Shown here: piece by piece, positions 1 to 64,000 of the stretch
Position numbering within the stretch: position 1 is the stretch's first letter
Layout: every line of letters begins with the position of its first letter
Origin: Chromobacterium phragmitis
GTDB taxonomy: Bacteria; Pseudomonadota; Gammaproteobacteria; Burkholderiales; Chromobacteriaceae
Assembly: GCF_003325475.1 (NCBI RefSeq)
Contig: NZ_CP029495.1
Location: 2,631,353-2,695,352 of the forward strand
Direction: 5' to 3'
DNA length: 64,000 nt
Notes under the pieces: model-generated
Seen by the model: only the letters and a program-made list of their open reading frames with translations
Database searches by the model: none
What the model was told of the DNA's origin: nothing
Made by a program: the position numbers and the translations under genes

Positions 1-1275
1 GCTGTCGACGATGTTGACGCTGTCCGCGGCCAGCGTGCCGATCTCCTGCGCCGCCACCTGGCTGCGCTCGGCCAGCTTGCGCACCTCGGCGGCCACCACC
101 GCGAAGCCCTTGCCGTGCTCTCCGGCGCGGGCGGCTTCGATGGCGGCGTTCAACGCCAGCAGATTGGTCTGGTAGGCGATGTCGTCGACGATGCCGATCT
201 TGTCGGCGATTTCCCGCATCGCCCGCACGGTTTGCTGAACCGCAGCGCCGCCCTCGGCGGCCTCGCTGGACGCTTTTTCCGCCATGCTCTCGGTCAGGCG
301 CGCGTTGTCGGTGGTCTGGTTGATCGAGTTGGACATCTGCAGGACCGAGGCGGAGGTTTCCTCCAGGCCGGATGCCTGCTGGCTGGCCGACTGCGCCAGC
401 ATCTGCGAGGTGGAGTGGATGTGCTGCGCGGCGACGGACAGGTTCTCCGAACCACTCTTGACTTCGCCTATGATCGCGCCCAGCGTCTGCACCGTTTGCA
501 TGATGGAGGCTGCCAGACTGTGTTGGTCGCCGGCGCGCAGGGGGATCTGGCAGTGCAGATTGCCGCCGGCTACCTGGCGCATCAGTTCCGCCACCTGTTG
601 CGGTTCGCCGCCCAGCGTGCGCAGCAGGTCGCGGCGGATCAGCACTGCGATCAGCAGGCTGGCGGCGACGGCGACGATGGCCAGCAGCACCATCCGGTTG
701 CGGCTGGATTGGGTGTTGTCTTCCGCCTGTCGCGCCAGCTCTTCGTTGAATTGTTCCTCGAAGGCGGCCAGTTCGGCCACGCTGTCGTTCAGCCGGGCGC
801 CCTTGCCCGCGTTGAGCAGGGCGGCCGCGTCCTTGCCGCGCTGCTGCACCGCCAGGTCCAGCGCCTGTCGATAGCTTTGGTGCGCGTCGCGGCTGGCGTT
901 TTGGATGGCGCTCATCATTTCCCGCTCTCTGGGCAGGGTGCTGGGTTCGCGCTGGAACATTTGCGCCAATTGCTGCTCGGTGTCCTGATAGCGGCGCAGC
1001 GACTCCTGCAGCGCCTGTCCTGCGCGTGCGGTTTCTCCAGGAGAGTCGGCCAGCAGGCTGTTGCGGATGTCGATGCGGATTTGCTGATTTTGCTCCAACA
1101 GCAGGTGCGCCAGCCGGGTTTCCACGTTGTTGACGCGCGTGATGTCGTGAATGACGACGCTGATGTCGGCGAAGCCGCGCAGGGCGCTTCCCGCGCACAG
1201 CAGCAACAAGGCGATGACGGCGCCGTAGCTGAGCGCCTGCTTGGTGGAAATGCGCATGCCTTGCAATGTCGTCAT
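1..1275 (-). CDS. Methyl-accepting chemotaxis protein; C-terminal part runs off the window edge
   Basis: Reverse-strand translation from the ATG at 1275 gives an N-terminal TM/HAMP-like region and then an MCP signalling domain (…[16 protein letters not shown] matches the conserved MCP signalling motif). ATGA overlap with the cheA stop. Confidence 0.8.
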
Positions 1276-3470
1276 GGCGTGCTTCCTTGCAGTGGCGAGC
1301 CGGGGCGGGCGGCATCGGCGCGCGGCGGCAGCGCGAACCGTTCCGATTCCTTGCGGCATGCGTGTTGGATCAGGGCGGGAACATCCAGGATCAGCGCGAC
1401 CTCGCCTGTGCCGAGGATGGTGGAGCCGCTGATCGCCTTCAGTGTGCTGAACAGCGTGCCCAATGGCTTGATCACGGTCTGGAACTCGCCCTGCAGCGCG
1501 TCCACCACCAGACCGGCCTTGCGATCGCCATATTGGGACACTACCACGTTGCGGCGCGCCGCAGCCGTGGGCGTCAGCTCGAAAAAATGGTCCAGATGCA
1601 GCAGCGGCAGCAGTTCGCCGCGCAGATTGATGCAATCGTGGACGCCGTTTTCAGGCAGTCCGGACGGCAGCTCGATGCATTCGATCACGGTTTCCAGCGG
1701 CAGCACGAAGGTGGAGCCGGCCACTTCGACCAGGAAGCCGTCTATGATGGCCAGCGTCAGCGGCAGGCGGATGCGGAAGGTGGTGCCGCGCCCGGCCTCG
1801 CTGTCGATTTCGATATTGCCGTGCAGCTGTTCGATGCCTCGTTTGACCACGTCCATGCCCACGCCGCGGCCGGATAGATTGGTCACCTGCTCGGCGGTGG
1901 AGAAGCCGGCTTCGAAAATCTGCTGGAACACCGCGCTGTCTGGCGGCTCCTCGTCCTCGCCCAGCAGGCCGCGTTGACGCGCCTTGGCCAGGATGCGCTC
2001 CCTGCTGAGGCCGCCGCCGTCGTCGGCCACCTCGATCACCACGCTGCCGGATTCATGGTAGGCGTTGAGCCACAGATTGCCTTGGGCGGGCTTGCCGCCG
2101 GCCACTCGGACCGAGGTCGGCTCGATGCCGTGATCGATCGCGTTGCGCACGATGTGCAGCAGCGGGTCGCCCAGCTTCTCCACCATCGACTTGTCCAGCT
2201 CGGTTTCCGCGCCGACGATGCGCAGCTGGATTTCCTTGCCCAGCTCGCGCGACACGTCTCGGACCACGCGAGGGAAACGATGGAAAATTTCGCCTATCTG
2301 CACCATGCGCATCGACAGGGTGCCGGCGCGAATCTGCTCGATCAGGTTGGCGATGCTGAGCGTGGCCTCCACCAACTGCGTCTGCTGCGAGCGGCGGGCG
2401 ATCAGATTGGCCGCCGCGCCGGCGATCACCAGCTCGCCGATCAGATTGATCAGGCTGTCCAGCTTGCCGGCCTCCACCTTGATGAAGCGGCTTTCGCCGC
2501 CGCGCCCGCCTCGGGCGTCAGCGGCCGGAGCCGGCTCCGCCTGGATGTCGGCGCGGCCGGCCGGGGAGGGCTTGGCCAGGGACGGCTCATCGTCTGGCGT
2601 CGCTAGCGGGTGTTCCAGCAAGGGATCTGGGGCGGCAGCGGGGTTTTCCAGCGGAAAGGCCTGCCCCAGCGCCCCCATCTGATGCCAGGCGCGCTCCACT
2701 TCGGCCGCCTCGTCCGGCGTCGCGCTGGCGCAGGCTTCGTGCAGGTGGGCGGCGGCGATTTTCAATGGCCAGATGAACAGCTCGCTATCCTCGCGCACGA
2801 ACTCGAACACTTCGCTCAGCGATTGCTCGTCGATGTCGGACTGGTACAGCAATTCGAAACGCAGGTAGTTGCCTTCCGCGTCGAAGTCCGCGCCTGCGGG
2901 CAGGCGGCAACTGATCGCATGGATTTGCTCCACCTCGCCCAGCGTGGCGAGGTAGCGGATGAAGGACGAGGGATCCAGGCCGCTGCGCAGCACATCGGGT
3001 CCGAAGCGCAGCGACAGCAGCCATCGCTCCCGCTGCGACGCGGCGGGTTTGGGATCTTCGTGATGCCGTTCCGGCTGCATCGCTTGCGGCACCGCCAGGT
3101 AGCCCAAGAGCGCGGCCTCCAGCGCCTCGTCCCGCAGCGGCTCCAGCGCCTCGTTGGCGGTCAAGGCCTGGATCAGGAGTTTGACATGGTCGTGGCAGCG
3201 CAGCAGCAAGCCCACGAGTTCGTCGTCCAGGGCCAGTTTGCCGTCGCGCAGCTGGTCGAGCAGGTTTTCTGCCTGATGGGCGAAGCTGACGATGGTCTCC
3301 AGGCCGAACAGGCCGGCCGAGCCCTTAATCGTATGCATCGTCCTGAACAGCGCGTTTAATTGCTCGGCGCTGGTTTGCTCCGCCTCCACGTCCAAGAGAA
3401 TGCTTTCCATCTCGTCCAGCAGCTCGCGGGACTCCTCCAGAAAGGTTTGCAGCGCCTGTTCAAGATCCAT
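1272..3470 (-). CDS. cheA: Chemotaxis histidine kinase CheA
   Basis: 732 aa. N-terminal Hpt domain with the HTIKGSAG phospho-His motif, dimerisation and HATPase_c region (NAIDHGIE…DDGGG), and a C-terminal CheW-like domain. Confidence 0.9.
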
Positions 3471-3756
3471 CGCCGTCTCCGCCGCGCTTGAACGCCAGCT
3501 CCCGCTCCAGTCCCATCAGGAGGAGGAAGTCTTCCAGCGCCTTGCTGGGCTCAAGCAGATCCACCTTTCGCTCCAGTCTGGCGGCCTCGCGTTGCAACCA
3601 CAGCAGCACTTGGGCGCCGGCGCAGTCGATCTCTTCTATGGCCGATAGGTCAAGCAAAATGTCTTCGCCGCCCTGCAGCGCGATGTCCAGCTCGGCCCGC
3701 CATTGCGCGGACTGGTAGATGGTTTGTTCATGGCCGGCGACCATTGATAGCGCCAT
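3460..3756 (-). CDS. STAS-domain (anti-sigma-factor-antagonist-like) protein inside the che operon
   Basis: 98 aa. Sequence typical of SpoIIAA/STAS folds (…DLSAIEEIDCAGAQVLL…). Sits between cheY and cheA on the same strand. Confidence 0.6.
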   Translation of the reverse strand: MALSMVAGHEQTIYQSAQWRAELDIALQGGEDILLDLSAIEEIDCAGAQVLLWLQREAARLERKVDLLEPSKALEDFLLLMGLERELAFKRGGDGDGS

Positions 3757-3783
3757 GTCGGCTCCTTGGCTCGTTGCGCCGTT

Positions 3784-4152
3784 TCAGGGCAGGATCAATT
3801 TGGACACCGCGGTCAGCAGCACCGGGGGCTGAAAAGGCTTGACCACCCATGCCTTGGCGCCGGCCTCCTTGCCTTCCCTTTTTTTCTCTTCCGCCGACTC
3901 GGTGGTGAGCATGATGACTGGGGTGAATTTGTAATGCGGCAGCTGCTTGATGTTTTTCAGCAGGCTGATGCCGTCCATCTGCGGCATGTTGACGTCCGAG
4001 ATGATCAGGTGGATCTTGCGGCCGTCCAGGATGTCCAGCGCCTCCTTGCCGTTTCCCGCCTCCAGCACGTCGTAGCCGGCACCGGCCAGCGTCATGCGCA
4101 CCACCTGTCGCAAGGTGGTGGAGTCGTCGACGATCAATATCGTTTTGCCCAT
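3784..4152 (-). CDS. cheY: CheY-like single-domain response regulator
   Basis: 122 aa. Receiver-domain motifs: DD at the N-terminus, phospho-acceptor Asp in ISDVNMPQMDG, and conserved K in VVKPF. Confidence 0.85.
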   Translation of the reverse strand: MGKTILIVDDSTTLRQVVRMTLAGAGYDVLEAGNGKEALDILDGRKIHLIISDVNMPQMDGISLLKNIKQLPHYKFTPVIMLTTESAEEKKREGKEAGAKAWVVKPFQPPVLLTAVSKLILP

Positions 4153-4170
4153 CTGCGACTACTCCGTCAT

Positions 4171-5100
4171 TCAGAAAAAAGTGATATCGCTGGGGCCGGG
4201 CGCCTTGTCTCCGCCGTCCCGGTTATGCAGCGCGCGTTGCTCGTGGGTGGTGTAGCTGTTTTTCAGCGCGGTGAGCCAAGCATCGGTGTCCGGCGGCGAA
4301 GGCAGTTCGCCCTCGCTGTGGAGCGCCTCGTGCAGCGCGGCTTCCAACTGCCAGATGTCGTTCTGGACGTGGGACAGTATCTGGCTGACCCGGTCTTGAA
4401 ACTGCAAATTGGTCAGCACGTCTTCCACGGTGGCGGCCAGGTCGAAACCGGTTTGGCCCGCCGGGGCTCCCAGATGACAAGCATGGCAGCTGGCGCCGAT
4501 TTCCTGGTCCAGGCTTTGGAGCTGCTGCGCCAGCAGGCGGGACTGCTCCATCACCTGCTCGGCCAGCGGCGCGTCTCCGCTGGCCTGGGACAAGGCTTCC
4601 AGCCGCAGGCTGGAGTGGCGCAGCTGCTGCAGCGTGTCCGATAGCTTGCGCTGCAGCGCGGCCGGCTGTTGCAGCGCGTTCAGCGTGTCATTCAGCCTGT
4701 TCTCCGCCGAGCTCAGCGGATAGGGGCTGTCGTCCTGCGCCGGCTGGTGGCCCAACTGGCGCAGCATGCTGTCGAAGCGTTGAGTCAGGTGGGCGGCGGC
4801 TTCATCTATCTGCTCCCGGCTGAGCGCGATATGGCCGGCCCACAACGGCAGCAGCGCGTATACGTGGCTGGCGTAGCCGCGCCAGTAGTCGGCGCCGGCA
4901 GGGCCGTTGGGAGTGTCGGAAGGAAGAGAGGTCGAGACAGGGACAGGCCACAGCAGAAGGATCGCGATCAACAGCGAGGTCAGGCCCAGCGCGGGCCAGA
5001 ACGAGGGGTGGTTGACCAGCAGCGCGTACTGGATACCCCCGTTGACGGCCAGGCCGATTTGCAGCCGGATCCAGCGCCAGGGTTGAACAGGGGCGATCAT
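4171..5100 (-). CDS. Hypothetical membrane protein with coiled-coil region, upstream gene of the che module
   Basis: 309 aa ORF with hydrophobic N-terminal segments and a Q/L-rich coiled-coil-like middle. GC3-rich codon usage. No recognisable catalytic motif. Confidence 0.45.
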   Translation of the reverse strand: MIAPVQPWRWIRLQIGLAVNGGIQYALLVNHPSFWPALGLTSLLIAILLLWPVPVSTSLPSDTPNGPAGADYWRGYASHVYALLPLWAGHIALSREQIDEAAAHLTQRFDSMLRQLGHQPAQDDSPYPLSSAENRLNDTLNALQQPAALQRKLSDTLQQLRHSSLRLEALSQASGDAPLAEQVMEQSRLLAQQLQSLDQEIGASCHACHLGAPAGQTGFDLAATVEDVLTNLQFQDRVSQILSHVQNDIWQLEAALHEALHSEGELPSPPDTDAWLTALKNSYTTHEQRALHNRDGGDKAPGPSDITFF

Positions 5101-5296
5101 GCAAGGGTCTCGTCGGTCGGATGCGTATTCTTCCTACTGTTTGTAGCCGCTGCGATGTAGGGATGCAAACAGGCAGTCAATTGTCTTAAACCGCGCTTGC
5201 CCGGTTGGGCGGCGGATTTCCGTCTTGCATTTATCGACATTCTGTGTTCAGAATCGAAGCTCGATATTTCAACCTTTCTCAATACAAGAAGCACGT

Positions 5297-6523
5297 ATGG
5301 CACTCATCGTACAGAAGTACGGCGGCACCTCGGTAGGGACGACCGAGCGTATCAAGAATGTGGCCCGCCGCGTCGCCAAGTGGAAGGCTCAGGGACATGA
5401 TGTGGTGGTGGTGGTCTCCGCGATGAGCGGAGAAACCAATCGCCTGATAGCCCTGGCCAAGGATATCCAGGATTACCCCGATCCGCGCGAGCTGGACGTG
5501 GTGGTCTCCACCGGCGAGCAAGTCACCATCGGCCTGCTGGCGATGGCGTTGAAAGAAATCGGCGTGCCGGCCAAGAGCTATTGCGGCTGGCAGGTGAGGG
5601 TGGTGACCGATCAGGCCCACACCAAGGCCCGCATCCAATCTATAGACGACGAAGCGATGCGCGGTGATCTGAAGGAGGGCCGAGTGGTCATCGTCGCCGG
5701 CTTCCAGGGCATGGATGAGGAAGGCAACATCACCACGCTGGGCCGCGGCGGTTCGGACACTTCGGCGGTGGCGCTGGCCGCCGCGCTGAAGGCGGACGAG
5801 TGCCAGATCTACACCGATGTGGACGGCGTCTATACCACCGATCCGCGGGTGGTGCCCGAAGCGCGCCGGCTGAAGACGGTGACCTTCGAAGAGATGATCG
5901 AAATGGCGTCTCTGGGCTCCAAGGTATTGCAGATCCGCTCGGTGGAGTTCGCCGGCAAGTACAAGGTGCGCTTGCGCGTGCTCTCCAGCTTCGAGGATGA
6001 AGGCGAGGGCACCCTGATTACGTTTGAGGAAGATGAAAGCATGGAAAAGGCGGTAGTGGCAGGCATCGCGTTCGATCGCAACGAAGCCCGCATCAATGTC
6101 AAGGGCGTGCCGGACAAGCCGGGCATCGCCTACCAGATCCTGGGTCCGATCGCCGATGCCAACATCGAAGTGGACATGATCATCCAGAACGTCGGCGAGA
6201 ACGGCACCACCGATTTCTCGTTCACCGTGCCGCGCGGCGAATTCAACCGCGCCTTGACCATCCTGCGAGAAGTGCAGACCCATATCGGCGCCGCCAAGAT
6301 CGATGCCGATGACAAGGTGGCCAAAATCTCCATCGTCGGCGTGGGCATGCGCTCGCACTGCGGCATCGCCTCCACCATGTTCCGCACGTTGGCGGAGGAA
6401 GGCATCAATATCCAGATGATTTCCACCTCGGAAATCAAGGTGTCGGTGCTGCTGGACGAGAAATACCTGGAGCTGGCGGTTCGCGTTTTGCATAAGGCTT
6501 TCGGTTTGGATCAGGCGGCGTAA
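5297..6523 (+). CDS. lysC: Aspartate kinase
   Basis: MALIVQKYGGTSVG… N-terminus and C-terminal ACT-domain region typical of monofunctional aspartokinase. Start chosen at the internal ATG that matches family N-termini. Confidence 0.9.
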   Translation: MALIVQKYGGTSVGTTERIKNVARRVAKWKAQGHDVVVVVSAMSGETNRLIALAKDIQDYPDPRELDVVVSTGEQVTIGLLAMALKEIGVPAKSYCGWQVRVVTDQAHTKARIQSIDDEAMRGDLKEGRVVIVAGFQGMDEEGNITTLGRGGSDTSAVALAAALKADECQIYTDVDGVYTTDPRVVPEARRLKTVTFEEMIEMASLGSKVLQIRSVEFAGKYKVRLRVLSSFEDEGEGTLITFEEDESMEKAVVAGIAFDRNEARINVKGVPDKPGIAYQILGPIADANIEVDMIIQNVGENGTTDFSFTVPRGEFNRALTILREVQTHIGAAKIDADDKVAKISIVGVGMRSHCGIASTMFRTLAEEGINIQMISTSEIKVSVLLDEKYLELAVRVLHKAFGLDQAA

Positions 6524-6542
6524 ATATTTTTGCGCTGAATGC

Positions 6543-6571
6543 TTGACAGAAGAAGAGCCCATAATTAATAT
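6543..6571 (+). promoter_or_regulatory. Sigma-70-type promoter for the + strand tRNA array (TTGACA-N17-TAATAT)
   Basis: Near-consensus -35 TTGACA (6543-6548) and -10 TAATAT (6566-6571) with 17-nt spacing, about 15 nt upstream of tRNA-Ser. Confidence 0.65.
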
Positions 6572-6585
6572 GGCGCTCTCTGAAC

Positions 6586-6679
6586 GGAGAAATGGCCGAG
6601 TGGTCGAAGGCACTTCCCTGCTAAGGAAGCATACGGGCTTAAACCTGTATCGAGGGTTCGAATCCCTCTTTCTCCGCCA
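6586..6679 (+). tRNA. tRNA-Ser (anticodon GCT)
   Basis: Cloverleaf with long variable arm, anticodon loop cuGCUaa, T-loop GGTTCGAATCC, 3' CCA encoded. Confidence 0.85.
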
Positions 6680-6685
6680 GATGCC

Positions 6686-6762
6686 GCACCCGTAGCTCAG
6701 TTGGATAGAGTATCTGGCTACGAACCAGAGGGTCGGGCGTTCGAATCGCTCCGGGTGCACCA
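6686..6762 (+). tRNA. tRNA-Arg (anticodon ACG)
   Basis: GCACCCGTAGCTCAGTTGGATAGAGT… with anticodon loop cuACGaa; T-loop GTTCGAATC; CCA encoded. Confidence 0.85.
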
Positions 6763-6766
6763 AGAC

Positions 6767-6841
6767 GTCCCTATAGTTTAGCGGTTAGAACACCGCCCTT
6801 TCACGGCGGTGGCCGGGGTTCGATTCCCCGTGGGGACGCCA
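6767..6841 (+). tRNA. tRNA-Glu (anticodon TTC)
   Basis: GTCCCTATAGTTTAGCGGTTAGAACACC… with anticodon loop cuTTCac; T-loop GGTTCGATTCC; CCA encoded. Confidence 0.85.
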
Positions 6842-6855
6842 GGATTCAGAAAAAG

Positions 6856-6883
6856 CCTCGTATGAAAATACGAGGTTTTTTTT
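6856..6883 (+). terminator. Rho-independent terminator after the + tRNA array
   Basis: Hairpin CCTCGTA-tgaaaa-TACGAGG followed by a T8 tract. Confidence 0.75.
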
Positions 6884-7312
6884 ATCCAGATCAATGACAT
6901 TGGCATTGCGGTTTCGGCATTTTATCTTGTGCTGGTGGTGTCGGACTTTTGATTCGGTTCCAGCCTGGTTTGGCGGCTATGCGGCGGGTGATTGTTGCGC
7001 GCCGCTGATTTCTTTTGGGGTGAGAGCGCGGGTCTGTTGTTTGTGCTTGCTTGTGTTTTGGTCGTCGGGTGTCGGTTGCTGTCGTCCGGTGGGATTTGGC
7101 GTGGCTGCTTGGTGTCATTCTTTGCGTAGTGGCGGATTTGGGTCGGCTTACGATGCTCTTCGGGGTGGTTGTTTCGGTTTTGTGGGGCGGGTGTTGTCAT
7201 TGCCGGTGGTGGCGTTGGATTTGAGATGGGTGTGGGTTGGCGTGGGGATTTGTTTGAGCGTGGAGTGCGCGGCGAGTCTGTCATTCTGAGGTGGGGTGCG
7301 GCGGCGAGGGGA

Positions 7313-7343
7313 AAGAAAAAAGCCTCGTATTTTCATACGAGGC
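7313..7343 (-). terminator. Rho-independent terminator after the - tRNA array (mirror copy of the + terminator)
   Basis: Hairpin GCCTCGTA-tttca-TACGAGGC with a T-tract on the minus strand. Confidence 0.7.
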
Positions 7344-7356
7344 TTTTTCTGAATCC

Positions 7357-7431
7357 TGGCGTCCCCACGGGGAATCGAACCCCGGCTACCGCCGTGAAAG
7401 GGCGGTGTTCTAACCGCTAAACTATAGGGAC
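7357..7431 (-). tRNA. tRNA-Glu (anticodon TTC)
   Basis: Reverse complement of the + strand tRNA-Glu with one substitution. Confidence 0.85.
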
Positions 7432-7434
7432 AGC

Positions 7435-7511
7435 TGGTGCACCCGGAGCGATTCGAACGCCCGACCCTCTGGTTCGTAGCCAGATACTCTATCCAACTGA
7501 GCTACGGGTGC
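7435..7511 (-). tRNA. tRNA-Arg (anticodon ACG)
   Basis: Reverse complement identical to the + strand tRNA-Arg. Confidence 0.85.
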
Positions 7512-7516
7512 AGCTT

Positions 7517-7591
7517 TGGCGTCCCCACGGGGAATCGAACCCCGGCTACCGCCGTGAAAGGGCGGTGTTCTAACCGCTAAACTATAGGGAC
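7517..7591 (-). tRNA. tRNA-Glu (anticodon TTC), second copy
   Basis: Same sequence as 7357-7431. Confidence 0.85.
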
Positions 7592-7600
7592 GCTGAGTTG

Positions 7601-7677
7601 TGGTGCACCCGGAGCGATTCGAACGCCCGACCCTCTGGTTCGTAGCCAGATACTCTATCCAACTGAGCTACGGGTGC
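7601..7677 (-). tRNA. tRNA-Arg (anticodon ACG), second copy
   Basis: Same sequence as 7435-7511. Confidence 0.85.
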
Positions 7678-7714
7678 ACTGTTTCGCGAGACGCTGTGTC
7701 TTGCGAGAGGTCGA

Positions 7715-7743
7715 ATACTACAGATAGGCGTTTTGGCTGTCAA
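7715..7743 (-). promoter_or_regulatory. Sigma-70-type promoter for the - strand tRNA array (TTGACA-N17-TAGTAT on the minus strand)
   Basis: Reverse complement of 7738-7743 is TTGACA and of 7715-7720 is TAGTAT, 17-nt spacing, about 35 nt upstream of tRNA-Arg at 7677. Confidence 0.6.
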
Positions 7744-7867
7744 CACCTCATAGGCTTTTTTTTGCAAAGCCGGTAAACTCGACGGCTGTCCTTGTCGCGG
7801 CACGCCAACATTTTCAGACATTTGGCATGCTGGCCGCGAAGTTGCGAGACATGAAAGCGAAGCGAGA

Positions 7868-8458
7868 TTGAATAACCTGTTTGCACAACCCTGCGCCATC
7901 GTCGACCTGGAAACCACCGGCGGCAACATCGCGCGAGACCGCATCACGGAAGTCGGCATGGTGCTGATAGATGGCGAGCGCGTCGAGCGTCTGTCCTGGT
8001 TGGTCAATCCGGGACAACCGATTCCCCCCTTCATTGAGAATATGACCGGCATCAGCAATGAAATGGCAGCCGCCGCGCCGCCGTTTTCGGCGCTGGCCGA
8101 TGACTTGCTGTCCCGGTTGCAAGGGCGGCTCTTGCTGGCGCACAACGCCCGCTTCGATTACGGTTTCCTGAAAAACGAATTCCGCCGGCAGGGGCTGCGT
8201 TTCCAGGCGCGCGCGCTATGCACCGTCAAGCTGTCGCGCCGCCTGTACCCGCAGCATTTCAAGCACAGCCTGGATAGCCTTATCGCCCGCCATGGCATTG
8301 CGATGCCGGAACGCCACCGCGCGCTGGCCGATGCCGAGGCGGTGTATCGCTTCATCCAGATCGCGAGCGCGGAGCTGGGCGAAGACAAGGTGGCGCATGA
8401 GGCGTCGCAGTTGCTGTCGCAGCCTGCCGAATTGTCCAGTCTCCCGGCTGATCTGTAG
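7868..8458 (+). CDS. DEDDh 3'-5' exonuclease domain protein (DNA pol III epsilon-like)
   Basis: Exo I motif DLETTG, Exo II HNARFD, Exo III H…ALADA. 196 aa. Ends at a TAG that is in frame with the next ORF. Confidence 0.8.
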   Translation: MNNLFAQPCAIVDLETTGGNIARDRITEVGMVLIDGERVERLSWLVNPGQPIPPFIENMTGISNEMAAAAPPFSALADDLLSRLQGRLLLAHNARFDYGFLKNEFRRQGLRFQARALCTVKLSRRLYPQHFKHSLDSLIARHGIAMPERHRALADAEAVYRFIQIASAELGEDKVAHEASQLLSQPAELSSLPADL

Positions 8459-8464
8459 CAGCAG

Positions 8465-9274
8465 GTGGAGGACATGCCGGACTCGGCCGGCGTCTACGCG
8501 CTGTTCGGCGAGGACGGCAGAGCCTTGTATGTGGGGCGGGCGCCCAATCTCTATCGCAAGACGCTGGGCCATTTCGCCGAGCGCAAGCCTGGGCAGAAAA
8601 GCCATGAGGCGCGGATAGACGAGCCGGTGGCGCGTGTGGAATGGCGGGAAAGCCTGGGCGATTTCGGCGGCCATTTGCTGGAGCTGCAATGGTTGAGCCG
8701 GCTGCAGCCGCTGCACAATCCGCGCGCGCGCATGATGGGCGAGGTATGTACCTTGCAGTTGCAAACTGGCGAGGATGGTTTCATGCGGGCGACACCGGTA
8801 TCGGCGCGGGACATCGACTTCACCCGCACCGGCGACCTTTACGGCCTGTTCCGCCATGCGCGCGAGGCGCGCAAGGCGCTGGCGCAGATCGCGCTGGCGC
8901 AGGGCCTGTGCCAGTCGGTGCTGGGCGTCGAGCAGGTGACCAGCCGCAAGGGCCAGCCTTGCGCCGCGCATCAGATACGCCGCTGCCGGGGCGCCTGCGT
9001 GGGCGAGGAGGAAGCGGACAGCCATAATCGGCGTCTGAAGACCGCGTTGCAGCGGCTCAAAGTCAAGCCGTGGCCGTTCGAGGGCGCGGTGGCGGTGGCG
9101 GAGCATGACGAAGTGTGCGGCGACGTGGTCGAGCATCTGTTCGACCGCTGGTGCTATCTGGGCAGCCGCCGCAATGGCGGGGCGCTGGAAGGCGAGCCGG
9201 CGTTCGATCTCGACTATTACAAGTTGCTGGAAAGCGAACTGCGCAAGCCGGATCGGGAGGTGAGGGCGCTTTGA
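8465..9274 (+). CDS. GIY-YIG nuclease domain protein (Cho/UvrC-N-terminal-like excinuclease)
   Basis: GVYALFG…ALYVGRA GIY-YIG motif at the extreme N-terminus. 269 aa. Same frame as the upstream exonuclease ORF. Confidence 0.75.
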   Translation: MEDMPDSAGVYALFGEDGRALYVGRAPNLYRKTLGHFAERKPGQKSHEARIDEPVARVEWRESLGDFGGHLLELQWLSRLQPLHNPRARMMGEVCTLQLQTGEDGFMRATPVSARDIDFTRTGDLYGLFRHAREARKALAQIALAQGLCQSVLGVEQVTSRKGQPCAAHQIRRCRGACVGEEEADSHNRRLKTALQRLKVKPWPFEGAVAVAEHDEVCGDVVEHLFDRWCYLGSRRNGGALEGEPAFDLDYYKLLESELRKPDREVRAL

Positions 9275-9327
9275 GCCGGAGAAGCGAAAAGGGCAAGCTC
9301 ACGCTTGCCCGGAATGCGGAGAAACGC

Positions 9328-9765
9328 TTAGAGCGGCGCGATCAGCGACGATTCCTTGACGCCGTCCTGGCCGGTTTTCTCATCGACCTCCTGTACCTTG
9401 TTGCGAGCGTAGAGCACGCCCATCTTGACCTCTTGCCAGACGTAGTAGATCTTGCCCGCTACGGTGTCTAGGGTCAGGCTGGAGTCATTTTCCGCTTGGC
9501 CCACGATGGTGTGCTTGCCGGCGGGAAGGTCTGTCATGATATAGCTCTTGGCGACGGTGCTGCCGGCGGGTTTGTTGTCGATCAACACGGGCATCTTGAC
9601 GGCGGCACCCATATTTTCGTTGCGATAGATATAAACGCGGGATGCGTTAGCCGAGACTTTGAACTCTTTGGCGGAGGCATCCGCCTCTTGGGTGGCCATC
9701 GGAGTGGAGGCGCAGGCGCTCAAGCCGGCGACCAGTGCTGCTGCGATCAAAATACGCATGATCAT
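9328..9765 (-). CDS. Small lipoprotein (DUF2846-like)
   Basis: Signal peptide with lipobox LSAC, 145 aa, GC3-rich. Confidence 0.55.
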   Translation of the reverse strand: MIMRILIAAALVAGLSACASTPMATQEADASAKEFKVSANASRVYIYRNENMGAAVKMPVLIDNKPAGSTVAKSYIMTDLPAGKHTIVGQAENDSSLTLDTVAGKIYYVWQEVKMGVLYARNKVQEVDEKTGQDGVKESSLIAPL

Positions 9766-9838
9766 TTTCTGCTGGTTGATGAAGCGGAGTATGATAATGG
9801 TGAGTTGTAAATTTGTGTAAAGTTTGTCGTGGCGTTAA

Positions 9839-10588
9839 TTATTCGTGCATCGCCAGGAAGCCGCGAAGCCGGCTTTCGATGATGCGCGGGTTCTCGCCGT
9901 TGGCGATGGCCACCACGCCTTCCACCACCAGCTCCTTCATCGCGATTTCCGAGGCCACCAGGTGCTTGAGCTTGTTGCCCATCGGCAGAAAGAACAAGTT
10001 GGCCGAGCCCACGCCGTAGACGGTGGCGACGAAGGCCACCGCGATGCCGCCGCCCAGCTTGGACGGGTCGGACAGGTTCTCCATCACGTGGATCAGGCCC
10101 AGCACCGCGCCCAGAATGCCCATGGTCGGCGCGTAGCCGCCGGCCGACTCCCAGATGCGGGCTGACTGTTTGCGGGCATGCTCGAACATGCTGATTTCCA
10201 CCTCCATCACCGCGCGCAGCGTATCCGGCTCGGTGCCGTCCACCAGCATCTGCAGCGCCTTCTTGGTGAAGGGGTCGCGCTGGGCGGCGATCATGCCCTC
10301 CAGCGCCAAGAGGCCGCCCTTGCGCGAGGTCTGGCTCCAGTTGACCACCTCGCGGATCATCTTTTCATGATCGAAGTTGGGCGGGCGGAAAATCCAGCGC
10401 AGCATGCGCAGGCCGGCCATGAATTGCTTGGGCGTGCTTTGCAGCATCACCGCGCTGGTGGTGCCGCCGATGACGATCATGAAGGCGGTCAGCTGCATCA
10501 GCGAACCGATATTGCCCCCTTCGATGGCCTGGCCGGCGATGATGGCGGTCAAACCCATGACGATGGCGATGAGACTGATCTTGTCCAC
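9839..10588 (-). CDS. motA: Flagellar motor stator protein, MotA/PomA family
   Basis: 249 aa, four TM segments, conserved MotA C-terminal region (…GILGAVLGLIHVMENL…). No MotB-like partner adjacent. Confidence 0.75.
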   Translation of the reverse strand: MDKISLIAIVMGLTAIIAGQAIEGGNIGSLMQLTAFMIVIGGTTSAVMLQSTPKQFMAGLRMLRWIFRPPNFDHEKMIREVVNWSQTSRKGGLLALEGMIAAQRDPFTKKALQMLVDGTEPDTLRAVMEVEISMFEHARKQSARIWESAGGYAPTMGILGAVLGLIHVMENLSDPSKLGGGIAVAFVATVYGVGSANLFFLPMGNKLKHLVASEIAMKELVVEGVVAIANGENPRIIESRLRGFLAMHE

Positions 10589-10644
10589 AAGAAGGTTCCG
10601 TTATCGAGCTGGTCTGAGGTCCGGCGTTCATGCCGGACCTTCCC

Positions 10645-11391
10645 TTACAGCCAGTCTTTCAATTTGGCGCGCAGCCGGGCGATGGCCTGGCTGTGCAGCT
10701 GGCAGACGCGGGACTCGGTGACGCCGAGCACCGCGCCGATTTCCTTCAGATTCAGTTCCTGTTCGTAGTACAGTGCCATCACCAGTTGGTCGCGCTCGGG
10801 CAGAAACTTGATCGCGCTGACCAGGTGCCGGCGGAAATTGTCGTCGGACAGCGCGGCCAGTGGATCGGGCGAGTCTTCATCGGCGACGTTGGCCACCGGA
10901 TTGTGGCTGCCCTCGTCGTCGCCGGTGCTGAAATCTTCGAAATGCAGCAGCGTGGTGCCCTTGCAGTCGCCGAGCATATCCTGGTACTGCTCCAGCTCCA
11001 GCCCCATTTCCGCGGCGATTTCCGACTCCAGCGGCGCGTGCCCTAGCTGCTGCTCCAGCTTGGAGATGGCTTCCTCGATCTGGCGCGAATTGCGGCGCGC
11101 TTGGCGCGGCAGCCAGTCTTCGCGCCGAAGCTCGTCCAGCATCGCGCCGCGTATGCGCTGGCTGGCGAAGGTTTCAAATTGCACGCCCTGGGCCGGGTCG
11201 AACTGGCGCGCGGCCTCGATCAGGCCGATCATGCCGACCTGGACCAGGTCTCCCAGCTCCACCGACGCCGGCAGCCGCGCGATCATGATGCCGGCGAGCT
11301 TGCGCACCAGCGGCGTATAGGCTTCCACGTCTATCTCGACGCTGGGGGCCGCTGTTGCATAGCCCGATCGGCGGAAGGACGGAAAGGTCAT
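10645..11391 (-). CDS. fliA: Flagellar sigma factor FliA (sigma-28)
   Basis: Sigma-70 regions 2 and 4 (…VQVGMIGLIEAARQFDP…; C-terminal HTH …LKEIGAVLGVTESRVCQLHSQAI…). Start set at the internal Met (MTFPSF…), giving about 248 aa. ATGA-type overlap with the flhG stop. Confidence 0.85.
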   Translation of the reverse strand: MTFPSFRRSGYATAAPSVEIDVEAYTPLVRKLAGIMIARLPASVELGDLVQVGMIGLIEAARQFDPAQGVQFETFASQRIRGAMLDELRREDWLPRQARRNSRQIEEAISKLEQQLGHAPLESEIAAEMGLELEQYQDMLGDCKGTTLLHFEDFSTGDDEGSHNPVANVADEDSPDPLAALSDDNFRRHLVSAIKFLPERDQLVMALYYEQELNLKEIGAVLGVTESRVCQLHSQAIARLRAKLKDWL

Positions 11392-12272
11392 AAGGGTTTG
11401 GCTCCATCCGCCTCGGCCCAATCGCGCGAGGCGGCAATCAGCAGGTCCATGTATCCGGTGCTGTCGCGCGCGCTTTCCGGCGCGTCCCATTGCAACAGTA
11501 CCGCAGACAGTTGCGAGAAGGCCATCGCCGCCTCGCTGTCGGGAAATGCTTCCATCAGCGGCCGGCGTAGCGTCTGGCTGCGGCGCACCGCATTGTCGTG
11601 CGGCACGAAGCCGACCCAGCGCAGGGACACGGTCAGGAACTCGCTGGTGACCGCCGACAGCCGGGTGAACAGTTCGTGCGCTTCCTCCAGGTGGCGCGCG
11701 CGGTTGACCAGCACGTTGAAGCGCTGGCGGCCGTAACGGCTGGCCAAGCGCTTGATATTAGCGTAGGCGGTGGTCAGCGAGTCGGCATCCGGTGTTAATA
11801 CCAAAATCAGATTATCCGCCACGCTGGCGGGGATGGGATCGCGCGTCGGAGCCGGCGCGTCGACCAGCAAGGCCGACGCGTCGCGCTCCAGCGCGCCGAA
11901 TTCGCTGCCCAAGCGCAACCATAGCTGGGTGGAGAATAGCGCGCGCTGCTCCGGTTGCGCATAGAGATTGATCAACTGAACGCCTTGCCGCGACACTACC
12001 ATCATTTCGTCCAACCCGCCGACGCTGACGACCTGGCTTTCCAGCGTGGCGGTGGCGGGCACGCCAAGGCGCCGGGTTTGCACCTGGCCCAGGCAGCAGT
12101 CCACCACGGTGGGGCGCAAGCCGGCGTAGGCAAGACCGAGCGAGAGCTCGGTCACCACGGTGCTGGCGCCTGAGTGCGGCGAGCCGATGAAGGCGAAGCT
12201 TGGCGCGCGCTGCTGCTGGGCGGCGATGCGGCGGAGACTGGCGGCCTGATCCTGCATTTCGTTCATAGCCAT
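11388..12272 (-). CDS. flhG: Flagellar number regulator FlhG/FleN (MinD-like ATPase)
   Basis: Deviant Walker A (…GSPHSGASTVVTELSL…) and MinD/ParA-like body. Real start at the MAMNEMQ Met; the longer track ORF is an upstream artefact. Overlaps the flhF stop. Confidence 0.8.
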   Translation of the reverse strand: MAMNEMQDQAASLRRIAAQQQRAPSFAFIGSPHSGASTVVTELSLGLAYAGLRPTVVDCCLGQVQTRRLGVPATATLESQVVSVGGLDEMMVVSRQGVQLINLYAQPEQRALFSTQLWLRLGSEFGALERDASALLVDAPAPTRDPIPASVADNLILVLTPDADSLTTAYANIKRLASRYGRQRFNVLVNRARHLEEAHELFTRLSAVTSEFLTVSLRWVGFVPHDNAVRRSQTLRRPLMEAFPDSEAAMAFSQLSAVLLQWDAPESARDSTGYMDLLIAASRDWAEADGAKPL

Positions 12273-13690
12273 CCGGCCTGCGCCGCCTGCATGATGGGCA
12301 TCTCGTCGGTCTGCAGCGAGAATGGCGAGGCGATCTGCTGCGCGCGCATCGCGCGGTCGATCAGGAAGGCGGCGTTGGCCGCGTGCAGGTCTTCCGGCAC
12401 GCGCTGGCCGTTGGTGATGTAATAAAGCTTGAGCCGGTTGCGGATGATCACGTCCAGGCTGGGGCCCTGGGCCACCGCTTCGTCTATCTTGGACAGGATG
12501 CAGCCGGCGAGGCCGTCGCCGCGGTAGCGCTTCACCACGTCTTCCAGCGTGTGGCCGTCGGTGTTGGCGGCCAGCAGCAGCAGCCGCTCGATCGGGCGGC
12601 CGGCGGTGCGCAGCATGTCTATCTGCGCCAGCACGCGGGCGTCGCGCTGGCCCATGCCCACGGTGTCGATGAATACGATGTGGCGGTTGGACAAGTCGGC
12701 CAGCGTCAGTTGCAAGTCGCCCTCGTTCTGGATCGAGAACACCGGCACACCCAGAATCTTGCCATAGATGCGCAGCTGGTCCTGAGCGCCGATCCGATAG
12801 CTGTCGGTGGTGATCAGCGCCACGTGCTGGGCGCCGAAGCGCATCGTCGCGCGGGCGGCCAGCTTGGCCACGGTGGTGGTCTTGCCGACGCCGGTGGGGC
12901 CCACCAGCGCGAAAATGCCGCCGCGGTCCATCACCTCGCGGTCCGCGTCCGCGCATTTGAGGTTGTGCGCCAGCGCCGACCGCGCCCATTTCACCGCGAC
13001 TTCGGCCTGGTACTGCGCCGGCATCTTTTCTATCAACTGACGGATCAGCTGGGCGGAGAAGCCCATCGCCAGCAGGTGTTTGAACAGCTCCAGCCGGTTG
13101 GGCGCCTTGCCCTCCATGTCAGACCAGGCGAAGCTGGCCAGCTGGCTCTGCAGCAGGCTTCTGAGCAGCTTGATCTCATCGCCGATCTGCTTGAGCTCCT
13201 GGGCCATTTGCTCCGGCTCCTCGCCGTTGGCGTGGGCCGCCGGGGACTCCGGCGCCGATGGGCGCGGGGCGGAGCGGGGCGGGGCCGCCGGCGCGGGTTG
13301 CGGGGCGGCGGCTGGAGGCGTGAAGACCGGCTCGATGCGCGGCGGCGCGGTTTCCAGCCGAGGCGGGGCGGGGCTTTCCAGTGGCTCCACCGGCATGGCG
13401 TAAGTGCGCGCGATGGCGCGGTTGACCGCGCTGCCGTTGGACTGGGGAATGGGCGCGGGTTGCTGCGGCGGGCGGCTGGCCGGCGGCGCGTTGCGCGGCG
13501 GATGCTTGCTCGAGGAGGGGGACAGCGTGCTGGCCAGGTTGGCGACGTCCGCGTCGGCCACCGCCATGATTTCCACGCCGCCGCCCATGGTGGGGCGATT
13601 GGACAAGATGAGGGCGTCGGCCCCCAGTTCTTCGCGAACTTGCCGCAGCGCGTCTCGAGTGGTTTTCCCGAAGAACTTTTTTACTACCAT
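12263..13690 (-). CDS. flhF: Flagellar biosynthesis GTPase FlhF (SRP-type)
   Basis: N-terminal MVVKKFFGKTTRDAL…, proline-rich linker, SRP-GTPase motifs GPTGVGKTTT and DTVG. Confidence 0.9.
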   Translation of the reverse strand: MVVKKFFGKTTRDALRQVREELGADALILSNRPTMGGGVEIMAVADADVANLASTLSPSSSKHPPRNAPPASRPPQQPAPIPQSNGSAVNRAIARTYAMPVEPLESPAPPRLETAPPRIEPVFTPPAAAPQPAPAAPPRSAPRPSAPESPAAHANGEEPEQMAQELKQIGDEIKLLRSLLQSQLASFAWSDMEGKAPNRLELFKHLLAMGFSAQLIRQLIEKMPAQYQAEVAVKWARSALAHNLKCADADREVMDRGGIFALVGPTGVGKTTTVAKLAARATMRFGAQHVALITTDSYRIGAQDQLRIYGKILGVPVFSIQNEGDLQLTLADLSNRHIVFIDTVGMGQRDARVLAQIDMLRTAGRPIERLLLLAANTDGHTLEDVVKRYRGDGLAGCILSKIDEAVAQGPSLDVIIRNRLKLYYITNGQRVPEDLHAANAAFLIDRAMRAQQIASPFSLQTDEMPIMQAAQAGWL

Positions 13691-13696
13691 TGTCGA

Positions 13697-15781
13697 TTAG
13701 CCTTTGCTACCGCCGATTACCGCAATTATACGAATGGATTTATTATCCGGAATCTCATTATGCGAAATCACACGCAGCTGCGGCAATGCCCGGCGCAGAA
13801 AACGCGCCAGCAGCGGCCGCAGTCCGGGCGGCGTCAGCAGCACCGGATTGTATCCCTGGATTTCCACTTGCTCTGTCTGCTGCGCCGCGCTGGACAGCAG
13901 GTTTTCCGCGAGGCCGGGCTCGAGCCCGCCTCCTGCCTTGGACTGCACCGCCTGCATCAGCACGCTTTCCAGCTGCGGCTCCAGCGTCATCAAGGGCAGC
14001 TCCGCCTCGCCGGGGAACAGCTGCTGGACGATCACCCGCGACAGCGCGGTGCGCACCGCGCTGGTGAGCTCGTCGATGTCCTGGTTCTGCGGGACGTGGT
14101 CGGCCAGCGTTTCCACGATGGTGCGGAAGTCGCGGATGTGAATCCCTTCCGACAATAGCTGCTGCAGCACCTTCTGCAAAATGCCCAGCGGCACCACCTT
14201 GGGCACCAGGTCTTCGATCAGCTTGGGCGACTCCTTGGCCTGATGGTCTATCAAGGCCTGGACCTCTTCGCGGCCCAGCAGTTCCGCCGCATGCGTTTGC
14301 AGCAGGTTGGAAATGTGAGTGGCCACCACGGTGCTGGCGTCCACCACGGTGTAGCCCAGGCTTTGCGCCTCTTCGCGCTTGCCGGCGTCTATCCACACCG
14401 CCGGCAGGCCGAAGGCGGGGTCGGTGGTGGCGGCGCCGGCGATCTCCTTGCTGACCATGCCGGGGTTGATGGCCAGGAACTGGCCGATGAAGGCCTCGCC
14501 CTTGCCCAGCTCCACGCCCTTGAGCAGGATGCGGTAAGCGTTGGGCTTGATTTCCAGATTGTCGCGGATGTGCACCGGCGGCACCAGGAAGCCCAGGTCT
14601 TGGGCGATCTTCTTGCGAATGCCGCGGATGCGGCGCAGCAGTTCGCCATCCTGGCTGCGGTCCACCAGCGGAATGAGCCGGTAGCCGACCTCCATGCCCA
14701 GCTGGTCGACGTGCTGCACGTCGTGCCAGCCCACTTCCGCGGCCTGCTGTTCCGGTTGGGCGGCGGGTTGAGCGGCGGCTTGCTGCTCTTGGACTTGCTG
14801 CTGACGCTTGCGTTTTTCCATGGAACGGGCCAGCGCCAGCAGGCCGCCTGCGATCAGCAGGAAGGAGAAGTGGGGCATGTTGGGGATCAGGCCTATCATG
14901 CCGATCACAGCCGAGGTGATGTACAGCACCTGCGGCTTGGTGAACAGCTGGCCCAGGAACTGCTCCGACATGTCCTGATCAGTGCCGACGCGCGTCACCA
15001 CGATGCCGGCGGCGGTAGAGATGATCAGCGCCGGAATCTGCGCCACCAAGCCGTCGCCGATGCTGAGCAGGGTGTAGGTTTCCGCCGCCTGGCCTACCGG
15101 GAGGTCGTGCTGGACCACGCCGACGATCAGGCCGCCGATCACGTTGATCAGGATGATCAGGATGCCGGCCATCGCGTCGCCGCGCACATATTTGGAGGCG
15201 CCATCCATCGCGCCGAAGAAGTTGGCTTCTTCAGCGATGGTGGCGCGGCGTTTGCGGGCGTCGTCCTCGCCGATCAGGCCGGCGTTGAGGTCGGCGTCGA
15301 TCGCCATCTGTTTGCCCGGCATGGCGTCCAGGGTGAAGCGGGCGGATACTTCGGCGATCCGGCCGGCGCCTTTGGTGATCACCACGAAGTTGATGATGGT
15401 GATGATGATGAACACCACGATGCCGATGGCGACGTTGCCGCCCACCAGGAAGTGGGAGAACGATTCGATCACTTTGCCGGCGGCATCCGGGCCGGTATGG
15501 CCTTCCAGCAGCACTACCCGGCTGGAGGCGACGTTCAGGGACAGCCGCAGCATGGTGGTGATCAGCAGCACGGACGGGAAGGACGAGAAGTCCAGCGGCT
15601 TTCGCACATTGATGCCGACCAGCAGCACGATCACCGACACCGCGATGTTGAAGGTGAAAAAGATGTCCAGCAGCACCGGCGGCAAAGGCAGCACCATCAT
15701 CGCCAGGATCAGGATGATGAGCACCGGCCCGGCGAGCTGGGAGATCTTCAGGCGCTTGAGGATTTGGAGGATGGCGTCCAT
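13697..15781 (-). CDS. flhA: Flagellar export apparatus protein FlhA
   Basis: 694 aa with N-terminal multi-TM domain and C-terminal cytoplasmic FlhA domain. Confidence 0.92.
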   Translation of the reverse strand: MDAILQILKRLKISQLAGPVLIILILAMMVLPLPPVLLDIFFTFNIAVSVIVLLVGINVRKPLDFSSFPSVLLITTMLRLSLNVASSRVVLLEGHTGPDAAGKVIESFSHFLVGGNVAIGIVVFIIITIINFVVITKGAGRIAEVSARFTLDAMPGKQMAIDADLNAGLIGEDDARKRRATIAEEANFFGAMDGASKYVRGDAMAGILIILINVIGGLIVGVVQHDLPVGQAAETYTLLSIGDGLVAQIPALIISTAAGIVVTRVGTDQDMSEQFLGQLFTKPQVLYITSAVIGMIGLIPNMPHFSFLLIAGGLLALARSMEKRKRQQQVQEQQAAAQPAAQPEQQAAEVGWHDVQHVDQLGMEVGYRLIPLVDRSQDGELLRRIRGIRKKIAQDLGFLVPPVHIRDNLEIKPNAYRILLKGVELGKGEAFIGQFLAINPGMVSKEIAGAATTDPAFGLPAVWIDAGKREEAQSLGYTVVDASTVVATHISNLLQTHAAELLGREEVQALIDHQAKESPKLIEDLVPKVVPLGILQKVLQQLLSEGIHIRDFRTIVETLADHVPQNQDIDELTSAVRTALSRVIVQQLFPGEAELPLMTLEPQLESVLMQAVQSKAGGGLEPGLAENLLSSAAQQTEQVEIQGYNPVLLTPPGLRPLLARFLRRALPQLRVISHNEIPDNKSIRIIAVIGGSKG

Positions 15782-15787
15782 GCTGGC

Positions 15788-16954
15788 TTATCGGCTTTCT
15801 TCTGGCGCCGAATCTTGCTGACGTTTGCTGTACGGGTCAAGCTCGTCCGGCACATCCAGTTGGTCCGGGTAGACCGGGGCCACGCCGCCCACCGCCTGGT
15901 ACTGGCGCAATTGGAACACGTAGGCCAGCACCTGGGCCGCCGCCGCGTACAGCTGGGCGGGGATGTCCTGGCCCAGTTCGGCGTGGAAATACAGCGCCCG
16001 GGCGAAGCGGGGCGAGCGCATGATGGGCACGTGATTGTCCTTGCCGCTGTCTATGATTTTTTCCGCCAGGATCAGAGAGCCCTTGGCCACCACCTGCGGC
16101 GCGCGCATGGTGTCGTCGTATTTCAGCGCCACCGCGAAGTGCGTCGGGTTGGTGACGATCACATTGGCCTTGGGCACTTCCTGCATCATCCGCTTGCGCG
16201 CCGCCTCGCGCTGCAGCTGGCGGATGCGGCCCTTTACTTCCGGAGAGCCGTCCATTTCCTTGAACTCCTGCTTGACCTCTTCCTTGGTCATCCGCAATTT
16301 TTTGTAGTAACTCCATAGCTGATAGGGAACATCTATCGCCACCAGCAAAATCATCGCGGCGGTGACGATGAAGAAGGTATGGATGATCAGGTCGGTCATC
16401 TTCTGAATGCCAGCCTCCAGCGGCATGGCCAGCAGGCCGATGATTTCGCCGCGCTCCTTCCAGATGTACCAGGTGGCGATGCCGCCTATCAGCAGGCTCT
16501 TCAGTATCGCCTTCACGCCTTCGGTGACGGCGTTCAGCGAGAACAGCCGCTTGATGCCGGACAGCGGGTTCATCTTGCCGAAATTGGGCTCAAGAGCCTT
16601 GAAGGTGAGATTCCAGCCCCCGATTAGGGTGGGGGTGAAAATGGCAACCAAGGCCAGGCCGCCAAAAAAAGGGGCCAGTTCCCATAACGCTCCGAACAAG
16701 CTTTCCTTGAACCGCACCAGCGCCGGCTCGGCGTTCTGCACCGTGGTCTGATCGAAGGTGAGCAGGCGGTGCATGGTGTCGCCAAGGAAGCGTCCGAGCT
16801 TGCCGCCCATCACCATCAGCAACGCGACCCCGGTCATGGTGACGGCGAAGGTGGACAGTTCCCGGGAGCGGGGGATGTTGCCATCTTCCCTGGCAGTCGA
16901 CAGCCGTTTGGCTGACGCGGGTTCTGTTCGTTCGAGGTCGGAGTCTTCAGCCAT
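15788..16954 (-). CDS. flhB: Flagellar export apparatus protein FlhB
   Basis: 388 aa, contains the NPTH autocleavage motif (…VIVTNPTHFAVAL…). Confidence 0.92.
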   Translation of the reverse strand: MAEDSDLERTEPASAKRLSTAREDGNIPRSRELSTFAVTMTGVALLMVMGGKLGRFLGDTMHRLLTFDQTTVQNAEPALVRFKESLFGALWELAPFFGGLALVAIFTPTLIGGWNLTFKALEPNFGKMNPLSGIKRLFSLNAVTEGVKAILKSLLIGGIATWYIWKERGEIIGLLAMPLEAGIQKMTDLIIHTFFIVTAAMILLVAIDVPYQLWSYYKKLRMTKEEVKQEFKEMDGSPEVKGRIRQLQREAARKRMMQEVPKANVIVTNPTHFAVALKYDDTMRAPQVVAKGSLILAEKIIDSGKDNHVPIMRSPRFARALYFHAELGQDIPAQLYAAAAQVLAYVFQLRQYQAVGGVAPVYPDQLDVPDELDPYSKRQQDSAPEESR

Positions 16955-17093
16955 GGGCTCTCTTCAGATAAATGCTTTTGTCTTGATTTTAAACTGAATG
17001 GTAGCTTACGCAGACGGGTTTCGGCCAGCCTTCCGCCTCGCGCCGACGGGCCGCTAGCGGTACAATAATCTGATTATTGACGGAATCGACCAC

Positions 17094-17888
17094 ATGCAAC
17101 AGTACCTCGATCTGATGCGCCATGTGCTGGAACATGGACACGACAAGGCCGACCGCACCGGCACCGGCACCCGCTCGGTGTTCGGCTACCAGATGCGCTT
17201 CAACCTGGCCGACGGTTTCCCGCTGGTCACCACCAAGAAATGCCATCTGCGCTCCATCATCCATGAATTGCTGTGGTTCCTGTCCGGCGACACCAATATC
17301 CGCTACCTGAAGGAAAACGGCGTGTCGATCTGGGACGAATGGGCCGACGAAAACGGCGACCTCGGCCCGGTTTACGGCTATCAGTGGCGCAGCTGGCCTG
17401 CGCCGGACGGCCGCCACATCGACCAGATCAGCCAACTGCTGGACATGATCCAGAAGACTCCGGATTCGCGCCGGCTGATCGTGTCGGCTTGGAATCCGGC
17501 GCTGGTGGACCAGATGGCGCTGCCGCCCTGCCATAGCCTGTTCCAGTTCTACGTCGCCGACGGCAAGCTGTCCTGCCAGTTGTACCAGCGCTCGGCGGAT
17601 ATCTTCCTCGGCGTCCCGTTCAACATCGCCAGCTACGCGTTGTTGACGATGATGGTGGCGCAGGTGTGCGGCCTTGAGCCCGGCGATTTCGTCCACACGC
17701 TGGGCGACGCCCACCTGTACAGCAATCATCTGGAGCAGGCCGAGCTGCAATTGTCGCGCGAGCCGCGGACCTTGCCGACGATGAGGTTGAATCCGGAGGT
17801 GAAGGACCTGTTCGCGTTCCAGTTCGAGGATTTCGCGCTGGAAGGCTACGACCCGCATCCGCACATCAAGGCGCAGGTGGCGGTATGA
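17094..17888 (+). CDS. thyA: Thymidylate synthase
   Basis: 264 aa. [15 protein letters not shown]…DRTGTGT… and active-site PCH in [13 protein letters not shown]. Confidence 0.95.
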
Positions 17889-18376
17889 GCCAGAAGCCCA
17901 TCCTGACTCTGGTGGCCGCGATGGCGGCCAACCGCACCATAGGCGTGGACAATAAGCTGCCCTGGCATTTGCCTGAGGATCTGAAGCATTTCAAGGCGGC
18001 CACGCTGGGAAAACCGGTGATCATGGGCCGCAAGACCTGGGACTCGATCGGCAGGCCGCTGCCGGGCCGCCGCAACATCGTGGTGACCCGTCAGGCGGAC
18101 TGGGCTGCGGATGGCGCCGAGGCCGCGCATTCGTTGGAGGAGGCGCTGACGCTGGCTGGCGGGGTGGAGGAGGCGTGCCTGATCGGCGGCGCCGACCTGT
18201 ACCGCCAGGCGCTGGCGATGGCCGATCGGCTGTGCCTGACGGAAATCGGCCGCGATTACGACGGCGACGCCCACTTCCCGGTCTTTTCGCCCGAGGAATG
18301 GCGCGAGGCTTCGCGAGAGGAGGCGCTCAGCGCCGCCGGCCTGCCTTATGCCTTCGTCGAATACCGCCGCCGCTGA
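17885..18376 (+). CDS. folA: Dihydrofolate reductase
   Basis: 163 aa. IGxxNxLPW and [19 protein letters not shown] motifs. ATGA overlap with thyA. Confidence 0.92.
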
Positions 18377-18400
18377 GCGCCGCCGGCGCGAAAATCAAAA

Positions 18401-18420
18401 AGCTGCCCAGGCAGCCTTTT
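18401..18420. terminator. Short hairpin plus T-tract between convergent folA and the GntR gene
   Basis: GCTGCC-ca-GGCAGC followed by CTTTTG. Confidence 0.4.
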
Positions 18421-18442
18421 GATTGGCTTCGGAGACAAGCGC

Positions 18443-19111
18443 TCAGAGACCGCCTTCCAGTGCCTCGGCCGCGCTTTGCGCAAGCAGGCTGTAATCCTGG
18501 CCGAACTCGGCGATCATCTGCTTCAGGCGGCTGGTGTCGCGCGCGATCAGCGTTTTCAGCAGGCTCTCCAGAAATTCGTGGGTTCGCTCCATCTGGCTCT
18601 TGCCGGCGCGCAGGATCGCGTACAGGCAGCGCTGGGTCAGCGGCAGCATGTCGTTCAGCGTGTCGGTCAGGTAGCGGTTGTCGGCATGGCGGTACAGCGC
18701 CGACAGGAATTCGATGCCGTGCTCGTAGAAAGCCTGCAGGTCGTCGCGTCGATTGTCTTCCTCCAGCAGTGCCATCAACTCGATGAAGCGGGCCAGGTCG
18801 TCGTTTTGCCAGCTGGCGGCCAGGTTCTGTGCTACGCGGTCAAGCAACAGGAACCACAGTTCGAAGAAGTCGCGCACGTCGCGCGCGCCGATGCTGGACA
18901 CCACGGCGCCGCGGCGGGGAAAAATGTCCACCAGATGGCGGCGCTGCAAAATCAGCAAGGCCTCGCGCACCGAGCCCCGGCTCACCTCCAGCTCGGCTGC
19001 GATGCGCAGCTCCTGAATCCGCTCGCCCGGCTTCATTTCGCCCTGGATGATCTGTCTGCCTAAATATTGGGCGATCTGCTCGGTCAAGAGGTCATTGGCC
19101 TTGAATGTCAT
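18443..19111 (-). CDS. GntR-family (FadR/FCD subclass) transcriptional regulator
   Basis: N-terminal winged HTH (…ELRIAAELEVSRGSVREAL…) and all-helical C-terminal domain. 222 aa. Confidence 0.8.
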   Translation of the reverse strand: MTFKANDLLTEQIAQYLGRQIIQGEMKPGERIQELRIAAELEVSRGSVREALLILQRRHLVDIFPRRGAVVSSIGARDVRDFFELWFLLLDRVAQNLAASWQNDDLARFIELMALLEEDNRRDDLQAFYEHGIEFLSALYRHADNRYLTDTLNDMLPLTQRCLYAILRAGKSQMERTHEFLESLLKTLIARDTSRLKQMIAEFGQDYSLLAQSAAEALEGGL

Positions 19112-19464
19112 GAATCATCTCCGGAAATTGATTTTCTCGTTCTCTTGATATTGTACGGCATAGTTATGCCGGATTGTCCGGCAGTATCCTGTCGGTCTGC
19201 CCGTTTGTATCCAGCTAGCATGCGCGAGGCGCGGCACTGCCATGCCGGCTGCGCGCACCATGCGCGTCGGCGTTGAGGGCGGCTATGATATCAATCAGAT
19301 GATTAAAACGCATGTTTTCGTGTTGTGTTGACTTGTCTGGCAGGCGTTTTCTGCCATTTTTCACATTTAATCGAGCGCAAGCAGGCGGGGAGGGGGGCGT
19401 CAGGGAGAAAACCGGGCGGTGTCGGCGTTGGCGCGCGCCGCCATGCCGGTGGCAATGCAGAACG

Positions 19465-19487
19465 AAAAAAGCCCGGCCAGGCCGGGC
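19465..19487 (-). terminator. Rho-independent terminator downstream of ubiG
   Basis: GCCCGGC-cag-GCCGGGC hairpin with an A6 tract on + (T6 on the transcribed strand). Confidence 0.7.
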
Positions 19488-19503
19488 TTGGCCCTGAGCC
19501 GGC

Positions 19504-20202
19504 TCAGACGGCGCGGCGGGTCGCCATCAGGTAGTTGACGTCGGTATCGTCGTTCAGCGAGTAGATGCGGGTGATCGGGTTGTAGCCCATGCCGCGCAGC
19601 GTCTGCAGGCCGAGGCCGGCGTGGCGAGCCATGCGGCTCAGCTCGGACGGCTTGAGGAAGCGCGCGTACTCGTGGGTGCCGCGCGGCAGCATGTTGAGCA
19701 CGTACTCGGCGCCCACCACAGCCAAGAGATAAGCCTTGGCGTTGCGGTTCAGCGTGGAGAAGAATACCCAGCCGCCGGGTTTCACCAGCGTGGCGCAGGC
19801 GCGCACCACGCTTTCCGGATCCGGCACGTGCTCCAGCATTTCCATGCAGGTGACCACGTCAAAGCTGGCCGGCATTTCGGCAGCCAGCTCTTCCACCGGT
19901 ACGCAGCGGTAGTCGATGGGGACGCCGGATTCCAGGCTGTGGAGTTGCGCCACCTTCAGCGACTTTTTCGCCAGATCGATGCCGGTCACCTGGGCGCCTT
20001 TCAGCGCCATGCTTTCCGCCAGGATGCCGCCACCGCAGCCCACGTCCAGCACTTTTTTGCCGGCGATGGCCGCGTGGCGGTCGATGAAGTCAAGACGCAA
20101 GGGGTTGATTTCATGCAGCGGTTTGAATTCGCTGTCCTTGTCCCACCACTTGTGCGCCAGTTGGCTGAATTTGTCGATTTCGAGTTCGTCTACGTTGCTC
20201 AT
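19504..20202 (-). CDS. ubiG: Ubiquinone biosynthesis O-methyltransferase UbiG
   Basis: 232 aa. SAM motif [13 protein letters not shown] and typical UbiG N-terminus (…[10 protein letters not shown]…). Confidence 0.9.
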
Positions 20203-20206
20203 GCTG

Positions 20207-21526
20207 TCACTTTGCCAGGATGCGGTTGCGCCAGTCGTCGGCGCGGGCCTTCAGGTTGCTTTCGTCCAGCGTGGCCAGCTTGCGGTCGCGCATCAGCGCG
20301 CGGCCCTTGACCCAAACGTGGCTGACCTGCTCGCGACCGGCAGCGTACACCACATGCGAGATCGGGTCGAATGCCGGCGCGGTTTCCAGAGCGGCCAGAT
20401 CGATGGCGATCAGGTCGGCGTCCTTGCCTTCCTTCACCGAGCCGACCTTGTCGGCGATGCCCAGCGCGCGGGCGCCGTTCAGCGTGGCCATGCGGATGGC
20501 CGCGGCCGCCGGCACCGAAGTCGGGTCCAAGGTGCCCACCTTGGCCAGCAGAGCGGCCAGGCGGGTTTCGGCAAGCATGTCCAGCTTGTTGTTGGAGGCG
20601 GCGCCGTCGGTGCCGATGCCCACGGCCACGCCGGCGTCCAGCAGCTTGCTGACCGGCGCGATGCCGGAGGCCAGCTTCATGTTGGAGGCCGGATTGTGGG
20701 CGGTGGACAGGCCATGCTTGGCCACCAGCTCGATTTCGGCGTCGTTCAGATGCACCATGTGCGCGGCCACCAGGCGCGGCGACAGCAGGCCCAGCTGCTG
20801 CAGGCGGGCCAGCGGGCGCATGCCGCGCTCCTTGACGCTGTTGTTCACTTCCTCGGCGGTTTCGTGGATGTGGCAGTGGATCAGCATGTCCTCCTGCTCG
20901 GCCAGCGTCACAACCTTGCGGAAGGTGTCGTCCGACACGGTGTAGGGCGCGTGCGGCGCCAAGGTGAAGGTGATCAGCTCTTCGCCCAGGAACTGGCTGC
21001 GTTCGGCCATGCCCTTGGCGATATAGTCGTCGGCGGTGGACGCGTAATTGGTCGGGAATTCCAGGATGGAGCAGCCGACGAAGGTGCGCATGCCGGAAGC
21101 GAGGCCGGCGCGCGCCATCGCGGCATTGTAGAAATACATGTCGTTGATGGTGGTGGTGCCGCCGCGGATCATCTCGCCCATCGCCAGCAGCGAACCGTCG
21201 AACACGAAATCGTCGCGCACGTGCTTGCCTTCGGTGGGCCAGATGTAATTGGTCAGCCAGTCCATCAGCACCTTGTCGTCGGCCAGGCCGCGCAGCAGCG
21301 ACATCGCAGAATGGCCATGCAGGTTGATCAGACCCGGCATCAGCACGTGGTCGGGCAGCTCCAGCCTTTCGTCGGCTTCCAGCGCGGCCGCGTCCGCGGC
21401 GGGGAGAATGGCGGCGATCTTGCCGCCGCGGATGGCGACGGCGTGGTTTTCCAGGACTTCGCCGTCCGTTTCCACGGTAATGATCCAGCGGGCTGAGATA
21501 ATCTTTTCATAACGGGACTGCGGCAT
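20207..21526 (-). CDS. Amidohydrolase of the TRZ/ATZ-MtaD family (probable 5'-methylthioadenosine/S-adenosylhomocysteine deaminase)
   Basis: 439 aa. Metal-binding HxH ([10 protein letters not shown]) and downstream HCHIHE and GTDG motifs of the amidohydrolase superfamily. Confidence 0.8.
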
Positions 21527-21787
21527 GGCTGATATCCTGATGATCCGTTGTCGAAGTGTCGTGGATTTTAGGCCCTGCTATTGCGACAAGGCAATGAGCT
21601 GCTGAAAGCTCTTTATATTCATCTGATTTGTGCTGTGGATATGCTTGAAAATGATATGGATGGATGACTGGTGAATATTCCGGCGAAAAGCCGCGACCGA
21701 CCAGTGTATACTGCTGATTGCACACGTTAATTGAACTCAGGGCCTTCGATCTTACGGAACCTGCGGCGAACCAAAGACTAGCGCGAC

Positions 21788-24598
21788 ATGGCTCAACAAG
21801 CAGACGATAAATCCACTGCCAGCTCTGGCCTGAATCTGAGGGATGTGTTTCTCATTGCCGTGATACTCGGCTTGTTGATTCCCGCCTCCATCATCAGCTA
21901 TCTCAGCTTCAATATTCAGAAGGACAACCTCACCACCCAGCTGGAGACGGATCAGCGCCGGCTGCTCGACATCGTCGCGCTGGGCATGCAGGAGCCGTTG
22001 TGGAACCTTAGCCGCCAGGCAGGCAACCCGTTGATCGCCTCGGTGATGGAAGATCCGCGCGTGATATCCATCCGCGTCACCGATACCCAGTCTAATCAGG
22101 TCTTCCTGTCCGCGGTGCGCAGCGAGCGCCGCATCGGCAGCGTGTCTTATGTGGAAAAGCCGGTGATCTACCGCGGCGAGGCCATCGGCCAGGTGACGAT
22201 GGAGTTCGACAACGAGAACCTCGCCATCGCGCTCAGCAATCAGGTGAAGAACATCCTGATGATACTGGCGGCGCAACTGGTGTTGTCCATCATGCTGATC
22301 ATGAGCATCCTGCACTCGCGCTTTCTCAGTCCGATGAAGCTGCTGACCGAACAGGCGCGGCTATTGGCCGAACTGAAGCTGGATTCGCCGTTCGAGTGGT
22401 CGCGCCGCGACGAGCTGGGCCGTCTCGGCACTCACCTGGAGTGGACCCGCTCCGAGCTGAAGCGCCTGGTGGACGAGCTCAGGGCCAAGACGCTGGCGCT
22501 GGAGGCTGACATCGCCCGCCGCCGCGAGGTGGAAGACGCGCTGCGCCGTTCGGAGAACAAATACCGGGAGTTGTTCTGGTCCAATCTGGACGGCATCGTC
22601 ATCAGCTCGCTGGACGGCCAGGTGATAGATGCCAACCCGGCCTTCCTCAATCTGATGTGCTACAGCCTGGACCAGCTCAAGCAGCAGAATTTCTGGAGCC
22701 TGGTGGCGGAGGAGAGCGAGGGGCTGGAGCGCTTCAATCTGGACAACAAGGTGCTGCGCTTCGGCTATTGCGACGAGTTCGAGGCCACCTATCTCAACCG
22801 TTTCGACAATCAGGTGCCGGTCAGCGTCAAGACCGTGGCCATGCGCGACGCCTTCGGCCGCATCAACGCGGTGTGGCGCATGGTGCGCGACATCTCGGAA
22901 AAGCGCGCGGCCGAGGAGCGGGTGCAACTGGCGGCCAAGGTGTTCGAGAACACCGTGGAAGGCATCATGATCACCGACGCCGACCGCCGCATCCGCAGCG
23001 TCAACCGCGCCTTCACCGAGATCACCGGCTACAGCCAGCACGAGGTGTTGGGACAGAAGACCAGCATCCTCTCGTCCGGCCGCCATGAGCAGCCGTTCTA
23101 CGACCAGATGTGGCAGGCCATCGCCGAGCACGGCTCCTGGCAGGGCGAGCTGTGGAACCGCCGCAAGAACGGCGAGGTGTATCCGGAATGGCTGGCGATC
23201 AACGCGGTGCGCAACAGCCTGGGCGAGATCACCCATTACGTGGCTATTTTCAGCGACCTGACCGAGCGCAAGGCCGCCGACGAGCGCATCCAGTTCCTGG
23301 CCCATTTCGATGTGCTCACCAGCCTGCCCAACCGCATCCACATGCAGGACAGGGTGGAGCTGGCCATCCACAACGTGGTGCGCGACAACCAGCGGCTGGC
23401 GCTGCTGCTGTTGGACCTGGACCGCTTCAAGACCGTCAACGAATCGCTGGGCCATTCCGCCGGCGACACGCTGCTGCAGGTGGCCGCCGACCGCATCAAG
23501 TCGGCGCTGGCGCCGGGCGAGATGCTGGCGCGCCAGGGCGGCGACGAGTTCATCATCCTGTTGCCGGTGATTTCCGACCCAGGCGAGGCGGCGCTGGCGG
23601 CCGAGCGCGTGCGCGACGTGTTCGCTAACCCGATCGAACTGCACAACCACGTGCTGACCATCACGCCGTCCATCGGCATCAGCGTCTACCCGGACGACGG
23701 CCGCGATTATGAAACCCTGGTGCGCAACGCCGACGCGGCGATGTACCACGCCAAATCGTCCGGCCGCAACAGCTACAAGTTTTACACCGCCGACCTCAAC
23801 GCCCGCGCCCGTGAGATTCTGGCGATCGAGAGCCAGCTGCGTTTCGCGCTGGAGCGAGACGAGTTCGTGCTGCACTACCAGCCGCAGGTGGAGATGGAGA
23901 GCGGCCGCATCATCGGCGCCGAGGCTTTGATCCGCTGGAATCACCCGTCGTTGGGCCTGCTGGGGCCGGTGCGCTTCATCCAGGTGGCGGAAGAGCGCGG
24001 CTTCATCGTGCAGATAGGCAATTGGGTGATCGCCGAGGCCACCCGACAACTGGTGGAGTGGCGCCGGGCCGGCCTGCCAGAGCTGACGCTGGCGATCAAC
24101 CTGTCGGCGCTGCAGTTCCGCCAGCCGGATCTGGCGCTGCAAGTGAAGCAGGCGCTGGAGTCCAGCGGCCTGCCCGGCCACGCGCTGGACATCGAGGTGA
24201 CGGAGAGCATCATCATGGAAGACGCCCAGGCTACGATCCAGACCATAGACAATATGAAGAACATGGGCCTCAGACTGTCCATCGATGATTTCGGCACCGG
24301 TTATTCCAGCCTGTCCTATCTGAAGCGCTTCAAGGCGGACAAGCTGAAGATCGACCGCTCCTTCGTCCGCGACATCCCACAGGACGCCGACGACAGCGCC
24401 ATCGCCCGCGCCATCATCAATATGGCCAAGAACCTGAACATGCAGGTGGTGGCCGAGGGCGTGGAGACGATGGAGCAATGGCAATTCCTGGAGCAGGAGG
24501 GCTGCGACTTCGTCCAGGGCTATCTGATCGCCAAGCCATTGCCGGCGGACGACTTCGCCGAGCTTCTGCACAAGGATAGCCTGCTGCCGCAAAGCTGA
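21788..24598 (+). CDS. Membrane-anchored sensor with HAMP/coiled-coil, tandem PAS, GGDEF and EAL domains (c-di-GMP turnover)
   Basis: 936 aa. N-terminal TM segments, two PAS blocks, GGDEF site (RQGGDEFIILL), and EAL domain (…EALIRW…DDFGTGYSSL…). Confidence 0.88.
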   Translation: MAQQADDKSTASSGLNLRDVFLIAVILGLLIPASIISYLSFNIQKDNLTTQLETDQRRLLDIVALGMQEPLWNLSRQAGNPLIASVMEDPRVISIRVTDTQSNQVFLSAVRSERRIGSVSYVEKPVIYRGEAIGQVTMEFDNENLAIALSNQVKNILMILAAQLVLSIMLIMSILHSRFLSPMKLLTEQARLLAELKLDSPFEWSRRDELGRLGTHLEWTRSELKRLVDELRAKTLALEADIARRREVEDALRRSENKYRELFWSNLDGIVISSLDGQVIDANPAFLNLMCYSLDQLKQQNFWSLVAEESEGLERFNLDNKVLRFGYCDEFEATYLNRFDNQVPVSVKTVAMRDAFGRINAVWRMVRDISEKRAAEERVQLAAKVFENTVEGIMITDADRRIRSVNRAFTEITGYSQHEVLGQKTSILSSGRHEQPFYDQMWQAIAEHGSWQGELWNRRKNGEVYPEWLAINAVRNSLGEITHYVAIFSDLTERKAADERIQFLAHFDVLTSLPNRIHMQDRVELAIHNVVRDNQRLALLLLDLDRFKTVNESLGHSAGDTLLQVAADRIKSALAPGEMLARQGGDEFIILLPVISDPGEAALAAERVRDVFANPIELHNHVLTITPSIGISVYPDDGRDYETLVRNADAAMYHAKSSGRNSYKFYTADLNARAREILAIESQLRFALERDEFVLHYQPQVEMESGRIIGAEALIRWNHPSLGLLGPVRFIQVAEERGFIVQIGNWVIAEATRQLVEWRRAGLPELTLAINLSALQFRQPDLALQVKQALESSGLPGHALDIEVTESIIMEDAQATIQTIDNMKNMGLRLSIDDFGTGYSSLSYLKRFKADKLKIDRSFVRDIPQDADDSAIARAIINMAKNLNMQVVAEGVETMEQWQFLEQEGCDFVQGYLIAKPLPADDFAELLHKDSLLPQS

Positions 24599-24622
24599 TC
24601 CTGACTTCTTCTCTTCCGACAA

Positions 24623-24648
24623 CCCGCGCCGCCGCGCGGGTTTCTCAT
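24623..24648 (+). terminator. Rho-independent terminator after the first GGDEF-EAL gene
   Basis: CCCGCGC-cgc-GCGCGGG followed by TTTCTCATT. Confidence 0.55.
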
Positions 24649-24720
24649 TGGCGCCGCGGAGTCATTATGGACTCGACTTGCGCCAATCGATGGCCATACT
24701 GAATACGTGCCCGCGCCGGA

Positions 24721-27700
24721 TTGGTGCGGCGGCTTGCGGGAGGGGGAATGGAGGCCGATAGCCGGCGCTTGCGCAATATCATGGTCATGGCCTACGTGCT
24801 GATCGCCGCTGTCTGGATCGTCGTGCCTGACATGTTGGCGATCATGGGGGGCGAGGAGGGCGGCGTCGCGGGCGGACTGGTCTGGGACGCGTTGTTTGTC
24901 TTCGTCACCGCTGTTTTCCTGTACCTGCTGCTGCGCGGACGCCGCGCGGAGGATATGGCGGGGCTGAAACGGGCGGGCGCGCCGGGGCGGGCATTGTTGC
25001 GGCTGGCAAGCCGGGGGCCCGCGCCCTTGATCGCGCTGTACGCTGTGTCGGCGATGCTGATCCTGGCCGCGCCGGAGTTGTTGTGGTCGCGCCTGCTGGA
25101 CAGCCGGCTGTATTTTCGCGTGATCCCGGTTTGGGATCTGGCCTTCATCGCCGGTAGCGGGGCTTTGCTGCGGCTATGCCTGGACTCGGAGGCCGCTGGC
25201 GATCGCGGGCCGGAGGGCGGCAAGCGGTTTGTCTATCTGTTCGCCCTGGCCAGCTCGCTGCTCATGTTGTTCATCCGTTTTCAATTGTCTCCGCAGTTCT
25301 CCAGCCAGCATCTGATGTTGCTGTTTCTGATTCCAATCGGCCTGAGCGCGCTGCTGGGCGGCTTGGGGCCAGGCTTGCTGGCCACGTTCTTCATCGCGGC
25401 TTCGATAGCCTATCTGTTCGCCGCCGCCGCGCCGGACATGCCGGCGCATCCGGCTGTTTTTCTGCTGTCGCTCAGCCTGCTGGTGCTGGTGGGCACGCTG
25501 CTCAGCGTGATGAGCGAAGTGCAGCTGCGCGCGCGGGCCAGGCTGGCTCAACTGCTGTCGCTGCAGGCGGACATGGTGGATGCGCTGGGTCGGAGCGAGG
25601 AGCGCTTCCGCGCGCTGTTCGACGACAGTCCGGTGGCGATGGCCATCTCTCGGCTGGAGGACGGCGCCATCGTCGAAGCCAACCGCGCATTTCTGGAGTT
25701 GTTGGGCCTGGAGCGCATGCCGGTGCAGGGAAGCACCACGCGCGGGCTGGGCATTTGGGCAGACATCAAGGATAGGACGCGCCTGTTCGATGCGTTGCGG
25801 AAAGATGGGGAAGTGAAGGGGGCTCCCGTGCGGCTGTTGCGCAGCGACGGCGCCGGGCTCGACGTGCTGTTGTCATTCAGGCTGATTCAGCTTGGCGGCG
25901 TGGATCACGTGCATGGCGTGGCGCTGGACGTCAGCGATAGGCAGCGCGCGCAGCTGGCCTTGCAGGACAGCGAAGCCCGGCTGGCCGGCATGGTCCGTTC
26001 CGCGATGGACGGCATCATCACGGTGGACGAGGAGCAAAGGATAGTCTTGTTCAACGTGGCTGCCGAGCAGATATTCGGCCGCCGGGCGGAGGACATGTTG
26101 GGACAGCCGTTGGAGGGGCTGCTTCCGGCTAGCATGCGCTCGTCGCATCGGCAGATGATGCGCAGTTTCGGCGAGCGTGGCGTCAGCGCCAGGCGCATGG
26201 GACGCTTGGGCAAGGTCCAGGGCATGCGCGCCGATGGCCAGCTGTTCGATCTGGAGGCGTCGATTTCGACTCTGGAGGTAGGGGGGCGGCGCAGCTATAC
26301 CGTTATCCTGCGGGATATCAGCGAGCGCGAGCGGGCGCAAGCGGAAACGCTGCGACACATGCAGCAGTTGGAGTCGCTGAACGATTTGAACCGCGCGATC
26401 CTGACCGCCAACGACGCCGAGCAGATCGCGCTGATCGGACTGCGCAGCTTGCGCCGGCTGGTGCCGTTTTGGGGCGCCACCGCGATGTTGATCGATTGGG
26501 AGGGCGGGTTCGCCAAGGTGCTGGCCATCGAGCGGGTGGCCGGCGCCGGCTACGACCCTGGCCAACGGCTGAGCCTGATCAGTTACGGCATGGACGATCT
26601 GGAGCGGATGAAGAAGGGAGAGCCGTGCCTGGTGGGGGACCTGGCCACGGTGTCCAGGCGTCCGCTGACGCTGGAGCGGCTGTATCAGCAGGGCGTTCAA
26701 TCCTATGTGCGCATCCCGCTGATGGCTGAAGGCCGCTTGCTGGGCATGCTGAACCTGGTTTCGGACGCACAGGGCGCTTTCGACGAGGCGCAACTGGAGG
26801 TGGCCCAAGCTTATGCCCGGCAATTGGCGATCTGTCTGCAACAGTCTTTGCTGCGTCAGCATGTGGCCCGTCTGGGACGGGTTTACGAGGTGCTGAGCCG
26901 GATCAACGCGCTGATCGTCCGGTGTCGCGATCGCGAGGCGCTGTTCGACGGCATCTGCAAGGTGGCGCTGGAAATCGGCGCCTATCGTATGGCCTGGGCC
27001 GGCGTGATTGACGAAGACACGCAGAATGGCACGGTGGTCGCCTTCCGAGGCGAGGACAGCGACTATCTCAGGCAGATAAGGCTGAGCGCGCGCGAGGACT
27101 TTCTGTACAAGGACAGGCCGGCCTGCCGGGCGGTGCGGCTGCGGGAAATGGTGGTGTGCAACGACGTGCAGGGCGATCCCTCGTTGTATAGCCAGGCGGC
27201 GGAGCTGCAGAGCCACGGCGTGCGCGCTGTCGCCTGCCTGCCCATCCTGCTGGACGACAAGGCGGTCGCCGTGGTGGCGTTGTTCGCCGGCGACGTGGGC
27301 GCCTTCGATCGCCAGGAAACGACACTGTTGCGAGAGTTGGCCAGCGATGTCGGCTATGCGCTGGATCATATCCGCAAGGAAGAGCGCCTGCATTATCTGG
27401 CCTACTACGACAGCCTTACCGGCCTCGCCAATCGCAGCCTGCTGGGCGAGCGGCTGGCGCAGCATATGTCGGATGTCGCGGTGGAAGGGCGGCGTTTCTC
27501 GGTGGCCGTCTTCGATCTGGAAAACTTCAAGTCCATCAACGACGTGCTGGGACGCGTCCAGGGGGACAAGGCGCTGCAGTTGTTGACGAAGCGGCTGGCG
27601 CTGCATGCCCCGGACGCCTCGCTGCTGGCGAGGCTGGGGGCGGATCGGTTCGCGTTGGGGCTGCCGCTGGCATCCGGAGAGGAAGAGGCGGCGCTGGCGC

Positions 27701-28692
27701 TGGAACTGGTGAGGCAGAATTGCCTGGATGCGCCCATCGTGCTGGACGGGAATGAGTTGCGCTTGTCCGCCAAGTTCGGTCTTGCCATCTATCCGGATGA
27801 CGCCGATACCGCCACTTCCTTGTTGGAACGAGCGGAGTCGGCTTTGAAGCGGGCGAAGGCGGGCGGAGAGAAGTTCCTGTTTTATCGCCAGGAAATGACG
27901 GATCGGGCCGCGGCGGTGCTGGAGATGGGCAGCCGTTTGCGCCAGGCGCTGGAGCGGGAGCAGTTTGAACTGCATTACCAGCCCAAGTTCGCGGCGAAAG
28001 GCCATGCGCTGGCCGGCGTGGAGGCGCTGCTGCGTTGGCGCTGCCCGGAGCGCGGCATGGTGTCGCCGGCGCAGTTCGTGCCGATGCTGGAGGAACTGGG
28101 ACTGATCGTGGAGGTGGGCGATTGGGTGGTGCGTCAGGCGGCGCGCGACTTCCAGGCCTGGAGAGCGGCGGGCCTGGACGCCCCGAGGATCGCGGTCAAC
28201 GTATCGCCGCTGCAACTGCGGCAGGCGGATTTCGCGCAGTCGCTGGCCGCCGCGCTGGGGATGCCGGCTGACCAGGCCGGCATAGACATCGAGATAACCG
28301 AAAGCCACATCATGGCGGATGTGGACAGCAGCATCGCCACCTTGCGGCAGGTCAGGGACTTGGGCGTCTCCATCGCGCTCGACGATTTCGGCACCGGCTA
28401 TTCCTCTCTGGCCTATCTCGCCCGTCTGCCGGTGCAGACGCTGAAGATAGACCGCGCCTTCGTCAGCAGGATGCAGGAGGAAGAGGAAGCGATGACGCTG
28501 GTGGAGATGATCGTCTCGCTTGCGCACTCGATGGATCTGGAAGTCGTGGCGGAGGGGGTGGAAACGGAATCGCAGGCCCAGGTGCTGGAGGGTTTGGGCT
28601 GCGATGTGCTGCAGGGCTACTGGCTGAGCCGGCCGGTGCCGGCGGCCGAGCTGGCGGCCAGGCTGGCCGCCGGGGGGGGAGGGGCGGCATAG
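24721..28692 (+). CDS. Very large multidomain sensor with membrane region, PAS, GAF, GGDEF and EAL domains
   Basis: 1323 aa. Multi-TM N-terminus, PAS blocks, GAF-like regions, GGDEF-like RLGADRF site (degenerate), EAL (…EALLRW…DDFGTGYSSL…). The precise start, 24721 or the downstream Met, is uncertain. Confidence 0.85.
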   Translation: MVRRLAGGGMEADSRRLRNIMVMAYVLIAAVWIVVPDMLAIMGGEEGGVAGGLVWDALFVFVTAVFLYLLLRGRRAEDMAGLKRAGAPGRALLRLASRGPAPLIALYAVSAMLILAAPELLWSRLLDSRLYFRVIPVWDLAFIAGSGALLRLCLDSEAAGDRGPEGGKRFVYLFALASSLLMLFIRFQLSPQFSSQHLMLLFLIPIGLSALLGGLGPGLLATFFIAASIAYLFAAAAPDMPAHPAVFLLSLSLLVLVGTLLSVMSEVQLRARARLAQLLSLQADMVDALGRSEERFRALFDDSPVAMAISRLEDGAIVEANRAFLELLGLERMPVQGSTTRGLGIWADIKDRTRLFDALRKDGEVKGAPVRLLRSDGAGLDVLLSFRLIQLGGVDHVHGVALDVSDRQRAQLALQDSEARLAGMVRSAMDGIITVDEEQRIVLFNVAAEQIFGRRAEDMLGQPLEGLLPASMRSSHRQMMRSFGERGVSARRMGRLGKVQGMRADGQLFDLEASISTLEVGGRRSYTVILRDISERERAQAETLRHMQQLESLNDLNRAILTANDAEQIALIGLRSLRRLVPFWGATAMLIDWEGGFAKVLAIERVAGAGYDPGQRLSLISYGMDDLERMKKGEPCLVGDLATVSRRPLTLERLYQQGVQSYVRIPLMAEGRLLGMLNLVSDAQGAFDEAQLEVAQAYARQLAICLQQSLLRQHVARLGRVYEVLSRINALIVRCRDREALFDGICKVALEIGAYRMAWAGVIDEDTQNGTVVAFRGEDSDYLRQIRLSAREDFLYKDRPACRAVRLREMVVCNDVQGDPSLYSQAAELQSHGVRAVACLPILLDDKAVAVVALFAGDVGAFDRQETTLLRELASDVGYALDHIRKEERLHYLAYYDSLTGLANRSLLGERLAQHMSDVAVEGRRFSVAVFDLENFKSINDVLGRVQGDKALQLLTKRLALHAPDASLLARLGADRFALGLPLASGEEEAALALELVRQNCLDAPIVLDGNELRLSAKFGLAIYPDDADTATSLLERAESALKRAKAGGEKFLFYRQEMTDRAAAVLEMGSRLRQALEREQFELHYQPKFAAKGHALAGVEALLRWRCPERGMVSPAQFVPMLEELGLIVEVGDWVVRQAARDFQAWRAAGLDAPRIAVNVSPLQLRQADFAQSLAAALGMPADQAGIDIEITESHIMADVDSSIATLRQVRDLGVSIALDDFGTGYSSLAYLARLPVQTLKIDRAFVSRMQEEEEAMTLVEMIVSLAHSMDLEVVAEGVETESQAQVLEGLGCDVLQGYWLSRPVPAAELAARLAAGGGGAA

Positions 28693-28713
28693 GCTCCGCC
28701 CCTGGCCGCCGGC

Positions 28714-29118
28714 TCAGCGGTCTCGGCGCCAATCATCGCCGTGGCCGCGGCCATGGTCCCAGCCCTCATGGCGGCCATGGTCGTGGTGGTACTCGCGATA
28801 GCGGGGCGCGTAGACGCGGTTGTACCAGTCGTCGCGGACGAAATACACCTTGCGGCCGCAGGCGCCGTAGCGTCCGCAATAGCGGCCCCATTGCTTGATG
28901 TGGCCAGGGGGCACCCGCAGGTAAAGAGGCGGCATCACCGCCACCGCGGGCTGAATCACCACCGGTTGCGGGTAGATCAGTTGCGGCGGCGGGTAGCCGC
29001 CGATGTCTATCTGGCCGTAGAAGCCGGGTTCGCCGACGCTGATGGACACGCCGGCCTGGCTGGGCAGGCTGGTCAGGGAGGCGGCGATCAGCATCGCCGC
29101 GGTCATCACGTGTTTCAT
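28714..29118 (-). CDS. Secreted hypothetical protein with His/Arg/Asp-rich C-terminal tail
   Basis: 134 aa. Signal peptide, P/Y-rich core, C-terminal HHDHGRHEGWDHGRGHGDDWRRDR. Confidence 0.55.
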   Translation of the reverse strand: MKHVMTAAMLIAASLTSLPSQAGVSISVGEPGFYGQIDIGGYPPPQLIYPQPVVIQPAVAVMPPLYLRVPPGHIKQWGRYCGRYGACGRKVYFVRDDWYNRVYAPRYREYHHDHGRHEGWDHGRGHGDDWRRDR

Positions 29119-29252
29119 GGCAGTCTTCCTTCTGCATTGCGCATGCTTGCACTATGGCGGCAGTTTGTTTCGCAAACGCAAAGGAAGCATGGCCGCTGAT
29201 TGCTGTTTGTATCTGTTCATAACCGTAACCGCATGTACGACGGCGGGACGGC

Positions 29253-30848
29253 TCAGACCCGGCCGGACTCTCGGATCGCCTGCCAGCTCAGGCCGAAGCG
29301 CGCCAGGTATTTGCGCAGCCGGTCGGCGTCGTTGGGGTTGGCCTTGTCCAGCCGCGACATGGCGAACAGGCGGCGGCCGGCGTCGGACAGCGAGTCCGCC
29401 TGGCGGCAGACGCGCAGCACGGCCTCCAGTTGCGCGCGGTCGAACAGGTCAAGCGCAGCTTGCCGCTCCGCGCTCAGCGGCGCGAGCGCGGCCGAGTCGC
29501 CGCCCTCATCTTGCCACTCGCGCCGCAGGCGCTGGATTTCCTCGTCCACCACCGCGTCGTCGATGCGGCCAGCGTCGGCCAGCGTGGCCATCCGCGTCAC
29601 CGATGCCGACAGCTCGCGGAAATTGCCCGGCCAGCGCGCCTGCGGCGACAGCGCGAAGTCCAGGTAGCCGCGGCGGGCCTCGGCGTTGAAACGCGCGTGG
29701 CGTCCCTGCTCGCCGGCGTGGCGCGCCAGTTCGAATTCCAGGTTGGGCTCGATGTCCTCGCGCCGTTCGGCCAGGGCGGGCAGTTCGAAATTCCACAGAT
29801 TGATGCGCGCGTACAAGTCCTCGCGGAACTTGCCATCGCGCACCCATTGCCGCAGGTCGCGCATGGTGCCGCACACCAGCTGGAAGTCGCTGGTCGCCTC
29901 GCGGTCGCCGCCGAAAGGAAAGAAGCGTTTTTCTTCGATCGCCTTCAGCAGCATCGCTTGCTCGTCCAGCCCCAGTTCGCCGATCTCGTCCAGGAACAGC
30001 AGGCCGTCGTCAGCGCCGCGCAGCAGGCCGGCCCGCTCGCTCAGCGCGCCGGTGAAGGCGCCTTTGACGTGGCCGAACAGCGCCGACATCGCGCTGTCGC
30101 CGCGCAAGGTGGCGCAGTTGACCTCGACGAAGCGGCCGGCCAGCTGATGGCGGGCCTTTTTCACCTCGTACAGACGTCGAGCCAGCTGGCTCTTGCCGGC
30201 GCCGGTGGGGCCGCGCAGCAGGATGGGGGCGGACGAGCGCGCGGCCACCCGCTCGATCTGCTCGATCATGCGGTTGAAGCGCGGGTTGCGGGTGGCGATG
30301 CCGGACTTGAGGAAGGCCACGGTGTCCTCGCTTTGCTGCGCGAAGCGGCTGGCGATGCGGTCGTAGCGGGCCAGGTCCAGATCGATCACGCTGACCAGCC
30401 CGGCGAAGTCGTTGTCCTGCCGGGTCGGCGAGCTTTGCAGCAGCCGCGCCGGGATGCGGCGCGATTCTGCCAGCAGGAACCAGCAAATCTGCGCGACGTG
30501 GGTGCCGGTGGTGATGTGCAGCAGGTAGTCCTCGTGGTCTGCGTCGAACGGGTAGCGGCCGGCGAAATCGTCCAGCGCCGAGTACATTTCGCCGAAATCC
30601 CACGGGTCTTCCAGGTTCAGCGCATGCAGCCTCACCTCGGTGCCGGGAGACGCTTCCGCGATGTCGCGCGCGGTCTGCTCCGCCAGTTTCCGGTGGTGGT
30701 TGTCGTGCAGCAGCTCCAGCCGCGCCAGCGGCAACTGCGGCTGGCGGCAGATGCCGACGCTGGGCCGCCATTTGCGCCAGCGCGCCGCGCCGTAGCCGCC
30801 GTTGTCCAGTACCGTGCCCAGAAACCCTATCGCCACCTTGCTGCGCAT
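29253..30848 (-). CDS. rtcR: Sigma-54-dependent transcriptional activator RtcR (CARF-domain N-terminus + AAA+ + HTH)
   Basis: 531 aa. N-terminus MRSKVAIGFLGTVLD… typical of the RtcR CARF domain; AAA+ Walker A GPTGAGKS; ESELFGH-equivalent (SALFGHVKGAFTG); C-terminal HTH. Divergent from a sigma-54 promoter. Confidence 0.88.
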   Translation of the reverse strand: MRSKVAIGFLGTVLDNGGYGAARWRKWRPSVGICRQPQLPLARLELLHDNHHRKLAEQTARDIAEASPGTEVRLHALNLEDPWDFGEMYSALDDFAGRYPFDADHEDYLLHITTGTHVAQICWFLLAESRRIPARLLQSSPTRQDNDFAGLVSVIDLDLARYDRIASRFAQQSEDTVAFLKSGIATRNPRFNRMIEQIERVAARSSAPILLRGPTGAGKSQLARRLYEVKKARHQLAGRFVEVNCATLRGDSAMSALFGHVKGAFTGALSERAGLLRGADDGLLFLDEIGELGLDEQAMLLKAIEEKRFFPFGGDREATSDFQLVCGTMRDLRQWVRDGKFREDLYARINLWNFELPALAERREDIEPNLEFELARHAGEQGRHARFNAEARRGYLDFALSPQARWPGNFRELSASVTRMATLADAGRIDDAVVDEEIQRLRREWQDEGGDSAALAPLSAERQAALDLFDRAQLEAVLRVCRQADSLSDAGRRLFAMSRLDKANPNDADRLRKYLARFGLSWQAIRESGRV

Positions 30849-30880
30849 TGCTTATCCATTTTTATATTCGACTAGATGAT

Positions 30881-30956
30881 TTTATCGAAAAATGAATGGG
30901 CAGGTAAGGCGGGAGAGGGCTGGACTCGGGTGGCGGAAAATAATTTATCGATATTT
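30881..30956 (+). promoter_or_regulatory. Putative upstream activator region for RtcR (two TTTATCGA-containing AT-rich boxes)
   Basis: TTTATCGAAAAAT at 30881-30893 and TTTATCGATATTT at 30944-30956, 55-115 bp upstream of the -24/-12 element. The intervening AT-rich DNA is compatible with a bending site. Assignment is inferential. Confidence 0.35.
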
Positions 30957-30997
30957 ATCAGTCTCTTGGTAATTATTTCAGGGTGTTTTCAGCCGGC

Positions 30998-31013
30998 TGG
31001 CACGGTTCTGGCA
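30998..31013 (+). promoter_or_regulatory. Sigma-54 (-24/-12) promoter TGGCAC-N5-TGGCA
   Basis: TGGCACggttcTGGCA matches the RpoN consensus (GG at -24, GC at -12). Oriented toward the SPFH-rtcB operon and divergent from rtcR. Confidence 0.75.
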
Positions 31014-31136
31014 AAGATAGCCTCGACCGAGCGGAAGCCATCATGGCCCACGGGAGGCGGTTGCCACCGCCCCGGTGCGCGGCGCCAGCCAAGCTGTCGC
31101 GGCCGCGCATGCCGCCAATGGCGGATGCCCGGTCTC

Positions 31137-31179
31137 GGCGATGAAGGGCTGAAAGCGGGTTCGATTCCCGCCATCGCCA
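31137..31179 (+). ncRNA. Candidate tRNA-like minihelix (acceptor-like stem + T-arm) in the rtcB operon leader; possible Y-RNA/YrlA-like module
   Basis: GGCGATG…GCGGGttcgattCCCGC CATCGCC A: a 7-bp acceptor-like stem closing a canonical T-arm (GGTTCGATTCC), no anticodon arm. Lies 125 nt downstream of the sigma-54 promoter and about 250 nt before the first CDS. Confidence 0.4.
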
Positions 31180-31190
31180 TCTTGGGTAAG

Positions 31191-31220
31191 GGCGCTTGCG
31201 CCTGCGGGTTCGAATCCCGC
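31191..31220 (+). ncRNA. Second T-arm-like element (GCGGGttcgaatCCCGC) preceded by a small GC hairpin, same leader
   Basis: GGCGCttgCGCC hairpin followed by a perfect T-arm consensus GGTTCGAATCC. Not part of any tRNA cloverleaf. Confidence 0.35.
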
Positions 31221-31429
31221 GTTTGACACTCTCGAGCAGCACCGAACCGGCGCGGCCCTGGCCGCCGCCGCAGGCCGCCGATGCCGGCCCCGTCCGGCGG
31301 GCAGCCGGCGGAGCCGACGCGCAGCGGAAATCACGCCGGCGCTTCGCCCCCGCCAGGCCCCTCGCCGGGCCGGACAGGCATCCGCGCTTGCGGCGCAACC
31401 GGTTCAACCATTGAAGAAAGAAAACGAAG

Positions 31430-32568
31430 ATGAAACTGTGGCGAACATTCCTGGTGAAGAAGAACGAACGCGGCCTGTTGCTGCGCGACGGCGATTTCGT
31501 GGCGATCCTGCAGCCGGGCGAATACCCATACTTCGATCCGCGCCAGCGTTACGCGGTGGAGCCGTGCCCGCTGCGCAAGGGCCGTTTCCAGCACGCGCTG
31601 GCCGATTATCTGCGCGAGCATGAGCCGGCGCTGCTGGACGAGCACTTCCATGTCGTCGAAATCGGCGACGAAGAAGTGGGCCTGCGCCTTGAGCAAGGCT
31701 CGCTGGCGGAGATCCTGCCGCCGGGCAGCCGCGGCCTGTATTGGAAAGACGCGGCGGCGCTGGAAGTGCGCAAAGCCGATTTGCGCCAGGGCTGCGAAGT
31801 GGCGGCCGAATGGCTGCCGCGCTTGACCCAGGGCAGCCTGCGCGGCAACCCGGTGGCCGGCTTGGCTGGCGTGCTGAACGTGCAGGTGCCGGCCTGGCAT
31901 TGCGGCGTGCTGCGGGTGGACGGCGACGCGCCGCGCCTGCTGCAGCCGGGACGCTACGGTTTCTGGCGCTTCAATCGCGAGCTGGAGGTGGATCTGGTCG
32001 ATACCCGCTTGCAGCCGCTGGAAGTGAGCGGGCAGGAAATCCTGACCCGCGACAAGGTAGGCCTGCGCATCAATCTGGCGGCCAACTGGCGCTACGCCGA
32101 CGTGGCGCTGGCCTTCGCCAAGCTGGCCAAGCCGGCCGACCATGTCTACCGCGAGCTGCAGTTCGGCCTGCGGGCGGCGGTGGGCGAGCGCACGCTGGAC
32201 CAGTTGCTGGAGGACAAAAAGCAATTGGACGAGGTGGTGCTGGCGCACATGCAGGACAAGCTGGCCGGATTCGGCGTGGAAGTGAGCAGCCTGGGCGTCA
32301 AGGACGTGGTGCTGCCGGGCGACATGAAGCAGTTGCTGGCGCAGGTGGTGGAGGCGGAGAAGGCGGCGCAGGCCAATGTGATCCGCCGCCGCGAGGAAAC
32401 CGGCGCCACCCGTTCCCTGCTGAACACGGCCAAGGTGATGGAAGACAACCCGACCGCCTTGCGCTTGAAGGAGCTGGAGACGCTGGAGCGCCTGGCGGAG
32501 CGCATAGACAAGATTTCCGTATTCGGCGGCTTGGACCAGCTGCTGAACGGATTGGTGAAGATCAAGGC

Positions 32569-32572
<4 letters not shown>
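31430..32572 (+). CDS. SPFH/band-7 (slipin-like) domain protein, first gene of the RtcR-controlled operon
   Basis: 380 aa. Central band-7 region (…VGLRINLAANWRYADVALAFAK… then a coiled-coil with EAEKAAQANVIRRREETGA…). ATGA overlap with the rtcB start. Confidence 0.7.
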
Positions 32573-33816
<1,244 letters not shown>

Positions 33817-33857
33817 AAAATAGATGGAGCCGGCCTGCGGGCCGGCGGAAGGACGAT

Positions 33858-34664
33858 ATGTACGCATTCAAATATGACCATCCGCTGGACGACGGCGTGC
33901 GCCGGCGGGTGATGGACGAGCTGGCCGCGCTGGAGCGCCGCCGCGATGTGCGGGTGCTGTACGCCTGCGAGTCGGGCAGCCGCGCCTGGGGCTTCGCCTC
34001 GCCGGACAGCGATTACGACGTGCGCTTTCTGTATGTGCATCGCCCCGAGTGGTATCTGCGGGTAGAGCGGCAGCGCGACGTGATCGAACAGCCTCTGGAC
34101 GACGAACTGGACGTCAGCGGCTGGGAGCTGCGCAAGGCGCTGCAATTGCTTAACCGTTCCAATCCGACGCTGTTCGAGTGGCTGCAATCGCCGCTGGTGT
34201 ACCGCGCCGACGAGGACGCGACGGCGGCGTTGCGCGAGCTGATGCCGGATTTCCACTCGCTGGCGCGCTGCCGCTGGCATTACCTGTCGATGGCGCGCAA
34301 GCACCATCAAGGCTACCTGCAAGGCGAAACCGTGCGGCTGAAGAAGTATTTGTACGTGTTGCGGCCGCTGCTGGCGGTGCGCTGGCTGGACGCCGGCCGT
34401 GGCTTGCCGCCCATGCGCTTCGCCGACCTGGCCGCGGCGACGGTGGACGACGCGCGATTGGCGGACGAGATCAATCATCTGCTGGCCGTCAAGATGGCCG
34501 CCGGCGAGGCGCGTCAGGGACCGCGACTGCCCAGGCTGGACGCTTTCATCGCCGCCATGCTGGCCGAGCCGGCGCCTCCGCTGCCCGGCGGCCATGGCGG
34601 CGACCCGAGGCGGCTGGACGCGCTGTTGCGCCGGTTGGCGCTGGGGGAGGCGCTGGCTGCCTGA
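33858..34664 (+). CDS. Pol-beta-superfamily nucleotidyltransferase domain protein, last gene of the rtcB operon
   Basis: 269 aa. N-terminal GS…DxD minimal nucleotidyltransferase signature (ESGSRAWGFASPDSDYDVRFLYV) followed by a helical domain. Confidence 0.65.
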   Translation: MYAFKYDHPLDDGVRRRVMDELAALERRRDVRVLYACESGSRAWGFASPDSDYDVRFLYVHRPEWYLRVERQRDVIEQPLDDELDVSGWELRKALQLLNRSNPTLFEWLQSPLVYRADEDATAALRELMPDFHSLARCRWHYLSMARKHHQGYLQGETVRLKKYLYVLRPLLAVRWLDAGRGLPPMRFADLAAATVDDARLADEINHLLAVKMAAGEARQGPRLPRLDAFIAAMLAEPAPPLPGGHGGDPRRLDALLRRLALGEALAA

Positions 34665-34768
34665 ACGGGCGGGAATGGCCATGACATGGCTGGCCGCTTC
34701 GATGATATATTAAATCCATTGTCATCAAGCGGACGGCGTGCCCGGCGCGCCTCCACCGGAGAGACGGC

Positions 34769-35152
34769 ATGGCGATGGATTGGGCGATGGCTGCCGGGCG
34801 CTGGCTGGGTTGGGCCTGGCTGGGCGTGCTGGCGGGATGCGGCGGCGGCAAGCCGCAGGCGGCCGACCTGCAAAGGGCGGAATCGATGCGGCCGGCCGAC
34901 GCGAGGCTGGCGGGAAAATACCAGCGTTCCTGCCTGATCTGCCATGGCAACCAGGCCAGCCAGGCGCCGCTGGCCGGCTTCGCGCCGGCCTGGAAGCCTA
35001 GGCTGGAGAAGGGCATGCCGCTGCTGCTGGCCCATGTCCGCGACGGGTTCAACGCGATGCCGGTGCGCGGCTACTGCAACGATTGCAGCGACGAGGAATT
35101 CGGCCGCCTGATCGCCTTCATGGCGGGAGACGGCGGGGAGGGCGCGCGATGA
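34769..35152 (+). CDS. Small c-type cytochrome (class I, lipoprotein-type signal)
   Basis: 127 aa. Signal/lipobox (LAGCGGG) and a single haem-binding CLICH motif with downstream Met ligand region. ATGA overlap with the next gene. Confidence 0.7.
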   Translation: MAMDWAMAAGRWLGWAWLGVLAGCGGGKPQAADLQRAESMRPADARLAGKYQRSCLICHGNQASQAPLAGFAPAWKPRLEKGMPLLLAHVRDGFNAMPVRGYCNDCSDEEFGRLIAFMAGDGGEGAR

Positions 35153-36540
35153 AGCCGAGGCTGAGCCGCCGCGCGATGCTGCAACTGGGCGGCGGCGCTT
35201 TGCTGGGCGCCTGGGCCGCGCAGTCTAGGGCGCCGCTGGCCGCCCCGCCTGCCGGCGGCTACCGCTGGCGCAACTGGAGCGGGCTGCAAAGCTGCGCCGC
35301 GCGGGAACTGGCGACGCCCGGCGACGAGGCCGAGCTGGCGAAGCTGCTGCATGAGGCGGCCCGGACCGGCGTGCCGCTGCGCTGCGTCGGCGCCGGGCAT
35401 TCTTTCAGCCCGTTGGTGCCCACAGCCGGCAAGCTGGTGTCGCTGGACCGGATGTCCGGGCTGTTGTCGCACGACGCGGCGGCAGGCGAGGCCACCCTGC
35501 TGGCCGGCACCCGCATCGGGCTGCTGGCGCGGCTGCTGGACGAAAAGGGGCTGGCGCTGCGCAACCAGCCGGACATCGACGCGCAATCCTACGCCGGCGC
35601 GATCAGCACCGCCACCCATGGCACCGGAGCGGGCTTGCCGGCGCTGCACGCCGACGCGCGCGCGCTGAGGCTGTTGACGCCGTCAGGCCTGGCGCTGGAT
35701 TGCGGCAAGGGGCGGGACGATGACCTCCTGCAGGCGGCGCGGGTGTCGCTGGGCAGCCTGGGCGTCATCGCGCGCGCCACCGTGGCCGCGTTGCCCGCCT
35801 ATCATCTGCAGCGCAAGCTGTGGCTGTTGCCGGCGCAGGACATGCTGGAGGCCGCGCCGGAGCTGGCGCGCCGCCACCGCCATTTCGAATTCTACTATCT
35901 GCCGTTCACCGGCTACGCGGCGGCCATCGTCCATGACATCCGTCCGCCGGGGCCGGCGTCGCGGCCGGCGTCCGCCGACGAGGACATGCTGCGCGAACTG
36001 CGCCGGCTGCGCGACTGGCTGGGCGGCATGCCCGCGCTTCGCCGCTGGACGGCGCGGCGCTTGATCGACCCGGACCTGAGCGAACTGGCGTTCGACAAAT
36101 CCTGGCGGCTGCTGTCCACCGTCCGCCCGACCCGCTTCAACGAGAGCGAGTGGCATGTGCCGCGCGAAGCCGGCATCGCCTGCGTGCGCGAGGTGATCGA
36201 CAAGCTGGAGCGGCGCAACGACGTATTCTTTCCGCTGGAATTCCGCTTCGTGAAGGCGGACGACGCCTGGCTCAGCCCCTTTTATCGGCGGGACAGCTGC
36301 TCCATCGCCATCCATGCCGCGGCGGGCGAGCCCCATGACTACCTGCTGACCGAGATCGCGCCGCTGTTCCGCCGTTACGAAGGCAGGCCGCATTGGGGCA
36401 AGCTGCATCCGTACGGCGCGGCGGATTTCGCCGCGCTCTACCCGCGCTGGAGCGACTTCCTCAAGCTGAGGCGGGAGCTGGATCCCAAGGGCGCGCTGCT
36501 CAACCATCACCTGCGCCGCGTGTTCGGCGTGCCGGCATGA
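35149..36540 (+). CDS. FAD-linked oxidoreductase of the L-gulonolactone/D-arabinono-1,4-lactone oxidase (GULO/ALO) family with Tat signal
   Basis: Twin-arginine-like signal (MKPRLSRRAMLQLGGGALLGAWAAQS), PCMH-type FAD-binding region (…VGAGHSFSPL… with covalent-FAD His) and C-terminal ALO domain (…HWGKLH…). About 463 aa. Confidence 0.75.
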   Translation: MKPRLSRRAMLQLGGGALLGAWAAQSRAPLAAPPAGGYRWRNWSGLQSCAARELATPGDEAELAKLLHEAARTGVPLRCVGAGHSFSPLVPTAGKLVSLDRMSGLLSHDAAAGEATLLAGTRIGLLARLLDEKGLALRNQPDIDAQSYAGAISTATHGTGAGLPALHADARALRLLTPSGLALDCGKGRDDDLLQAARVSLGSLGVIARATVAALPAYHLQRKLWLLPAQDMLEAAPELARRHRHFEFYYLPFTGYAAAIVHDIRPPGPASRPASADEDMLRELRRLRDWLGGMPALRRWTARRLIDPDLSELAFDKSWRLLSTVRPTRFNESEWHVPREAGIACVREVIDKLERRNDVFFPLEFRFVKADDAWLSPFYRRDSCSIAIHAAAGEPHDYLLTEIAPLFRRYEGRPHWGKLHPYGAADFAALYPRWSDFLKLRRELDPKGALLNHHLRRVFGVPA

Positions 36541-37817
36541 GCGGCCCGTCGCGCGGCCGCCGCCGCTTGCTGGCGGCCGGGGCGGTCGGCGCGGCGGCGC
36601 TCTGGATGGCGCGCCCGGCCAATCGCGGCGCGCCGCACGACGCCTACTTCCGCAGCATGCAGGCCGCGTTGCGGCAGGCCGGCATCGCCGCGCCGACGCT
36701 GGTGTTGGACCGCGAGCGGCTGCGCGCCAATATCCGCGCGGCGGCGGGGCATGTGAACGGCAAGATGGCGCTGCGGCTGGTGGTCAAGTCGCTGCCGTGC
36801 CCGGCTTTGCTGGAGGAGGCCGCCGCGTTGGCCGGCACCTCGCGGCAGATGCTGTTCAGCCTGCCGCAGCTGGAAGCGATGGCCAAGGGCGGCCGCGACA
36901 TCTTGCTGGGCAAGCCGCTGCCGGCCGCCGCCGCCCTGGCCTTTTACCGGCGCTTCTCCGACGCGGCGTTCCGGCTGGAACGGCAATTGCAGTGGCTGGC
37001 GGACACCCCGGAGCGGCTGGCGCAGTACCGCGAGCTGGCGCGCGGCCAGGATCTTCATCTGCGGGTCAATTTCGAGATCGACGTCGGTTTGCATCGCGGC
37101 GGCGTAGCCGATATCGCCACGCTGCGGCGGATGCTGGACATGGTGGCGGAGGAGCCGCGGCTGCGATGGGCCGGACTGATGGGCTACGACGCCCATGTCG
37201 CCAAGATTCCGGATGTCCCCGGCCTGCGGGAGCGGGCGCTGCGGCACGCGCGCGCAAGCTACGCCGGCTTCGCCGCCGCGGCGCGGGCGCATCCGGCGGG
37301 ACGGGCCGAAGCCGGGCCTTGCTTCAACGCCGCCGGTTCGCCGACCTATCGCTTTTACCATGGAGATGGTCCGGAAAACGAAGTCGCGGTGGGTTCGGCC
37401 ATGGTCAAGCCGTCTGACTTCGACCTGCCGGCGCTGGACGATCTATTGCCGGCCTGCTTCATCGCCACCCCGGTGCTGAAGGCGCTGCCGCGCTTCGAAC
37501 TGCCCTACGGCGCGGAGTGGCTGGGCGGCATGGTCCGCGGCTGGGACGCCAACGCGCGGCGCGCTTACTTCATTTACGGCGGCAACTGGCTGGCGGACCC
37601 GGCGTCGCCGCCGGGGCTGGACAGCAGCGGCCTCTACGGCCATTCGTCCAATCAGCAGCTGCTGGTGGGGTCCGGCAAGCAGGCGTTGGCGGTGGACGAC
37701 ATGGTGTTCTTCCGTCCGCGCCAAAGCGAGGCGGTGCTGCAGCAGTTCGGCGACATCGCCGTGTACGAGCATGGCCGCATCGTCGACAGCTGGCCGGCAT
37801 TGCCGGCGGCTGGCTGA
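36537..37817 (+). CDS. PLP-dependent enzyme with alanine-racemase-like N-terminal barrel (DSD1/D-threo-3-hydroxyaspartate dehydratase family)
   Basis: 426 aa. Ala-racemase-N-like fold with conserved Lys region (…LRLVVKSLPCPALL…) and C-terminal D-serine-dehydratase-like domain. ATGA overlap with the upstream oxidase. Confidence 0.6.
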   Translation: MSGPSRGRRRLLAAGAVGAAALWMARPANRGAPHDAYFRSMQAALRQAGIAAPTLVLDRERLRANIRAAAGHVNGKMALRLVVKSLPCPALLEEAAALAGTSRQMLFSLPQLEAMAKGGRDILLGKPLPAAAALAFYRRFSDAAFRLERQLQWLADTPERLAQYRELARGQDLHLRVNFEIDVGLHRGGVADIATLRRMLDMVAEEPRLRWAGLMGYDAHVAKIPDVPGLRERALRHARASYAGFAAAARAHPAGRAEAGPCFNAAGSPTYRFYHGDGPENEVAVGSAMVKPSDFDLPALDDLLPACFIATPVLKALPRFELPYGAEWLGGMVRGWDANARRAYFIYGGNWLADPASPPGLDSSGLYGHSSNQQLLVGSGKQALAVDDMVFFRPRQSEAVLQQFGDIAVYEHGRIVDSWPALPAAG

Positions 37818-37911
37818 ACGGCCAGCAGCCTGGAGGCGGCGGGGCGGCCTACCATGGCCGTGGCCCGGCGTGCCGCCGGACCGTTCATCCATCTTCATCC
37901 GAGGGGCATGC

Positions 37912-39339
37912 ATGAACCCATACGCCAATACCGCGCGCGGCGCGCAGCCGGACGACGCCGCGGCGATGCCGCAACTTCCCCAACGCTTCATCATGGCCTT
38001 CTGGCACAACTGGGCATCCGGCGGCGGCGACGGCTACCAGCGCGGCACGTCGGCCGACATTCCGCTGACCGACATCCCGGAAGACTACGCCGTGGTGGCG
38101 GTGGCCTTCATGAAGGGCGCCGGCATCCCCACCTTCCAGCCTTACAATCTGAGCGACGACGCCTTCCGCGCCCAGGTGGCGGAGCTGAACCGCCAGGGGC
38201 GCGCGGTGCTGATCTCGCTGGGCGGCGCCGATGCCCATATCGAGCTGCATGCCGGCCAGGAGGACGCCTTGGCCGGCGAGATCGTCCGGCTGGTGGAGCG
38301 TTACGGCTTCGACGGACTGGACATCGATCTGGAGCAAAGCGCGATCACCGCCGCCGACAACCAGACCGTGATCCCGGCGGCGCTGAAAATGGTGAAAGAC
38401 CATTACGCGGCGCAAGGCAGGCATTTCATCGTCAGCATGGCGCCGGAATTCCCCTATCTGAAACCGGACGGCCACTACGCTGCCTATATCGCCGCGCTGG
38501 AGGGCTATTACGATTTCATCGCGCCGCAGTACTACAACCAGGGCGGCGACGGCGTGTGGGTGGACGAGCTGAACATGTGGCTGTCGCAGGACAACGAGGA
38601 AAGAAAGGAAGACTTTCTTTATTACCTGACCGACAGCCTGATCCACGGCACGCGCGGCTATCTGCGCATTCCGGCCGACAAGCTGGCCATCGGCCTGCCG
38701 GCCAATGTCGACGCCGCCGCCACCGGCTTCGTGCGCGATCCGTCGGCGGTGTACAACGCCTTCCGCCGGCTGGAGGAGGCGGGCAACCCGATCCGCGGCC
38801 TGATGACCTGGTCGGCGAACTGGGATGCCGGCCGCGACGCCGCTGGACAAAGCTACGACTGGGGCTTCATCCGCGACTACGCCGGCCTGGCCGAGGGCGG
38901 CGACGGCGGCGAGAGGCCGCCCGCGCCGACGGCGCTGCGCGCGGGCGAGATCGGCGAGGACTTCGTCGCCCTGGCCTGGGACGCGCCGGTCGGCGGGGAT
39001 TTCCCCATCGTCCAGTACCGCGTCTATCGCGATGGCCAGCAAGTGGGCCTGACCACGGTGGACGCCTTTCGCGACGTTGGCCTGCGTCCCGGCAACGACT
39101 ACCTGTACCAAGTGACCGCGCTGGACGACGCCGGCCGCGAATCCGCGCCCAGCAACAGCGTGCGCGCGCGCACCGAGGGCGGCGGCGAGCCGGACTTCCC
39201 GGAGTGGCAGAACGGCATCCAGTATCAGGTGGGGGAAGGCGTCAGCTACTTGGGAAAGCGCTACCGCTGCCTGCAGGCGCACGTGTCCAACCCGGGCTGG
39301 ACGCCTGACGCGGCCATCACCCTGTGGCAGCTGGTCTAG
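37912..39339 (+). CDS. Family GH18 chitinase with Fn3 and C-terminal chitin-binding (CBM5/12-like) domains
   Basis: Catalytic DxxDxDxE (FDGLDIDLE), MxYD-like region (…APQYYNQGG…), Fn3-like middle, and C-terminal W/Y-rich motif (…YLGKRYRCLQAHVSNPGWTPDAAITLWQLV). Confidence 0.82.
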   Translation: MNPYANTARGAQPDDAAAMPQLPQRFIMAFWHNWASGGGDGYQRGTSADIPLTDIPEDYAVVAVAFMKGAGIPTFQPYNLSDDAFRAQVAELNRQGRAVLISLGGADAHIELHAGQEDALAGEIVRLVERYGFDGLDIDLEQSAITAADNQTVIPAALKMVKDHYAAQGRHFIVSMAPEFPYLKPDGHYAAYIAALEGYYDFIAPQYYNQGGDGVWVDELNMWLSQDNEERKEDFLYYLTDSLIHGTRGYLRIPADKLAIGLPANVDAAATGFVRDPSAVYNAFRRLEEAGNPIRGLMTWSANWDAGRDAAGQSYDWGFIRDYAGLAEGGDGGERPPAPTALRAGEIGEDFVALAWDAPVGGDFPIVQYRVYRDGQQVGLTTVDAFRDVGLRPGNDYLYQVTALDDAGRESAPSNSVRARTEGGGEPDFPEWQNGIQYQVGEGVSYLGKRYRCLQAHVSNPGWTPDAAITLWQLV

Positions 39340-39369
39340 CGCGGATCGTTTTCTCCCGATCCAGACAAG

Positions 39370-39399
39370 AAAAAACCGCCGCATCGCGCGGCGGTTTTT
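39370..39399. terminator. Bidirectional Rho-independent terminator between convergent chitinase and prfH
   Basis: A6-CCGCCGC-atcgc-GCGGCGG-T5. Confidence 0.75.
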
Positions 39400-39409
39400 C
39401 GTTGCGGAT

Positions 39410-40027
39410 TTAGGATGCAGGCCGGAAGCGCTCGCCGTGGAACACCCGGAGGGGATTGCCGCGCTCAACCTCCCAGTGCAGCTGGCGGCGGCGGCCGCGC
39501 AGGTCGGCGTCGGCCTGCTCGGCAAGCTCGCCCAGTTTGTGGGCCAACAGCAACAGCGCCAGCCGTTTGTTGGCGTGCTGGCTGCGTTCGCTTTGCACGC
39601 GGACGCTGACGCCGCTGGCCAGATGCACGGCGCGGACCGCGGATTCGGTCTTGTTGACGTGCTGGCCGCCGGGGCCGGAGGCGCGGCAGGTTTCGATGCG
39701 CACCTCGCCGCCGCCGGCCGGGGCGGGCGTTTCGCAGCGCGCGACGCCGACGAACCAGTTCTTGCGCGGATGGCGCGGCCGGTACGGGCTGGAGCAGGTC
39801 CATTGGATGGTGCCGATCCAGGCGGCGGCCAGCGCATCTTCGGCCTCGCCGTCCAGCGCCAGCAGCGCCGAGCGCACGGTTCCGGCGCGGGGACCGGGTT
39901 CGCTTTCCAGCAGCGCGGCCTTCACGCCGGCGGCGTGCGCCTCGGCTTGCAGCCGGGACAGCGTCTTGGCCGCGGCCAGCGCGCATTCGTCGGGGCCTTG
40001 GGCGGCGGTGATCTGCAGCAATATCAT
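39410..40027 (-). CDS. prfH: Peptide chain release factor H (RF2 paralogue, GGQ domain)
   Basis: 205 aa from MILLQITAAQGPDECALA…, which matches the PrfH N-terminus pattern. GGQ motif GPGGQHVNKTESAV. ATGA overlap with the rtcB2 stop. Confidence 0.85.
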   Translation of the reverse strand: MILLQITAAQGPDECALAAAKTLSRLQAEAHAAGVKAALLESEPGPRAGTVRSALLALDGEAEDALAAAWIGTIQWTCSSPYRPRHPRKNWFVGVARCETPAPAGGGEVRIETCRASGPGGQHVNKTESAVRAVHLASGVSVRVQSERSQHANKRLALLLLAHKLGELAEQADADLRGRRRQLHWEVERGNPLRVFHGERFRPAS

Positions 40028-41271
40028 CAGCAGCACTCCCCGCGCGTCTTGTAGCTCAGCACCGGACGCAGCCGCGCCAACAGCTCGATCAGGCCGGCGC
40101 GGCGCAGCGCGTCCACCACGCTGTCCACCGGCTTGTACGCTTCCGGCGCCTCTTCGTAGATCAGCTCGCGGTCGCGGCAGATCACGTGGCTGCCCAGCTT
40201 GGTTCGGGATAGCTGCGCCGGGGTGTAGCGGCGCGACAGCCTGTCCTTGCACTCGCTGCGCATCCATTTCCGTCCCGCGCCGTGCGCCAGAGAGTACAGG
40301 CTGGCGGCCTGGGGCAAGGGACGCGCCAGGTAGCTGAAGTCGCCGCGCGAGCCGGGGATCACCACCGCGCCGGCGTCGGCCGGCGTGGCGCCCTTGCGGT
40401 GCAGCCAGCCGTCCAAGCCGTCTACTCGGGACGGCAGCACCAGGTTGTGGTGGATGTCCAGCACGGGCTCGCCTTCGGCGCGCAGCCTATCCAGCATGCG
40501 GCGCGCGATCAGCTCGCGGTTCGCCTCGGCGAAGCGCAGCGCGTCGCCGTGGCGCGCCAGGTAGGCGCGGCAGGCGTCGCCGCCGCTTTCCAGTCCGCGG
40601 TGGCCGTATTGGTCCACATGCTCGCGCAGGATGGCCTGGCCCAGGCCGCGGGAGCCGCTGTGCGCCAGCAGCAGCAGCCGGCGCGGGTCTATCGCCAGCG
40701 TGCCGAGCGCGGCCTCGTCGTATACCTCGTCAATCCGCTGCAGTTCGGCGAAATGATTGCCGCCGCCTATGGTGCCCAGCGCGGAGCGGAAGCCGATGTG
40801 CGCCGGCAGCAGCGCGTCGGCTTGCTCGCGCCATTCGTCGGACAGCGGGCCGTCCAGGTCGCCCAGGCGCTTGTCCAGTTTCTCGGGCTGGCTCTTGCGC
40901 GCGTCTAGCGAGGTTTGCCACAGCGCCATGCCGCAGCCGATGTCGCCGCCTATCAGCGCCGGATACAGCCTGCCGACGGAGAAAAACGCCGCGCCGACAG
41001 GGTAGCCGCGGCCGGGATGCAAATCCGGCATGCCGGCCACGCGGCGCATGCCGGGCAGGGCGGCGGTGGTTTGAAGTTGCTGGATCGCGTTGCCTTCGAT
41101 CCAGGTGTCGTCCGAGGCGATCAGGGTGACGCCTTCAGACAGTTGCTGAATGCAGTGGGTATTGCCCATGAAATTCCAAATCAGGTCAGTCTGAAAAGGC
41201 AGGCGGGCTTGGGGTGATGCGAAAACGCGCGTCAGCGCGGGAAAGAAACGATCAACCTTGCAGGCCTGCAT
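40027..41271 (-). CDS. rtcB: RtcB-family RNA ligase paralogue (RtcB2, PrfH-associated)
   Basis: 414 aa with RtcB motifs (DIGCGM; GGGNHF; HGAGR). Highly diverged from the first RtcB in this window. Confidence 0.85.
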   Translation of the reverse strand: MQACKVDRFFPALTRVFASPQARLPFQTDLIWNFMGNTHCIQQLSEGVTLIASDDTWIEGNAIQQLQTTAALPGMRRVAGMPDLHPGRGYPVGAAFFSVGRLYPALIGGDIGCGMALWQTSLDARKSQPEKLDKRLGDLDGPLSDEWREQADALLPAHIGFRSALGTIGGGNHFAELQRIDEVYDEAALGTLAIDPRRLLLLAHSGSRGLGQAILREHVDQYGHRGLESGGDACRAYLARHGDALRFAEANRELIARRMLDRLRAEGEPVLDIHHNLVLPSRVDGLDGWLHRKGATPADAGAVVIPGSRGDFSYLARPLPQAASLYSLAHGAGRKWMRSECKDRLSRRYTPAQLSRTKLGSHVICRDRELIYEEAPEAYKPVDSVVDALRRAGLIELLARLRPVLSYKTRGECC

Positions 41272-41390
41272 TGGCGGAAAGATGAACAGCGCGTCGCATG
41301 GTTTTCCTCCTTTGCAGTCAGGGTTGATGAATGAAGAGGGCGAATGCTAGCACGGCGATATTCCAGATGCAAGCGCCAGGCTGCGGCGCG

Positions 41391-42095
41391 TCAGTCGGGG
41401 AACGAGGACAGCGCCTGTCGGAACAGGTCCTGATTCAGACCGTGCGCCAGACTGAGCCCGTCCTCGCGGTACCAGCTTGCATCCGCCTCCAGATGCGGGC
41501 CGATCAGCACCACCTTGCCGCGGCCGTAGGGGGCGGAGAGCGCCGCGATGCGGCGGGTGTCGCGGTAACGGGCGAGGACGGATGCGCCGGGCGGCGGCGT
41601 TTTCCCCATGTGGGGGCCGCTTTGGTTGTAGGCCATCCGCTCGCGGCCGCCCCACCGAATCGGGAGCAGCGAGGGTTTGGCGCTGGCGGTTTCCGCGTTC
41701 AGCTCCGGCAGCGCGATCAGGCCGTAAGCGGGCTTTTTGTCCGCCGCCGAGCTGTAGCGGGCGGCCAGGTATGCGCCGGCGCAGATGCCCAGATAGCCGC
41801 CGCCGTCGGCGACGAAACGGCGCAAGGCTTGAACCTGGGCTGGCCGCAAGGCATCCAGCGTCTCGTCTATGTCATCCGAGCCGCCTGGCTGCACGTAAAG
41901 CGAAATGCGTTTCAGCCGGGCCGAATCGAGATTGCTCTCGTTCAAGTACTGCACGGTGTCGCGCTGGGGATCGAAAAAGGCGGCGACAGCCTCGGCGCAG
42001 CCCGGGCAAACGCCGGCCCCGTTGAAGATGCCCACGTCTCGGGCCGGCGCGGAGCAGGTGAACAGCAATAGCGCGAGCGCCAGCAAGGTTTTCAT
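41391..42095 (-). CDS. Secreted class-I glutamine-amidotransferase-like (BPL_N/DJ-1-like fold) protein
   Basis: Signal peptide MKTLLALALLLFTCSAPA, then …GGSDDIDE…GGGYLGICAGAYLA… nucleophile-elbow-like motif. Start placed at the internal Met; the longer track ORF adds an unlikely N-terminal extension. Confidence 0.55.
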   Translation of the reverse strand: MKTLLALALLLFTCSAPARDVGIFNGAGVCPGCAEAVAAFFDPQRDTVQYLNESNLDSARLKRISLYVQPGGSDDIDETLDALRPAQVQALRRFVADGGGYLGICAGAYLAARYSSAADKKPAYGLIALPELNAETASAKPSLLPIRWGGRERMAYNQSGPHMGKTPPPGASVLARYRDTRRIAALSAPYGRGKVVLIGPHLEADASWYREDGLSLAHGLNQDLFRQALSSFPD

Positions 42096-42264
42096 TCCGT
42101 CTTCCTGATAATGGGCCTGCATGATGGTGATGAATGATTGCTCAGGCGCGGTTTGCGGAATATGGCGATCTTTTGCGAGTTTGAAGACGGATTGTTGCCG
42201 CGCATTTACAAAACATGACAATAAGGTTTATTTTGCGCGATCTGCCAAGCAAAGGAACAAGACG

Positions 42265-42501
42265 ATGGCGAAGCAATGCTGCGAGCGCTGCGGCAAGGAA
42301 ACCGAGCACAAGGAGTGGGTCCGGCAAAAACCGTCCAAATACGGCGCCAGCCGCAAGGAAAAGCTGAAGGCTTTTCTCGATAGTTTCTTCTCCGGCTGGG
42401 GCGGAGGCGGCGCGGCCGCGATCGACCTGGTGGACCGTTATGTGATCTGCCAGGAGTGCGGGCGCAAGAAACTGCAGAATTACGGAGATCCGTTCCAGTA
42501 A
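42265..42501 (+). CDS. Small zinc-ribbon protein (two CxxC pairs)
   Basis: 78 aa: MAKQCCERCGKE…CQECGRKK…. AGGAA SD 8 nt upstream; GC3-rich codons, unlike the AT-rich upstream leader. Confidence 0.55.
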   Translation: MAKQCCERCGKETEHKEWVRQKPSKYGASRKEKLKAFLDSFFSGWGGGGAAAIDLVDRYVICQECGRKKLQNYGDPFQ

Positions 42502-42588
42502 CCGGGATCGTTCGGCAAGAATCGGGTCGCCGTCTCCGGCGCCGTGTTCCAGACTCCGCCTGTCATCAATGGAAAACGCGGAGTGAAT

Positions 42589-43353
42589 ATGGGACGGCTT
42601 GACAGAAAGGTGGCCATCGTCACCGGCGCCAGCGCCGGCATCGGCCGGGCGGCGGCCTGCTTGTTCGCGCGAGAGGGCGCCAAGGTGGTTGCGGTGGCGC
42701 GGCGCGCGCACGAATTGGAATTGCTGGCGGCCTGCATACGGCTGGAGGGCGGGGAGATCGCCATCGTCGCCGGCGACGTGAGGGAGGAGTCCACCGCGAA
42801 GCGGGCGGTGGAGACTGCGGTGCGCCGATACGGCGGCCTGGACATCGCCTTCAACAACGCCGGCGCGATGGGCGGCAGCGCGCCCGTCCACGAAACCACG
42901 CCGGAGGCTTGGCGCTTGGCGCTGGATACCAATCTGACCGGCGCCTTCCTGGCCGCCCGCCAGCAGATTCCCGCCATGCTGGAGCGTGGCGGCGGCTCAT
43001 TGATATTCACCTCCACCTTTGTCGGCCACACGGCCGGTTTCCCCGGAATGGGCGCTTACGCGGCGAGCAAGGCCGGCTTGATCGGCCTGACGCAGGTGAT
43101 CGCCGCCGAATACGGCGCGCGCGGGATTCGCGCCAACGCCTTGCTGCCGGGCGGAACCGACACCGAGATGGGGCGCGCCGCCGCGCCCACGCCGGAGGCG
43201 CGCGGCTTTGTCGAGGGGCTGCACGCGCTGAAGCGGCTGGCCCGGCCGGAGGAGATCGCGCAGGCCGCGCTGTTCCTGGCATCGGATGCCGCAAGCTTCG
43301 TCACCGGCAGCGCGATGCGGGTGGAGGGCGGCGTTTCCATCAACCGCGTCTAG
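42589..43353 (+). CDS. Short-chain dehydrogenase/reductase (SDR) family oxidoreductase
   Basis: TGASAGIG cofactor motif, catalytic YxxxK (YAASKAG), 254 aa from MGRLDRKVAIVTG. Confidence 0.85.
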   Translation: MGRLDRKVAIVTGASAGIGRAAACLFAREGAKVVAVARRAHELELLAACIRLEGGEIAIVAGDVREESTAKRAVETAVRRYGGLDIAFNNAGAMGGSAPVHETTPEAWRLALDTNLTGAFLAARQQIPAMLERGGGSLIFTSTFVGHTAGFPGMGAYAASKAGLIGLTQVIAAEYGARGIRANALLPGGTDTEMGRAAAPTPEARGFVEGLHALKRLARPEEIAQAALFLASDAASFVTGSAMRVEGGVSINRV

Positions 43354-43373
43354 CGGGAGGCGGGGGGGGGGGC

Positions 43374-43853
43374 TCACATCTGCAAGTCGCGGCCATAGAC
43401 GATGAAGCCCTTGTGCTCCGCCACCTTGTCGTACAGCGCGCGGGCGGTATGGTTGGTCTGGTGGGTTTGCCAGTAAACGCGGTCGCAGCCGGTTGCCTTG
43501 GCCAGGCGGCACACCGCGTCTATCAGCGCCCGGGCCACGCCGCGCCCCCTGGCTTCCGGCAGGGTGAACAAATCCTGCAGGTAGCACACGTCCGCCAGGC
43601 GGGTGCTGCTGCGGTGGCGAATGGCGTGCGCCAGGCCGATGAGGCGGCCCTCGCGTTCGGCCACCAGCGCCGTCATCGGCTCGGCGCCATCCAGGAAGCG
43701 CGCCCAGGTTTGCCGGGTAATCGCCTCCGGCAGCGCTGTTTCCCCTTCCCGGCCGTAAAACGCGTTATAGCCCTCCCACAAGGGCAGCCAGCCTTGATAA
43801 TCGCCGGCATCGGCTTCTCTGATCACCACGTCGTCGCGCATGCGTTTCCTCAT
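43374..43853 (-). CDS. GNAT-family N-acetyltransferase
   Basis: Acetyl-CoA motif A (…RGRGVARALIDAV…). 159 aa, or 155 from the downstream Met. Confidence 0.8.
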   Translation of the reverse strand: MRKRMRDDVVIREADAGDYQGWLPLWEGYNAFYGREGETALPEAITRQTWARFLDGAEPMTALVAEREGRLIGLAHAIRHRSSTRLADVCYLQDLFTLPEARGRGVARALIDAVCRLAKATGCDRVYWQTHQTNHTARALYDKVAEHKGFIVYGRDLQM

Positions 43854-44005
43854 TTCTGTAGCGGGATTGTCGCCATCTCAAATGGCATATCGGTGGATTG
43901 TAACGGGTTTGGAAAGTCACTGGCGCAATAGCCGCGGCAAGCGCTTGACCCTGTAGCCGCTACAGGGATTTCAATCTCCATTCCACAGGATGCGGGAGAA
44001 GCAAG

Positions 44006-44266
44006 ATGAGTCATTTCGGCAAATGGTTTGGGCGGCGTCATGATCGCCATGCAAGCGGCCACCACGGGCCGCGCGGGCGGGAAAGCGGATATCCGGCGGC
44101 CGCGCCGGCGATCGCATGCCCCGCTTGCCGCCAGGGCAACGATTCCGGCGCCAGGTTCTGCCAGCATTGCGGTTCCAGCCTTGCGCCTAGCCGTTGCGGC
44201 CAATGCGGGCGCGAGGCGGATGCGGCTGCAAGATTCTGTTCCCAGTGCGGGCAGGTTTTGAGATAG
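44006..44266 (+). CDS. Double zinc-ribbon small protein
   Basis: 86 aa with CPACRQ…CQHCG and CGQCG…CSQCG pairs. SD-like GGAGAAG upstream. Confidence 0.5.
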   Translation: MSHFGKWFGRRHDRHASGHHGPRGRESGYPAAAPAIACPACRQGNDSGARFCQHCGSSLAPSRCGQCGREADAAARFCSQCGQVLR

Positions 44267-44474
44267 CGGCAAGGCGGGGATTAGGCACAGAGGCTTGATA
44301 TTTTCATTTAATTCTAATAGGTATATTAACCAATTGAATGGCAATTCGGCACGTTCTACGCTGGAGATTGACATGCTATAAGCATGAATTGGCGCAGGCG
44401 CCTCTCCGACGGCAGCCGGGATGGCATCTCGCGACAACCATTCATTGCGTCATCGCTAGCCTAGGAGAAGGATC

Positions 44475-44873
44475 ATGGCCATTCTATCCTTGCATGCCTC
44501 GCAACAGCGGCCGCGCCCAGGCTTTCTTGCCGGCCTGTCCCGGCTGTGGCGCCATCGCCGGGCCGAGGCGGACACCGCGGCCGCGCCCCGCAAGGCGAAC
44601 CTGAGCGACATCACCGCCGGCGAGGCCCAGGCCGTGATCGGCGAATGGCTGAAAGCCGGCCGCCTCACCCCTGCCGAAAGCCGCAGCCTGGGCCTGGCGA
44701 TGACCATCCGCGTGCTCAACATCAGCTATGGCCATTCGATACCGGAGCGCTTCGATCTGGTGGCGGAAACGCTGAGCACGCTGGAAGGCAGCCGGAATAT
44801 CGGCTGCTGGGACCAGGTGCAGGCCTTGAGCCACTGCCTGGAGGTGATGCGCGCCTACCAGGAGCAAGCCTGA
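44475..44873 (+). CDS. Hypothetical protein
   Basis: 132-aa ORF with GC3-rich codon usage and GGAGAAGG SD 6 nt upstream. No recognisable motifs. Confidence 0.45.
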   Translation: MAILSLHASQQRPRPGFLAGLSRLWRHRRAEADTAAAPRKANLSDITAGEAQAVIGEWLKAGRLTPAESRSLGLAMTIRVLNISYGHSIPERFDLVAETLSTLEGSRNIGCWDQVQALSHCLEVMRAYQEQA

Positions 44874-45357
44874 TCGGGCTTGGCCATCGGTATGCCGGCG
44901 GGCGCGCAGGGTGTCGGCCTTATCGCGCATGCGCGCCCCGGCAATAGGGCTGAATGATGGATATCACCAGCGTCTTTGCCTCTGCGGACAACTGATTGGA
45001 CCGGATAGCGCGGCGCGGCTTTCCGCGGCGGGAGGCCGGCAGCCCCTGTCGCGCAAGGCAGGCGAATCTGTCGATGCGCCAGGACTCAGAGTGGCAAACA
45101 AAAATCCTGATGCTGCGTCGCGCCGGCTTGGCGTACGCCTTGTGTTGCGCTGCGTCGGCGCGCCATGCCTCAGACGTAAAACTGAATTTTGTAAGCCGCT
45201 CTAAGCACAAACCGCATGAAGACGCCGTTTCCTATCTTTCCGTCCTAAAGCACGGCTTGCCGAATTTCTATTTGGACTAGAGTGGCGGGGCTCAAGCAAG
45301 AATGCCGAGCGTCAAGATCGCAAGCCCGCATGCAGCTTCCACTCAAGGAGTGACGAT

Positions 45358-46449
45358 ATGTCATCGCAATTTCATGGCCTGGCTGTAGGAAACGGAAATA
45401 GCAATTATCTGCAGGTGCTGGGATTGGCCAATTTCACGGACGCCGCCTATCTGACGGACTGGCAGGACTCCAGCGGCAACTGGCACGCCGGCTTCGCCTT
45501 GCCGGTTCCGTCCGATTATCCGAAGGGGCACTTTTTCCAACTGACGACCGGCATCGGCAACAGCAGCTATCTGCAGGTATTGGGCGCGGGCGAGGACGGC
45601 AACCCCTATCTGGTGTCATGGCAGGACGGCGGCGGCAGCTGGCACGGCGGCATGCCGCTTCCCAAGCCCAGCGGCTACAGCGGCGGCCCCCTGATCACCG
45701 GCTCCGGCAACAGCAACTACCTGCAGGTGATCGGCGCGCGGGTGGAAACCACGCCTTATCTGGTGGCTTGGCAGGACAATAGCGGCAACTGGCACGCGGG
45801 CATGCCGCTGCCCAACCCCAGCGGCTATGCCGGCGGTTTCCAGCAATTGGCCACCGGCAACGGCAACGACCACTACTTGCAAGTGGTGGGCGTGGGCAAT
45901 GACGGCAACGCCTATCTGGTGAACTGGCAGGACAACAGCGGCAGCTGGCACCCTGGCTTCGCGCTGCCCAAGCCCAGCGGCTACAACGGCACCTTCACGC
46001 AGCTGGCCACCGGCGTGGGCAACAGCAATTATCTGCAGGTGCTGGGCATCGGCACCGACGGCAACGCCTATCTGGTGGCCTGGCAGGACAACGGCGGCAA
46101 CTGGCACCCTGGCTTCGCGCTGCCCAAGCCCAGCGGTTACAACGGCACTTTCGCCAAGTTGGTCACCGGCATCGGCAACAGCAATTACCTGCAGGTGTTC
46201 GGCATCGGCGGCAATGGGACGGCCTATCTGATCTCGTGGCAGGACAACGGCGGCAACTGGCACGGCGGCCTGACGCTGCCGCAGCCGTCCGGCTACAGCG
46301 GCAGCTTCTCGCAATTGGCCGCCGGCAATGGCAACAACCATTATCTGCAGGTGGTGGGCTCCGACGCGCAAGGCAATGTCTACCTGGTGTCGTGGCAAGA
46401 CGCCGAGGGCAAGTGGCACGCCGGTTTCGAGCTGCCGAAAACGGCTTGA
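45358..46449 (+). CDS. Eight-repeat beta-propeller lectin-like protein (AAL/RSL-type fucose-lectin-like blades)
   Basis: 363 aa consisting almost entirely of eight tandem repeats of about 45 aa: [L]-x-TG-x-GNSNYLQV-x-G-x-G-x-DGN-x-YLV-x-WQDN-x-GNWH-x-G-x-x-LP-x-PSGY-x-G. The W-D-x-x-G-x-W-x-x-G core resembles blade motifs of Aleuria/Ralstonia fucose lectins. No signal peptide. Confidence 0.7.
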   Translation: MSSQFHGLAVGNGNSNYLQVLGLANFTDAAYLTDWQDSSGNWHAGFALPVPSDYPKGHFFQLTTGIGNSSYLQVLGAGEDGNPYLVSWQDGGGSWHGGMPLPKPSGYSGGPLITGSGNSNYLQVIGARVETTPYLVAWQDNSGNWHAGMPLPNPSGYAGGFQQLATGNGNDHYLQVVGVGNDGNAYLVNWQDNSGSWHPGFALPKPSGYNGTFTQLATGVGNSNYLQVLGIGTDGNAYLVAWQDNGGNWHPGFALPKPSGYNGTFAKLVTGIGNSNYLQVFGIGGNGTAYLISWQDNGGNWHGGLTLPQPSGYSGSFSQLAAGNGNNHYLQVVGSDAQGNVYLVSWQDAEGKWHAGFELPKTA

Positions 46450-46501
46450 CGCCAAGCTGAGCCAAGGATTCCGGTTGGCGCGGACCGGCCGGATCGAACG
46501 C

Positions 46502-46537
46502 CAGGCCCTCCTTGATCGGGAGGGCCTGTTGTTTTGA
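46502..46537 (+). terminator. Rho-independent terminator after the beta-propeller gene
   Basis: CAGGCCCTCC-ttgatcg-GGAGGGCCTG followed by TTGTTTT. Confidence 0.75.
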
Positions 46538-46552
46538 AGCGATTCGGGCGGT

Positions 46553-46972
46553 TCAGTCCTGGGCCGGGCCTTGCTTTTTGGGAAGCCGGGGATCCATGAA
46601 GTCCCAGGGCGCGGCGCTGGCCACGTGGAAATCCAGCTTGGGCGCGTAGCGCGAGGCATCATCCAGCGTGCCGGCCTTGATGCCCAGCATGCCGGGGAAG
46701 CGGCTGAACCTGGCGAACAATTGCGAGCCGCAATGGGGACAAAAGCCCCGGCCGTGGGTATGGCCGCTATCCGCGGTGGTTTCGAAATACTTGGCCGCGC
46801 CGTGGATCGCAACGCTCGACTCGGGAAACAGCATGGCGGGGATGAACGCGCCGCCCGAACTTCTCTGGCAGTCCTTGCAATGGCAGTTTCCCGCGAATAA
46901 CGGCTCGGCGTCCACGACATAGCGGATTTCGCCGCAAAGGCACTGCCCGGTGTATTGGCAACTCATGCACAA
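46553..46972 (-). CDS. GFA-family (CENP-V/glutathione-dependent formaldehyde-activating enzyme-like) zinc protein
   Basis: 139 aa with the Cys-rich GFA pattern (CLCGEI…CHCKDCQRSSG…CPHCGS). Confidence 0.75.
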   Translation of the reverse strand: MCMSCQYTGQCLCGEIRYVVDAEPLFAGNCHCKDCQRSSGGAFIPAMLFPESSVAIHGAAKYFETTADSGHTHGRGFCPHCGSQLFARFSRFPGMLGIKAGTLDDASRYAPKLDFHVASAAPWDFMDPRLPKKQGPAQD

Positions 46973-47243
46973 CTCCCTGCTGATTGGTCATGGCCATTGC
47001 GTCGGCACCGCGTATCAATGGTGGCTGGCCGATGCGGCAAACCCGTTTCGAGAGCAGTCAGCCTGCGCGCGGAGCGGCGACGAATGGCGAAAGCAGACTA
47101 TATCCATTTGGAATTGCGCTGTGAAGCGCTTGGCGGGCAGCCGCCGCATTTCGGCAAGACGCGGCCGGGGCCGGATTGGCCTGGCGGGCGTCATGAGCCC
47201 GCGGCGCGGGTGATGCCATGGGCCGCCAAGCCCGGACTGGCGA

Positions 47244-47768
47244 TCATGCCCACCAGGTGAATCGCTGGTTGGCTCCGCCGTGGCAATCCCACAGAATCAG
47301 CGGCGTGCCATTGCGGGTATTGCCGCCTTCCGCATCCAGGCACAGCCTGTTCAGCTTGCTGCGCATCATGCCGTTGGCCCATTCCCACTGCTGGTTCCTG
47401 CCGCCATGGCAGGCATAGGCGATGACTTTGGCGCCCCGGCGGGTATCGCCGCCGGCCACATCCAGGCACAGGTTGCCGGATTTGAGCTGGCCATTGACCA
47501 GGCGGAAGCGCTGATTGCCGCCGCCATGGCAATCCCATAGCTGCAGCGGCGCATTGGCGGCGCTGCCGCCGGCAAGGTCCAGGCAGCGGCCGCCGCTGGC
47601 CAGCAGCATGCGCGGCTGAGTTTCCGGCTGGTACGGTTTCCTGGCGGAGGAATTGGCCGGGTAGCCGTAGGGGTAGGCGGCGCCGGCTTGCATGTTTTGA
47701 TTGGCCAGGGTGCGGCAGCCGCTGCTGGCAAGCGCGGCTCCCATCATGACGAAGGCGATGAGTTTCAT
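47244..47768 (-). CDS. Lipoprotein with ricin-B (beta-trefoil) lectin domain
   Basis: Signal + lipobox (ASSGC), three (QxW)-type subrepeats (LQLWDCHGGGNQRF; IAYACHGGRNQQWEW; LILWDCHGGANQRFTW). Confidence 0.75.
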   Translation of the reverse strand: MKLIAFVMMGAALASSGCRTLANQNMQAGAAYPYGYPANSSARKPYQPETQPRMLLASGGRCLDLAGGSAANAPLQLWDCHGGGNQRFRLVNGQLKSGNLCLDVAGGDTRRGAKVIAYACHGGRNQQWEWANGMMRSKLNRLCLDAEGGNTRNGTPLILWDCHGGANQRFTWWA

Positions 47769-47982
47769 TTCAGGCTGTCTGTATTTTGTTGGACAGCGAG
47801 TGTAAAAGCCATTGCCTGCCCAGTCCGTGGCGCCGCTTGGCGATTGTGTAACCGCGTTTGACCGGTGCGCGCGGCGGGGAGGAGGCGGGACGGCGGAAAG
47901 CCTGGCAGGGCAAGGCTTGGAGGCGAGTAAACGGAATTTACAATTCAGAAGACGCAGTCTTGAAGCGAGCGGGCCTCCACCC

Positions 47983-48700
47983 GATCAAAAACAGCCTGCC
48001 GCTGGGAAGCGGACAGGTTGACGGTGTTTATGGCGCGTGATTTAGAGGACGCGGGTGAGGAGCGTCAGCGACTCGCCCATGCGTTTGTCCAGCGGCTCTA
48101 GCAATTCCTTGATGCGGCTGGGCTGCAGGCTGGCGTCGTATAAGCGTAGGGTGCAATACCCGGCTTGAAACGATTGGATGTAACTACCTTTCAGCCGGGC
48201 ATTGCACCACTTTGGCATTCCGCGAAATCAAAACCAGCCTGCCGCTGGGAAGCGGACAGGCTGTCGGTGTTTATGGCGCGTGATTTATTAGAGGACGCGG
48301 GTGAGCAGCGACAGAGACTCGCCCATGCGTTTGTCCAGCGGCGCCAGCAACTCGGTGATGCGGCTGGAGGGCAGACGGACGTCGTAAGCGTAGGGTGCAA
48401 TACCCGGCTTGAAACGATTGGATGCAGCCATCTTGCAGCCGGGCATGGCAGCGTCTTGGCATTCCGCGAAATCAAAAACAGCCTGCCGCTAAGAAGCGGA
48501 CAGGCTGTCGGTGTTTTGGCGCGTGGTTTAGAGGACGCGGGTGAGCAGCGACAGCGACTCCCCCATGCGTTTGTCCAGCGGCGCCAGCAACTCGGTGATG
48601 CGGCTGGAGGGCAGGCGCACGTCATCGCCCAGGCAAGCGAGCAGTTCGATGACTGACTGCAAACCCAACTGGCCGTGGGCGAGGTGGCAGATGGGCTCCA
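47983..48700. repeat. About 2.9 tandem copies of a roughly 240-bp unit: terminator hairpin + last 30 codons of the downstream gene + stem-loop spacer
   Basis: Stop-codon landmarks at 48042, 48288 and 48528 (periods 246 and 240 bp). Each unit carries CAGCCTGCCGCTGGGAAGCGGACAGGCTG hairpin + A-tract (a terminator on the minus strand). Copies are 85-95% identical. Confidence 0.8.
48288..48431 (-). CDS. Possible 47-aa mini-ORF created by the middle repeat copy (new N-terminus fused to the conserved C-terminal 31 aa)
   Basis: ATG at 48431 (minus strand) reads MAASNRFKPGIAPYAYDVRLPSSRITELLAPLDKRMGESLSLLTRVL*. The C-terminal 31 aa (DVRLPSS…LTRVL) are identical to those of the 48528-48824 gene. No obvious SD. 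Could equally be a silent relic. Confidence 0.25.
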   Translation of the reverse strand: MAASNRFKPGIAPYAYDVRLPSSRITELLAPLDKRMGESLSLLTRVL

Positions 48701-48824
48701 CCACCGCCTGCTCGATGTCCCGGCATAAATGCGCCACGCGCGCGGCCGGCTCTCTTACCTTTGCTTGGTCTTTGCTGGCCAATTGTTCTTGCAAGGCGGC
48801 AAAGGCTTCGTGCAGCCGGGTCAT
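48528..48824 (-). CDS. Hypothetical small protein (98 aa from MTRLHEAF…)
   Basis: ORF with GC3-rich codons whose 3' end is the source (or target) of the upstream tandem repeat. Start placed at the internal Met. Confidence 0.5.
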   Translation of the reverse strand: MTRLHEAFAALQEQLASKDQAKVREPAARVAHLCRDIEQAVVEPICHLAHGQLGLQSVIELLACLGDDVRLPSSRITELLAPLDKRMGESLSLLTRVL

Positions 48825-49801
48825 GGCCAGCAGGCTGGGCGGATGGGTGGGGACTTGATTGTGCAGCAGCCAGCGGCTGCGGGCGGGATGACGGTTGTTC
48901 AGGGAAAACGCGAGATGCGATGAACTGCGGGTGATGCTAGGCATGGCAAAACCCTCCTGGATAGGTGCTTAACCCTGCCAACCCCAACGCCAAGTAGGGG
49001 TGGCAGGCACATGGCGGGATTGGCGTACCGATCCAGGAGCGGCGCATCATAGATGCTCCCACCATGGCCCGCCATAGAGGACGTGCAATGGTGTACGGAC
49101 GCGACAAGGCCCAGCCTTGCACAGAAGTCCGCCTGAATGCGGGACGCCAATCCCGGTGCCGCTATTGAACGGCACGATTGAGATTATCCGGCTGGAAGGC
49201 TTGCTAGGCAAGCAATTGGGGCTGGAATAGGGTGTGCTTTGGGGCAGTACGTAGAATCCGCTGCGCGGCTGATGGTTTGGATTGCCGGGGTTGCCCGGCG
49301 GCAGGCTTGAAGGGATTGGGGCGCGTCGCAAACGCGCTTGCGTTTTGCCAGCGATGAATAGGGCATGACATTTTGCCGTGGCTTGCTTAATCGGTAGCTG
49401 AACCGAACCGACTTGCCCCCATCCCATCAGCGCAAGCCGACTTCGGAGCCATTTTCAAGGTTTTAAGACGCCGGTTTGTTCGACGTCGCGCGACGGTAGC
49501 GCGCGGCTAGTTCCGGCGGCTCCTTGAAAATGGCTTCGGAGGCGGGGTTTCGCAGCGCTGTTGGGTCGCCTTTTCTTTCGTCCATTTCTTTTGGCGAAGC
49601 AAAAGAAATGGACCCGTCCAGCCGGGCGGAACCGGCACTTAACGGTCAGTCCGCGAAGCGGACACAAACTAATCTGTATTACGTGGTAGCCGTTTGACCT
49701 TGGTGGCTCAGTCGCGATTTGCGGACTTTAAACGAATTGCGAACTTCAAGCTTTGCTAGGCTAGTGAATGAATTATAATTTTATTGAGTGAAAAGGTGAA
49801 A

Positions 49802-49829
49802 TAAAAAAGCACTTGTTTCTCAAGTGCTT
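49802..49829 (-). terminator. Rho-independent terminator ending the AT-rich island operon
   Basis: AAGCACTTG-agaaa-CAAGTGCTT + T-tract on the minus strand. Confidence 0.75.
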
Positions 49830-49860
49830 CCGAGTGCGGAGCTTTACTTTATTGGGTTGG

Positions 49861-50190
49861 CTAACTATTTTTAATGAGATCTTTCTTTTCAACTTCTTGG
49901 CTTTCAATATTTCTTTTTGTCTCTTTGAAAGCCTGAACAAAACTGTTAATGAGTTTTTCTCTCTTGTTATTCGTTGGTGACAGTTTTTCTCTGCATGATG
50001 TTTTTTCTATTTTCCACCCAGTCCTTATTTTTTCTTTTTTGGTGGCTGGTAAAGAGCTGTTCTCTATTGATCTAAATGATTTAACTTGAGGTAGCGATGA
50101 GCGTAGAGCTTTGTCTAGCTCTATAATAAATATTCTTTCTGACTCGGTTGGAGCTCTAAGTTTATTAATTTTTGCCATTTTTATCTCCAT
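49861..50190 (-). CDS. Lys/Glu-rich hypothetical protein, distal gene of the AT-rich island
   Basis: 109 aa, strongly AT-biased codons, 15 bp downstream of the 570-aa gene on the same strand. Confidence 0.5.
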   Translation of the reverse strand: MEIKMAKINKLRAPTESERIFIIELDKALRSSLPQVKSFRSIENSSLPATKKEKIRTGWKIEKTSCREKLSPTNNKREKLINSFVQAFKETKRNIESQEVEKKDLIKNS

Positions 50191-50205
50191 AATGAGCTGT
50201 GGAAA

Positions 50206-51918
50206 TTAACCTAGCCACTGAGCTGGATTGCTAATTTTCAGTGGCTCAGCCCCCATAAGTTCAAATCTGACAGCATTGTCATCAGTACGATTATCCATCG
50301 TTACCTGTTGACTCTGCATTGCCGCTAAAGATAAAAGAAAGCCATGATGGCGATCTGGCAATATCAAATGTTGAGTCTTTCCCGTGTGGTGCTTCCAAAG
50401 GGCGACGGAGCGAACTCCGTTAGTTTCTTGTCGATTTGATCTATCTACCATCGCGGCAGAAGTAACACTTAAAATTGCTGATCCGGGGTCATCAGCTAGT
50501 ACTGTTGCATAACGAGCCGGCCAGCGTGTTGTGAGCTGTGGCCCATCCATCAGTAATGCTATCACGAGGTTGGGTCCGATAGCTCGTACAGCAGGAAGTG
50601 CGGGATCGTTACGTGCCAAATCCTCACATACCAAGACGGCTATACACGCATCTCTCTGGATTGTATAGAACGGTAGATGTCTTTCTGCCACGTCAATGTG
50701 CTCCCACCAGTCAACATTACTGTCTGCCGGGAATGATGAAAAGTTGTAACGTTGCGTTTGTGCAACATCAAGCTTCCATCTGTGATGCTTTGAGTGTTCG
50801 TATTGAAAAAATTCCTCATTATCAACAAGGAAATATGACATTGCTTTGTTTTTTGGGATTTTATTTGGAACGCTACTTATAACACCTGAAATTAAAATTC
50901 TAAGGCCATTTATATATTCATCCCTAGCTAAAATACGAGCGAGCTCATATGAAACCTCTTCAGTCAGTGAACACTCTGGGAAGATAACACAATCAATTTT
51001 TTTGTAGTGTCTTCTTGATTCAAGTAGAAGAGGTTTGACAAGATCATTGTATATATTCTTGGCAATTTCACATGGTTGCTCTTTTCCAAAACCTGGTATC
51101 CAAGATGGGTCTAGTTCAAAGTAGCCAAATTTTTTAATATTTTTCTTACTCGCTTTGGGGGGACATCTTGGTCTTATTGCAGTCGCTTTCATTTCAAATG
51201 GATACGGGATGAATAGAGCATTAAATCTTGTTTCGTCAGATAATAGAAAGTTTTCAGGGCTTAAAGATTCGACATTTTGCAATGAGTTCCAAGAAATTTT
51301 CAGCTTAGGCTGAGCTTCATGAAGTGCAAGGTGATGACTTAAAGATCGAATTGAAAATCCTACGGATGGGCATATTGACTTTGGTGTGACTACAGCTCTT
51401 TGGGGAGGTATTGCGTAGCATAAGGAGAATGGAAAGTATGGAGGCCTAAGGCATTCAAGTTTTTGACTTGTAATTGCCTGTAAGTTATCTATTTTCATTA
51501 ATTTTGGGAAGAGCAGTCCGCTAAAAACGGAGTCTTGAAAGTCTAATCCCCAACCTAACCCTGCTGAAGCTTCGTCAGAGCAAGTAAATAAAAAATGTAT
51601 TTCTGAGACTAATTTCTCATCTCTATATATTTGATCAATTGCAGTTAATCTTTTCTTGTAGATGTAAGACCAGCTTCTTTTTATTTCTGAAGGAGGAGAG
51701 AAATTATCTTTCCATTCTGAGGCTACGGATGATATTGACTTCCTGCGAGTAAACTTTTTGGGATTTAAAAGGACGGCTTTTTCCATTATGGTTGCAGTAA
51801 AAGCAAACGTATCTGATGGCCAAGATGGACAATTTTCTACGGATTTTCCAAAGTTAAAATTTTCATTACTTTGTGTCCCATTTGGGAATAGAAATTCTAT
51901 CATGTCTTGTATGTTCAT
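50206..51918 (-). CDS. Large hypothetical protein of the AT-rich island; C-terminal half has a candidate nitrilase/CN-hydrolase-like Glu-Lys-Cys triad
   Basis: 570 aa uninterrupted ORF in a region of about 35-40% G+C (estimate by eye). Motifs VIFPE (E315), YEHSKHH (K377) and VLVCEDL (C431), spaced as in the nitrilase superfamily. N-terminal 300 aa show no recognisable domain. Confidence 0.55.
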   Translation of the reverse strand: MNIQDMIEFLFPNGTQSNENFNFGKSVENCPSWPSDTFAFTATIMEKAVLLNPKKFTRRKSISSVASEWKDNFSPPSEIKRSWSYIYKKRLTAIDQIYRDEKLVSEIHFLFTCSDEASAGLGWGLDFQDSVFSGLLFPKLMKIDNLQAITSQKLECLRPPYFPFSLCYAIPPQRAVVTPKSICPSVGFSIRSLSHHLALHEAQPKLKISWNSLQNVESLSPENFLLSDETRFNALFIPYPFEMKATAIRPRCPPKASKKNIKKFGYFELDPSWIPGFGKEQPCEIAKNIYNDLVKPLLLESRRHYKKIDCVIFPECSLTEEVSYELARILARDEYINGLRILISGVISSVPNKIPKNKAMSYFLVDNEEFFQYEHSKHHRWKLDVAQTQRYNFSSFPADSNVDWWEHIDVAERHLPFYTIQRDACIAVLVCEDLARNDPALPAVRAIGPNLVIALLMDGPQLTTRWPARYATVLADDPGSAILSVTSAAMVDRSNRQETNGVRSVALWKHHTGKTQHLILPDRHHGFLLSLAAMQSQQVTMDNRTDDNAVRFELMGAEPLKISNPAQWLG

Positions 51919-52021
51919 AATTTCTCTCTCAACAATCTCTTCCCGAAATTTCTATACCCGTATAGGTATATGGATTTTTTACCGTGGTGTGACTTTATAA
52001 GTAGGTATTTTAATGAATGAA

Positions 52022-52054
52022 AAAAGCCGCCCACCTTGCAGTGAGCGGCTTTCT
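52022..52054 (-). terminator. Rho-independent terminator downstream of lysS
   Basis: AAGCCGC…GCGGCTT stem with a T7 tract on the transcribed strand. Confidence 0.6.
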
Positions 52055-52080
52055 CATCAGCCCAGTGTCTGGACTAAATC

Positions 52081-53589
52081 TTACTCCGGACGCATATGCG
52101 GGAACAAGATTACATCTCGGATAGACGGCGCATCCGTCAACAACATCACCAAACGGTCGATGCCGATGCCGCAACCACCAGTCGGCGGCAGGCCGTATTC
52201 CATCGCGCGGATGTAGTCGGCGTCGTAGTGCATCGCCTCGTCGTCGCCGGCGTCCTTCTGCGCCACTTGCGCCTGGAAGCGCGCGGCCTGGTCTTCCGGA
52301 TCGTTCAACTCGGAATAGCCGTTGGCGTGCTCGCGGCCGACGATGAACAGCTCGAAACGCTCGGTCAGGCCCGGCTGGGTGTCGGAGCCGCGTGCCAGCG
52401 GGGAGACTTCCACCGGGTAGTCGATGATGAAGGTCGGGTTCCACAGCAGCGACTCGGCGCATTCTTCGAACAGCGCCAGCTGCAGGCTGCCCAGGCCCGG
52501 CGCCGGGGGCAGCTTGCCGCCCAGGCGCTTGATCTCGCTGGCCACCCAGGCGGAATCGGACAGTTGCGCGTCGGTGTATTGCGGGTTGTAGTGCTTGATC
52601 GCTTCCACGATGGTGAAACGGTCGAACGGTTTGCCCAGGTCCACTTCCTTGCCTTGGTAGGTCACGGTGGTGGCGCCGCAGGAAACCAGCGCGCATTCGC
52701 GGATGATGGTTTCGGTCATCTCCATCATGCGCTGGTAGTCGCTGTACGCTTCGTAGAACTCGATCATGGTGAACTCGGGGTTGTGGCGCGTGCTCATCCC
52801 CTCGTTGCGGAAGTTGCGGTTGATCTCGAACACGCGTTCCAGGCCGCCCACCACCAGGCGCTTCAGGTACAGCTCCGGGGCGATGCGCAGGTAGAGCGGC
52901 ATGTCCAGGGCGTTGTGGTGGGTGACGAAGGGCTTGGCCGACGCGCCGCCCGGGATCGGGTGCATCATCGGGGTTTCCACTTCCAGGTAGCCTTCGCCCA
53001 CCATCACGTCGCGCACTTTCTGCACGATCTTGGAGCGCTTGATGAAGGTGTCGCGGCTTTCCTCGCTCATGATGAGGTCGGCGTAGCGCTGGCGGTACTT
53101 GGTTTCCTGATCGGCGATGCCGTGGAATTTTTCCGGCAGCGGACGGATGTTCTTGGACAGCATGCGCACTTCGGTGGCTTGCACGGTCAGTTCGCCGGTC
53201 TTGGTCTTGAACAGCAGGCCCTTGACGGCGATGATGTCACCCAGGTCCCAGCGCTTGAAGTCGGCGTAGACGTCTTCGCCCACGTTGTCGCGGGAGATGA
53301 AGGCCTGGATGCGGCCGCTCACGTCTTGCAGCGTGGCGAAGCTGGCTTTGCCCATCACACGTTTAAGCATCATGCGGCCGGCGACGGCGACTTCGATTTT
53401 CTCGGCTTCCAGCGCTTCCGCTTCTTTGGCGGCGTGGTCGTCCTGCAGCGGTTTGGCGAAGTGGCTGCGTTTGAAGTCGTTGGGGTAGGCGATGCCTTTT
53501 TCGCGGATCGCCTGCAGTTTCAGGCGGCGTTCCGCCATGATCTGGTTTTCGTCTTGGCTTTGCGCCTGTGCTTGTTCGTGATCAGACAT
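52081..53589 (-). CDS. lysS: Lysyl-tRNA synthetase (class II)
   Basis: 502 aa. N-terminal OB anticodon-binding domain and class II motifs 1-3 (…FRNEG…; …[15 protein letters not shown]…). Confidence 0.95.
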
Positions 53590-53679
53590 GATGACTCCGT
53601 GCCGGGTAGGGTTCCTTCGGCAATTAACTAAAAGTACAACGCGAAGGCCGGCCCCGCGGAGGGGCCGGCCCGATATGGC

Positions 53680-54787
53680 TTAGACGCCGTGCTTGAGGCT
53701 GGCTTCGATGAAGCCGTCCAGGTCGCCGTCCATGACGCCCTTGATGTTGCCCACTTCGTAGCTGGTGCGCAAATCCTTGATGCGGGACTGGTCGAACACG
53801 TAGGAGCGGATCTGGTGGCCCCAGCCCACGTCGGTCTTGGTGTCTTCCAGCGCCTGCTTGGCCTCGTTGCGCTTCTTGAGCTCCAGCTCGTACAGTTTGG
53901 CGCGCAGCATCTGCCAGGCCTCGTCGCGGTTGCGGTGCTGGGAACGGTCGTTCTGGCACTGCACCACGATATTGGTCGGGATGTGGGTCAGACGCACGGC
54001 GGAGTCGGTCTTGTTGATGTGCTGACCGCCGGCGCCGGAGGCGCGGTAGGTATCGGTGCGCACGTCCGCCGGGTTGATGTCGATCTCGAAGCTGTCGTCC
54101 ACTTCCGGATACACGAACACCGACGAGAACGAGGTGTGGCGGCGGGCGTTGGAGTCGAACGGCGACACGCGCACCAGGCGGTGCACGCCCACTTCGGTGC
54201 GCAGCAGGCCGTAGGCGTATTCGCCCTCTATCTTCAGCGTGGCGCTGGTGACGCCGGCCACTTCGCCTTCGGACAGTTCCAGCACGTCCACCTTGAAGCC
54301 CTTGCGCTCGGCGTAGCGGGTGTACATGCGCAGCAGCATGCCGGCCCAGTCCTGGGCTTCGGTGCCGCCGGCGCCGGCCTGGATGTCGATGAAGCAGTTG
54401 GTCGGGTCCATCGGGTCGTGGAACATGCGGCGGAATTCCATCTTCGCCACTTTCTCTTCCACTTCTTCCAGATCGGCCTGAACCGCGAGGATGGTGTCGT
54501 CGTCTTCCTCGCTCTTGCCCATGTCGAACAGTTCGCGGCTGTCGCCGATGGTGGCGTTGATGCTGTCCAGCACCAGCACCACGTCTTCCAGCTGTTTGCG
54601 TTCGCGGCCCAGATCCTGCGCCTTTTTGGGGTCGTTCCAGATATCCGGGTCTTCGGTCAGGCGGCTGACTTCTTCCAGACGGTCTTTTTTACCGTCGTAG
54701 TCAAAGATACCCCCGAATATCGGCGGCGCGGGCGGCCAGGTCTTCGATTTTGGCCGCGATTTGGTTCAAAACTTCAACTTCGATCAT
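53680..54787 (-). CDS. prfB: Peptide chain release factor 2 with programmed +1 frameshift
   Basis: Frame 0 from ATG 54787: [28 protein letters not shown] then in-frame TGA within AGG GGG TAT CTT TGA C (minus strand, about 54703-54718). +1 frame continues [12 protein letters not shown]… through the SPF/GGQ domain ([16 protein letters not shown]). Classic prfB-lysS operon. Confidence 0.92.
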
Positions 54788-54850
54788 GCTTTCGCTCCAA
54801 ATGGCAGTCTGTATTAGTAAATTCAAATGTATTTTCGCGGTTTGACCAAA

Positions 54851-54877
54851 GACAAAAAGCGCACCGTTTGGTGCGCT
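54851..54877 (-). terminator. Rho-independent terminator downstream of mdh
   Basis: AGCGCACC-aaac-GGTGCGCT with T-tract on the transcribed strand. Confidence 0.7.
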
Positions 54878-54899
54878 TCTCTTCGGTCAGGCTGGAAAA

Positions 54900-55880
54900 T
54901 CAGCCAAACAGGTGAGCGATGGCTGCGCGCTCTTCTTCCAGCTCGGCCAGGGTCAGGTCCATCCGCTCGCGGCTGAACGCGTCGATCTCCAGGCCTTCTA
55001 CACGTTTGTATTCGCCATTTTCGCATACTACCGGCACGCCGTACATCACGCCTTCCGGGATGCCGTAGGAGCCGTCGGACGGAATGCCCATGGTCACCCA
55101 CTTGCCGTTGCTGCCCAGCACCCAGTCGCGGATGTGGTCGATGGCGGCGTTGGCGGCGGAGGCGGCGGAGGACAGGCCGCGCGCTTCGATGATGGCGGCG
55201 CCGCGCTTGCCCACGGTGGGCAGGAACACGTCGCGGTTCCACACGTCGTCGTTGATCATGGCCTTGACCGGCTGGCCGTCGATGGTGGCGAAGCGGTAGT
55301 CGGCGTACATGGTCGGCGAGTGGTTGCCCCACACCGCCAGCTTCTCGATGGAGGCCACCGGCTTGCCGGTCTTGGCGGCGATTTGCGACAGCGCGCGATT
55401 GTGGTCAAGACGCAACATGGCGGTGAAGTTTTTCGGGTCCAGGTCCGGAGCCGACTTCATCGCGATCCAGGCGTTGGTGTTGGCCGGGTTGCCCACCACC
55501 AGCACCTTGACGTCGCGGGCGGCGTGGTCGTTCAGCGCCTTGCCCTGCACGGTGAAGATGGCGCCGTTGGCTTCCAGCAGGTCCTTGCGCTCCATGCCCT
55601 TGCTGCGCGGGCGGGCGCCCACCAGCAGGGCCACCTTCACATCCTTGAAGGCCACGTTCGGGTCGTCGGTGGCCACCATGTCGGCCAGCAGCGGGAAGGC
55701 GCAGTCTTGCAGCTCCATCATCACGCCCTTCAGCGCGGTTTGAGCCTGCGGCAGGTCCAGCAAGTGAAGAATGACCGGTTGATCCTTGCCCAGCATTTCA
55801 CCACTGGCGATGCGGAACAGCAGGCTGTAGCCGATTTGACCGGCTGCGCCGGTAACGGCGACGCGAACGGGGGCTTTCAT
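54900..55880 (-). CDS. mdh: Malate dehydrogenase (LDH-like MDH)
   Basis: 326 aa. NAD-binding GAAGQIGY and catalytic …LDHNRA… motifs. Confidence 0.92.
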
Positions 55881-56079
55881 TGGCGGACTCTCCTTTGATG
55901 TATCCGATAATGAGCTGCAGATGTTGCTCTGCAGTATAGATGTGGCGGGAAGTGTATCACGGCTGTTTATCGATTTGGGCTAATCAGTCAAGAATATGGT
56001 GGCAAACGACCGTTTAAGTTTTATATCTTATATAAGACTTGTATTTACGCTTGATTTGTTTGGTGTTACAACACAGACC

Positions 56080-56814
56080 ATGACAGCCAATACGCTGAAA
56101 AGACAGCCGCTTTATGCTCAGGTCAAACGGCTGCTGCTGCAGCGGATGAGCGAGGGCGAATGGCAAGCGCACGACGCGCTGCCCAGCGAATGGGAGCTGG
56201 CCGACGCGCTGGGCGCGAGCCAGGGCACGGTGAGGAAGGCGTTGTCCGAACTGGTGGAGGCGGGCTTGCTGTACCGCCAGCAGGGGCGGGGCACTTTCGC
56301 CGCGCCGGTGCAGGGCGATTGGGGCGAGGCCTCGTTGCTGACGCCGGGCTTGTTTTCGGAGCGGCCGGACGAACTGGTCAGGGAATTTCTCGGCATGTCC
56401 CGGCTCAATGCCAGCGAGGACATCGCCGAGGCTTTGCAATTGCGGCGCTTGGCGCCTTTATTGAGAATTCGCCAGCTGTGGCGCTGGCACGGCGCGCCGG
56501 TGGCGCTGGACGACGCGCTGCTGCCGGCGGAGGCGTTCGACGGCATGGACGCGCGCTGGCTGCGCAATTCGGCCGGCGTGTACGCGACGCTGCAGCAGCG
56601 CTTCGGCGTGCGGGTCCGGGTGGCGTGCGAGCAGTTCCGCGCCGAGATGCTGCCGCGCGAGGAGGCGGGGCTGCTGGGCGTGACCGGCATGGTGGCCGAC
56701 GTGCCGGCGCTGTGCCTGCTGCGTTTGTCGACGGACATGGACGGCAGGCCGGTGGAGTGGCGGCAGCGTTACTGCCTGACGCACCAGCTGGCCTATACAG
56801 TGAAACACGGTTGA
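56080..56814 (+). CDS. GntR-family (HutC/UTRA subclass) transcriptional regulator
   Basis: wHTH (…LPSEWELADALGASQGTVRKAL…) plus UTRA-like C-terminal domain. Start at internal Met MTANTLK. Confidence 0.75.
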   Translation: MTANTLKRQPLYAQVKRLLLQRMSEGEWQAHDALPSEWELADALGASQGTVRKALSELVEAGLLYRQQGRGTFAAPVQGDWGEASLLTPGLFSERPDELVREFLGMSRLNASEDIAEALQLRRLAPLLRIRQLWRWHGAPVALDDALLPAEAFDGMDARWLRNSAGVYATLQQRFGVRVRVACEQFRAEMLPREEAGLLGVTGMVADVPALCLLRLSTDMDGRPVEWRQRYCLTHQLAYTVKHG

Positions 56815-57031
56815 ACGCCGCGCTTGTTGACGCAGGTTAAACGGCGAGCGGTCAGCGGGATAGACCAACATTTGTTAGAATCCCCCGCGCATATTGCAGA
56901 TGCATTGCGCAATATGCCAGGTAACGGCGGATACCGCTCCAAGGAAAAAGGACGGGTCCGCCAGGCGCTTCGCCCGCGGTGGGCGGGCGTCATGTAAACC
57001 ACTTGGTCACAAAACATCCAAGGAAAGCCTT

Positions 57032-57409
57032 ATGCAGAAGCAAAGACCGAAGCATCTGGACTTGGCCAGGATCAGACTGCCCGTTCCGGGTTTCGTCTCC
57101 ATCCTGCACCGGGTCAGTGGTGTGGCGTTGTTCTTTTCCCTCCCGCTGTTGATCTATCTGCTGCACGGTTCGCTCAGCTCCGCCGAATCGTTCGACACCT
57201 ACAAGGCGGTAGTGTCCCACCCGCTGATGAAGCTGGCATTGCTGGGCCTGATCTGGGCCTATCTGCATCACTTCTGCGCCGGCATTCGCTTCCTGTTTCT
57301 CGACATTCACAAAGGTCTCGAACTCGAGACCGCCCGCGCGACCGCCAAGACCGTGCTGGTCGTCAGCCTGGTGCTGACCGTGGTTCTGGGAGGTATCGCT
57401 CTATGGTAA
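57032..57409 (+). CDS. sdhC: Succinate dehydrogenase cytochrome b556 subunit
   Basis: MQKQRPKHLDL…ILHRVSGV… N-terminus typical of SdhC. Confidence 0.88.
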   Translation: MQKQRPKHLDLARIRLPVPGFVSILHRVSGVALFFSLPLLIYLLHGSLSSAESFDTYKAVVSHPLMKLALLGLIWAYLHHFCAGIRFLFLDIHKGLELETARATAKTVLVVSLVLTVVLGGIALW

Positions 57410-57747
57410 ACCGTCACGTCGTCGGCGCCGGCTATGGCCTGCGCGACTGGATCATGCAGCGCGTCACCGCCGTGGTGATGGTGCTTTACACCGTAGCCAT
57501 GGCGCTGTTCCTGCTGGCGCTGCCTTCCGGCTACGAAGGCTGGAAATCCTTGTTCAGCCATACCTGGGTCCAGCTGTTCACCCAGGTGACCTTGCTGGCG
57601 CTGTTCCTGCACGTATGGGTGGGCATCCGCGACGTATGGATGGACTATGTGAAGCCGGTGGGCATCCGCCTGGCGCTGCACATGTTCACCATTCTGTGGC
57701 TGGTTTCCTGTTTCATCTATTCCGTTAAAGTGGTCTGGGGGCTGTAA
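57403..57747 (+). CDS. sdhD: Succinate dehydrogenase hydrophobic membrane anchor
   Basis: 114 aa, three TM helices, overlaps sdhC end and sdhA start. Confidence 0.85.
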   Translation: MVNRHVVGAGYGLRDWIMQRVTAVVMVLYTVAMALFLLALPSGYEGWKSLFSHTWVQLFTQVTLLALFLHVWVGIRDVWMDYVKPVGIRLALHMFTILWLVSCFIYSVKVVWGL

Positions 57748-59522
57748 TGGGCGTAGCTGTTCGTCATTTTGATGCGGTGGTCGTGGGCGCCGGCGGCGCC
57801 GGCATGCGCGCCGCGCTGCAACTGTCGGAAGCCGGTCTGAAGACCGCCGTGCTGTCCAAGGTGTTCCCGACCCGTTCCCACACCGTGGCCGCCCAGGGCG
57901 GCGTGTCCGCTTCGCTCGGCAACTCCGAGCCGGACAACTGGCACTGGCACATGTACGACACCGTCAAGGGGTCGGACTGGCTGGGCGACCAGGACGCGAT
58001 TGAATTCATGTGCCGCGAAGCCCCGAAAGTGGTGGTGGAGCTGGAGCACTACGGCATGCCGTTCGACCGCAACCCGGACGGCACCATCTACCAGCGCCCG
58101 TTCGGCGGCCACATGTCCGACTTCGGCGAAGGCAAGCCGGTCCGCCGCGCCTGCGCCGCCGCCGACCGCACCGGCCATGCCATGCTGCACGCGCTGTACC
58201 AGCGCAATGTGCGCGCCAACACCCATTTCTTCGTGGAATGGATGGCGCTGGACCTGATCCGCGACGCCGAAGGCCGCGTGCAGGGCGTTGTCGCCATGGA
58301 AATGGAAACGTCCGAGATCGTCGTGTTCCAGGCCAAGGCCACCCTGTTCGCCACCGGCGGCGCCGGCCGCATCTTCGCCTCGTCCACCAACGCTTTCATC
58401 AATACCGGCGACGGCCTGGGCATGGCCGCCCGCGCCGGCATCCCGCTGGAAGACATGGAGTTCTGGCAGTTCCACCCGACCGGCGTGGCCGGCGCGGGCG
58501 TGCTGATCACCGAAGGCGTGCGCGGCGAAGGCGGCATTCTGCGCAACAGCTCCGGCGAGCGTTTCATGGAGCGCTACGCGCCGAACGCCAAGGACCTGGC
58601 CTCCCGCGACGTGGTGTCGCGCGCGATGGTGTCCGAGATCAACGAAGGCCGCGGCTGCGGCCCGAACAAGGACCACGTGCTGCTGGACATCACCCACCTC
58701 GACCCCGAGGTGATCATGTCCAAGCTGCCGGGCATCCGCGAAATCTCGATCAAGTTCGCCGGCGTGGACCCGATCAAGGCCCCGATCCCGGTGGTGCCGA
58801 CCTGCCATTACCAGATGGGCGGCATCCCCACCAATTACCACGGCGAAGTGGTGATCCAGGGCCAGCCGGTGCACGGCTTCTACGCCGCCGGCGAAGTGGC
58901 GTGCGCGTCGGTGCACGGCGCCAACCGCCTGGGCACCAACTCGCTGCTGGACCTGCTGGTCTTCGGCAAGAGCTCGGCCAATTCCATCATCGAGTTCGTC
59001 AAGCAGCAGCCGGAAGACCTGCCGCAGCTGGCGATGGCCGATGTGGAGCGCTCCGTCGCCCGCGTCGCCCGCTTGGACAACCAGACTAACGGCGTGCAGG
59101 TGCATGATGCCCGCGCCGAGATGCAGCGGGTGATGCAGGCGCACTGCGGCGTGTTCCGCTTCAAGGACATGCTGGCCGAAGGCGTGGACAAGATCATGCA
59201 GGTGGCCGACATGGTGGCCAAGACCGAGATCGGCGACAAGTCCAAGGTGTTCAATACCGCCCGCATCGAGGCGCTGGAGCTGGAGAACCTGATCGAAGTG
59301 GCCAAGGCCACCATGGTTTCCGCCAATGCCCGCACCGAGAGCCGCGGCGCCCACGTGCGCGACGACGCGCCGGACACCCCGGAAACCCCGAACGGCCGCG
59401 ACGACGTCAACTGGCTCAAGCACACCTTGTGGTTCCGCGACGGCAACCGTCTGGAATACAAGCCGGTGAACATGAAGCCGCTGACCGTGGATACGATCAA
59501 GTTGAAGGCCCGCTCCTACTAA
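57747..59522 (+). CDS. sdhA: Succinate dehydrogenase flavoprotein subunit
   Basis: 591 aa. FAD-binding GAGGAG, covalent-FAD His region (…RSHTVAAQGG…), catalytic …HPTG…/…R.H… motifs. Confidence 0.95.
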   Translation: MGVAVRHFDAVVVGAGGAGMRAALQLSEAGLKTAVLSKVFPTRSHTVAAQGGVSASLGNSEPDNWHWHMYDTVKGSDWLGDQDAIEFMCREAPKVVVELEHYGMPFDRNPDGTIYQRPFGGHMSDFGEGKPVRRACAAADRTGHAMLHALYQRNVRANTHFFVEWMALDLIRDAEGRVQGVVAMEMETSEIVVFQAKATLFATGGAGRIFASSTNAFINTGDGLGMAARAGIPLEDMEFWQFHPTGVAGAGVLITEGVRGEGGILRNSSGERFMERYAPNAKDLASRDVVSRAMVSEINEGRGCGPNKDHVLLDITHLDPEVIMSKLPGIREISIKFAGVDPIKAPIPVVPTCHYQMGGIPTNYHGEVVIQGQPVHGFYAAGEVACASVHGANRLGTNSLLDLLVFGKSSANSIIEFVKQQPEDLPQLAMADVERSVARVARLDNQTNGVQVHDARAEMQRVMQAHCGVFRFKDMLAEGVDKIMQVADMVAKTEIGDKSKVFNTARIEALELENLIEVAKATMVSANARTESRGAHVRDDAPDTPETPNGRDDVNWLKHTLWFRDGNRLEYKPVNMKPLTVDTIKLKARSY

Positions 59523-59536
59523 GGGTTGAATCAGAG

Positions 59537-60247
59537 ATGACTACCGAAACCGTCAAATTCCGCATCTACCGCTACGACCCGGACAAGGATGCCAAGCCGT
59601 ACATGCAGGACATCAGCATCGACATGGACGCGACCGAGCACAAGCTGCTGGACGCGTTGGTCAAGCTGAAGACCAAGGACGATACCTTGTCCTTCCGCCG
59701 CTCCTGTCGCGAAGGCGTCTGCGGCTCCGACGCGATGAACATCAACGGCAAGAACGGCCTGGCCTGCCTGACCGACTTCCGCGGCCTGAAGCAGCCGATC
59801 GAGCTGCGCCCGCTGCCGGGCCTGCCGGTGGTGCGCGACCTGATCGTGGACATGGCACAGTTCTTCAAGCAGTACCACTCGATCAAGCCGTACGTGATCA
59901 ACGACACGCCGCCGCCGGAGCGCGAGCGCCGCCAGTCGCCGGAAGACCGCAAGGAGCTGGACGGCCTGTACGAGTGCATTCTGTGCGCGTGCTGTTCCAC
60001 TTCCTGCCCGTCCTTCTGGTGGAATCCGGACAAGTTCGTCGGCCCGGCCGGCCTGTTGGCCGCCTACCGCTTCATCGCGGATACCCGCGACGAAGCCACC
60101 AGCGAGCGTCTGGACAATCTGGAAGACCCGTACCGCCTGTTCCGCTGCCATACCATCATGAACTGCGTCGACGTTTGCCCCAAGGGTCTGAACCCGACCA
60201 AGGCGATCGGCAAGATCAAGGACCTGATGGTCAGGCGCGCGGTATGA
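59537..60247 (+). CDS. sdhB: Succinate dehydrogenase iron-sulfur subunit
   Basis: 2Fe-2S (CREGVCGSDAMNINGKNGLAC), 4Fe-4S (CILCACCSTSCP) and 3Fe-4S (CHTIMNCVDVCP) cysteine clusters. Confidence 0.95.
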   Translation: MTTETVKFRIYRYDPDKDAKPYMQDISIDMDATEHKLLDALVKLKTKDDTLSFRRSCREGVCGSDAMNINGKNGLACLTDFRGLKQPIELRPLPGLPVVRDLIVDMAQFFKQYHSIKPYVINDTPPPERERRQSPEDRKELDGLYECILCACCSTSCPSFWWNPDKFVGPAGLLAAYRFIADTRDEATSERLDNLEDPYRLFRCHTIMNCVDVCPKGLNPTKAIGKIKDLMVRRAV

Positions 60248-60492
60248 CCGCTTACGATCCGATCGAACTGAAACGGATCCGCTGGCGGTCGCGGCGGGGC
60301 CTGCTGGAGCTGGACCTGGTGCTGGAGAAGTTTTTCGCCGGCCCGTTCGACCAGCTGGCACCCGCCCAGATCGATGCTTACCGGCGGCTGCTGGACCTGC
60401 CGGACACCGATTTCCTGGATGTCGTCAACGGCAAGGCCGATCTCGACGATCCGGAACTGATGGCCATCGTCTCGATCCTGAGGTCGCTGTGA
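60244..60492 (+). CDS. sdhE: SdhE/YgfY FAD-assembly factor (DUF339)
   Basis: 82 aa. RGxxE motif region (…RSRRGLLELD…). ATGA overlap with sdhB. Confidence 0.8.
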   Translation: MTAYDPIELKRIRWRSRRGLLELDLVLEKFFAGPFDQLAPAQIDAYRRLLDLPDTDFLDVVNGKADLDDPELMAIVSILRSL

Positions 60493-60525
60493 TGGCCGGC
60501 CCCAAACCATTACAACAATGAAATA

Positions 60526-61833
60526 ATGACTGGGAGTATTGCTGTGGAAACTAATCGCAAAGTCACGCTCAGCTACAACGAGGGCAAGGAAACCCTGGAC
60601 CTGCCGGTTCTGGGGGGCTCGCTGGGTCCGGATGTCGTCGACATCCGCGCATTCGGCAAAACTGGCATGTTCACCTTCGATCCGGGCTTCCTGGCCACCG
60701 CCAGCTGCGAGTCCAAGATCACCTTCATCGACGGCGACCTGGGCCAGCTGTACTACCGCGGCTATCCGATCGAGCAACTGGCCGAGAAGAGCGATTACCT
60801 GGAAGTGTGCTACCTGCTGCTGAACGGCGAACTGCCGACCGCGGCGCAGCGCAAGGAATTCGAGCGCGGCATCATGCGCCACAACATGCTGCACGACCAG
60901 CTGATGAGCCTGTTCAAGGGCTTCCGCCGCGACGCGCACCCGATGGCCGTGATGGTGGGCGTGGTGGGCGCGCTGTCCGCCTTCTACCATGACTCGCTGG
61001 ACATCTCCAATCCGGAGCACCGCCGCATCTCGGCGCACCGCCTGATCGCCAAGCTGCCGACCATCGCCGCGCAAGCCTACCGCTACAACAAGGGCCTGCC
61101 GTTCTCCTATCCGAAGAACGGCCTGACCTACGCGGAAAACTTCCTGCACATGATGTTCTCCACCCCGTGCGAAGAGTACAAGGTGAACCCGGTGCTGGCC
61201 CGCGCCATGGACCGCATCTTCACCCTGCACGCCGATCACGAGCAGAACGCTTCCACCTCCACCGTGCGTCTGGCCGGCTCCTCCGGCGCCAACCCGTTCG
61301 CGTGCATCGCCGCCGGCATCGCCTGCCTGTGGGGCCCGTCCCACGGCGGCGCCAACGAAGCCGTGCTGAAGATGCTGGACGAGATCGGCGCGGTGGAAAA
61401 CGTGGCCGACTTCATGCAGGGCGTGAAGGACAAGCGCTACAAGCTGATGGGCTTCGGCCACCGCGTGTACAAGAACATGGACCCGCGCGCCGCCATCATG
61501 AAGACCACTTGCGACGAAGTGCTGAAGGAGCTGGGCCTGCACAACGATCCGAAGTTCAAGCTGGCCATGGAGCTGGAAAAGATCGCGCTGTCCGACCCGT
61601 ATTTCATCGAGCGCAAGCTGTATCCGAACGTGGACTTCTACTCCGGCATCGTGCTGTCCGCCATCGGCATCCCGGTTTCCATGTTCACCCCGATCTTCGC
61701 GCTGGCCCGCACCGTGGGCTGGATCGCGCACTGGAACGAAATGATCGGCGATCCGGGCATGAAGATCGGCCGTCCGCGCCAGTTGTACACCGGCTCGCCG
61801 CGCCGCGATGTCGTGGACGTGGCCAAGCGTTGA
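60526..61833 (+). CDS. gltA: Citrate synthase (type II)
   Basis: 435 aa. Catalytic His/Asp motifs (…GFGHRVYK…, …[11 protein letters not shown]…). Confidence 0.95.
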
Positions 61834-61955
61834 TGTGAAAGACCAGGGTTGGTTGAGGCGGGGGCTTCAACCAACCCTTTTTACAGAGCGTTGGGGCAAG
61901 GCCGCCTTGCCCAAGCGCTTTGAGCGAATGCTGCAACATCCAAGACCAAAGGGTA

Positions 61956-64000
61956 GCCAGATCATGATGCAATCCATGTACAGCCATTCCTATCTGTTCG
62001 GTGGGAATGCCCCGTTCATCGAGGAGCTGTACGAACAGTACCTCGCTGACGCCAACGCCGTCCCGCTCGAATGGCGCGACTACTTCGACAAGCTGGCGCA
62101 AGCGCCGGGCGCCGCCGAGCGCGACGTGCCGCACCAGCCGATCCAGGAGTCCTTCATCCAGCTGGCCAAGAAGCCGGTGATCGGTCAGCGCAGCGCCGCC
62201 GCCACCGACTGGGAGGCGATGCAGAAGCAAGTGGGCGTGCTGAAGCTGATCTCCGCCTACCGCGTGCTGGGCGCGCGCCAGGCCAATCTGGACCCGCTGA
62301 AGCGGATGGACCAGGCCATCGTGCGCGAGCTGGACCCGGCTACCCATGGTCTGACCGACGCCGACATGGCGGTGCAGTTCAACGCCGGCTCGCTGGTGGG
62401 CGCGCAGAAGCTGCCGCTGTCCGACATCCTGTCCCGCCTGAAGCAGACTTACTGCGGCAATATCGGCGTGGAATACATGCACATCACCCAGTCCGACGAA
62501 AAGCACTGGGTGCAGAAGCGCTTCGAGGGCGACCTGTCCACCCCGCGCTACGACGGGGCCAAGAAGCAGCGCATCCTGAAGCAGATCACCGCGGCCGAGA
62601 CGCTGGAACGCTATCTGCACACCAAGTACGTGGGCCAGAAGCGCTTCTCGCTGGAGGGCGGCGAATCCGCCATCGCGGCGCTGGACCACTTGATCCAGAA
62701 CGCCACCGAGCAGGGTGTGCAGGAGCTGATCATCGGCATGGCCCACCGCGGCCGCCTGAACGTGCTGGTCAACACCCTGGGCAAGCAGCCGCGCGACCTG
62801 TTCGCCGAGTTCGAAGGCAAGGCCGCCCAGCAGATGGCCTCCGGCGACGTGAAGTACCACATGGGCTTCTCGTCCGACATCCCGACCGCCAACGGTCCGA
62901 TGCACGTGTCGCTGGCGTTCAACCCGTCCCACCTGGAAATCGTCAACCCGGTGGTGGAAGGTTCGGTGCGCGCGCGCCAGCAGCGCCGCAAGGACGCGGA
63001 GCGCAAGACCGTGGTGCCGGTGCTGATCCACGGCGATTCCGCCTTCGGCGGCCTGGGCGTCAACCAGGGCACCTTCAACCTGTCGCAGACCCGCGGCTAC
63101 GGCACCGGCGGCACCATCCACATCGTGATCAACAACCAGGTGGGCTTCACTACTTCGGACACCCGCGACATCCGCTCCACGATGTATTGCACCGACGTGG
63201 CCAAGATGATCGAGGCGCCGATCCTGCACGTGAACGGCGACGATCCGGAAGCCGTCTGCTATGTGATGCAAGCCGCGCTGGATTACCGCATGACCTTCAA
63301 GAAGGACGTGGTGATCGATCTGGTGTGCTACCGCAAGCTGGGCCACAATGAGGGCGACGATCCCTTCCTGACCCAGCCGATGATGTACAAGAAGATCGCC
63401 AAGCACCAGGGCGTGCGCGCGATGTACGCCGAACGCCTGGTGCAGGAGGGCGTGCTGAAGTCCGAGGAGGCCGACGCGCAGATCCAGGCCTACCGCGACG
63501 CGCTGGACAAGGGCGAACACGTCGAGCAGACCACGCTGTCCAACTACAAGCGCGAGCACGCGCTGGACTACAGCCAGTACCTGGGCACCCACTGGGCCCA
63601 CCCGACCGACACCTCGATGCCGCAGGCCGACCTGCAGCGCCTGACCGAGAAGTTCACCACGCTGCCGGACGGCTTCAAGCTGCACCCGACCGTGCAGAAG
63701 GTGCTGGCCGCGCGCAAGGCGATGGCCGCCGGCGAGCAGAACGTGGACTGGGGCATGGCCGAGACGCTGGCCTACGCCTCGCTGGTGACCAACGGCTTCG
63801 GCGTGCGCCTGTCCGGCGAGGACTCCGGCCGCGGCACCTTCAGCCACCGCCACGCCGTGCTGCACGACCAGAACCGCGAGAGCTGGGACCAGGGCAGCTA
63901 TGTGCCGCTGCGCAACATGTCCGACAACCAGGCCGACTTCCTGGTGATCGACTCCATCCTGAACGAGGAGGCGGTGCTGGCCTATGAGTACGGCTACGCC
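61956..64000 (+). CDS. sucA: 2-oxoglutarate dehydrogenase E1 component, N-terminal about 680 aa; continues past window end
   Basis: Hand-translated from the ATG at 61956: MMQSMYSHSYLFGGNAPFIEELYEQYL… with TPP-binding region (…GDSAFGGLGVNQGT…). No stop before position 64000. Not in the supplied ORF track. Confidence 0.9.

What the first reader, a model, noticed from the sequence alone, without database searches (positions are those of the whole stretch)
47983..48824. Tandem 240-bp repeats reiterating a gene's terminal 30 codons plus its terminator, generating a potential 47-aa mini-ORF
Three successive units (stops at 48042, 48288, 48528) each contain the minus-strand terminator hairpin, the last 30 or so codons of the 98-aa gene at 48528-48824, and a spacer that itself forms an imperfect 15-bp stem-loop (GTGCAATACCCGGCT…AGCCGGGCATTGCAC). 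The copies are diverged (about 85-95%). The proximal copy has a 2-bp indel. The middle copy preserves the frame and acquires an ATG, giving MAASNRFKPGIAPYAY fused to the identical C-terminal 31 residues. This resembles an array of 3'-end cassettes or orphan modules rather than a simple recent duplication. Why the terminator and C-terminal peptide are reiterated together is unexplained.
Basis: seen in the sequence. Interest (0 to 1): 0.55.

Follow-up and report, generated by a model that had tools for sequence, protein, structure and literature searches.

The report
Reiterated 3' ends of vioS
Downstream of vioS, the gene for the quorum-sensing brake of Chromobacterium, the last 31 codons, the terminator and a 59-base palindrome are repeated head to tail; the extra copies look like decaying leftovers that recombination keeps copying, deleting and patching, not a working gene array.

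Summary
Window 47984-48623 holds 2.6 head-to-tail units of about 244 bp. Each unit is the last 31 codons of a minus-strand gene, its intrinsic terminator and a spacer with a 59-nt palindrome.

The gene is not 98 aa. It is the 138-aa DUF1484 protein VioS (48944..48528), the published inhibitor of the quorum-sensing receptor CviR. It has a strong ribosome-binding site and a phage-type C4 antisense RNA in its leader. The window is Chromobacterium phragmitis.

The same three-copy array is present in three other C. phragmitis assemblies, so it is not an assembly artefact. Related arrays with 0-2 extra units follow vioS copies in at least seven Chromobacterium species. The palindrome and terminator occur nowhere else in the window, and in a scan of 185,579 species genomes only next to vioS. 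It is therefore not a generic REP or MITE element.

Relatives differ by clean one-unit gains or losses, by a crossover inside a unit and by a short gene-conversion patch. Extra copies lack ribosome-binding sites, sit behind terminators, use inconsistent upstream frames, and carry mostly non-synonymous private changes and weakening terminators.

Best reading: a locus-specific tandem partial duplication kept by unequal crossing-over and gene conversion. The origin and role of the palindrome remain unexplained.

The parts
48528..48944 (-). vioS orthologue (138 aa, DUF1484), the expressed gene whose 3' end is reiterated
   Evidence: Pfam PF07363, E 5e-52 over residues 33-137. AGGAGG lies 7 nt before ATG 48944. 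92% identical to Chromobacterium DUF1484 proteins. The exact sequence is AXE30700.1 / WP_114061794.1 of C. phragmitis. VioS function is taken from PMC5339254 and PMC11019928.
48528..48623 (-). Unit copy C, coding end (codons 108-138 plus stop); part of the functional gene. Encodes the linker and last helix.
   Evidence: Alignment A1. The AlphaFold model has helices at 39-56, 60-105 and 113-137. A crossover point against strain CP029554.1 lies at about 48561.
48471..48527 (-). Terminator C: stem 48479-48507 followed by a T-run
   Evidence: Folding energy -25.3 kcal/mol, z -5.2.
48384..48470 (-). Spacer 1 with a degenerate copy of the 59-nt palindromic element (48394-48452), ending in CCTACGCTTAC
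   Evidence: model R1, 104 bits. The fold is weak, z -1.0.
48288..48383 (-). Unit copy B, coding end. It has 4 synonymous differences from C. With spacer 1 it forms the 47-aa ORF (from 48431) or 52-aa ORF (from 48446).
   Evidence: RefSeq annotates the 47-aa product as a DUF1484 family protein, WP_232538474.1. No ribosome-binding site is visible in the sequence.
48227..48287 (-). Terminator B: stem 48235-48263; the T-run is interrupted (GGTTTTGATTT)
   Evidence: Folding energy -22.1 kcal/mol, z -3.4.
48140..48226 (-). Spacer 2 with the intact 59-nt palindromic element (48150-48208). The 15-16-bp stem has one G.U pair on the vioS-sense strand and is followed by CTAC.
   Evidence: Inverted repeat I18. 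Folding energy -37.9 kcal/mol, z -5.1. Model R1 scores 110 bits.
48042..48139 (-). Unit copy A, coding end. 14/96 differences from C and a 2-bp insertion at the junction (48140-48141). Part of a 58-aa ORF that starts in another frame.
   Evidence: Three of its four private changes are non-synonymous.
47984..48041 (-). Terminator A: stem 47992-48020 with one mismatch. The array ends right after TTTTTGAT.
   Evidence: Folding energy -17.9 kcal/mol, z -2.1. Homology with the other units stops at 47984.
48996..49079 (-). C4-type antisense RNA in the vioS leader (context, not part of the repeat)
   Evidence: Rfam RF01695, 53.4 bits against a gathering score of 45. Its segment 49027-49039 is complementary to the vioS ribosome-binding region 48954-48966.
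49136..49211 (-). Promoter-like site (49211-49183) and an a1b1-like upstream target of the C4 RNA
   Evidence: TTGCCT-17-GATAAT. RF03163 gives a weak hit, E 0.048, below its gathering score. A 16-nt complementarity links 49140-49155 and 49015-49030.
47244..47768 (-). Ricin-type lectin gene, the first gene after the array (variable cargo in this interval)
   Evidence: Pfam Ricin_B_lectin, E 4e-28. Present in C. phragmitis and absent from the syntenic C. violaceum locus L003.

Best explanation
The array is a locus-specific tandem partial duplication of one contiguous piece of DNA. That piece is the last 31 codons of vioS (its C-terminal helix), its intrinsic terminator and a 59-nt palindromic element just downstream. 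It arose in an ancestor of several Chromobacterium species.

Since then the roughly 150-bp direct repeats have acted as substrates for homologous recombination in three ways:
- Unequal crossing-over adds or removes whole units.
- Short-patch gene conversion copies sequence between the expressed gene end and the silent copies.
- Crossovers inside the repeats swap whole upstream haplotypes and help exchange small accessory genes downstream.

The extra copies are not expressed genes. They look gene-like because they were copied or patched recently from functional alleles, and they decay afterwards. The coding end and the terminator are repeated together only because they are physically adjacent inside the duplicated segment.

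Shown: the architecture, its distribution, the unit-length gain or loss, the conversion patch, the crossover point and the decay. Inferred: the mechanism (RecA-type recombination between repeats) and the lack of expression.
For: 1. Real repeat with three coding-end/terminator copies and two spacers.
2. Confined to the vioS 3' flank.
- There are no other copies of the palindrome or the terminator in the 64-kb window.
- A scan of 185,579 species genomes found the palindrome in Chromobacterium only next to VioS-coding sequence or, at L028 where tblastn found none, a decayed start of the vioS 3' end.
- A covariance model found 21 sense-strand copies in 203 kb of Chromobacterium loci. None were new. 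All lie at the palindrome sites mapped earlier, downstream of vioS or beside a remnant of its 3' end.
3. Old and variable.
- There are 0 to 2 extra units after vioS copies in C. amazonense, piscinae, vaccinii, subtsugae, sphagni, violaceum, alticapitis and phragmitis.
- Four C. phragmitis assemblies share the three-copy array.
4. Recombination is seen directly.
- C. phragmitis CP029554.1 and C. vaccinii differ after vioS-1 by exactly one unit of terminator, palindrome and coding end.
- Of the 48 differences between the window and CP029554.1 over 4.7 kb, 19 lie in 48561-48713. Homology ends at 48719, so a crossover lies inside copy C.
- Against CP158160.1 the flanks differ by 0.3-0.4%, but vioS and the array differ by 3-17%.
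- In CP158160.1 the distal silent copy shares a private patch of about 35 nt (GKRLSESLT) with that strain's own functional gene end.
5. The copies decay.
- Terminator stability falls with distance from the gene: -25.3, -22.1 and -17.9 kcal/mol.
- Private substitutions are 9 non-synonymous to 5 synonymous in extra copies, against 3 to 11 in functional copies (Fisher two-sided p 0.054).
- Copy A has a 2-bp indel.
6. There is no sign of expression signals.
- No promoter-like site lies in the array on the gene strand.
- No AGGAGG-type site precedes any mini-ORF start.
- ORF starts and frames differ between copies and strains.
Against: - All full-length extra coding ends found (seven in five species) keep the frame and the stop codon. 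Pairwise pN/pS among several of them is as low as between functional genes, 0-0.26. I attribute this to recent copying from functional alleles, but selection on a peptide would give the same pattern.
- The private-substitution test rests on 28 changes and is only borderline.
- The palindrome is more conserved across species than a neutral relic should be. Its 3' arm plus CCTAC is nearly invariant in 16 distinct copies.
- In C. subtsugae the palindrome is reiterated without the coding end, bracketing small gene segments. A plain duplication model does not predict this.
- No expression data were available.
Confidence: 0.6

Rival explanations
1. Cassette platform. The 59-nt palindrome, possibly with the start of the coding-end copy, is a recombination site for an unidentified recombinase that acts on folded single-stranded DNA or on a specific site. 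The array would then be the footprint of repeated capture and loss of small gene cassettes downstream of vioS. The 86-nt spacers would be empty cassettes.
For: - Accessory genes sit between unit copies: a 141-aa membrane protein flanked by direct repeats of about 400 bp in C. violaceum and a 161-aa ORF in C. vaccinii and C. phragmitis.
- Three palindromes in direct orientation bracket two segments of 600-750 bp in C. subtsugae.
- The palindrome has a constant length of 58-60 nt, a nearly invariant 3' arm and a REP-like CTAC tail. The junction always lies 10 nt after the stem.
Against: - No integrase, transposase or RAYT domain appears in the Pfam lists of any flank.
- Cargo boundaries are not at one fixed position. 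In L003 the copy after the cargo starts 34 nt further upstream in vioS.
- Unit gains and losses are fully explained by homologous recombination between 150-bp repeats.
- There is no attC-type core, by inspection of the sequences.
Confidence: 0.12
2. Silent donor cassettes. The extra coding ends are kept as a reservoir that, by gene conversion, varies the C-terminal helix of VioS and so tunes its interaction with CviR.
For: - A conversion patch is shared between a silent copy and the functional gene end within one strain. It changes DKRMGES to GKRLSES.
- The silent copies carry alternative residues (ITELLAP versus IKELLEP) that also occur in functional alleles of other species.
- The repeated piece corresponds exactly to one structural element: the linker plus the last helix, residues 113-137.
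Against: - The middle copy in the window encodes exactly the same 31 residues as the gene, so it offers no variation.
- The direction of conversion is unknown.
- Silent copies accumulate damaging private changes.
- The W and CP158160.1 vioS alleles differ by 34 nucleotide substitutions but only 13 amino-acid changes (my count from the sequences). That is ordinary purifying selection, not diversification.
Confidence: 0.08
3. The mini-ORFs (47/52 and 58 aa) are translated and give single-helix VioS-like peptides that modulate CviR or VioS.
For: - The frames are open to the native stop codon in all full copies.
- pN/pS is low between several copies.
- RefSeq annotates them as DUF1484 family proteins in C. 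phragmitis, C. vaccinii and C. piscinae.
Against: - No ribosome-binding site precedes any start codon.
- The ORFs lie behind a -25 kcal/mol terminator, and no promoter-like site is present.
- The N-terminal part is read in different frames in copies A and B, and is 37 aa in other strains.
- Close strains differ by K/E, V/A and R/L replacements.
- Private changes are mostly non-synonymous.
Confidence: 0.08
4. RNA-level role. The tandem terminators and the palindrome insulate the downstream lectin gene from vioS transcription, stabilise the vioS 3' end, or act as a decoy for a regulator of the vioS mRNA.
For: - Three successive terminator hairpins lie on the gene strand.
- The palindrome has its one wobble pair (G.U) on the vioS-sense strand in 15 of 16 copies.
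Against: - The second and third terminators are weaker, with a broken T-run or a mismatched stem.
- The palindrome next to the real gene is the degenerate one.
- There is no covariation.
- The C4 RNA has no special complementarity to the units, z about 0.
- C. amazonense manages with one unrelated terminator.
Confidence: 0.07
5. A generic genome-wide REP or MITE element, or an assembly artefact.
For: The palindrome has a REP-like GTAG head on the plus strand.
Against: - There are no other copies in 64 kb.
- The genome scan found 1-3 loci per genome, all with vioS sequence or a decayed vioS 3'-end remnant beside them.
- The copies are 4-15% diverged from each other, and the array is identical in number in four assemblies, including complete genomes CP029554.1 and CP158160.1.
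Confidence: 0.02

Closest known systems
Tandem segmental duplications and minisatellite-like arrays that evolve in concert through unequal crossing-over and gene conversion
   Same: - Head-to-tail units of constant period.
- Copy number differs between relatives by whole units.
- Mosaic conversion patches.
- Non-functional copies decay.
   Different: - The unit here starts inside a gene and carries its terminator and a conserved palindrome.
- It has persisted across a genus at one locus.
- Accessory genes are interleaved in some species.
Duplicated gene 3' ends left by integrative elements that target the end of a gene. Examples from my own knowledge are icd and its partial copy flanking prophage e14 or phage 21 in E. 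coli, and tRNA 3' ends at genomic islands.
   Same: - Diverged partial copies of a gene's 3' end lie downstream of the intact gene.
- They sometimes bracket foreign genes.
   Different: - No integrase was found in any flank.
- In the window the DNA between copies is only 86 nt.
- The copies are in tandem with a fixed period.
Silent-cassette gene conversion systems, such as pilE/pilS of Neisseria (from my own knowledge)
   Same: Promoterless partial copies share sequence patches with the expressed gene.
   Different: - There are only one or two copies, and one encodes the same amino acids as the gene.
- No recombination-initiating element is known.
- There is no evidence of programmed or frequent switching.
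REP/BIME elements and integron attC sites
   Same: An imperfect palindrome with a conserved GTAG/CTAC head, in constant orientation, bracketing small gene segments in C. subtsugae.
   Different: - It is not dispersed, with 1-3 loci per genome.
- At 59 nt it is longer than typical REPs.
- No RAYT or IntI gene lies nearby, and there is no GTTRRRY core.
The P1/P7 immI module (C4 antisense RNA, icd, ant); applies to the gene's leader, not to the repeat
   Same: - An Rfam C4 match lies above the gathering score.
- The RNA is complementary to the ribosome-binding site of the next gene and to an upstream a1b1-like site.
   Different: - The downstream gene is vioS, a chromosomal quorum-sensing anti-activator, not icd/ant.
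- No phage genes lie around it.
- tblastn found no VioS relatives in the phage or plasmid collections.

Membership tests
Tandem partial gene duplication evolving by unequal crossing-over and gene conversion | Head-to-tail copies with a constant period, well beyond chance | tested here: met
   Tandem Repeats Finder: period 244, 2.6 copies, score 1006. Spacing 246 and 240 bp.
Tandem partial gene duplication evolving by unequal crossing-over and gene conversion | Relatives differ by whole-unit gains or losses whose junctions lie in the repeat | tested here: met
   L029 and L034 differ by one unit after vioS-1. There are 0-2 extra units across species.
Tandem partial gene duplication evolving by unequal crossing-over and gene conversion | Conversion tracts or mosaicism between copies within a genome | tested here: met
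   L035 copies A and C share a private patch of about 35 nt. Divergence in the array is 10-40 times that of the flanks within the species.
Tandem partial gene duplication evolving by unequal crossing-over and gene conversion | Dependence on homologous recombination (RecA) | not testable with these tools
   Needs genetics.
REP/BIME (RAYT-associated) elements | Short imperfect palindrome with a conserved GTAG/CTAC head | tested here: met
   CTAC follows the 3' arm in 15 of 16 distinct copies.
REP/BIME (RAYT-associated) elements | Many copies dispersed through intergenic regions of the genome | tested here: not met
   There are no other copies in 64 kb. The genome scan found 1-3 loci per genome, all with vioS sequence or a decayed vioS 3'-end remnant beside them. 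The covariance model found no new copies in 203 kb. Caveat: the genome scan needed exact matches to both arms.
REP/BIME (RAYT-associated) elements | A cognate RAYT (Y1 transposase) gene in the genome | not tested
   Whole genomes could not be searched. None appears in the flanks examined.
Integron cassette array | An intI integrase and attI next to the array | tested here: not met
   No integrase domain appears in any Pfam list of the flanks.
Integron cassette array | attC sites with R''/L''/L'/R' boxes and a GTTRRRY core | tested here: not met
   Inspection of 16 aligned copies shows the arms GGTGCAATGCCCGGC and GCCGGGTATTGCACC and no GTTRRRY core.
Integrative-element att duplication of a gene 3' end | Partial copy of the target gene's 3' end at the far side of inserted DNA | tested here: inconclusive
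   This holds for the cargo in L003 and L034. In the window the insert between copies is an 86-nt spacer.
Integrative-element att duplication of a gene 3' end | An integrase encoded in the inserted DNA | tested here: not met
   None was found in any locus.
Small protein gene (the 47/52/58-aa ORFs) | Translation signals: a ribosome-binding site and a start codon conserved in relatives | tested here: not met
   No Shine-Dalgarno-like sequence precedes ATG 48431, 48446 or 48218. Starts and frames differ between copies and strains.
Small protein gene (the 47/52/58-aa ORFs) | Purifying selection on its own lineage | tested here: inconclusive
   Pairwise pN/pS is low, but private substitutions are 9 non-synonymous to 5 synonymous against 3 to 11 in functional copies, p 0.054.
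DUF1484 / VioS | Match to Pfam PF07363 above its cut-off | tested here: met
   175 bits against a cut-off of 21.2.
DUF1484 / VioS | Close sequence relationship to the experimentally studied VioS proteins | tested here: met
   138 aa; in the same 90% cluster as the 138-aa C. violaceum ATCC 12472 DUF1484 protein AAQ58730.1, which I take to be CV_1055/VioS from the accession numbering and did not verify, and as C. subtsugae proteins. Matches the description in PMC5339254.
DUF1484 / VioS | Binding and inhibition of CviR | not testable with these tools
   Shown for the C. violaceum protein by yeast two-hybrid in PMC11019928.
C4 antisense RNA (P1 immI type) | Covariance-model match above the gathering score | tested here: met
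   RF01695 scores 53.4 bits against 45. It is also found upstream of vioS or DUF1484 genes in L001, L002, L003, L005 and L030.
C4 antisense RNA (P1 immI type) | Complementarity to the ribosome-binding region of the downstream gene and to an upstream a1b1 site | tested here: met
   13-nt and 16-nt complementarities. The RF03163 hit itself is below its gathering score.
C4 antisense RNA (P1 immI type) | Processing from the leader and repression of translation in vivo | not testable with these tools
   Needs a Northern blot and reporter assays.

The most novel reading that the evidence does not exclude
The 59-nt palindrome (stem, then CTAC, then a junction exactly 10 nt further on) is the recognition site of an unrecognised recombination system that acts on folded or single-stranded DNA. 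On this reading, the region downstream of vioS is a chromosomal cassette-capture site. It collects small secreted or membrane-protein genes, such as the lectin and the 141-, 161- and 166-aa ORFs. It also shuffles the C-terminal helix and the regulatory module (VitR repressor versus C4 antisense RNA) of the quorum-sensing anti-activator VioS.
Probability: 0.1. Interest if true: 0.65.

Novelty: new member of a known kind. Interest (0 to 1): 0.3.

Why it matters
vioS is the brake on CviR quorum sensing, which controls violacein, proteases, siderophores and virulence-related genes in Chromobacterium. The work here shows three things about its locus.
- The locus is one of the most recombination-prone spots in this genome neighbourhood. 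Within C. phragmitis, vioS and the array differ by 3-17% while the flanks differ by 0.3-0.4%.
- Strains carry one or two vioS copies with two different control modules, a VitR repressor or a phage-type C4 antisense RNA.
- The reiterated 3' ends are where crossovers and conversion patches fall.

This matters for anyone comparing quorum-sensing phenotypes between Chromobacterium strains, and for annotation. RefSeq currently lists the 47-58-aa remnants as DUF1484 family proteins.

The repeat itself is an ordinary kind of genome feature. The C4 RNA in front of vioS is probably the more useful lead. I found no paper in the searchable library that links the two.

Tried and rejected
1. The spacer as a decayed continuation of the vioS coding sequence (codons 78-107). 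A collinear alignment scored no better than shuffles, p about 0.76-0.78. One local similarity of spacer 1 to codons 35-46 (score 30 against 16 +/- 2.3, mononucleotide shuffles) is not shared by the consensus palindrome. I treat it as unresolved.
2. The palindrome as a known RNA. It has no Rfam family. The stem shows no covariation, so RNA and DNA roles cannot be told apart.
3. The units as extra targets or a sponge for the C4 RNA. Duplex energies were at shuffle level, z +0.6 and -0.5.
4. A phage or plasmid origin. There was no DNA match for 47900-49150 in the plasmid collection. tblastn found no VioS relative in the phage or plasmid collections.
5. An internal promoter in the array. None was found on the gene strand.
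6. An uptake-sequence-like over-representation of the terminator arm. There were 7 loose matches against 3.1 expected, and only the three array copies are close matches.
7. A solved structure for VioS. None was found; the best hit had E 0.35. The AlphaFold model is only moderately confident, pLDDT 64.
8. An exact look-up of the 138-aa protein in the contig index failed, although the cluster table does hold it.
Full report
**1. What is in the sequence**

On the minus strand, window 48944..48528 is an ORF of 138 aa. A consensus ribosome-binding site (AGGAGG) lies 7 nt before ATG 48944. Pfam DUF1484 matches residues 33-137 at E 5e-52.

Downstream of the stop at 48528 the layout is:
- a strong intrinsic terminator with its stem at 48479-48507 (-25.3 kcal/mol, z -5.2);
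- an 86-nt spacer;
- a second copy of the last 31 codons, with its stop at 48288;
- a second terminator (stem 48235-48263, -22.1 kcal/mol);
- a second spacer;
- a third copy of the codons, with its stop at 48042;
- a third terminator (stem 47992-48020, -17.9 kcal/mol).

Tandem Repeats Finder reports 47984-48623, period 244, 2.6 copies, 89% matches, score 1006. There are three copies of the coding end plus terminator but only two spacers. Homology stops right after the T-run of the third terminator.

The coding ends differ from the gene's own end at 4 of 96 positions in the middle copy, all synonymous. The distal copy differs at 14 of 96 positions and has a 2-bp insertion at the junction.

Each spacer holds a 59-nt palindrome, GGTGCAATGCCCGGC...GCCGGGTATTGCACC, followed by CTAC. 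It is intact at 48150-48208 (-37.9 kcal/mol, z -5.1) and degenerate at 48394-48452 (z -1.0).

**2. What the gene is**

All homologues found are Chromobacterium DUF1484 proteins. The exact 138-aa sequence is AXE30700.1 / WP_114061794.1 of Chromobacterium phragmitis.

DUF1484 is the domain of VioS, the 138-aa negative regulator of violacein (PMC5339254). VioS binds and inhibits the quorum-sensing receptor CviR. In C. violaceum it is repressed by the divergently transcribed XRE-family regulator VitR (PMC11019928; review PMC13043044).

An AlphaFold model built on 16 homologues (pLDDT 64) shows a disordered N-terminus and three helices at 39-56, 60-105 and 113-137. The reiterated piece, residues 108-138, is therefore the linker plus the last helix.

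**3. Is it an artefact or a generic repeat?**

It is neither.

*Not an artefact.*
- Complete genome CP029554.1 (L029) is collinear with window 48719..44001 at 98.98% identity without gaps, and has the same three copies.
- CP158160.1 and a fourth assembly (L035, L036) also have three copies.

*Not a generic repeat.*
- The palindrome core and the terminator stem occur nowhere else in the 64-kb window.
- An exact-pattern scan for the two palindrome arms in one genome of each of 185,579 species returned 25 stretches. Eight are Chromobacterium loci. The rest are single matches in unrelated metagenome bins with no VioS sequence nearby.
- Seven of the eight Chromobacterium loci hold VioS-coding sequence next to the palindrome. 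The eighth, L028, has only a decayed start of the vioS 3' end beside it.
- A covariance model of the element found 21 sense-strand copies in 203 kb of Chromobacterium loci. None were new, and none lies in the DUF1484 paralogue cluster L030-L032.

**4. Distribution in the genus**

The same architecture follows vioS copies in many species:
- C. sphagni has one full extra unit and one decayed unit.
- The second C. subtsugae locus has one extra unit.
- C. vaccinii has one extra unit after each of two vioS copies.
- C. alticapitis has arrays at both ends of a 10-kb contig and a solo remnant.
- C. violaceum has an extra coding end, terminator and palindrome after a 141-aa cargo gene.
- C. piscinae has the palindrome plus about 20 nt of the coding-end start.
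- C. amazonense has none, and an unrelated terminator.

Small accessory genes are interleaved in several species. The ricin-type lectin that follows the array in C. phragmitis is absent from the syntenic C. violaceum locus. The duplication is therefore old and its copy number varies between species, while staying stable within C. phragmitis.

**5. Evidence for how it evolves**

- *Whole-unit gain or loss.* After the first vioS copy, C. phragmitis CP029554.1 and C. vaccinii differ by exactly one unit of terminator, palindrome and coding end. The coding-end repeat lies at the junction.
- *Crossover inside a unit.* Of the 48 differences between the window and CP029554.1 over 4.7 kb, 19 fall in 48561-48713, and homology ends at 48719. 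Beyond that point the window carries the C4 leader and a full vioS. The other strain carries vitR, a first vioS, a 161-aa ORF and a vioS truncated to 89 aa.
- *Locally elevated divergence.* Against CP158160.1 the lectin and GFA flanks differ by 0.3-0.4%. The leader, vioS and the array differ by 3.8-17%.
- *Gene conversion.* In CP158160.1 the distal silent copy and that strain's own functional gene end share a private patch of about 35 nt. The patch changes DKRMGESLS to GKRLSESLT and is found in no other copy.

**6. Are the extra copies functional?**

All full extra coding ends keep the frame and the stop codon. Pairwise pN/pS among several of them is 0-0.26, as between functional genes.

Substitutions private to a single copy tell a different story. 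They are 9 non-synonymous to 5 synonymous in extra copies, against 3 to 11 in functional copies (Fisher two-sided p 0.054). The shared, gene-like variation was therefore most likely inherited from functional alleles by duplication or conversion, and the copies then drift.

Other observations point the same way:
- Terminators weaken with distance from the gene.
- The distal copy has an indel.
- No mini-ORF start has a ribosome-binding site.
- No promoter-like site lies in the array.
- The part of the ORF upstream of the coding end is read in different frames in different copies, and its length is 47, 52, 58 or 37 aa in different strains.
- Closely related strains differ by amino-acid replacements.

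RefSeq nevertheless annotates these ORFs as DUF1484 family proteins.

**7. Best explanation and what remains open**

The array is a tandem partial duplication of one contiguous segment: the last helix of vioS, its terminator and the adjacent palindrome. Homologous recombination between the roughly 150-bp repeats maintains and reshuffles it. The repeats also serve as crossover points for swapping the vioS haplotype and downstream cargo. The coding end and terminator are reiterated together because they are adjacent in the duplicated DNA, not because they form a module. I put this at about 0.6.

The part it does not explain is the palindrome:
- It has a constant length of 58-60 nt.
- Its 3' arm plus CCTAC is nearly invariant in 16 distinct copies from several species.
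- The junction to the coding-end copy always lies 10 nt after the stem.
- In C. subtsugae, three copies in direct orientation lack the coding end and bracket two segments of 600-750 bp.

These features recall REP elements, attC sites or the ends of single-strand transposons. However, it is not dispersed, no recombinase gene was seen in any flank, there is no covariation, and there is no Rfam family. A cassette-capture role remains possible, at about 0.1.

**8. Context worth recording**

*The C4 antisense RNA leader.*
- The vioS leader contains a C4-type antisense RNA (RF01695, 48996-49079, 53.4 bits against a gathering score of 45).
- One segment of it is complementary to the vioS ribosome-binding region, and another to an upstream a1b1-like site.
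- A promoter-like site lies at 49211-49183. This is the layout of the P1 immI operon (my own knowledge).
- The same RNA precedes vioS or DUF1484 genes in five other loci, and a sixth (L035) has a 100% BLAST match to it.
- No paper in the searchable library links C4 RNA with Chromobacterium.
- The VioS studied in strain ATCC 31532 appears to be the C4-type copy. Its reported 85% identity to CV_1055 fits P0003 at locus L005, by my count. The Tn5 insertions described as lying in the promoter region may therefore lie in this leader.

*The variable island.* The interval between lysS and vioS is variable. In the window it is an AT-rich two-gene insert. Elsewhere it holds a reverse transcriptase, a HigB toxin, an Mrr-type nuclease or a SocA/primase set.

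**9. Verdict**

This is a real, genus-wide, locus-specific repeat of an ordinary evolutionary kind: tandem partial duplication with concerted evolution. I found no description of it in the searchable literature. It is attached to an interesting gene. Interest is 0.3. Novelty: a new member of a known kind.

Noticed in passing
window 48996-49079 (-), with 48954-48966 and 49136-49187: A C4-type antisense RNA (Rfam RF01695) sits in the leader of vioS. It is complementary to the vioS ribosome-binding site and to an upstream a1b1-like site, the layout of the P1 immI operon. The same RNA precedes vioS or DUF1484 genes in L001, L002, L003 (second copy), L005 and L030, and L035 has a 100% BLAST match to it. 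No paper in the searchable library links C4 RNA with Chromobacterium or vioS.
   Followed up: partly
window 48528-48944 (-) versus L029 4144-5094 and L034 2967-3917: vioS comes with two control modules in the genus: a divergent XRE repressor gene (vitR) or a C4 RNA leader. Some strains have both copies. C. phragmitis CP029554.1 has vitR and a first vioS, plus a C4-type copy truncated to 89 aa. The window strain has only the C4-type copy at this locus, and no vitR anywhere in the 64 kb.
   Followed up: partly
window 49700-52000: An AT-rich insert (36-42% G+C against about 64%) lies between lysS (53589..52081) and the vioS leader. It holds a 570-aa ORF with no Pfam match and only a weak nitrilase-like PADLOC hit (E 0.004), plus a 109-aa ORF. 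The same interval holds different genes in every strain examined: a reverse transcriptase, HigB, an Mrr-type nuclease, a SocA/primase set and 780-806-aa ORFs. It looks like a defence-island hotspot.
   Followed up: partly
window 49294-49694: A non-coding block of about 300-400 nt is conserved in most Chromobacterium vioS loci, between the variable island and vioS or vitR. It includes a perfect 14-bp hairpin at 49580-49613. It has no Rfam match.
   Followed up: no
L022 3643-3729: In the second C. subtsugae locus a C4 RNA copy (55 bits) lies directly upstream of the GFA-family gene, with no DUF1484 gene between them. A vioS copy may have been deleted there.
   Followed up: no
L030 5189-6864: The paralogous cluster of three tandem DUF1484 genes in C. 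violaceum (132, 133 and 130 aa) also starts with a C4 RNA. It lies between an AbiTii/DNA-methylase block and a type VI secretion effector cluster. It has no palindrome and no reiterated 3' ends.
   Followed up: no
window 45358-46449 (+) and 47244-47768 (-): A 363-aa protein made of about seven internal repeats (GNSNYLQV...WQD..G.WH) sits near a 174-aa ricin-type lectin with a signal peptide. Both lie just downstream of the array. The repeat protein has only faint Pfam hits.
   Followed up: no
window 6586-7677: A cluster of seven tRNA genes is arranged as Ser-Arg-Glu on the plus strand facing Glu-Arg-Glu-Arg on the minus strand. This is an inverted, partly duplicated arrangement.
   Followed up: no
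window 48288-48431 and 48042-48218 (-): RefSeq annotates the remnants as real proteins: WP_232538474.1 (47 aa) and WP_408608674.1 (58 aa), both named 'DUF1484 family protein'. Similar entries of 47, 52 and 58 aa exist in C. vaccinii and C. piscinae. These are probably annotation of pseudo-3' ends.
   Followed up: yes

Follow-up and report, generated by a model that had tools for sequence, protein, structure and literature searches.

Within the window, a stretch of 64,000 nucleotides of Chromobacterium phragmitis DNA, an AT-rich cassette beside lysS is a horizontally acquired, self-contained operon consisting of a presumed promoter, an enzyme gene, the gene of a small partner protein, and a terminator. 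The enzyme represents a new, divergent branch of the carbon-nitrogen (CN) hydrolase, or nitrilase, superfamily, and the partner is inherited with it while evolving very fast. Our preferred reading, to which we give a probability of roughly one half, is that the pair forms a nitrilase-fold conflict module of the abortive-infection or toxin-antitoxin (TA) type that acts independently of a reverse transcriptase (RT), a function that we infer from the evidence laid out below.

A horizontally acquired operon in a variable slot beside lysS

The original prediction, made from the letters of the DNA, described an abrupt fall in GC content between about 49700 and 52020, and measurement bears this out at essentially those positions. 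Windowed GC is 0.33–0.40 from ~49700 to 52050 and 0.58–0.67 on either side, and the cassette as a whole has a GC of 0.386, compared with ~0.62 in its flanks. Inside the cassette, a bump to 0.45–0.51 at 50200–50800 corresponds to the best-conserved portion of the large gene. The large gene has a GC of 0.398 and the small gene 0.33, vs 0.62–0.69 for lysS, mdh, prfB, and rtcB. Codon usage likewise marks both genes as foreign: GC3 is 0.32 in the large gene and 0.27 in the small one, compared with 0.85–0.90 in host genes, and a CAI-like index with the host genes as reference is 0.13–0.14 in the island and 0.74–0.84 in the host.

Alignment to a relative with an empty site (L089, CP024028.1) defines the boundaries. 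The two genomes share 96.6% identity over 54000–52020 and 84.8% over 49668–49400, and between these segments L089 has 4 bp where the window carries a 2,351-bp insertion (Table 1). Homology to all related genomes stops at 52020–52021. As had been stated at the outset, none of the flanking ORFs tested is an integrase, and no tRNA lies within 40 kb; an integrase- or tRNA-associated island was therefore rejected. The island DNA has no similarity to deposited phages, and no other defence genes lie beside it in this window. A terminator-like hairpin closes the operon close to the site first proposed (49802–49829). The promoter is presumed, since a sigma-70 consensus scan of 51919–52019 gave no match; the same upstream region contains a short inverted repeat, CTATAC-CC-GTATAG, at 51952–51965.

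Table 1. Features of the island and its immediate flanks, in window coordinates
Feature	Position	Strand	Basis or remark
AT-rich cassette, both genes and the regulatory ends of the unit	49669–52019	.	Alignment to L089, GC
Presumed promoter/leader, AT-rich	51919–52019	-	Read from sequence
Gene 1, 570-aa two-domain protein, stop codon included	50206–51918	-	ORF
Residues 1–170, helical N-terminal domain	51409–51918	-	Motifs CPxWPxDxFA and ADExxxGxGW conserved
Residues 176–212, highly conserved segment	51283–51393	-	PKSxxxxVGxTxRSLSHxLAL
Residues ~228–570, divergent CN-hydrolase (nitrilase superfamily) domain	50209–51237	-
Glu315 codon (GAG), predicted catalytic base	50974–50976	-	PEC motif; invariant; aligned to YafV LPE
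Lys377 codon (AAG), predicted catalytic lysine	50788–50790	-	KHHRW motif; invariant; aligned to K of YafV DKRHLF
Cys431 codon (TGT), predicted nucleophile	50626–50628	-	CEDLAR motif; invariant
Gene 2, 105 aa from M5 (109 aa if started at 50190)	49861–50178	-	ORF, NCBI call, Shine-Dalgarno
Intrinsic-terminator-like hairpin closing the operon	49805–49831	-	11-bp stem, T-run, ~30 nt past the gene 2 stop
lysS terminator, right edge of the cargo slot, host DNA	52031–52048	-	Terminator-like site
Structured ~280-nt element, left edge of the slot, outside the insertion	49400–49680	-	Common to relatives

The corresponding slots of related genomes, reached through LysS orthologues, hold different cargo. 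The slot is empty in L089, contains an FRG/PDC-S15 candidate defence gene in L090 (PADLOC, E 2e-58) and an uncharacterised 525-aa gene in L091/L092, and is occupied by a Tn7-like element in L095. The FRG and 525-aa genes were considered as relatives of the enzyme and rejected as unrelated. This comparison, which the prediction had put forward as a check, shows that the 3′ flank of lysS in Chromobacterium is a strain-variable hotspot of cargo exchange, useful for mining further systems. The precise insertion, the alternative cargo, and the foreign codon usage together support horizontal acquisition. The ~280-nt element, which has 78 predicted pairs (4 compensatory), is found at the empty site of L089 and beside the other cargo in L090–L092, with two copies in L090.

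A divergent carbon-nitrogen hydrolase and its fast-evolving partner

Both open reading frames exist as originally described. The 570-aa product of gene 1 matches a C. phragmitis hypothetical protein at NCBI with 100% identity. It is a cytoplasmic enzyme (neither a signal peptide nor a delivery domain of a known kind was found), in which a novel helical domain of ~170 residues precedes a very divergent CN-hydrolase domain with predicted catalytic activity. Sequence libraries say little about it. Neither protein has a match in Pfam or NCBIfam at E ≤ 1 or any in PHROGs, and searches of PDB sequences with the single sequence, a full-length profile, and a hydrolase-domain profile returned chance matches only. 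PADLOC-DB 2.0.0 contains no catalogued system matching the pair, save for the enzyme's sole library match, a marginal one (E 0.0039, 135 residues) to the DRT model RT_UG5-nitrilase, within its nitrilase portion. A few UniRef entries carry the automatic name ‘CN hydrolase domain-containing protein’; a literature search found no published description of the family. The suggestion that the system may be undescribed is in keeping with its absence from all the libraries searched (Pfam, NCBIfam, PHROGs, and PADLOC).

The CN-hydrolase superfamily, reportedly set out by Pace and Brenner in 2001 and said to be represented in Pfam by CN_hydrolase (PF00795), includes formamidase AmiF, Nit2/omega-amidase YafV, beta-ureidopropionase, the glutaminase domain of NadE, Nta1, and Lnt; its members hydrolyse non-peptide C–N bonds, or carry out transfers at them, by way of a thioester intermediate. 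We assign the island enzyme to it by fold and catalytic triad, since the protein matches neither PF00795 or an equivalent curated model nor any PDB sequence. The alpha-beta-beta-alpha sandwich of the superfamily (about 260–300 residues) is present, and structural matches favour no known branch, Nta1 and Lnt included; the enzyme stands no nearer to one of them than to another. The Glu-Lys-Cys triad occurs in the same order as in the superfamily and with exactly the spacing that had been claimed, E315-(62)-K377-(54)-C431, as confirmed by checking the codons. None of the three residues varies among 42 sequences, whose identity goes down to 35%. In an hhalign comparison with Escherichia coli YafV (E 0.06), FPEC aligns with LPEM and SKHHRW with DKRHLF, and the Lys377 region has the K-x-H-x-aromatic signature seen in YafV. 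Predicted beta strands end at each member of the triad, and C431 follows the predicted strand E424-430 in the manner of the CN-hydrolase nucleophile elbow. For the second glutamate of an E-K-E-C tetrad there are two candidates: D384, at K+7 and conserved to at least 90%, and E406, which is invariant.

Other features set the family apart from known CN-hydrolases. These include the fixed helical N-terminal domain; the motifs LLMDGPQ, RWPxRYATVLAxDPG, and MVDRSN; the partner gene, present with every close relative examined; and the conserved PKS...RSLSH segment, in which P179, K180, G187, R191, H195, L199, and W210 are invariant. This segment has moderate-to-confident scores in the full-length model and drops below a pLDDT of 50 in a model of the N-terminal part by itself; it probably packs onto the hydrolase domain.

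The downstream frame spans 49861–50190 (minus strand) at its full 109 codons, and the NCBI version begins at M5, 6 nt upstream of which lies a GGAG Shine-Dalgarno sequence. An open frame of 109 codons has a chance of ~6e-4 per position at this composition. The 105-aa protein is highly charged, as first noted (net +11, pI 10.1), has no hydrophobic stretch, and bears an N-terminal RAPTESE motif whose RAPTE core is also seen in the partner encoded by L097, the closest relative. The two genes are separated by 15–27 nt in the window and by 13–46 nt in relatives. A small same-strand ORF follows the enzyme gene in 9/9 close relatives examined, and homologues lacking it, which would have spoken against a functional pair, were not seen. 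Partner families were detected only downstream of the enzyme gene among ~27,000–29,000 six-frame segments, and partner type agrees with enzyme phylogeny at all of 40 loci.

Sequence similarity among partners is faint, confined to a short N-terminal motif, R-x-x-T-x-x-E with hydrophobic residues, and a C-terminal helix; partners of relatives within the window's clade are acidic. The window protein (109 aa) has no homologue in a word-indexed search of 5.8 billion proteins, and a profile of the betaproteobacterial partner clusters c1, c3, and c4 failed to reach it. No HMM link joins c4 to c1 or c3. With a full-length HMM of six relatives, the window ORF is the top non-training match among 28,946 segments, a link carried by rank, as the score is modest (12.8 bits, E 0.19). 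Profiles of the N-terminal motif alone ranked it 19th (three relatives) and 58th (six relatives). The product of gene 2, small and mainly helical, is real and keeps its place beside the enzyme, with which it is inherited, although its sequence evolves very fast.

A widespread family carried by mobile elements

Homologues of the enzyme number more than 3,000, and the family comprises 2,275 clusters at 50% identity, whose representatives are nearly all full length. Across these clusters there is a single architecture, in which the N-terminal part always goes with the same C-terminal part. The distribution is patchy (325 of 185,579 species genomes) and extends over Proteobacteria, Acidobacteriota, Planctomycetota, and other phyla. 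The enzyme gene is lower in GC than its flanks at 68 of 85 loci.

As mobile cargo, the pair is found in temperate phages (P2-like, lambda-like, and filamentous), on plasmids, and in defence islands. In P2-like prophages it occupies a slot between gpD and the lysogeny module, in a lambda-like prophage it lies in moron orientation, and in a filamentous prophage (inovirus) it is accessory cargo. A copy on an IMG/VR contig adjoins Dam methylase, endolysin, and DUF4376, the gene occurs on twelve plasmids, and a copy in Herbaspirillum follows an AAA and S8-peptidase pair. At ~80 loci, the two nearest genes on each side include members of BREX, Gabija, CBASS, Thoeris, Hma, IetA, and mad2, as well as type I/IIG restriction-modification genes, integrases, and resolvases; housekeeping genes of an ordinary kind make up most of the neighbours, and conservation does not extend to a third gene. 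A known defence system lies within two genes in ~15% of loci, a rate taken from summary tables without a matched control, so the strength of the enrichment is approximate.

A proposed conflict module and its alternatives

The locations are those expected of an anti-phage system: the lysS slot with its alternative PDC-S15 cargo, accessory positions in prophages, and defence-gene neighbours. Prophage positions and neighbours also lend circumstantial support to the earlier idea that the pair fits the pattern of defence or toxin-effector islands. If it is a conflict module, the enzyme, once licensed (e.g., by phage infection), would become toxic by cleaving a C–N bond (amide, amidine, or nitrile) in an essential metabolite or macromolecule, and the small partner would restrain the enzyme or couple it to the trigger. 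Several observations count against a conflict module, among them the largely housekeeping neighbourhoods, the lack of other defence genes beside the island in this window, and the modest score that links the window's partner to the others. An enzyme gene placed ahead of that of its small protein also departs from the commonest TA order, and the pair matches no known defence, TA, or phage family, with no homologue found by tblastn of the enzyme against 50,697 deposited phage genomes.

To our knowledge, few prokaryotic immune systems use nitrilase-fold domains, and the RT-nitrilase DRT1/UG5 group is the only established case. That group (class 3 UG/Abi RT-nitrilase) resembles the island family in its nitrilase-fold domain, intact catalytic cysteine, and mobile, defence-associated context. 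The nitrilase domain of DRT1/UG5 is the effector, with its cysteine required for defence, and the phenotype resembles abortive infection; the nitrilase substrate and killing mechanism are still not known (PMC13275509; PMC13436386). The island protein, in contrast, contains no RT, and none recurs beside family members, so an RT-associated nitrilase was rejected. Unlike DRT1/UG5, the island also lacks the transmembrane accessory (UG5-large), having instead the helical N-terminal domain and a soluble, charged small protein.

In layout, the pair recalls the two-gene TA and abortive-infection modules found as prophage morons, such as old/tin of P2 and the cargo of P2 and P4 hotspots: it is a compact operon of foreign composition with its own terminator, found at accessory positions of temperate phages and in a chromosomal slot that also takes other cargo. 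It has no homology to these modules. Rousset and colleagues are said to have described the cargo of P2 and P4 hotspots in 2022, reportedly defining the P2 hotspot as gpA–gpQ; the position of the family's slot in P2-like prophages led us to reject this hotspot as its site.

The bicistronic arrangement of an enzyme with a small, co-evolving protein is also that of type II TA systems, and the pair could be a selfish addiction module in which the enzyme is a toxin and the partner a labile antitoxin, stabilising the carrier with no role in phage defence. Tight linkage, a small, fast-evolving, co-inherited partner, copies on plasmids and prophages, and the acidic partners of the window's clade, like many antitoxins, all fit. 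We nonetheless consider such a module unlikely, given that neither protein shows homology to any known family of toxins or antitoxins (Pfam, NCBIfam, and PADLOC), that the toxin would come first, and that the copy in the window, being in a chromosomal slot, has no obvious element to stabilise. Many TA modules also protect against phages, so this explanation overlaps with the conflict module that we prefer. Another reading is that of an interbacterial toxin and the protein that confers immunity to it. Polymorphic toxins typically have this layout, with the enzyme followed directly by a small partner that is hypervariable and co-evolves with it, and the N-terminal domain would then serve delivery. 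Such toxins are hard to reconcile with one unshuffled architecture across the family, the lack of a signal peptide or known delivery domain, and the lack of recurring secretion-system genes among 276 neighbours, and we regard this as very improbable.

Two further readings, both of which we think quite unlikely, concern what the enzyme acts on. Most characterised CN-hydrolases are metabolic, and the enzyme might be an amidase or nitrilase of everyday metabolism or detoxification, carried as a lysogenic-conversion trait, with the downstream ORF incidental; many neighbours are metabolic, including NAD synthase in 2 of 128 cases. However, ~80 loci share no conserved transporter, regulator, or pathway gene, and co-inheritance of the partner at 40/40 loci, the extra domain fixed across the family, moron-like positions, and the patchy distribution all count against this. 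Alternatively, the small protein could be the substrate, deamidated or acylated by the enzyme, with the modified form as the active agent. Precedents are Nta1, which acts on protein N-termini, and Lnt, which acylates an N-terminal amine. The conserved partner motif lacks an invariant Asn, Gln, or Cys, the usual targets, no export or maturation genes are conserved nearby, and the structural matches prefer neither Nta1 nor Lnt over other branches.

A bolder form of the preferred conflict-module reading, which we hold only tentatively, would make the pair the founding example of a widespread RT-free anti-phage system, in which a new thiol C–N hydrolase branch, a novel helical sensor or regulatory domain, and a hypervariable restraining partner would convert infection into the destruction of an essential amide-bearing molecule. 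It would define a new CN-hydrolase branch, a new helical domain, and a small-protein family that escapes ordinary homology searches. With only two genes and no RT, the module would be a much simpler system for asking what defence nitrilases attack, and could be a tractable route to their substrates, those of DRT1 included. It would share its catalytic chemistry with the DRT1/UG5 nitrilases, and the family occurs in ~2,300 clusters from several phyla and is spread by prophages and plasmids.

An AT-rich island in a variable slot beside lysS

Between about 49700 and 52050, GC content in 300-nt windows falls from 0.58–0.67 to 0.33–0.40, the sharp drop beside lysS that the original prediction described; it rises internally to 0.45–0.51 at 50200–50800, over the third of the large gene that is best conserved. 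The two predicted genes are present and are followed by a terminator-like hairpin of their own. They encode a 570-aa protein, hereafter the enzyme, and a small partner, for which the NCBI annotation gives 105 aa starting at codon 5, with GGAG ahead of it. Codon usage confirms the compositional break: third-position GC is 0.32 in the large gene and 0.27 in the small gene vs 0.85–0.90 in lysS, prfB, mdh and rtcB, and a CAI-like index that takes these four host genes as its reference set is 0.13–0.14 for the island genes vs 0.74–0.84 for the host genes. As anticipated, neither an integrase nor a tRNA was found near the island.

We compared the site across genomes whose LysS is 98% identical to that of the window. 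One of these, L089 (CP024028.1), aligns with window 54000–52020 at 96.6% identity and with window 49668–49400 at 84.8% identity, and just 4 bp separate the two aligned blocks; therefore, window 49669–52019 (2,351 bp) is an insertion. The presence/absence polymorphism sought among Chromobacterium genomes thus includes this empty slot and several with other cargo. In genome L090 the slot holds genes for an FRG-domain protein, with a match to PDC-S15, a candidate defence family in PADLOC (E 2e-58), for a 242-aa protein and for a DUF3916 protein. L091 and L092 carry a 525-aa protein unrelated to the enzyme and without a match in Pfam, PADLOC or PHROGs, another unexplored cargo gene of the lysS hotspot. 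In the more distant Chromobacterium L095, a Tn7-like transposon (TnsA-like, Mu-type transposase, TniB and TniQ, with cargo that includes a helicase) lies straight after lysS, so that the 3′ flank of lysS may serve this element as an attachment site.

The slot is limited by the lysS terminator on one side and by a conserved, highly structured element of ~280 nt on the other, and the simplest reading is that cargo is exchanged by homologous recombination between conserved flanks. L090 has two copies of the ~280-nt element, placed on either side of successive cassettes. The extended secondary structure predicted for the element has 78 pairs, 4 of them with compensatory changes, and includes a hairpin of the UUCG type and a 14-bp stem without mismatches. 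An Rfam search of the element returned no match; candidate roles are those of an unannotated sRNA, a recombination element and an insulator.

Coordinates of the island and other local features (window positions unless a genome is named)
Feature	Coordinates	Strand	Remark
Large gene	50206-51918	(-)	570-aa ORF
Small gene	49861-50190	(-)	109-aa ORF
Terminator-like hairpin	49805-49831		after small gene
lysS terminator	52031-52048		
Conserved ~280-nt element	49400-49680	(-)	left boundary of cargo slot
~280-nt element, other copies	L089 9574-9845; L090 10440-10722 and 11925-12205; L091/L092 11325-11609		
525-aa cargo protein	L091/L092 9697-11274		
Tn7-like transposon	L095 10125-15723		
C4 antisense RNA	48996-49079		full-length
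C4 region	48996-49187	(-)	
DUF1484 gene	48528-48944	(-)	
Tandem array	47984-48623		~244-bp unit x3
Repetitive protein	45358-46449	(+)	363 aa
Mirrored tRNA cluster	6586-7677	(+) and (-)	

A putative C–N hydrolase and its variable partner

The best match of the enzyme is an NCBI protein from Chromobacterium phragmitis (100% identical), and searches of Pfam, NCBIfam and PHROGs models and of PDB sequences gave no match. The sole library match, a marginal one, aligns residues 301–435 with the nitrilase part of PADLOC RT_UG5-nitrilase (E 0.0039). A confident structure prediction from a 42-sequence alignment (pLDDT 84.7, pTM 0.88) has exclusively CN-hydrolases as its top Foldseek hits in the PDB, with formamidase AmiF best (E 7e-9), followed by Nit2, beta-ureidopropionase, NadE glutaminase domains and Lnt. 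The residues proposed as a nitrilase-like triad, E315, K377 and C431, do not vary across 42 homologues with identity down to 35%, and lie in extended motifs (PEC, KHHRW and CEDLAR) where predicted beta strands end. A weak profile alignment (E 0.06) to E. coli YafV, a Nit2-type amidase, sets FPEC on LPEM and SKHHRW on DKRHLF, the Glu and Lys signature motifs; D384 and E406 are candidates for the second catalytic Glu of the tetrad. By predicted structure and conservation, the enzyme belongs to the CN-hydrolase superfamily, with a thiol C–N hydrolase fold and an intact triad. It fails the curated CN-hydrolase sequence models and fits no described branch. Members of this superfamily attack non-peptide C–N bonds through a Cys thioester.

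The family is large: a word-indexed search recovered >3,000 homologues, and an exhaustive profile search 2,275 representatives of 50%-identity clusters (1,442 with E < 1e-30). Nearly all representatives are 540–630 aa long and matched end to end, so the two-part architecture is fixed. Relatives occur in 325 of 185,579 species-representative genomes, mainly Burkholderiales and Alphaproteobacteria but also Acidobacteriota, Planctomycetota, Verrucomicrobiota and Myxococcota; separately, 12 plasmids carry one. At 68 of 85 loci the enzyme gene has a lower GC content than its surroundings; the difference is 15–24 points in the window's own clade.

A word-indexed search with the window's small protein found no homologue. 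We looked for enzyme homologues without the predicted partner; all nine close relatives and plasmid copies inspected have a small same-strand ORF 13–60 nt after the enzyme gene, independently called by the source annotations. Downstream ORFs of 84 loci form several BLAST families (13, 9, 6, 5 and fewer loci). Among about 27,000 six-frame segments, partner-family profiles find further members solely at the post-enzyme position, and two of these families recover one another in reciprocal searches. The six relatives closest to the window have partners that are mutually alignable (that of the closest, L097, starts MTKKLKFIANRAPTEKELKIMKIF vs MAKINKLRAPTESERIFIIEL in the window), and a profile of these partners, with the window left out, ranks the window ORF 1st of 28,940 non-training segments (12.8 bits); partner ORFs from two other families are among the matches that come next. 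Profiles of the N-terminal motif alone are less discriminating (window ORF 19th and 58th).

At 40 of 40 loci the type of partner agrees with the enzyme phylogeny, so the pair is inherited as a single unit: a mobile two-gene operon with a co-inherited, hypervariable partner and a fixed extra domain in the enzyme. Sequence comparison indicates a far higher rate of evolution in the partner than in the enzyme. Most partners in betaproteobacterial families, and that of the window, are basic (pI 9–12); three prophage copies and most Acidobacteriota copies have acidic ones. In three Mesorhizobium loci (L066, L069 and L070), the best sub-threshold partner-profile hits abut the enzyme stop codon on the opposite strand, and could represent a convergently oriented partner or chance.

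Genomic setting and possible function

The unit lies among the accessory genes of temperate phages and in defence islands, a setting that agrees with the defence or toxin island first proposed. A number of close relatives travel as phage cargo. In two P2-like prophages the gene lies between gpD and the lysogeny genes, an interval distinct from the P2 gpA–gpQ hotspot (Rousset et al.). Other relatives are found in a lambda-like prophage (between portal and terminase genes, on the opposite strand), behind zot in a filamentous prophage, and next to an HTH/M78-peptidase regulator. One relative sits on an IMG/VR contig beside a Dam methylase, an endolysin and a DUF4376 protein, and a Herbaspirillum copy comes after an AAA and S8-peptidase pair. 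The 50,697 deposited phage genomes contain no enzyme homologue.

In a wider survey of the two nearest genes per side at about 80 further loci (276 proteins), no neighbour family recurs more than four times, so the unit has no third gene. Among the neighbours are PglZ/BrxL, GajB, CBASS cyclases with effectors, ThsB, HmaB/C, mad2, an IetA match and R-M genes of type I and type IIG; integrases, resolvases, a transposase and ordinary housekeeping genes also occur. A recognised defence system lies within two genes at roughly 12–14 of 80 loci, a raw, uncontrolled count. NAD synthase (PF02540) and LigT / 2′-5′ RNA ligase domains each appear among 2 of 128 neighbours of distant members (alignment A7), counts too small to interpret; of note, the glutaminase domain of NadE is a CN-hydrolase too.

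Among known defence systems, a nitrilase-type domain occurs only in DRT1 and UG5, which depend on the Cys and show an abortive-infection-like phenotype, their substrate being still unknown (PMC13275509, PMC13436386). By analogy, we put at about 0.5 the probability that the two-gene unit is a conflict module of this type, differing in that it lacks their defining reverse transcriptase. The enzyme would be the effector, and the partner its inhibitor or a trigger-coupling subunit. PADLOC-DB 2.0.0 does not catalogue the unit, and a search within the available paper library found none on a stand-alone nitrilase-fold defence or toxin module.

Other roles for the two genes appear less probable. A purely selfish toxin–antitoxin pair is the foremost of these, if an unlikely one. 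We consider it doubtful, to the same degree in both cases, that the enzyme modifies its partner or that it is a metabolic amidase of the ordinary kind, and an interbacterial toxin with its immunity protein would be surprising.

Further features of the window

Besides the ~280-nt element, a C4 antisense RNA (Rfam RF01695; 53.4 bits, gathering score 45), with an a1/b1 target element and isrK matched weakly just upstream on the same strand, is followed by a DUF1484 gene (Pfam E 5e-52). This arrangement, of host-like GC, looks like P1 immI-like regulation ahead of an uncharacterised gene. The tandem units (75–95% identical) are duplicates of the DUF1484 region's 3′ part; L091 and L092 have two to three DUF1484 copies at the corresponding place, so the array expands and contracts. 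The 363-aa protein is strongly repetitive internally, with many staggered self-similar alignments to its L089 orthologue and only faint S_locus_glycop-type hits in Pfam. In the mirrored tRNA cluster, Ser-Arg-Glu (+) faces Glu-Arg-Glu-Arg (-) at a distance of about 500 bp.
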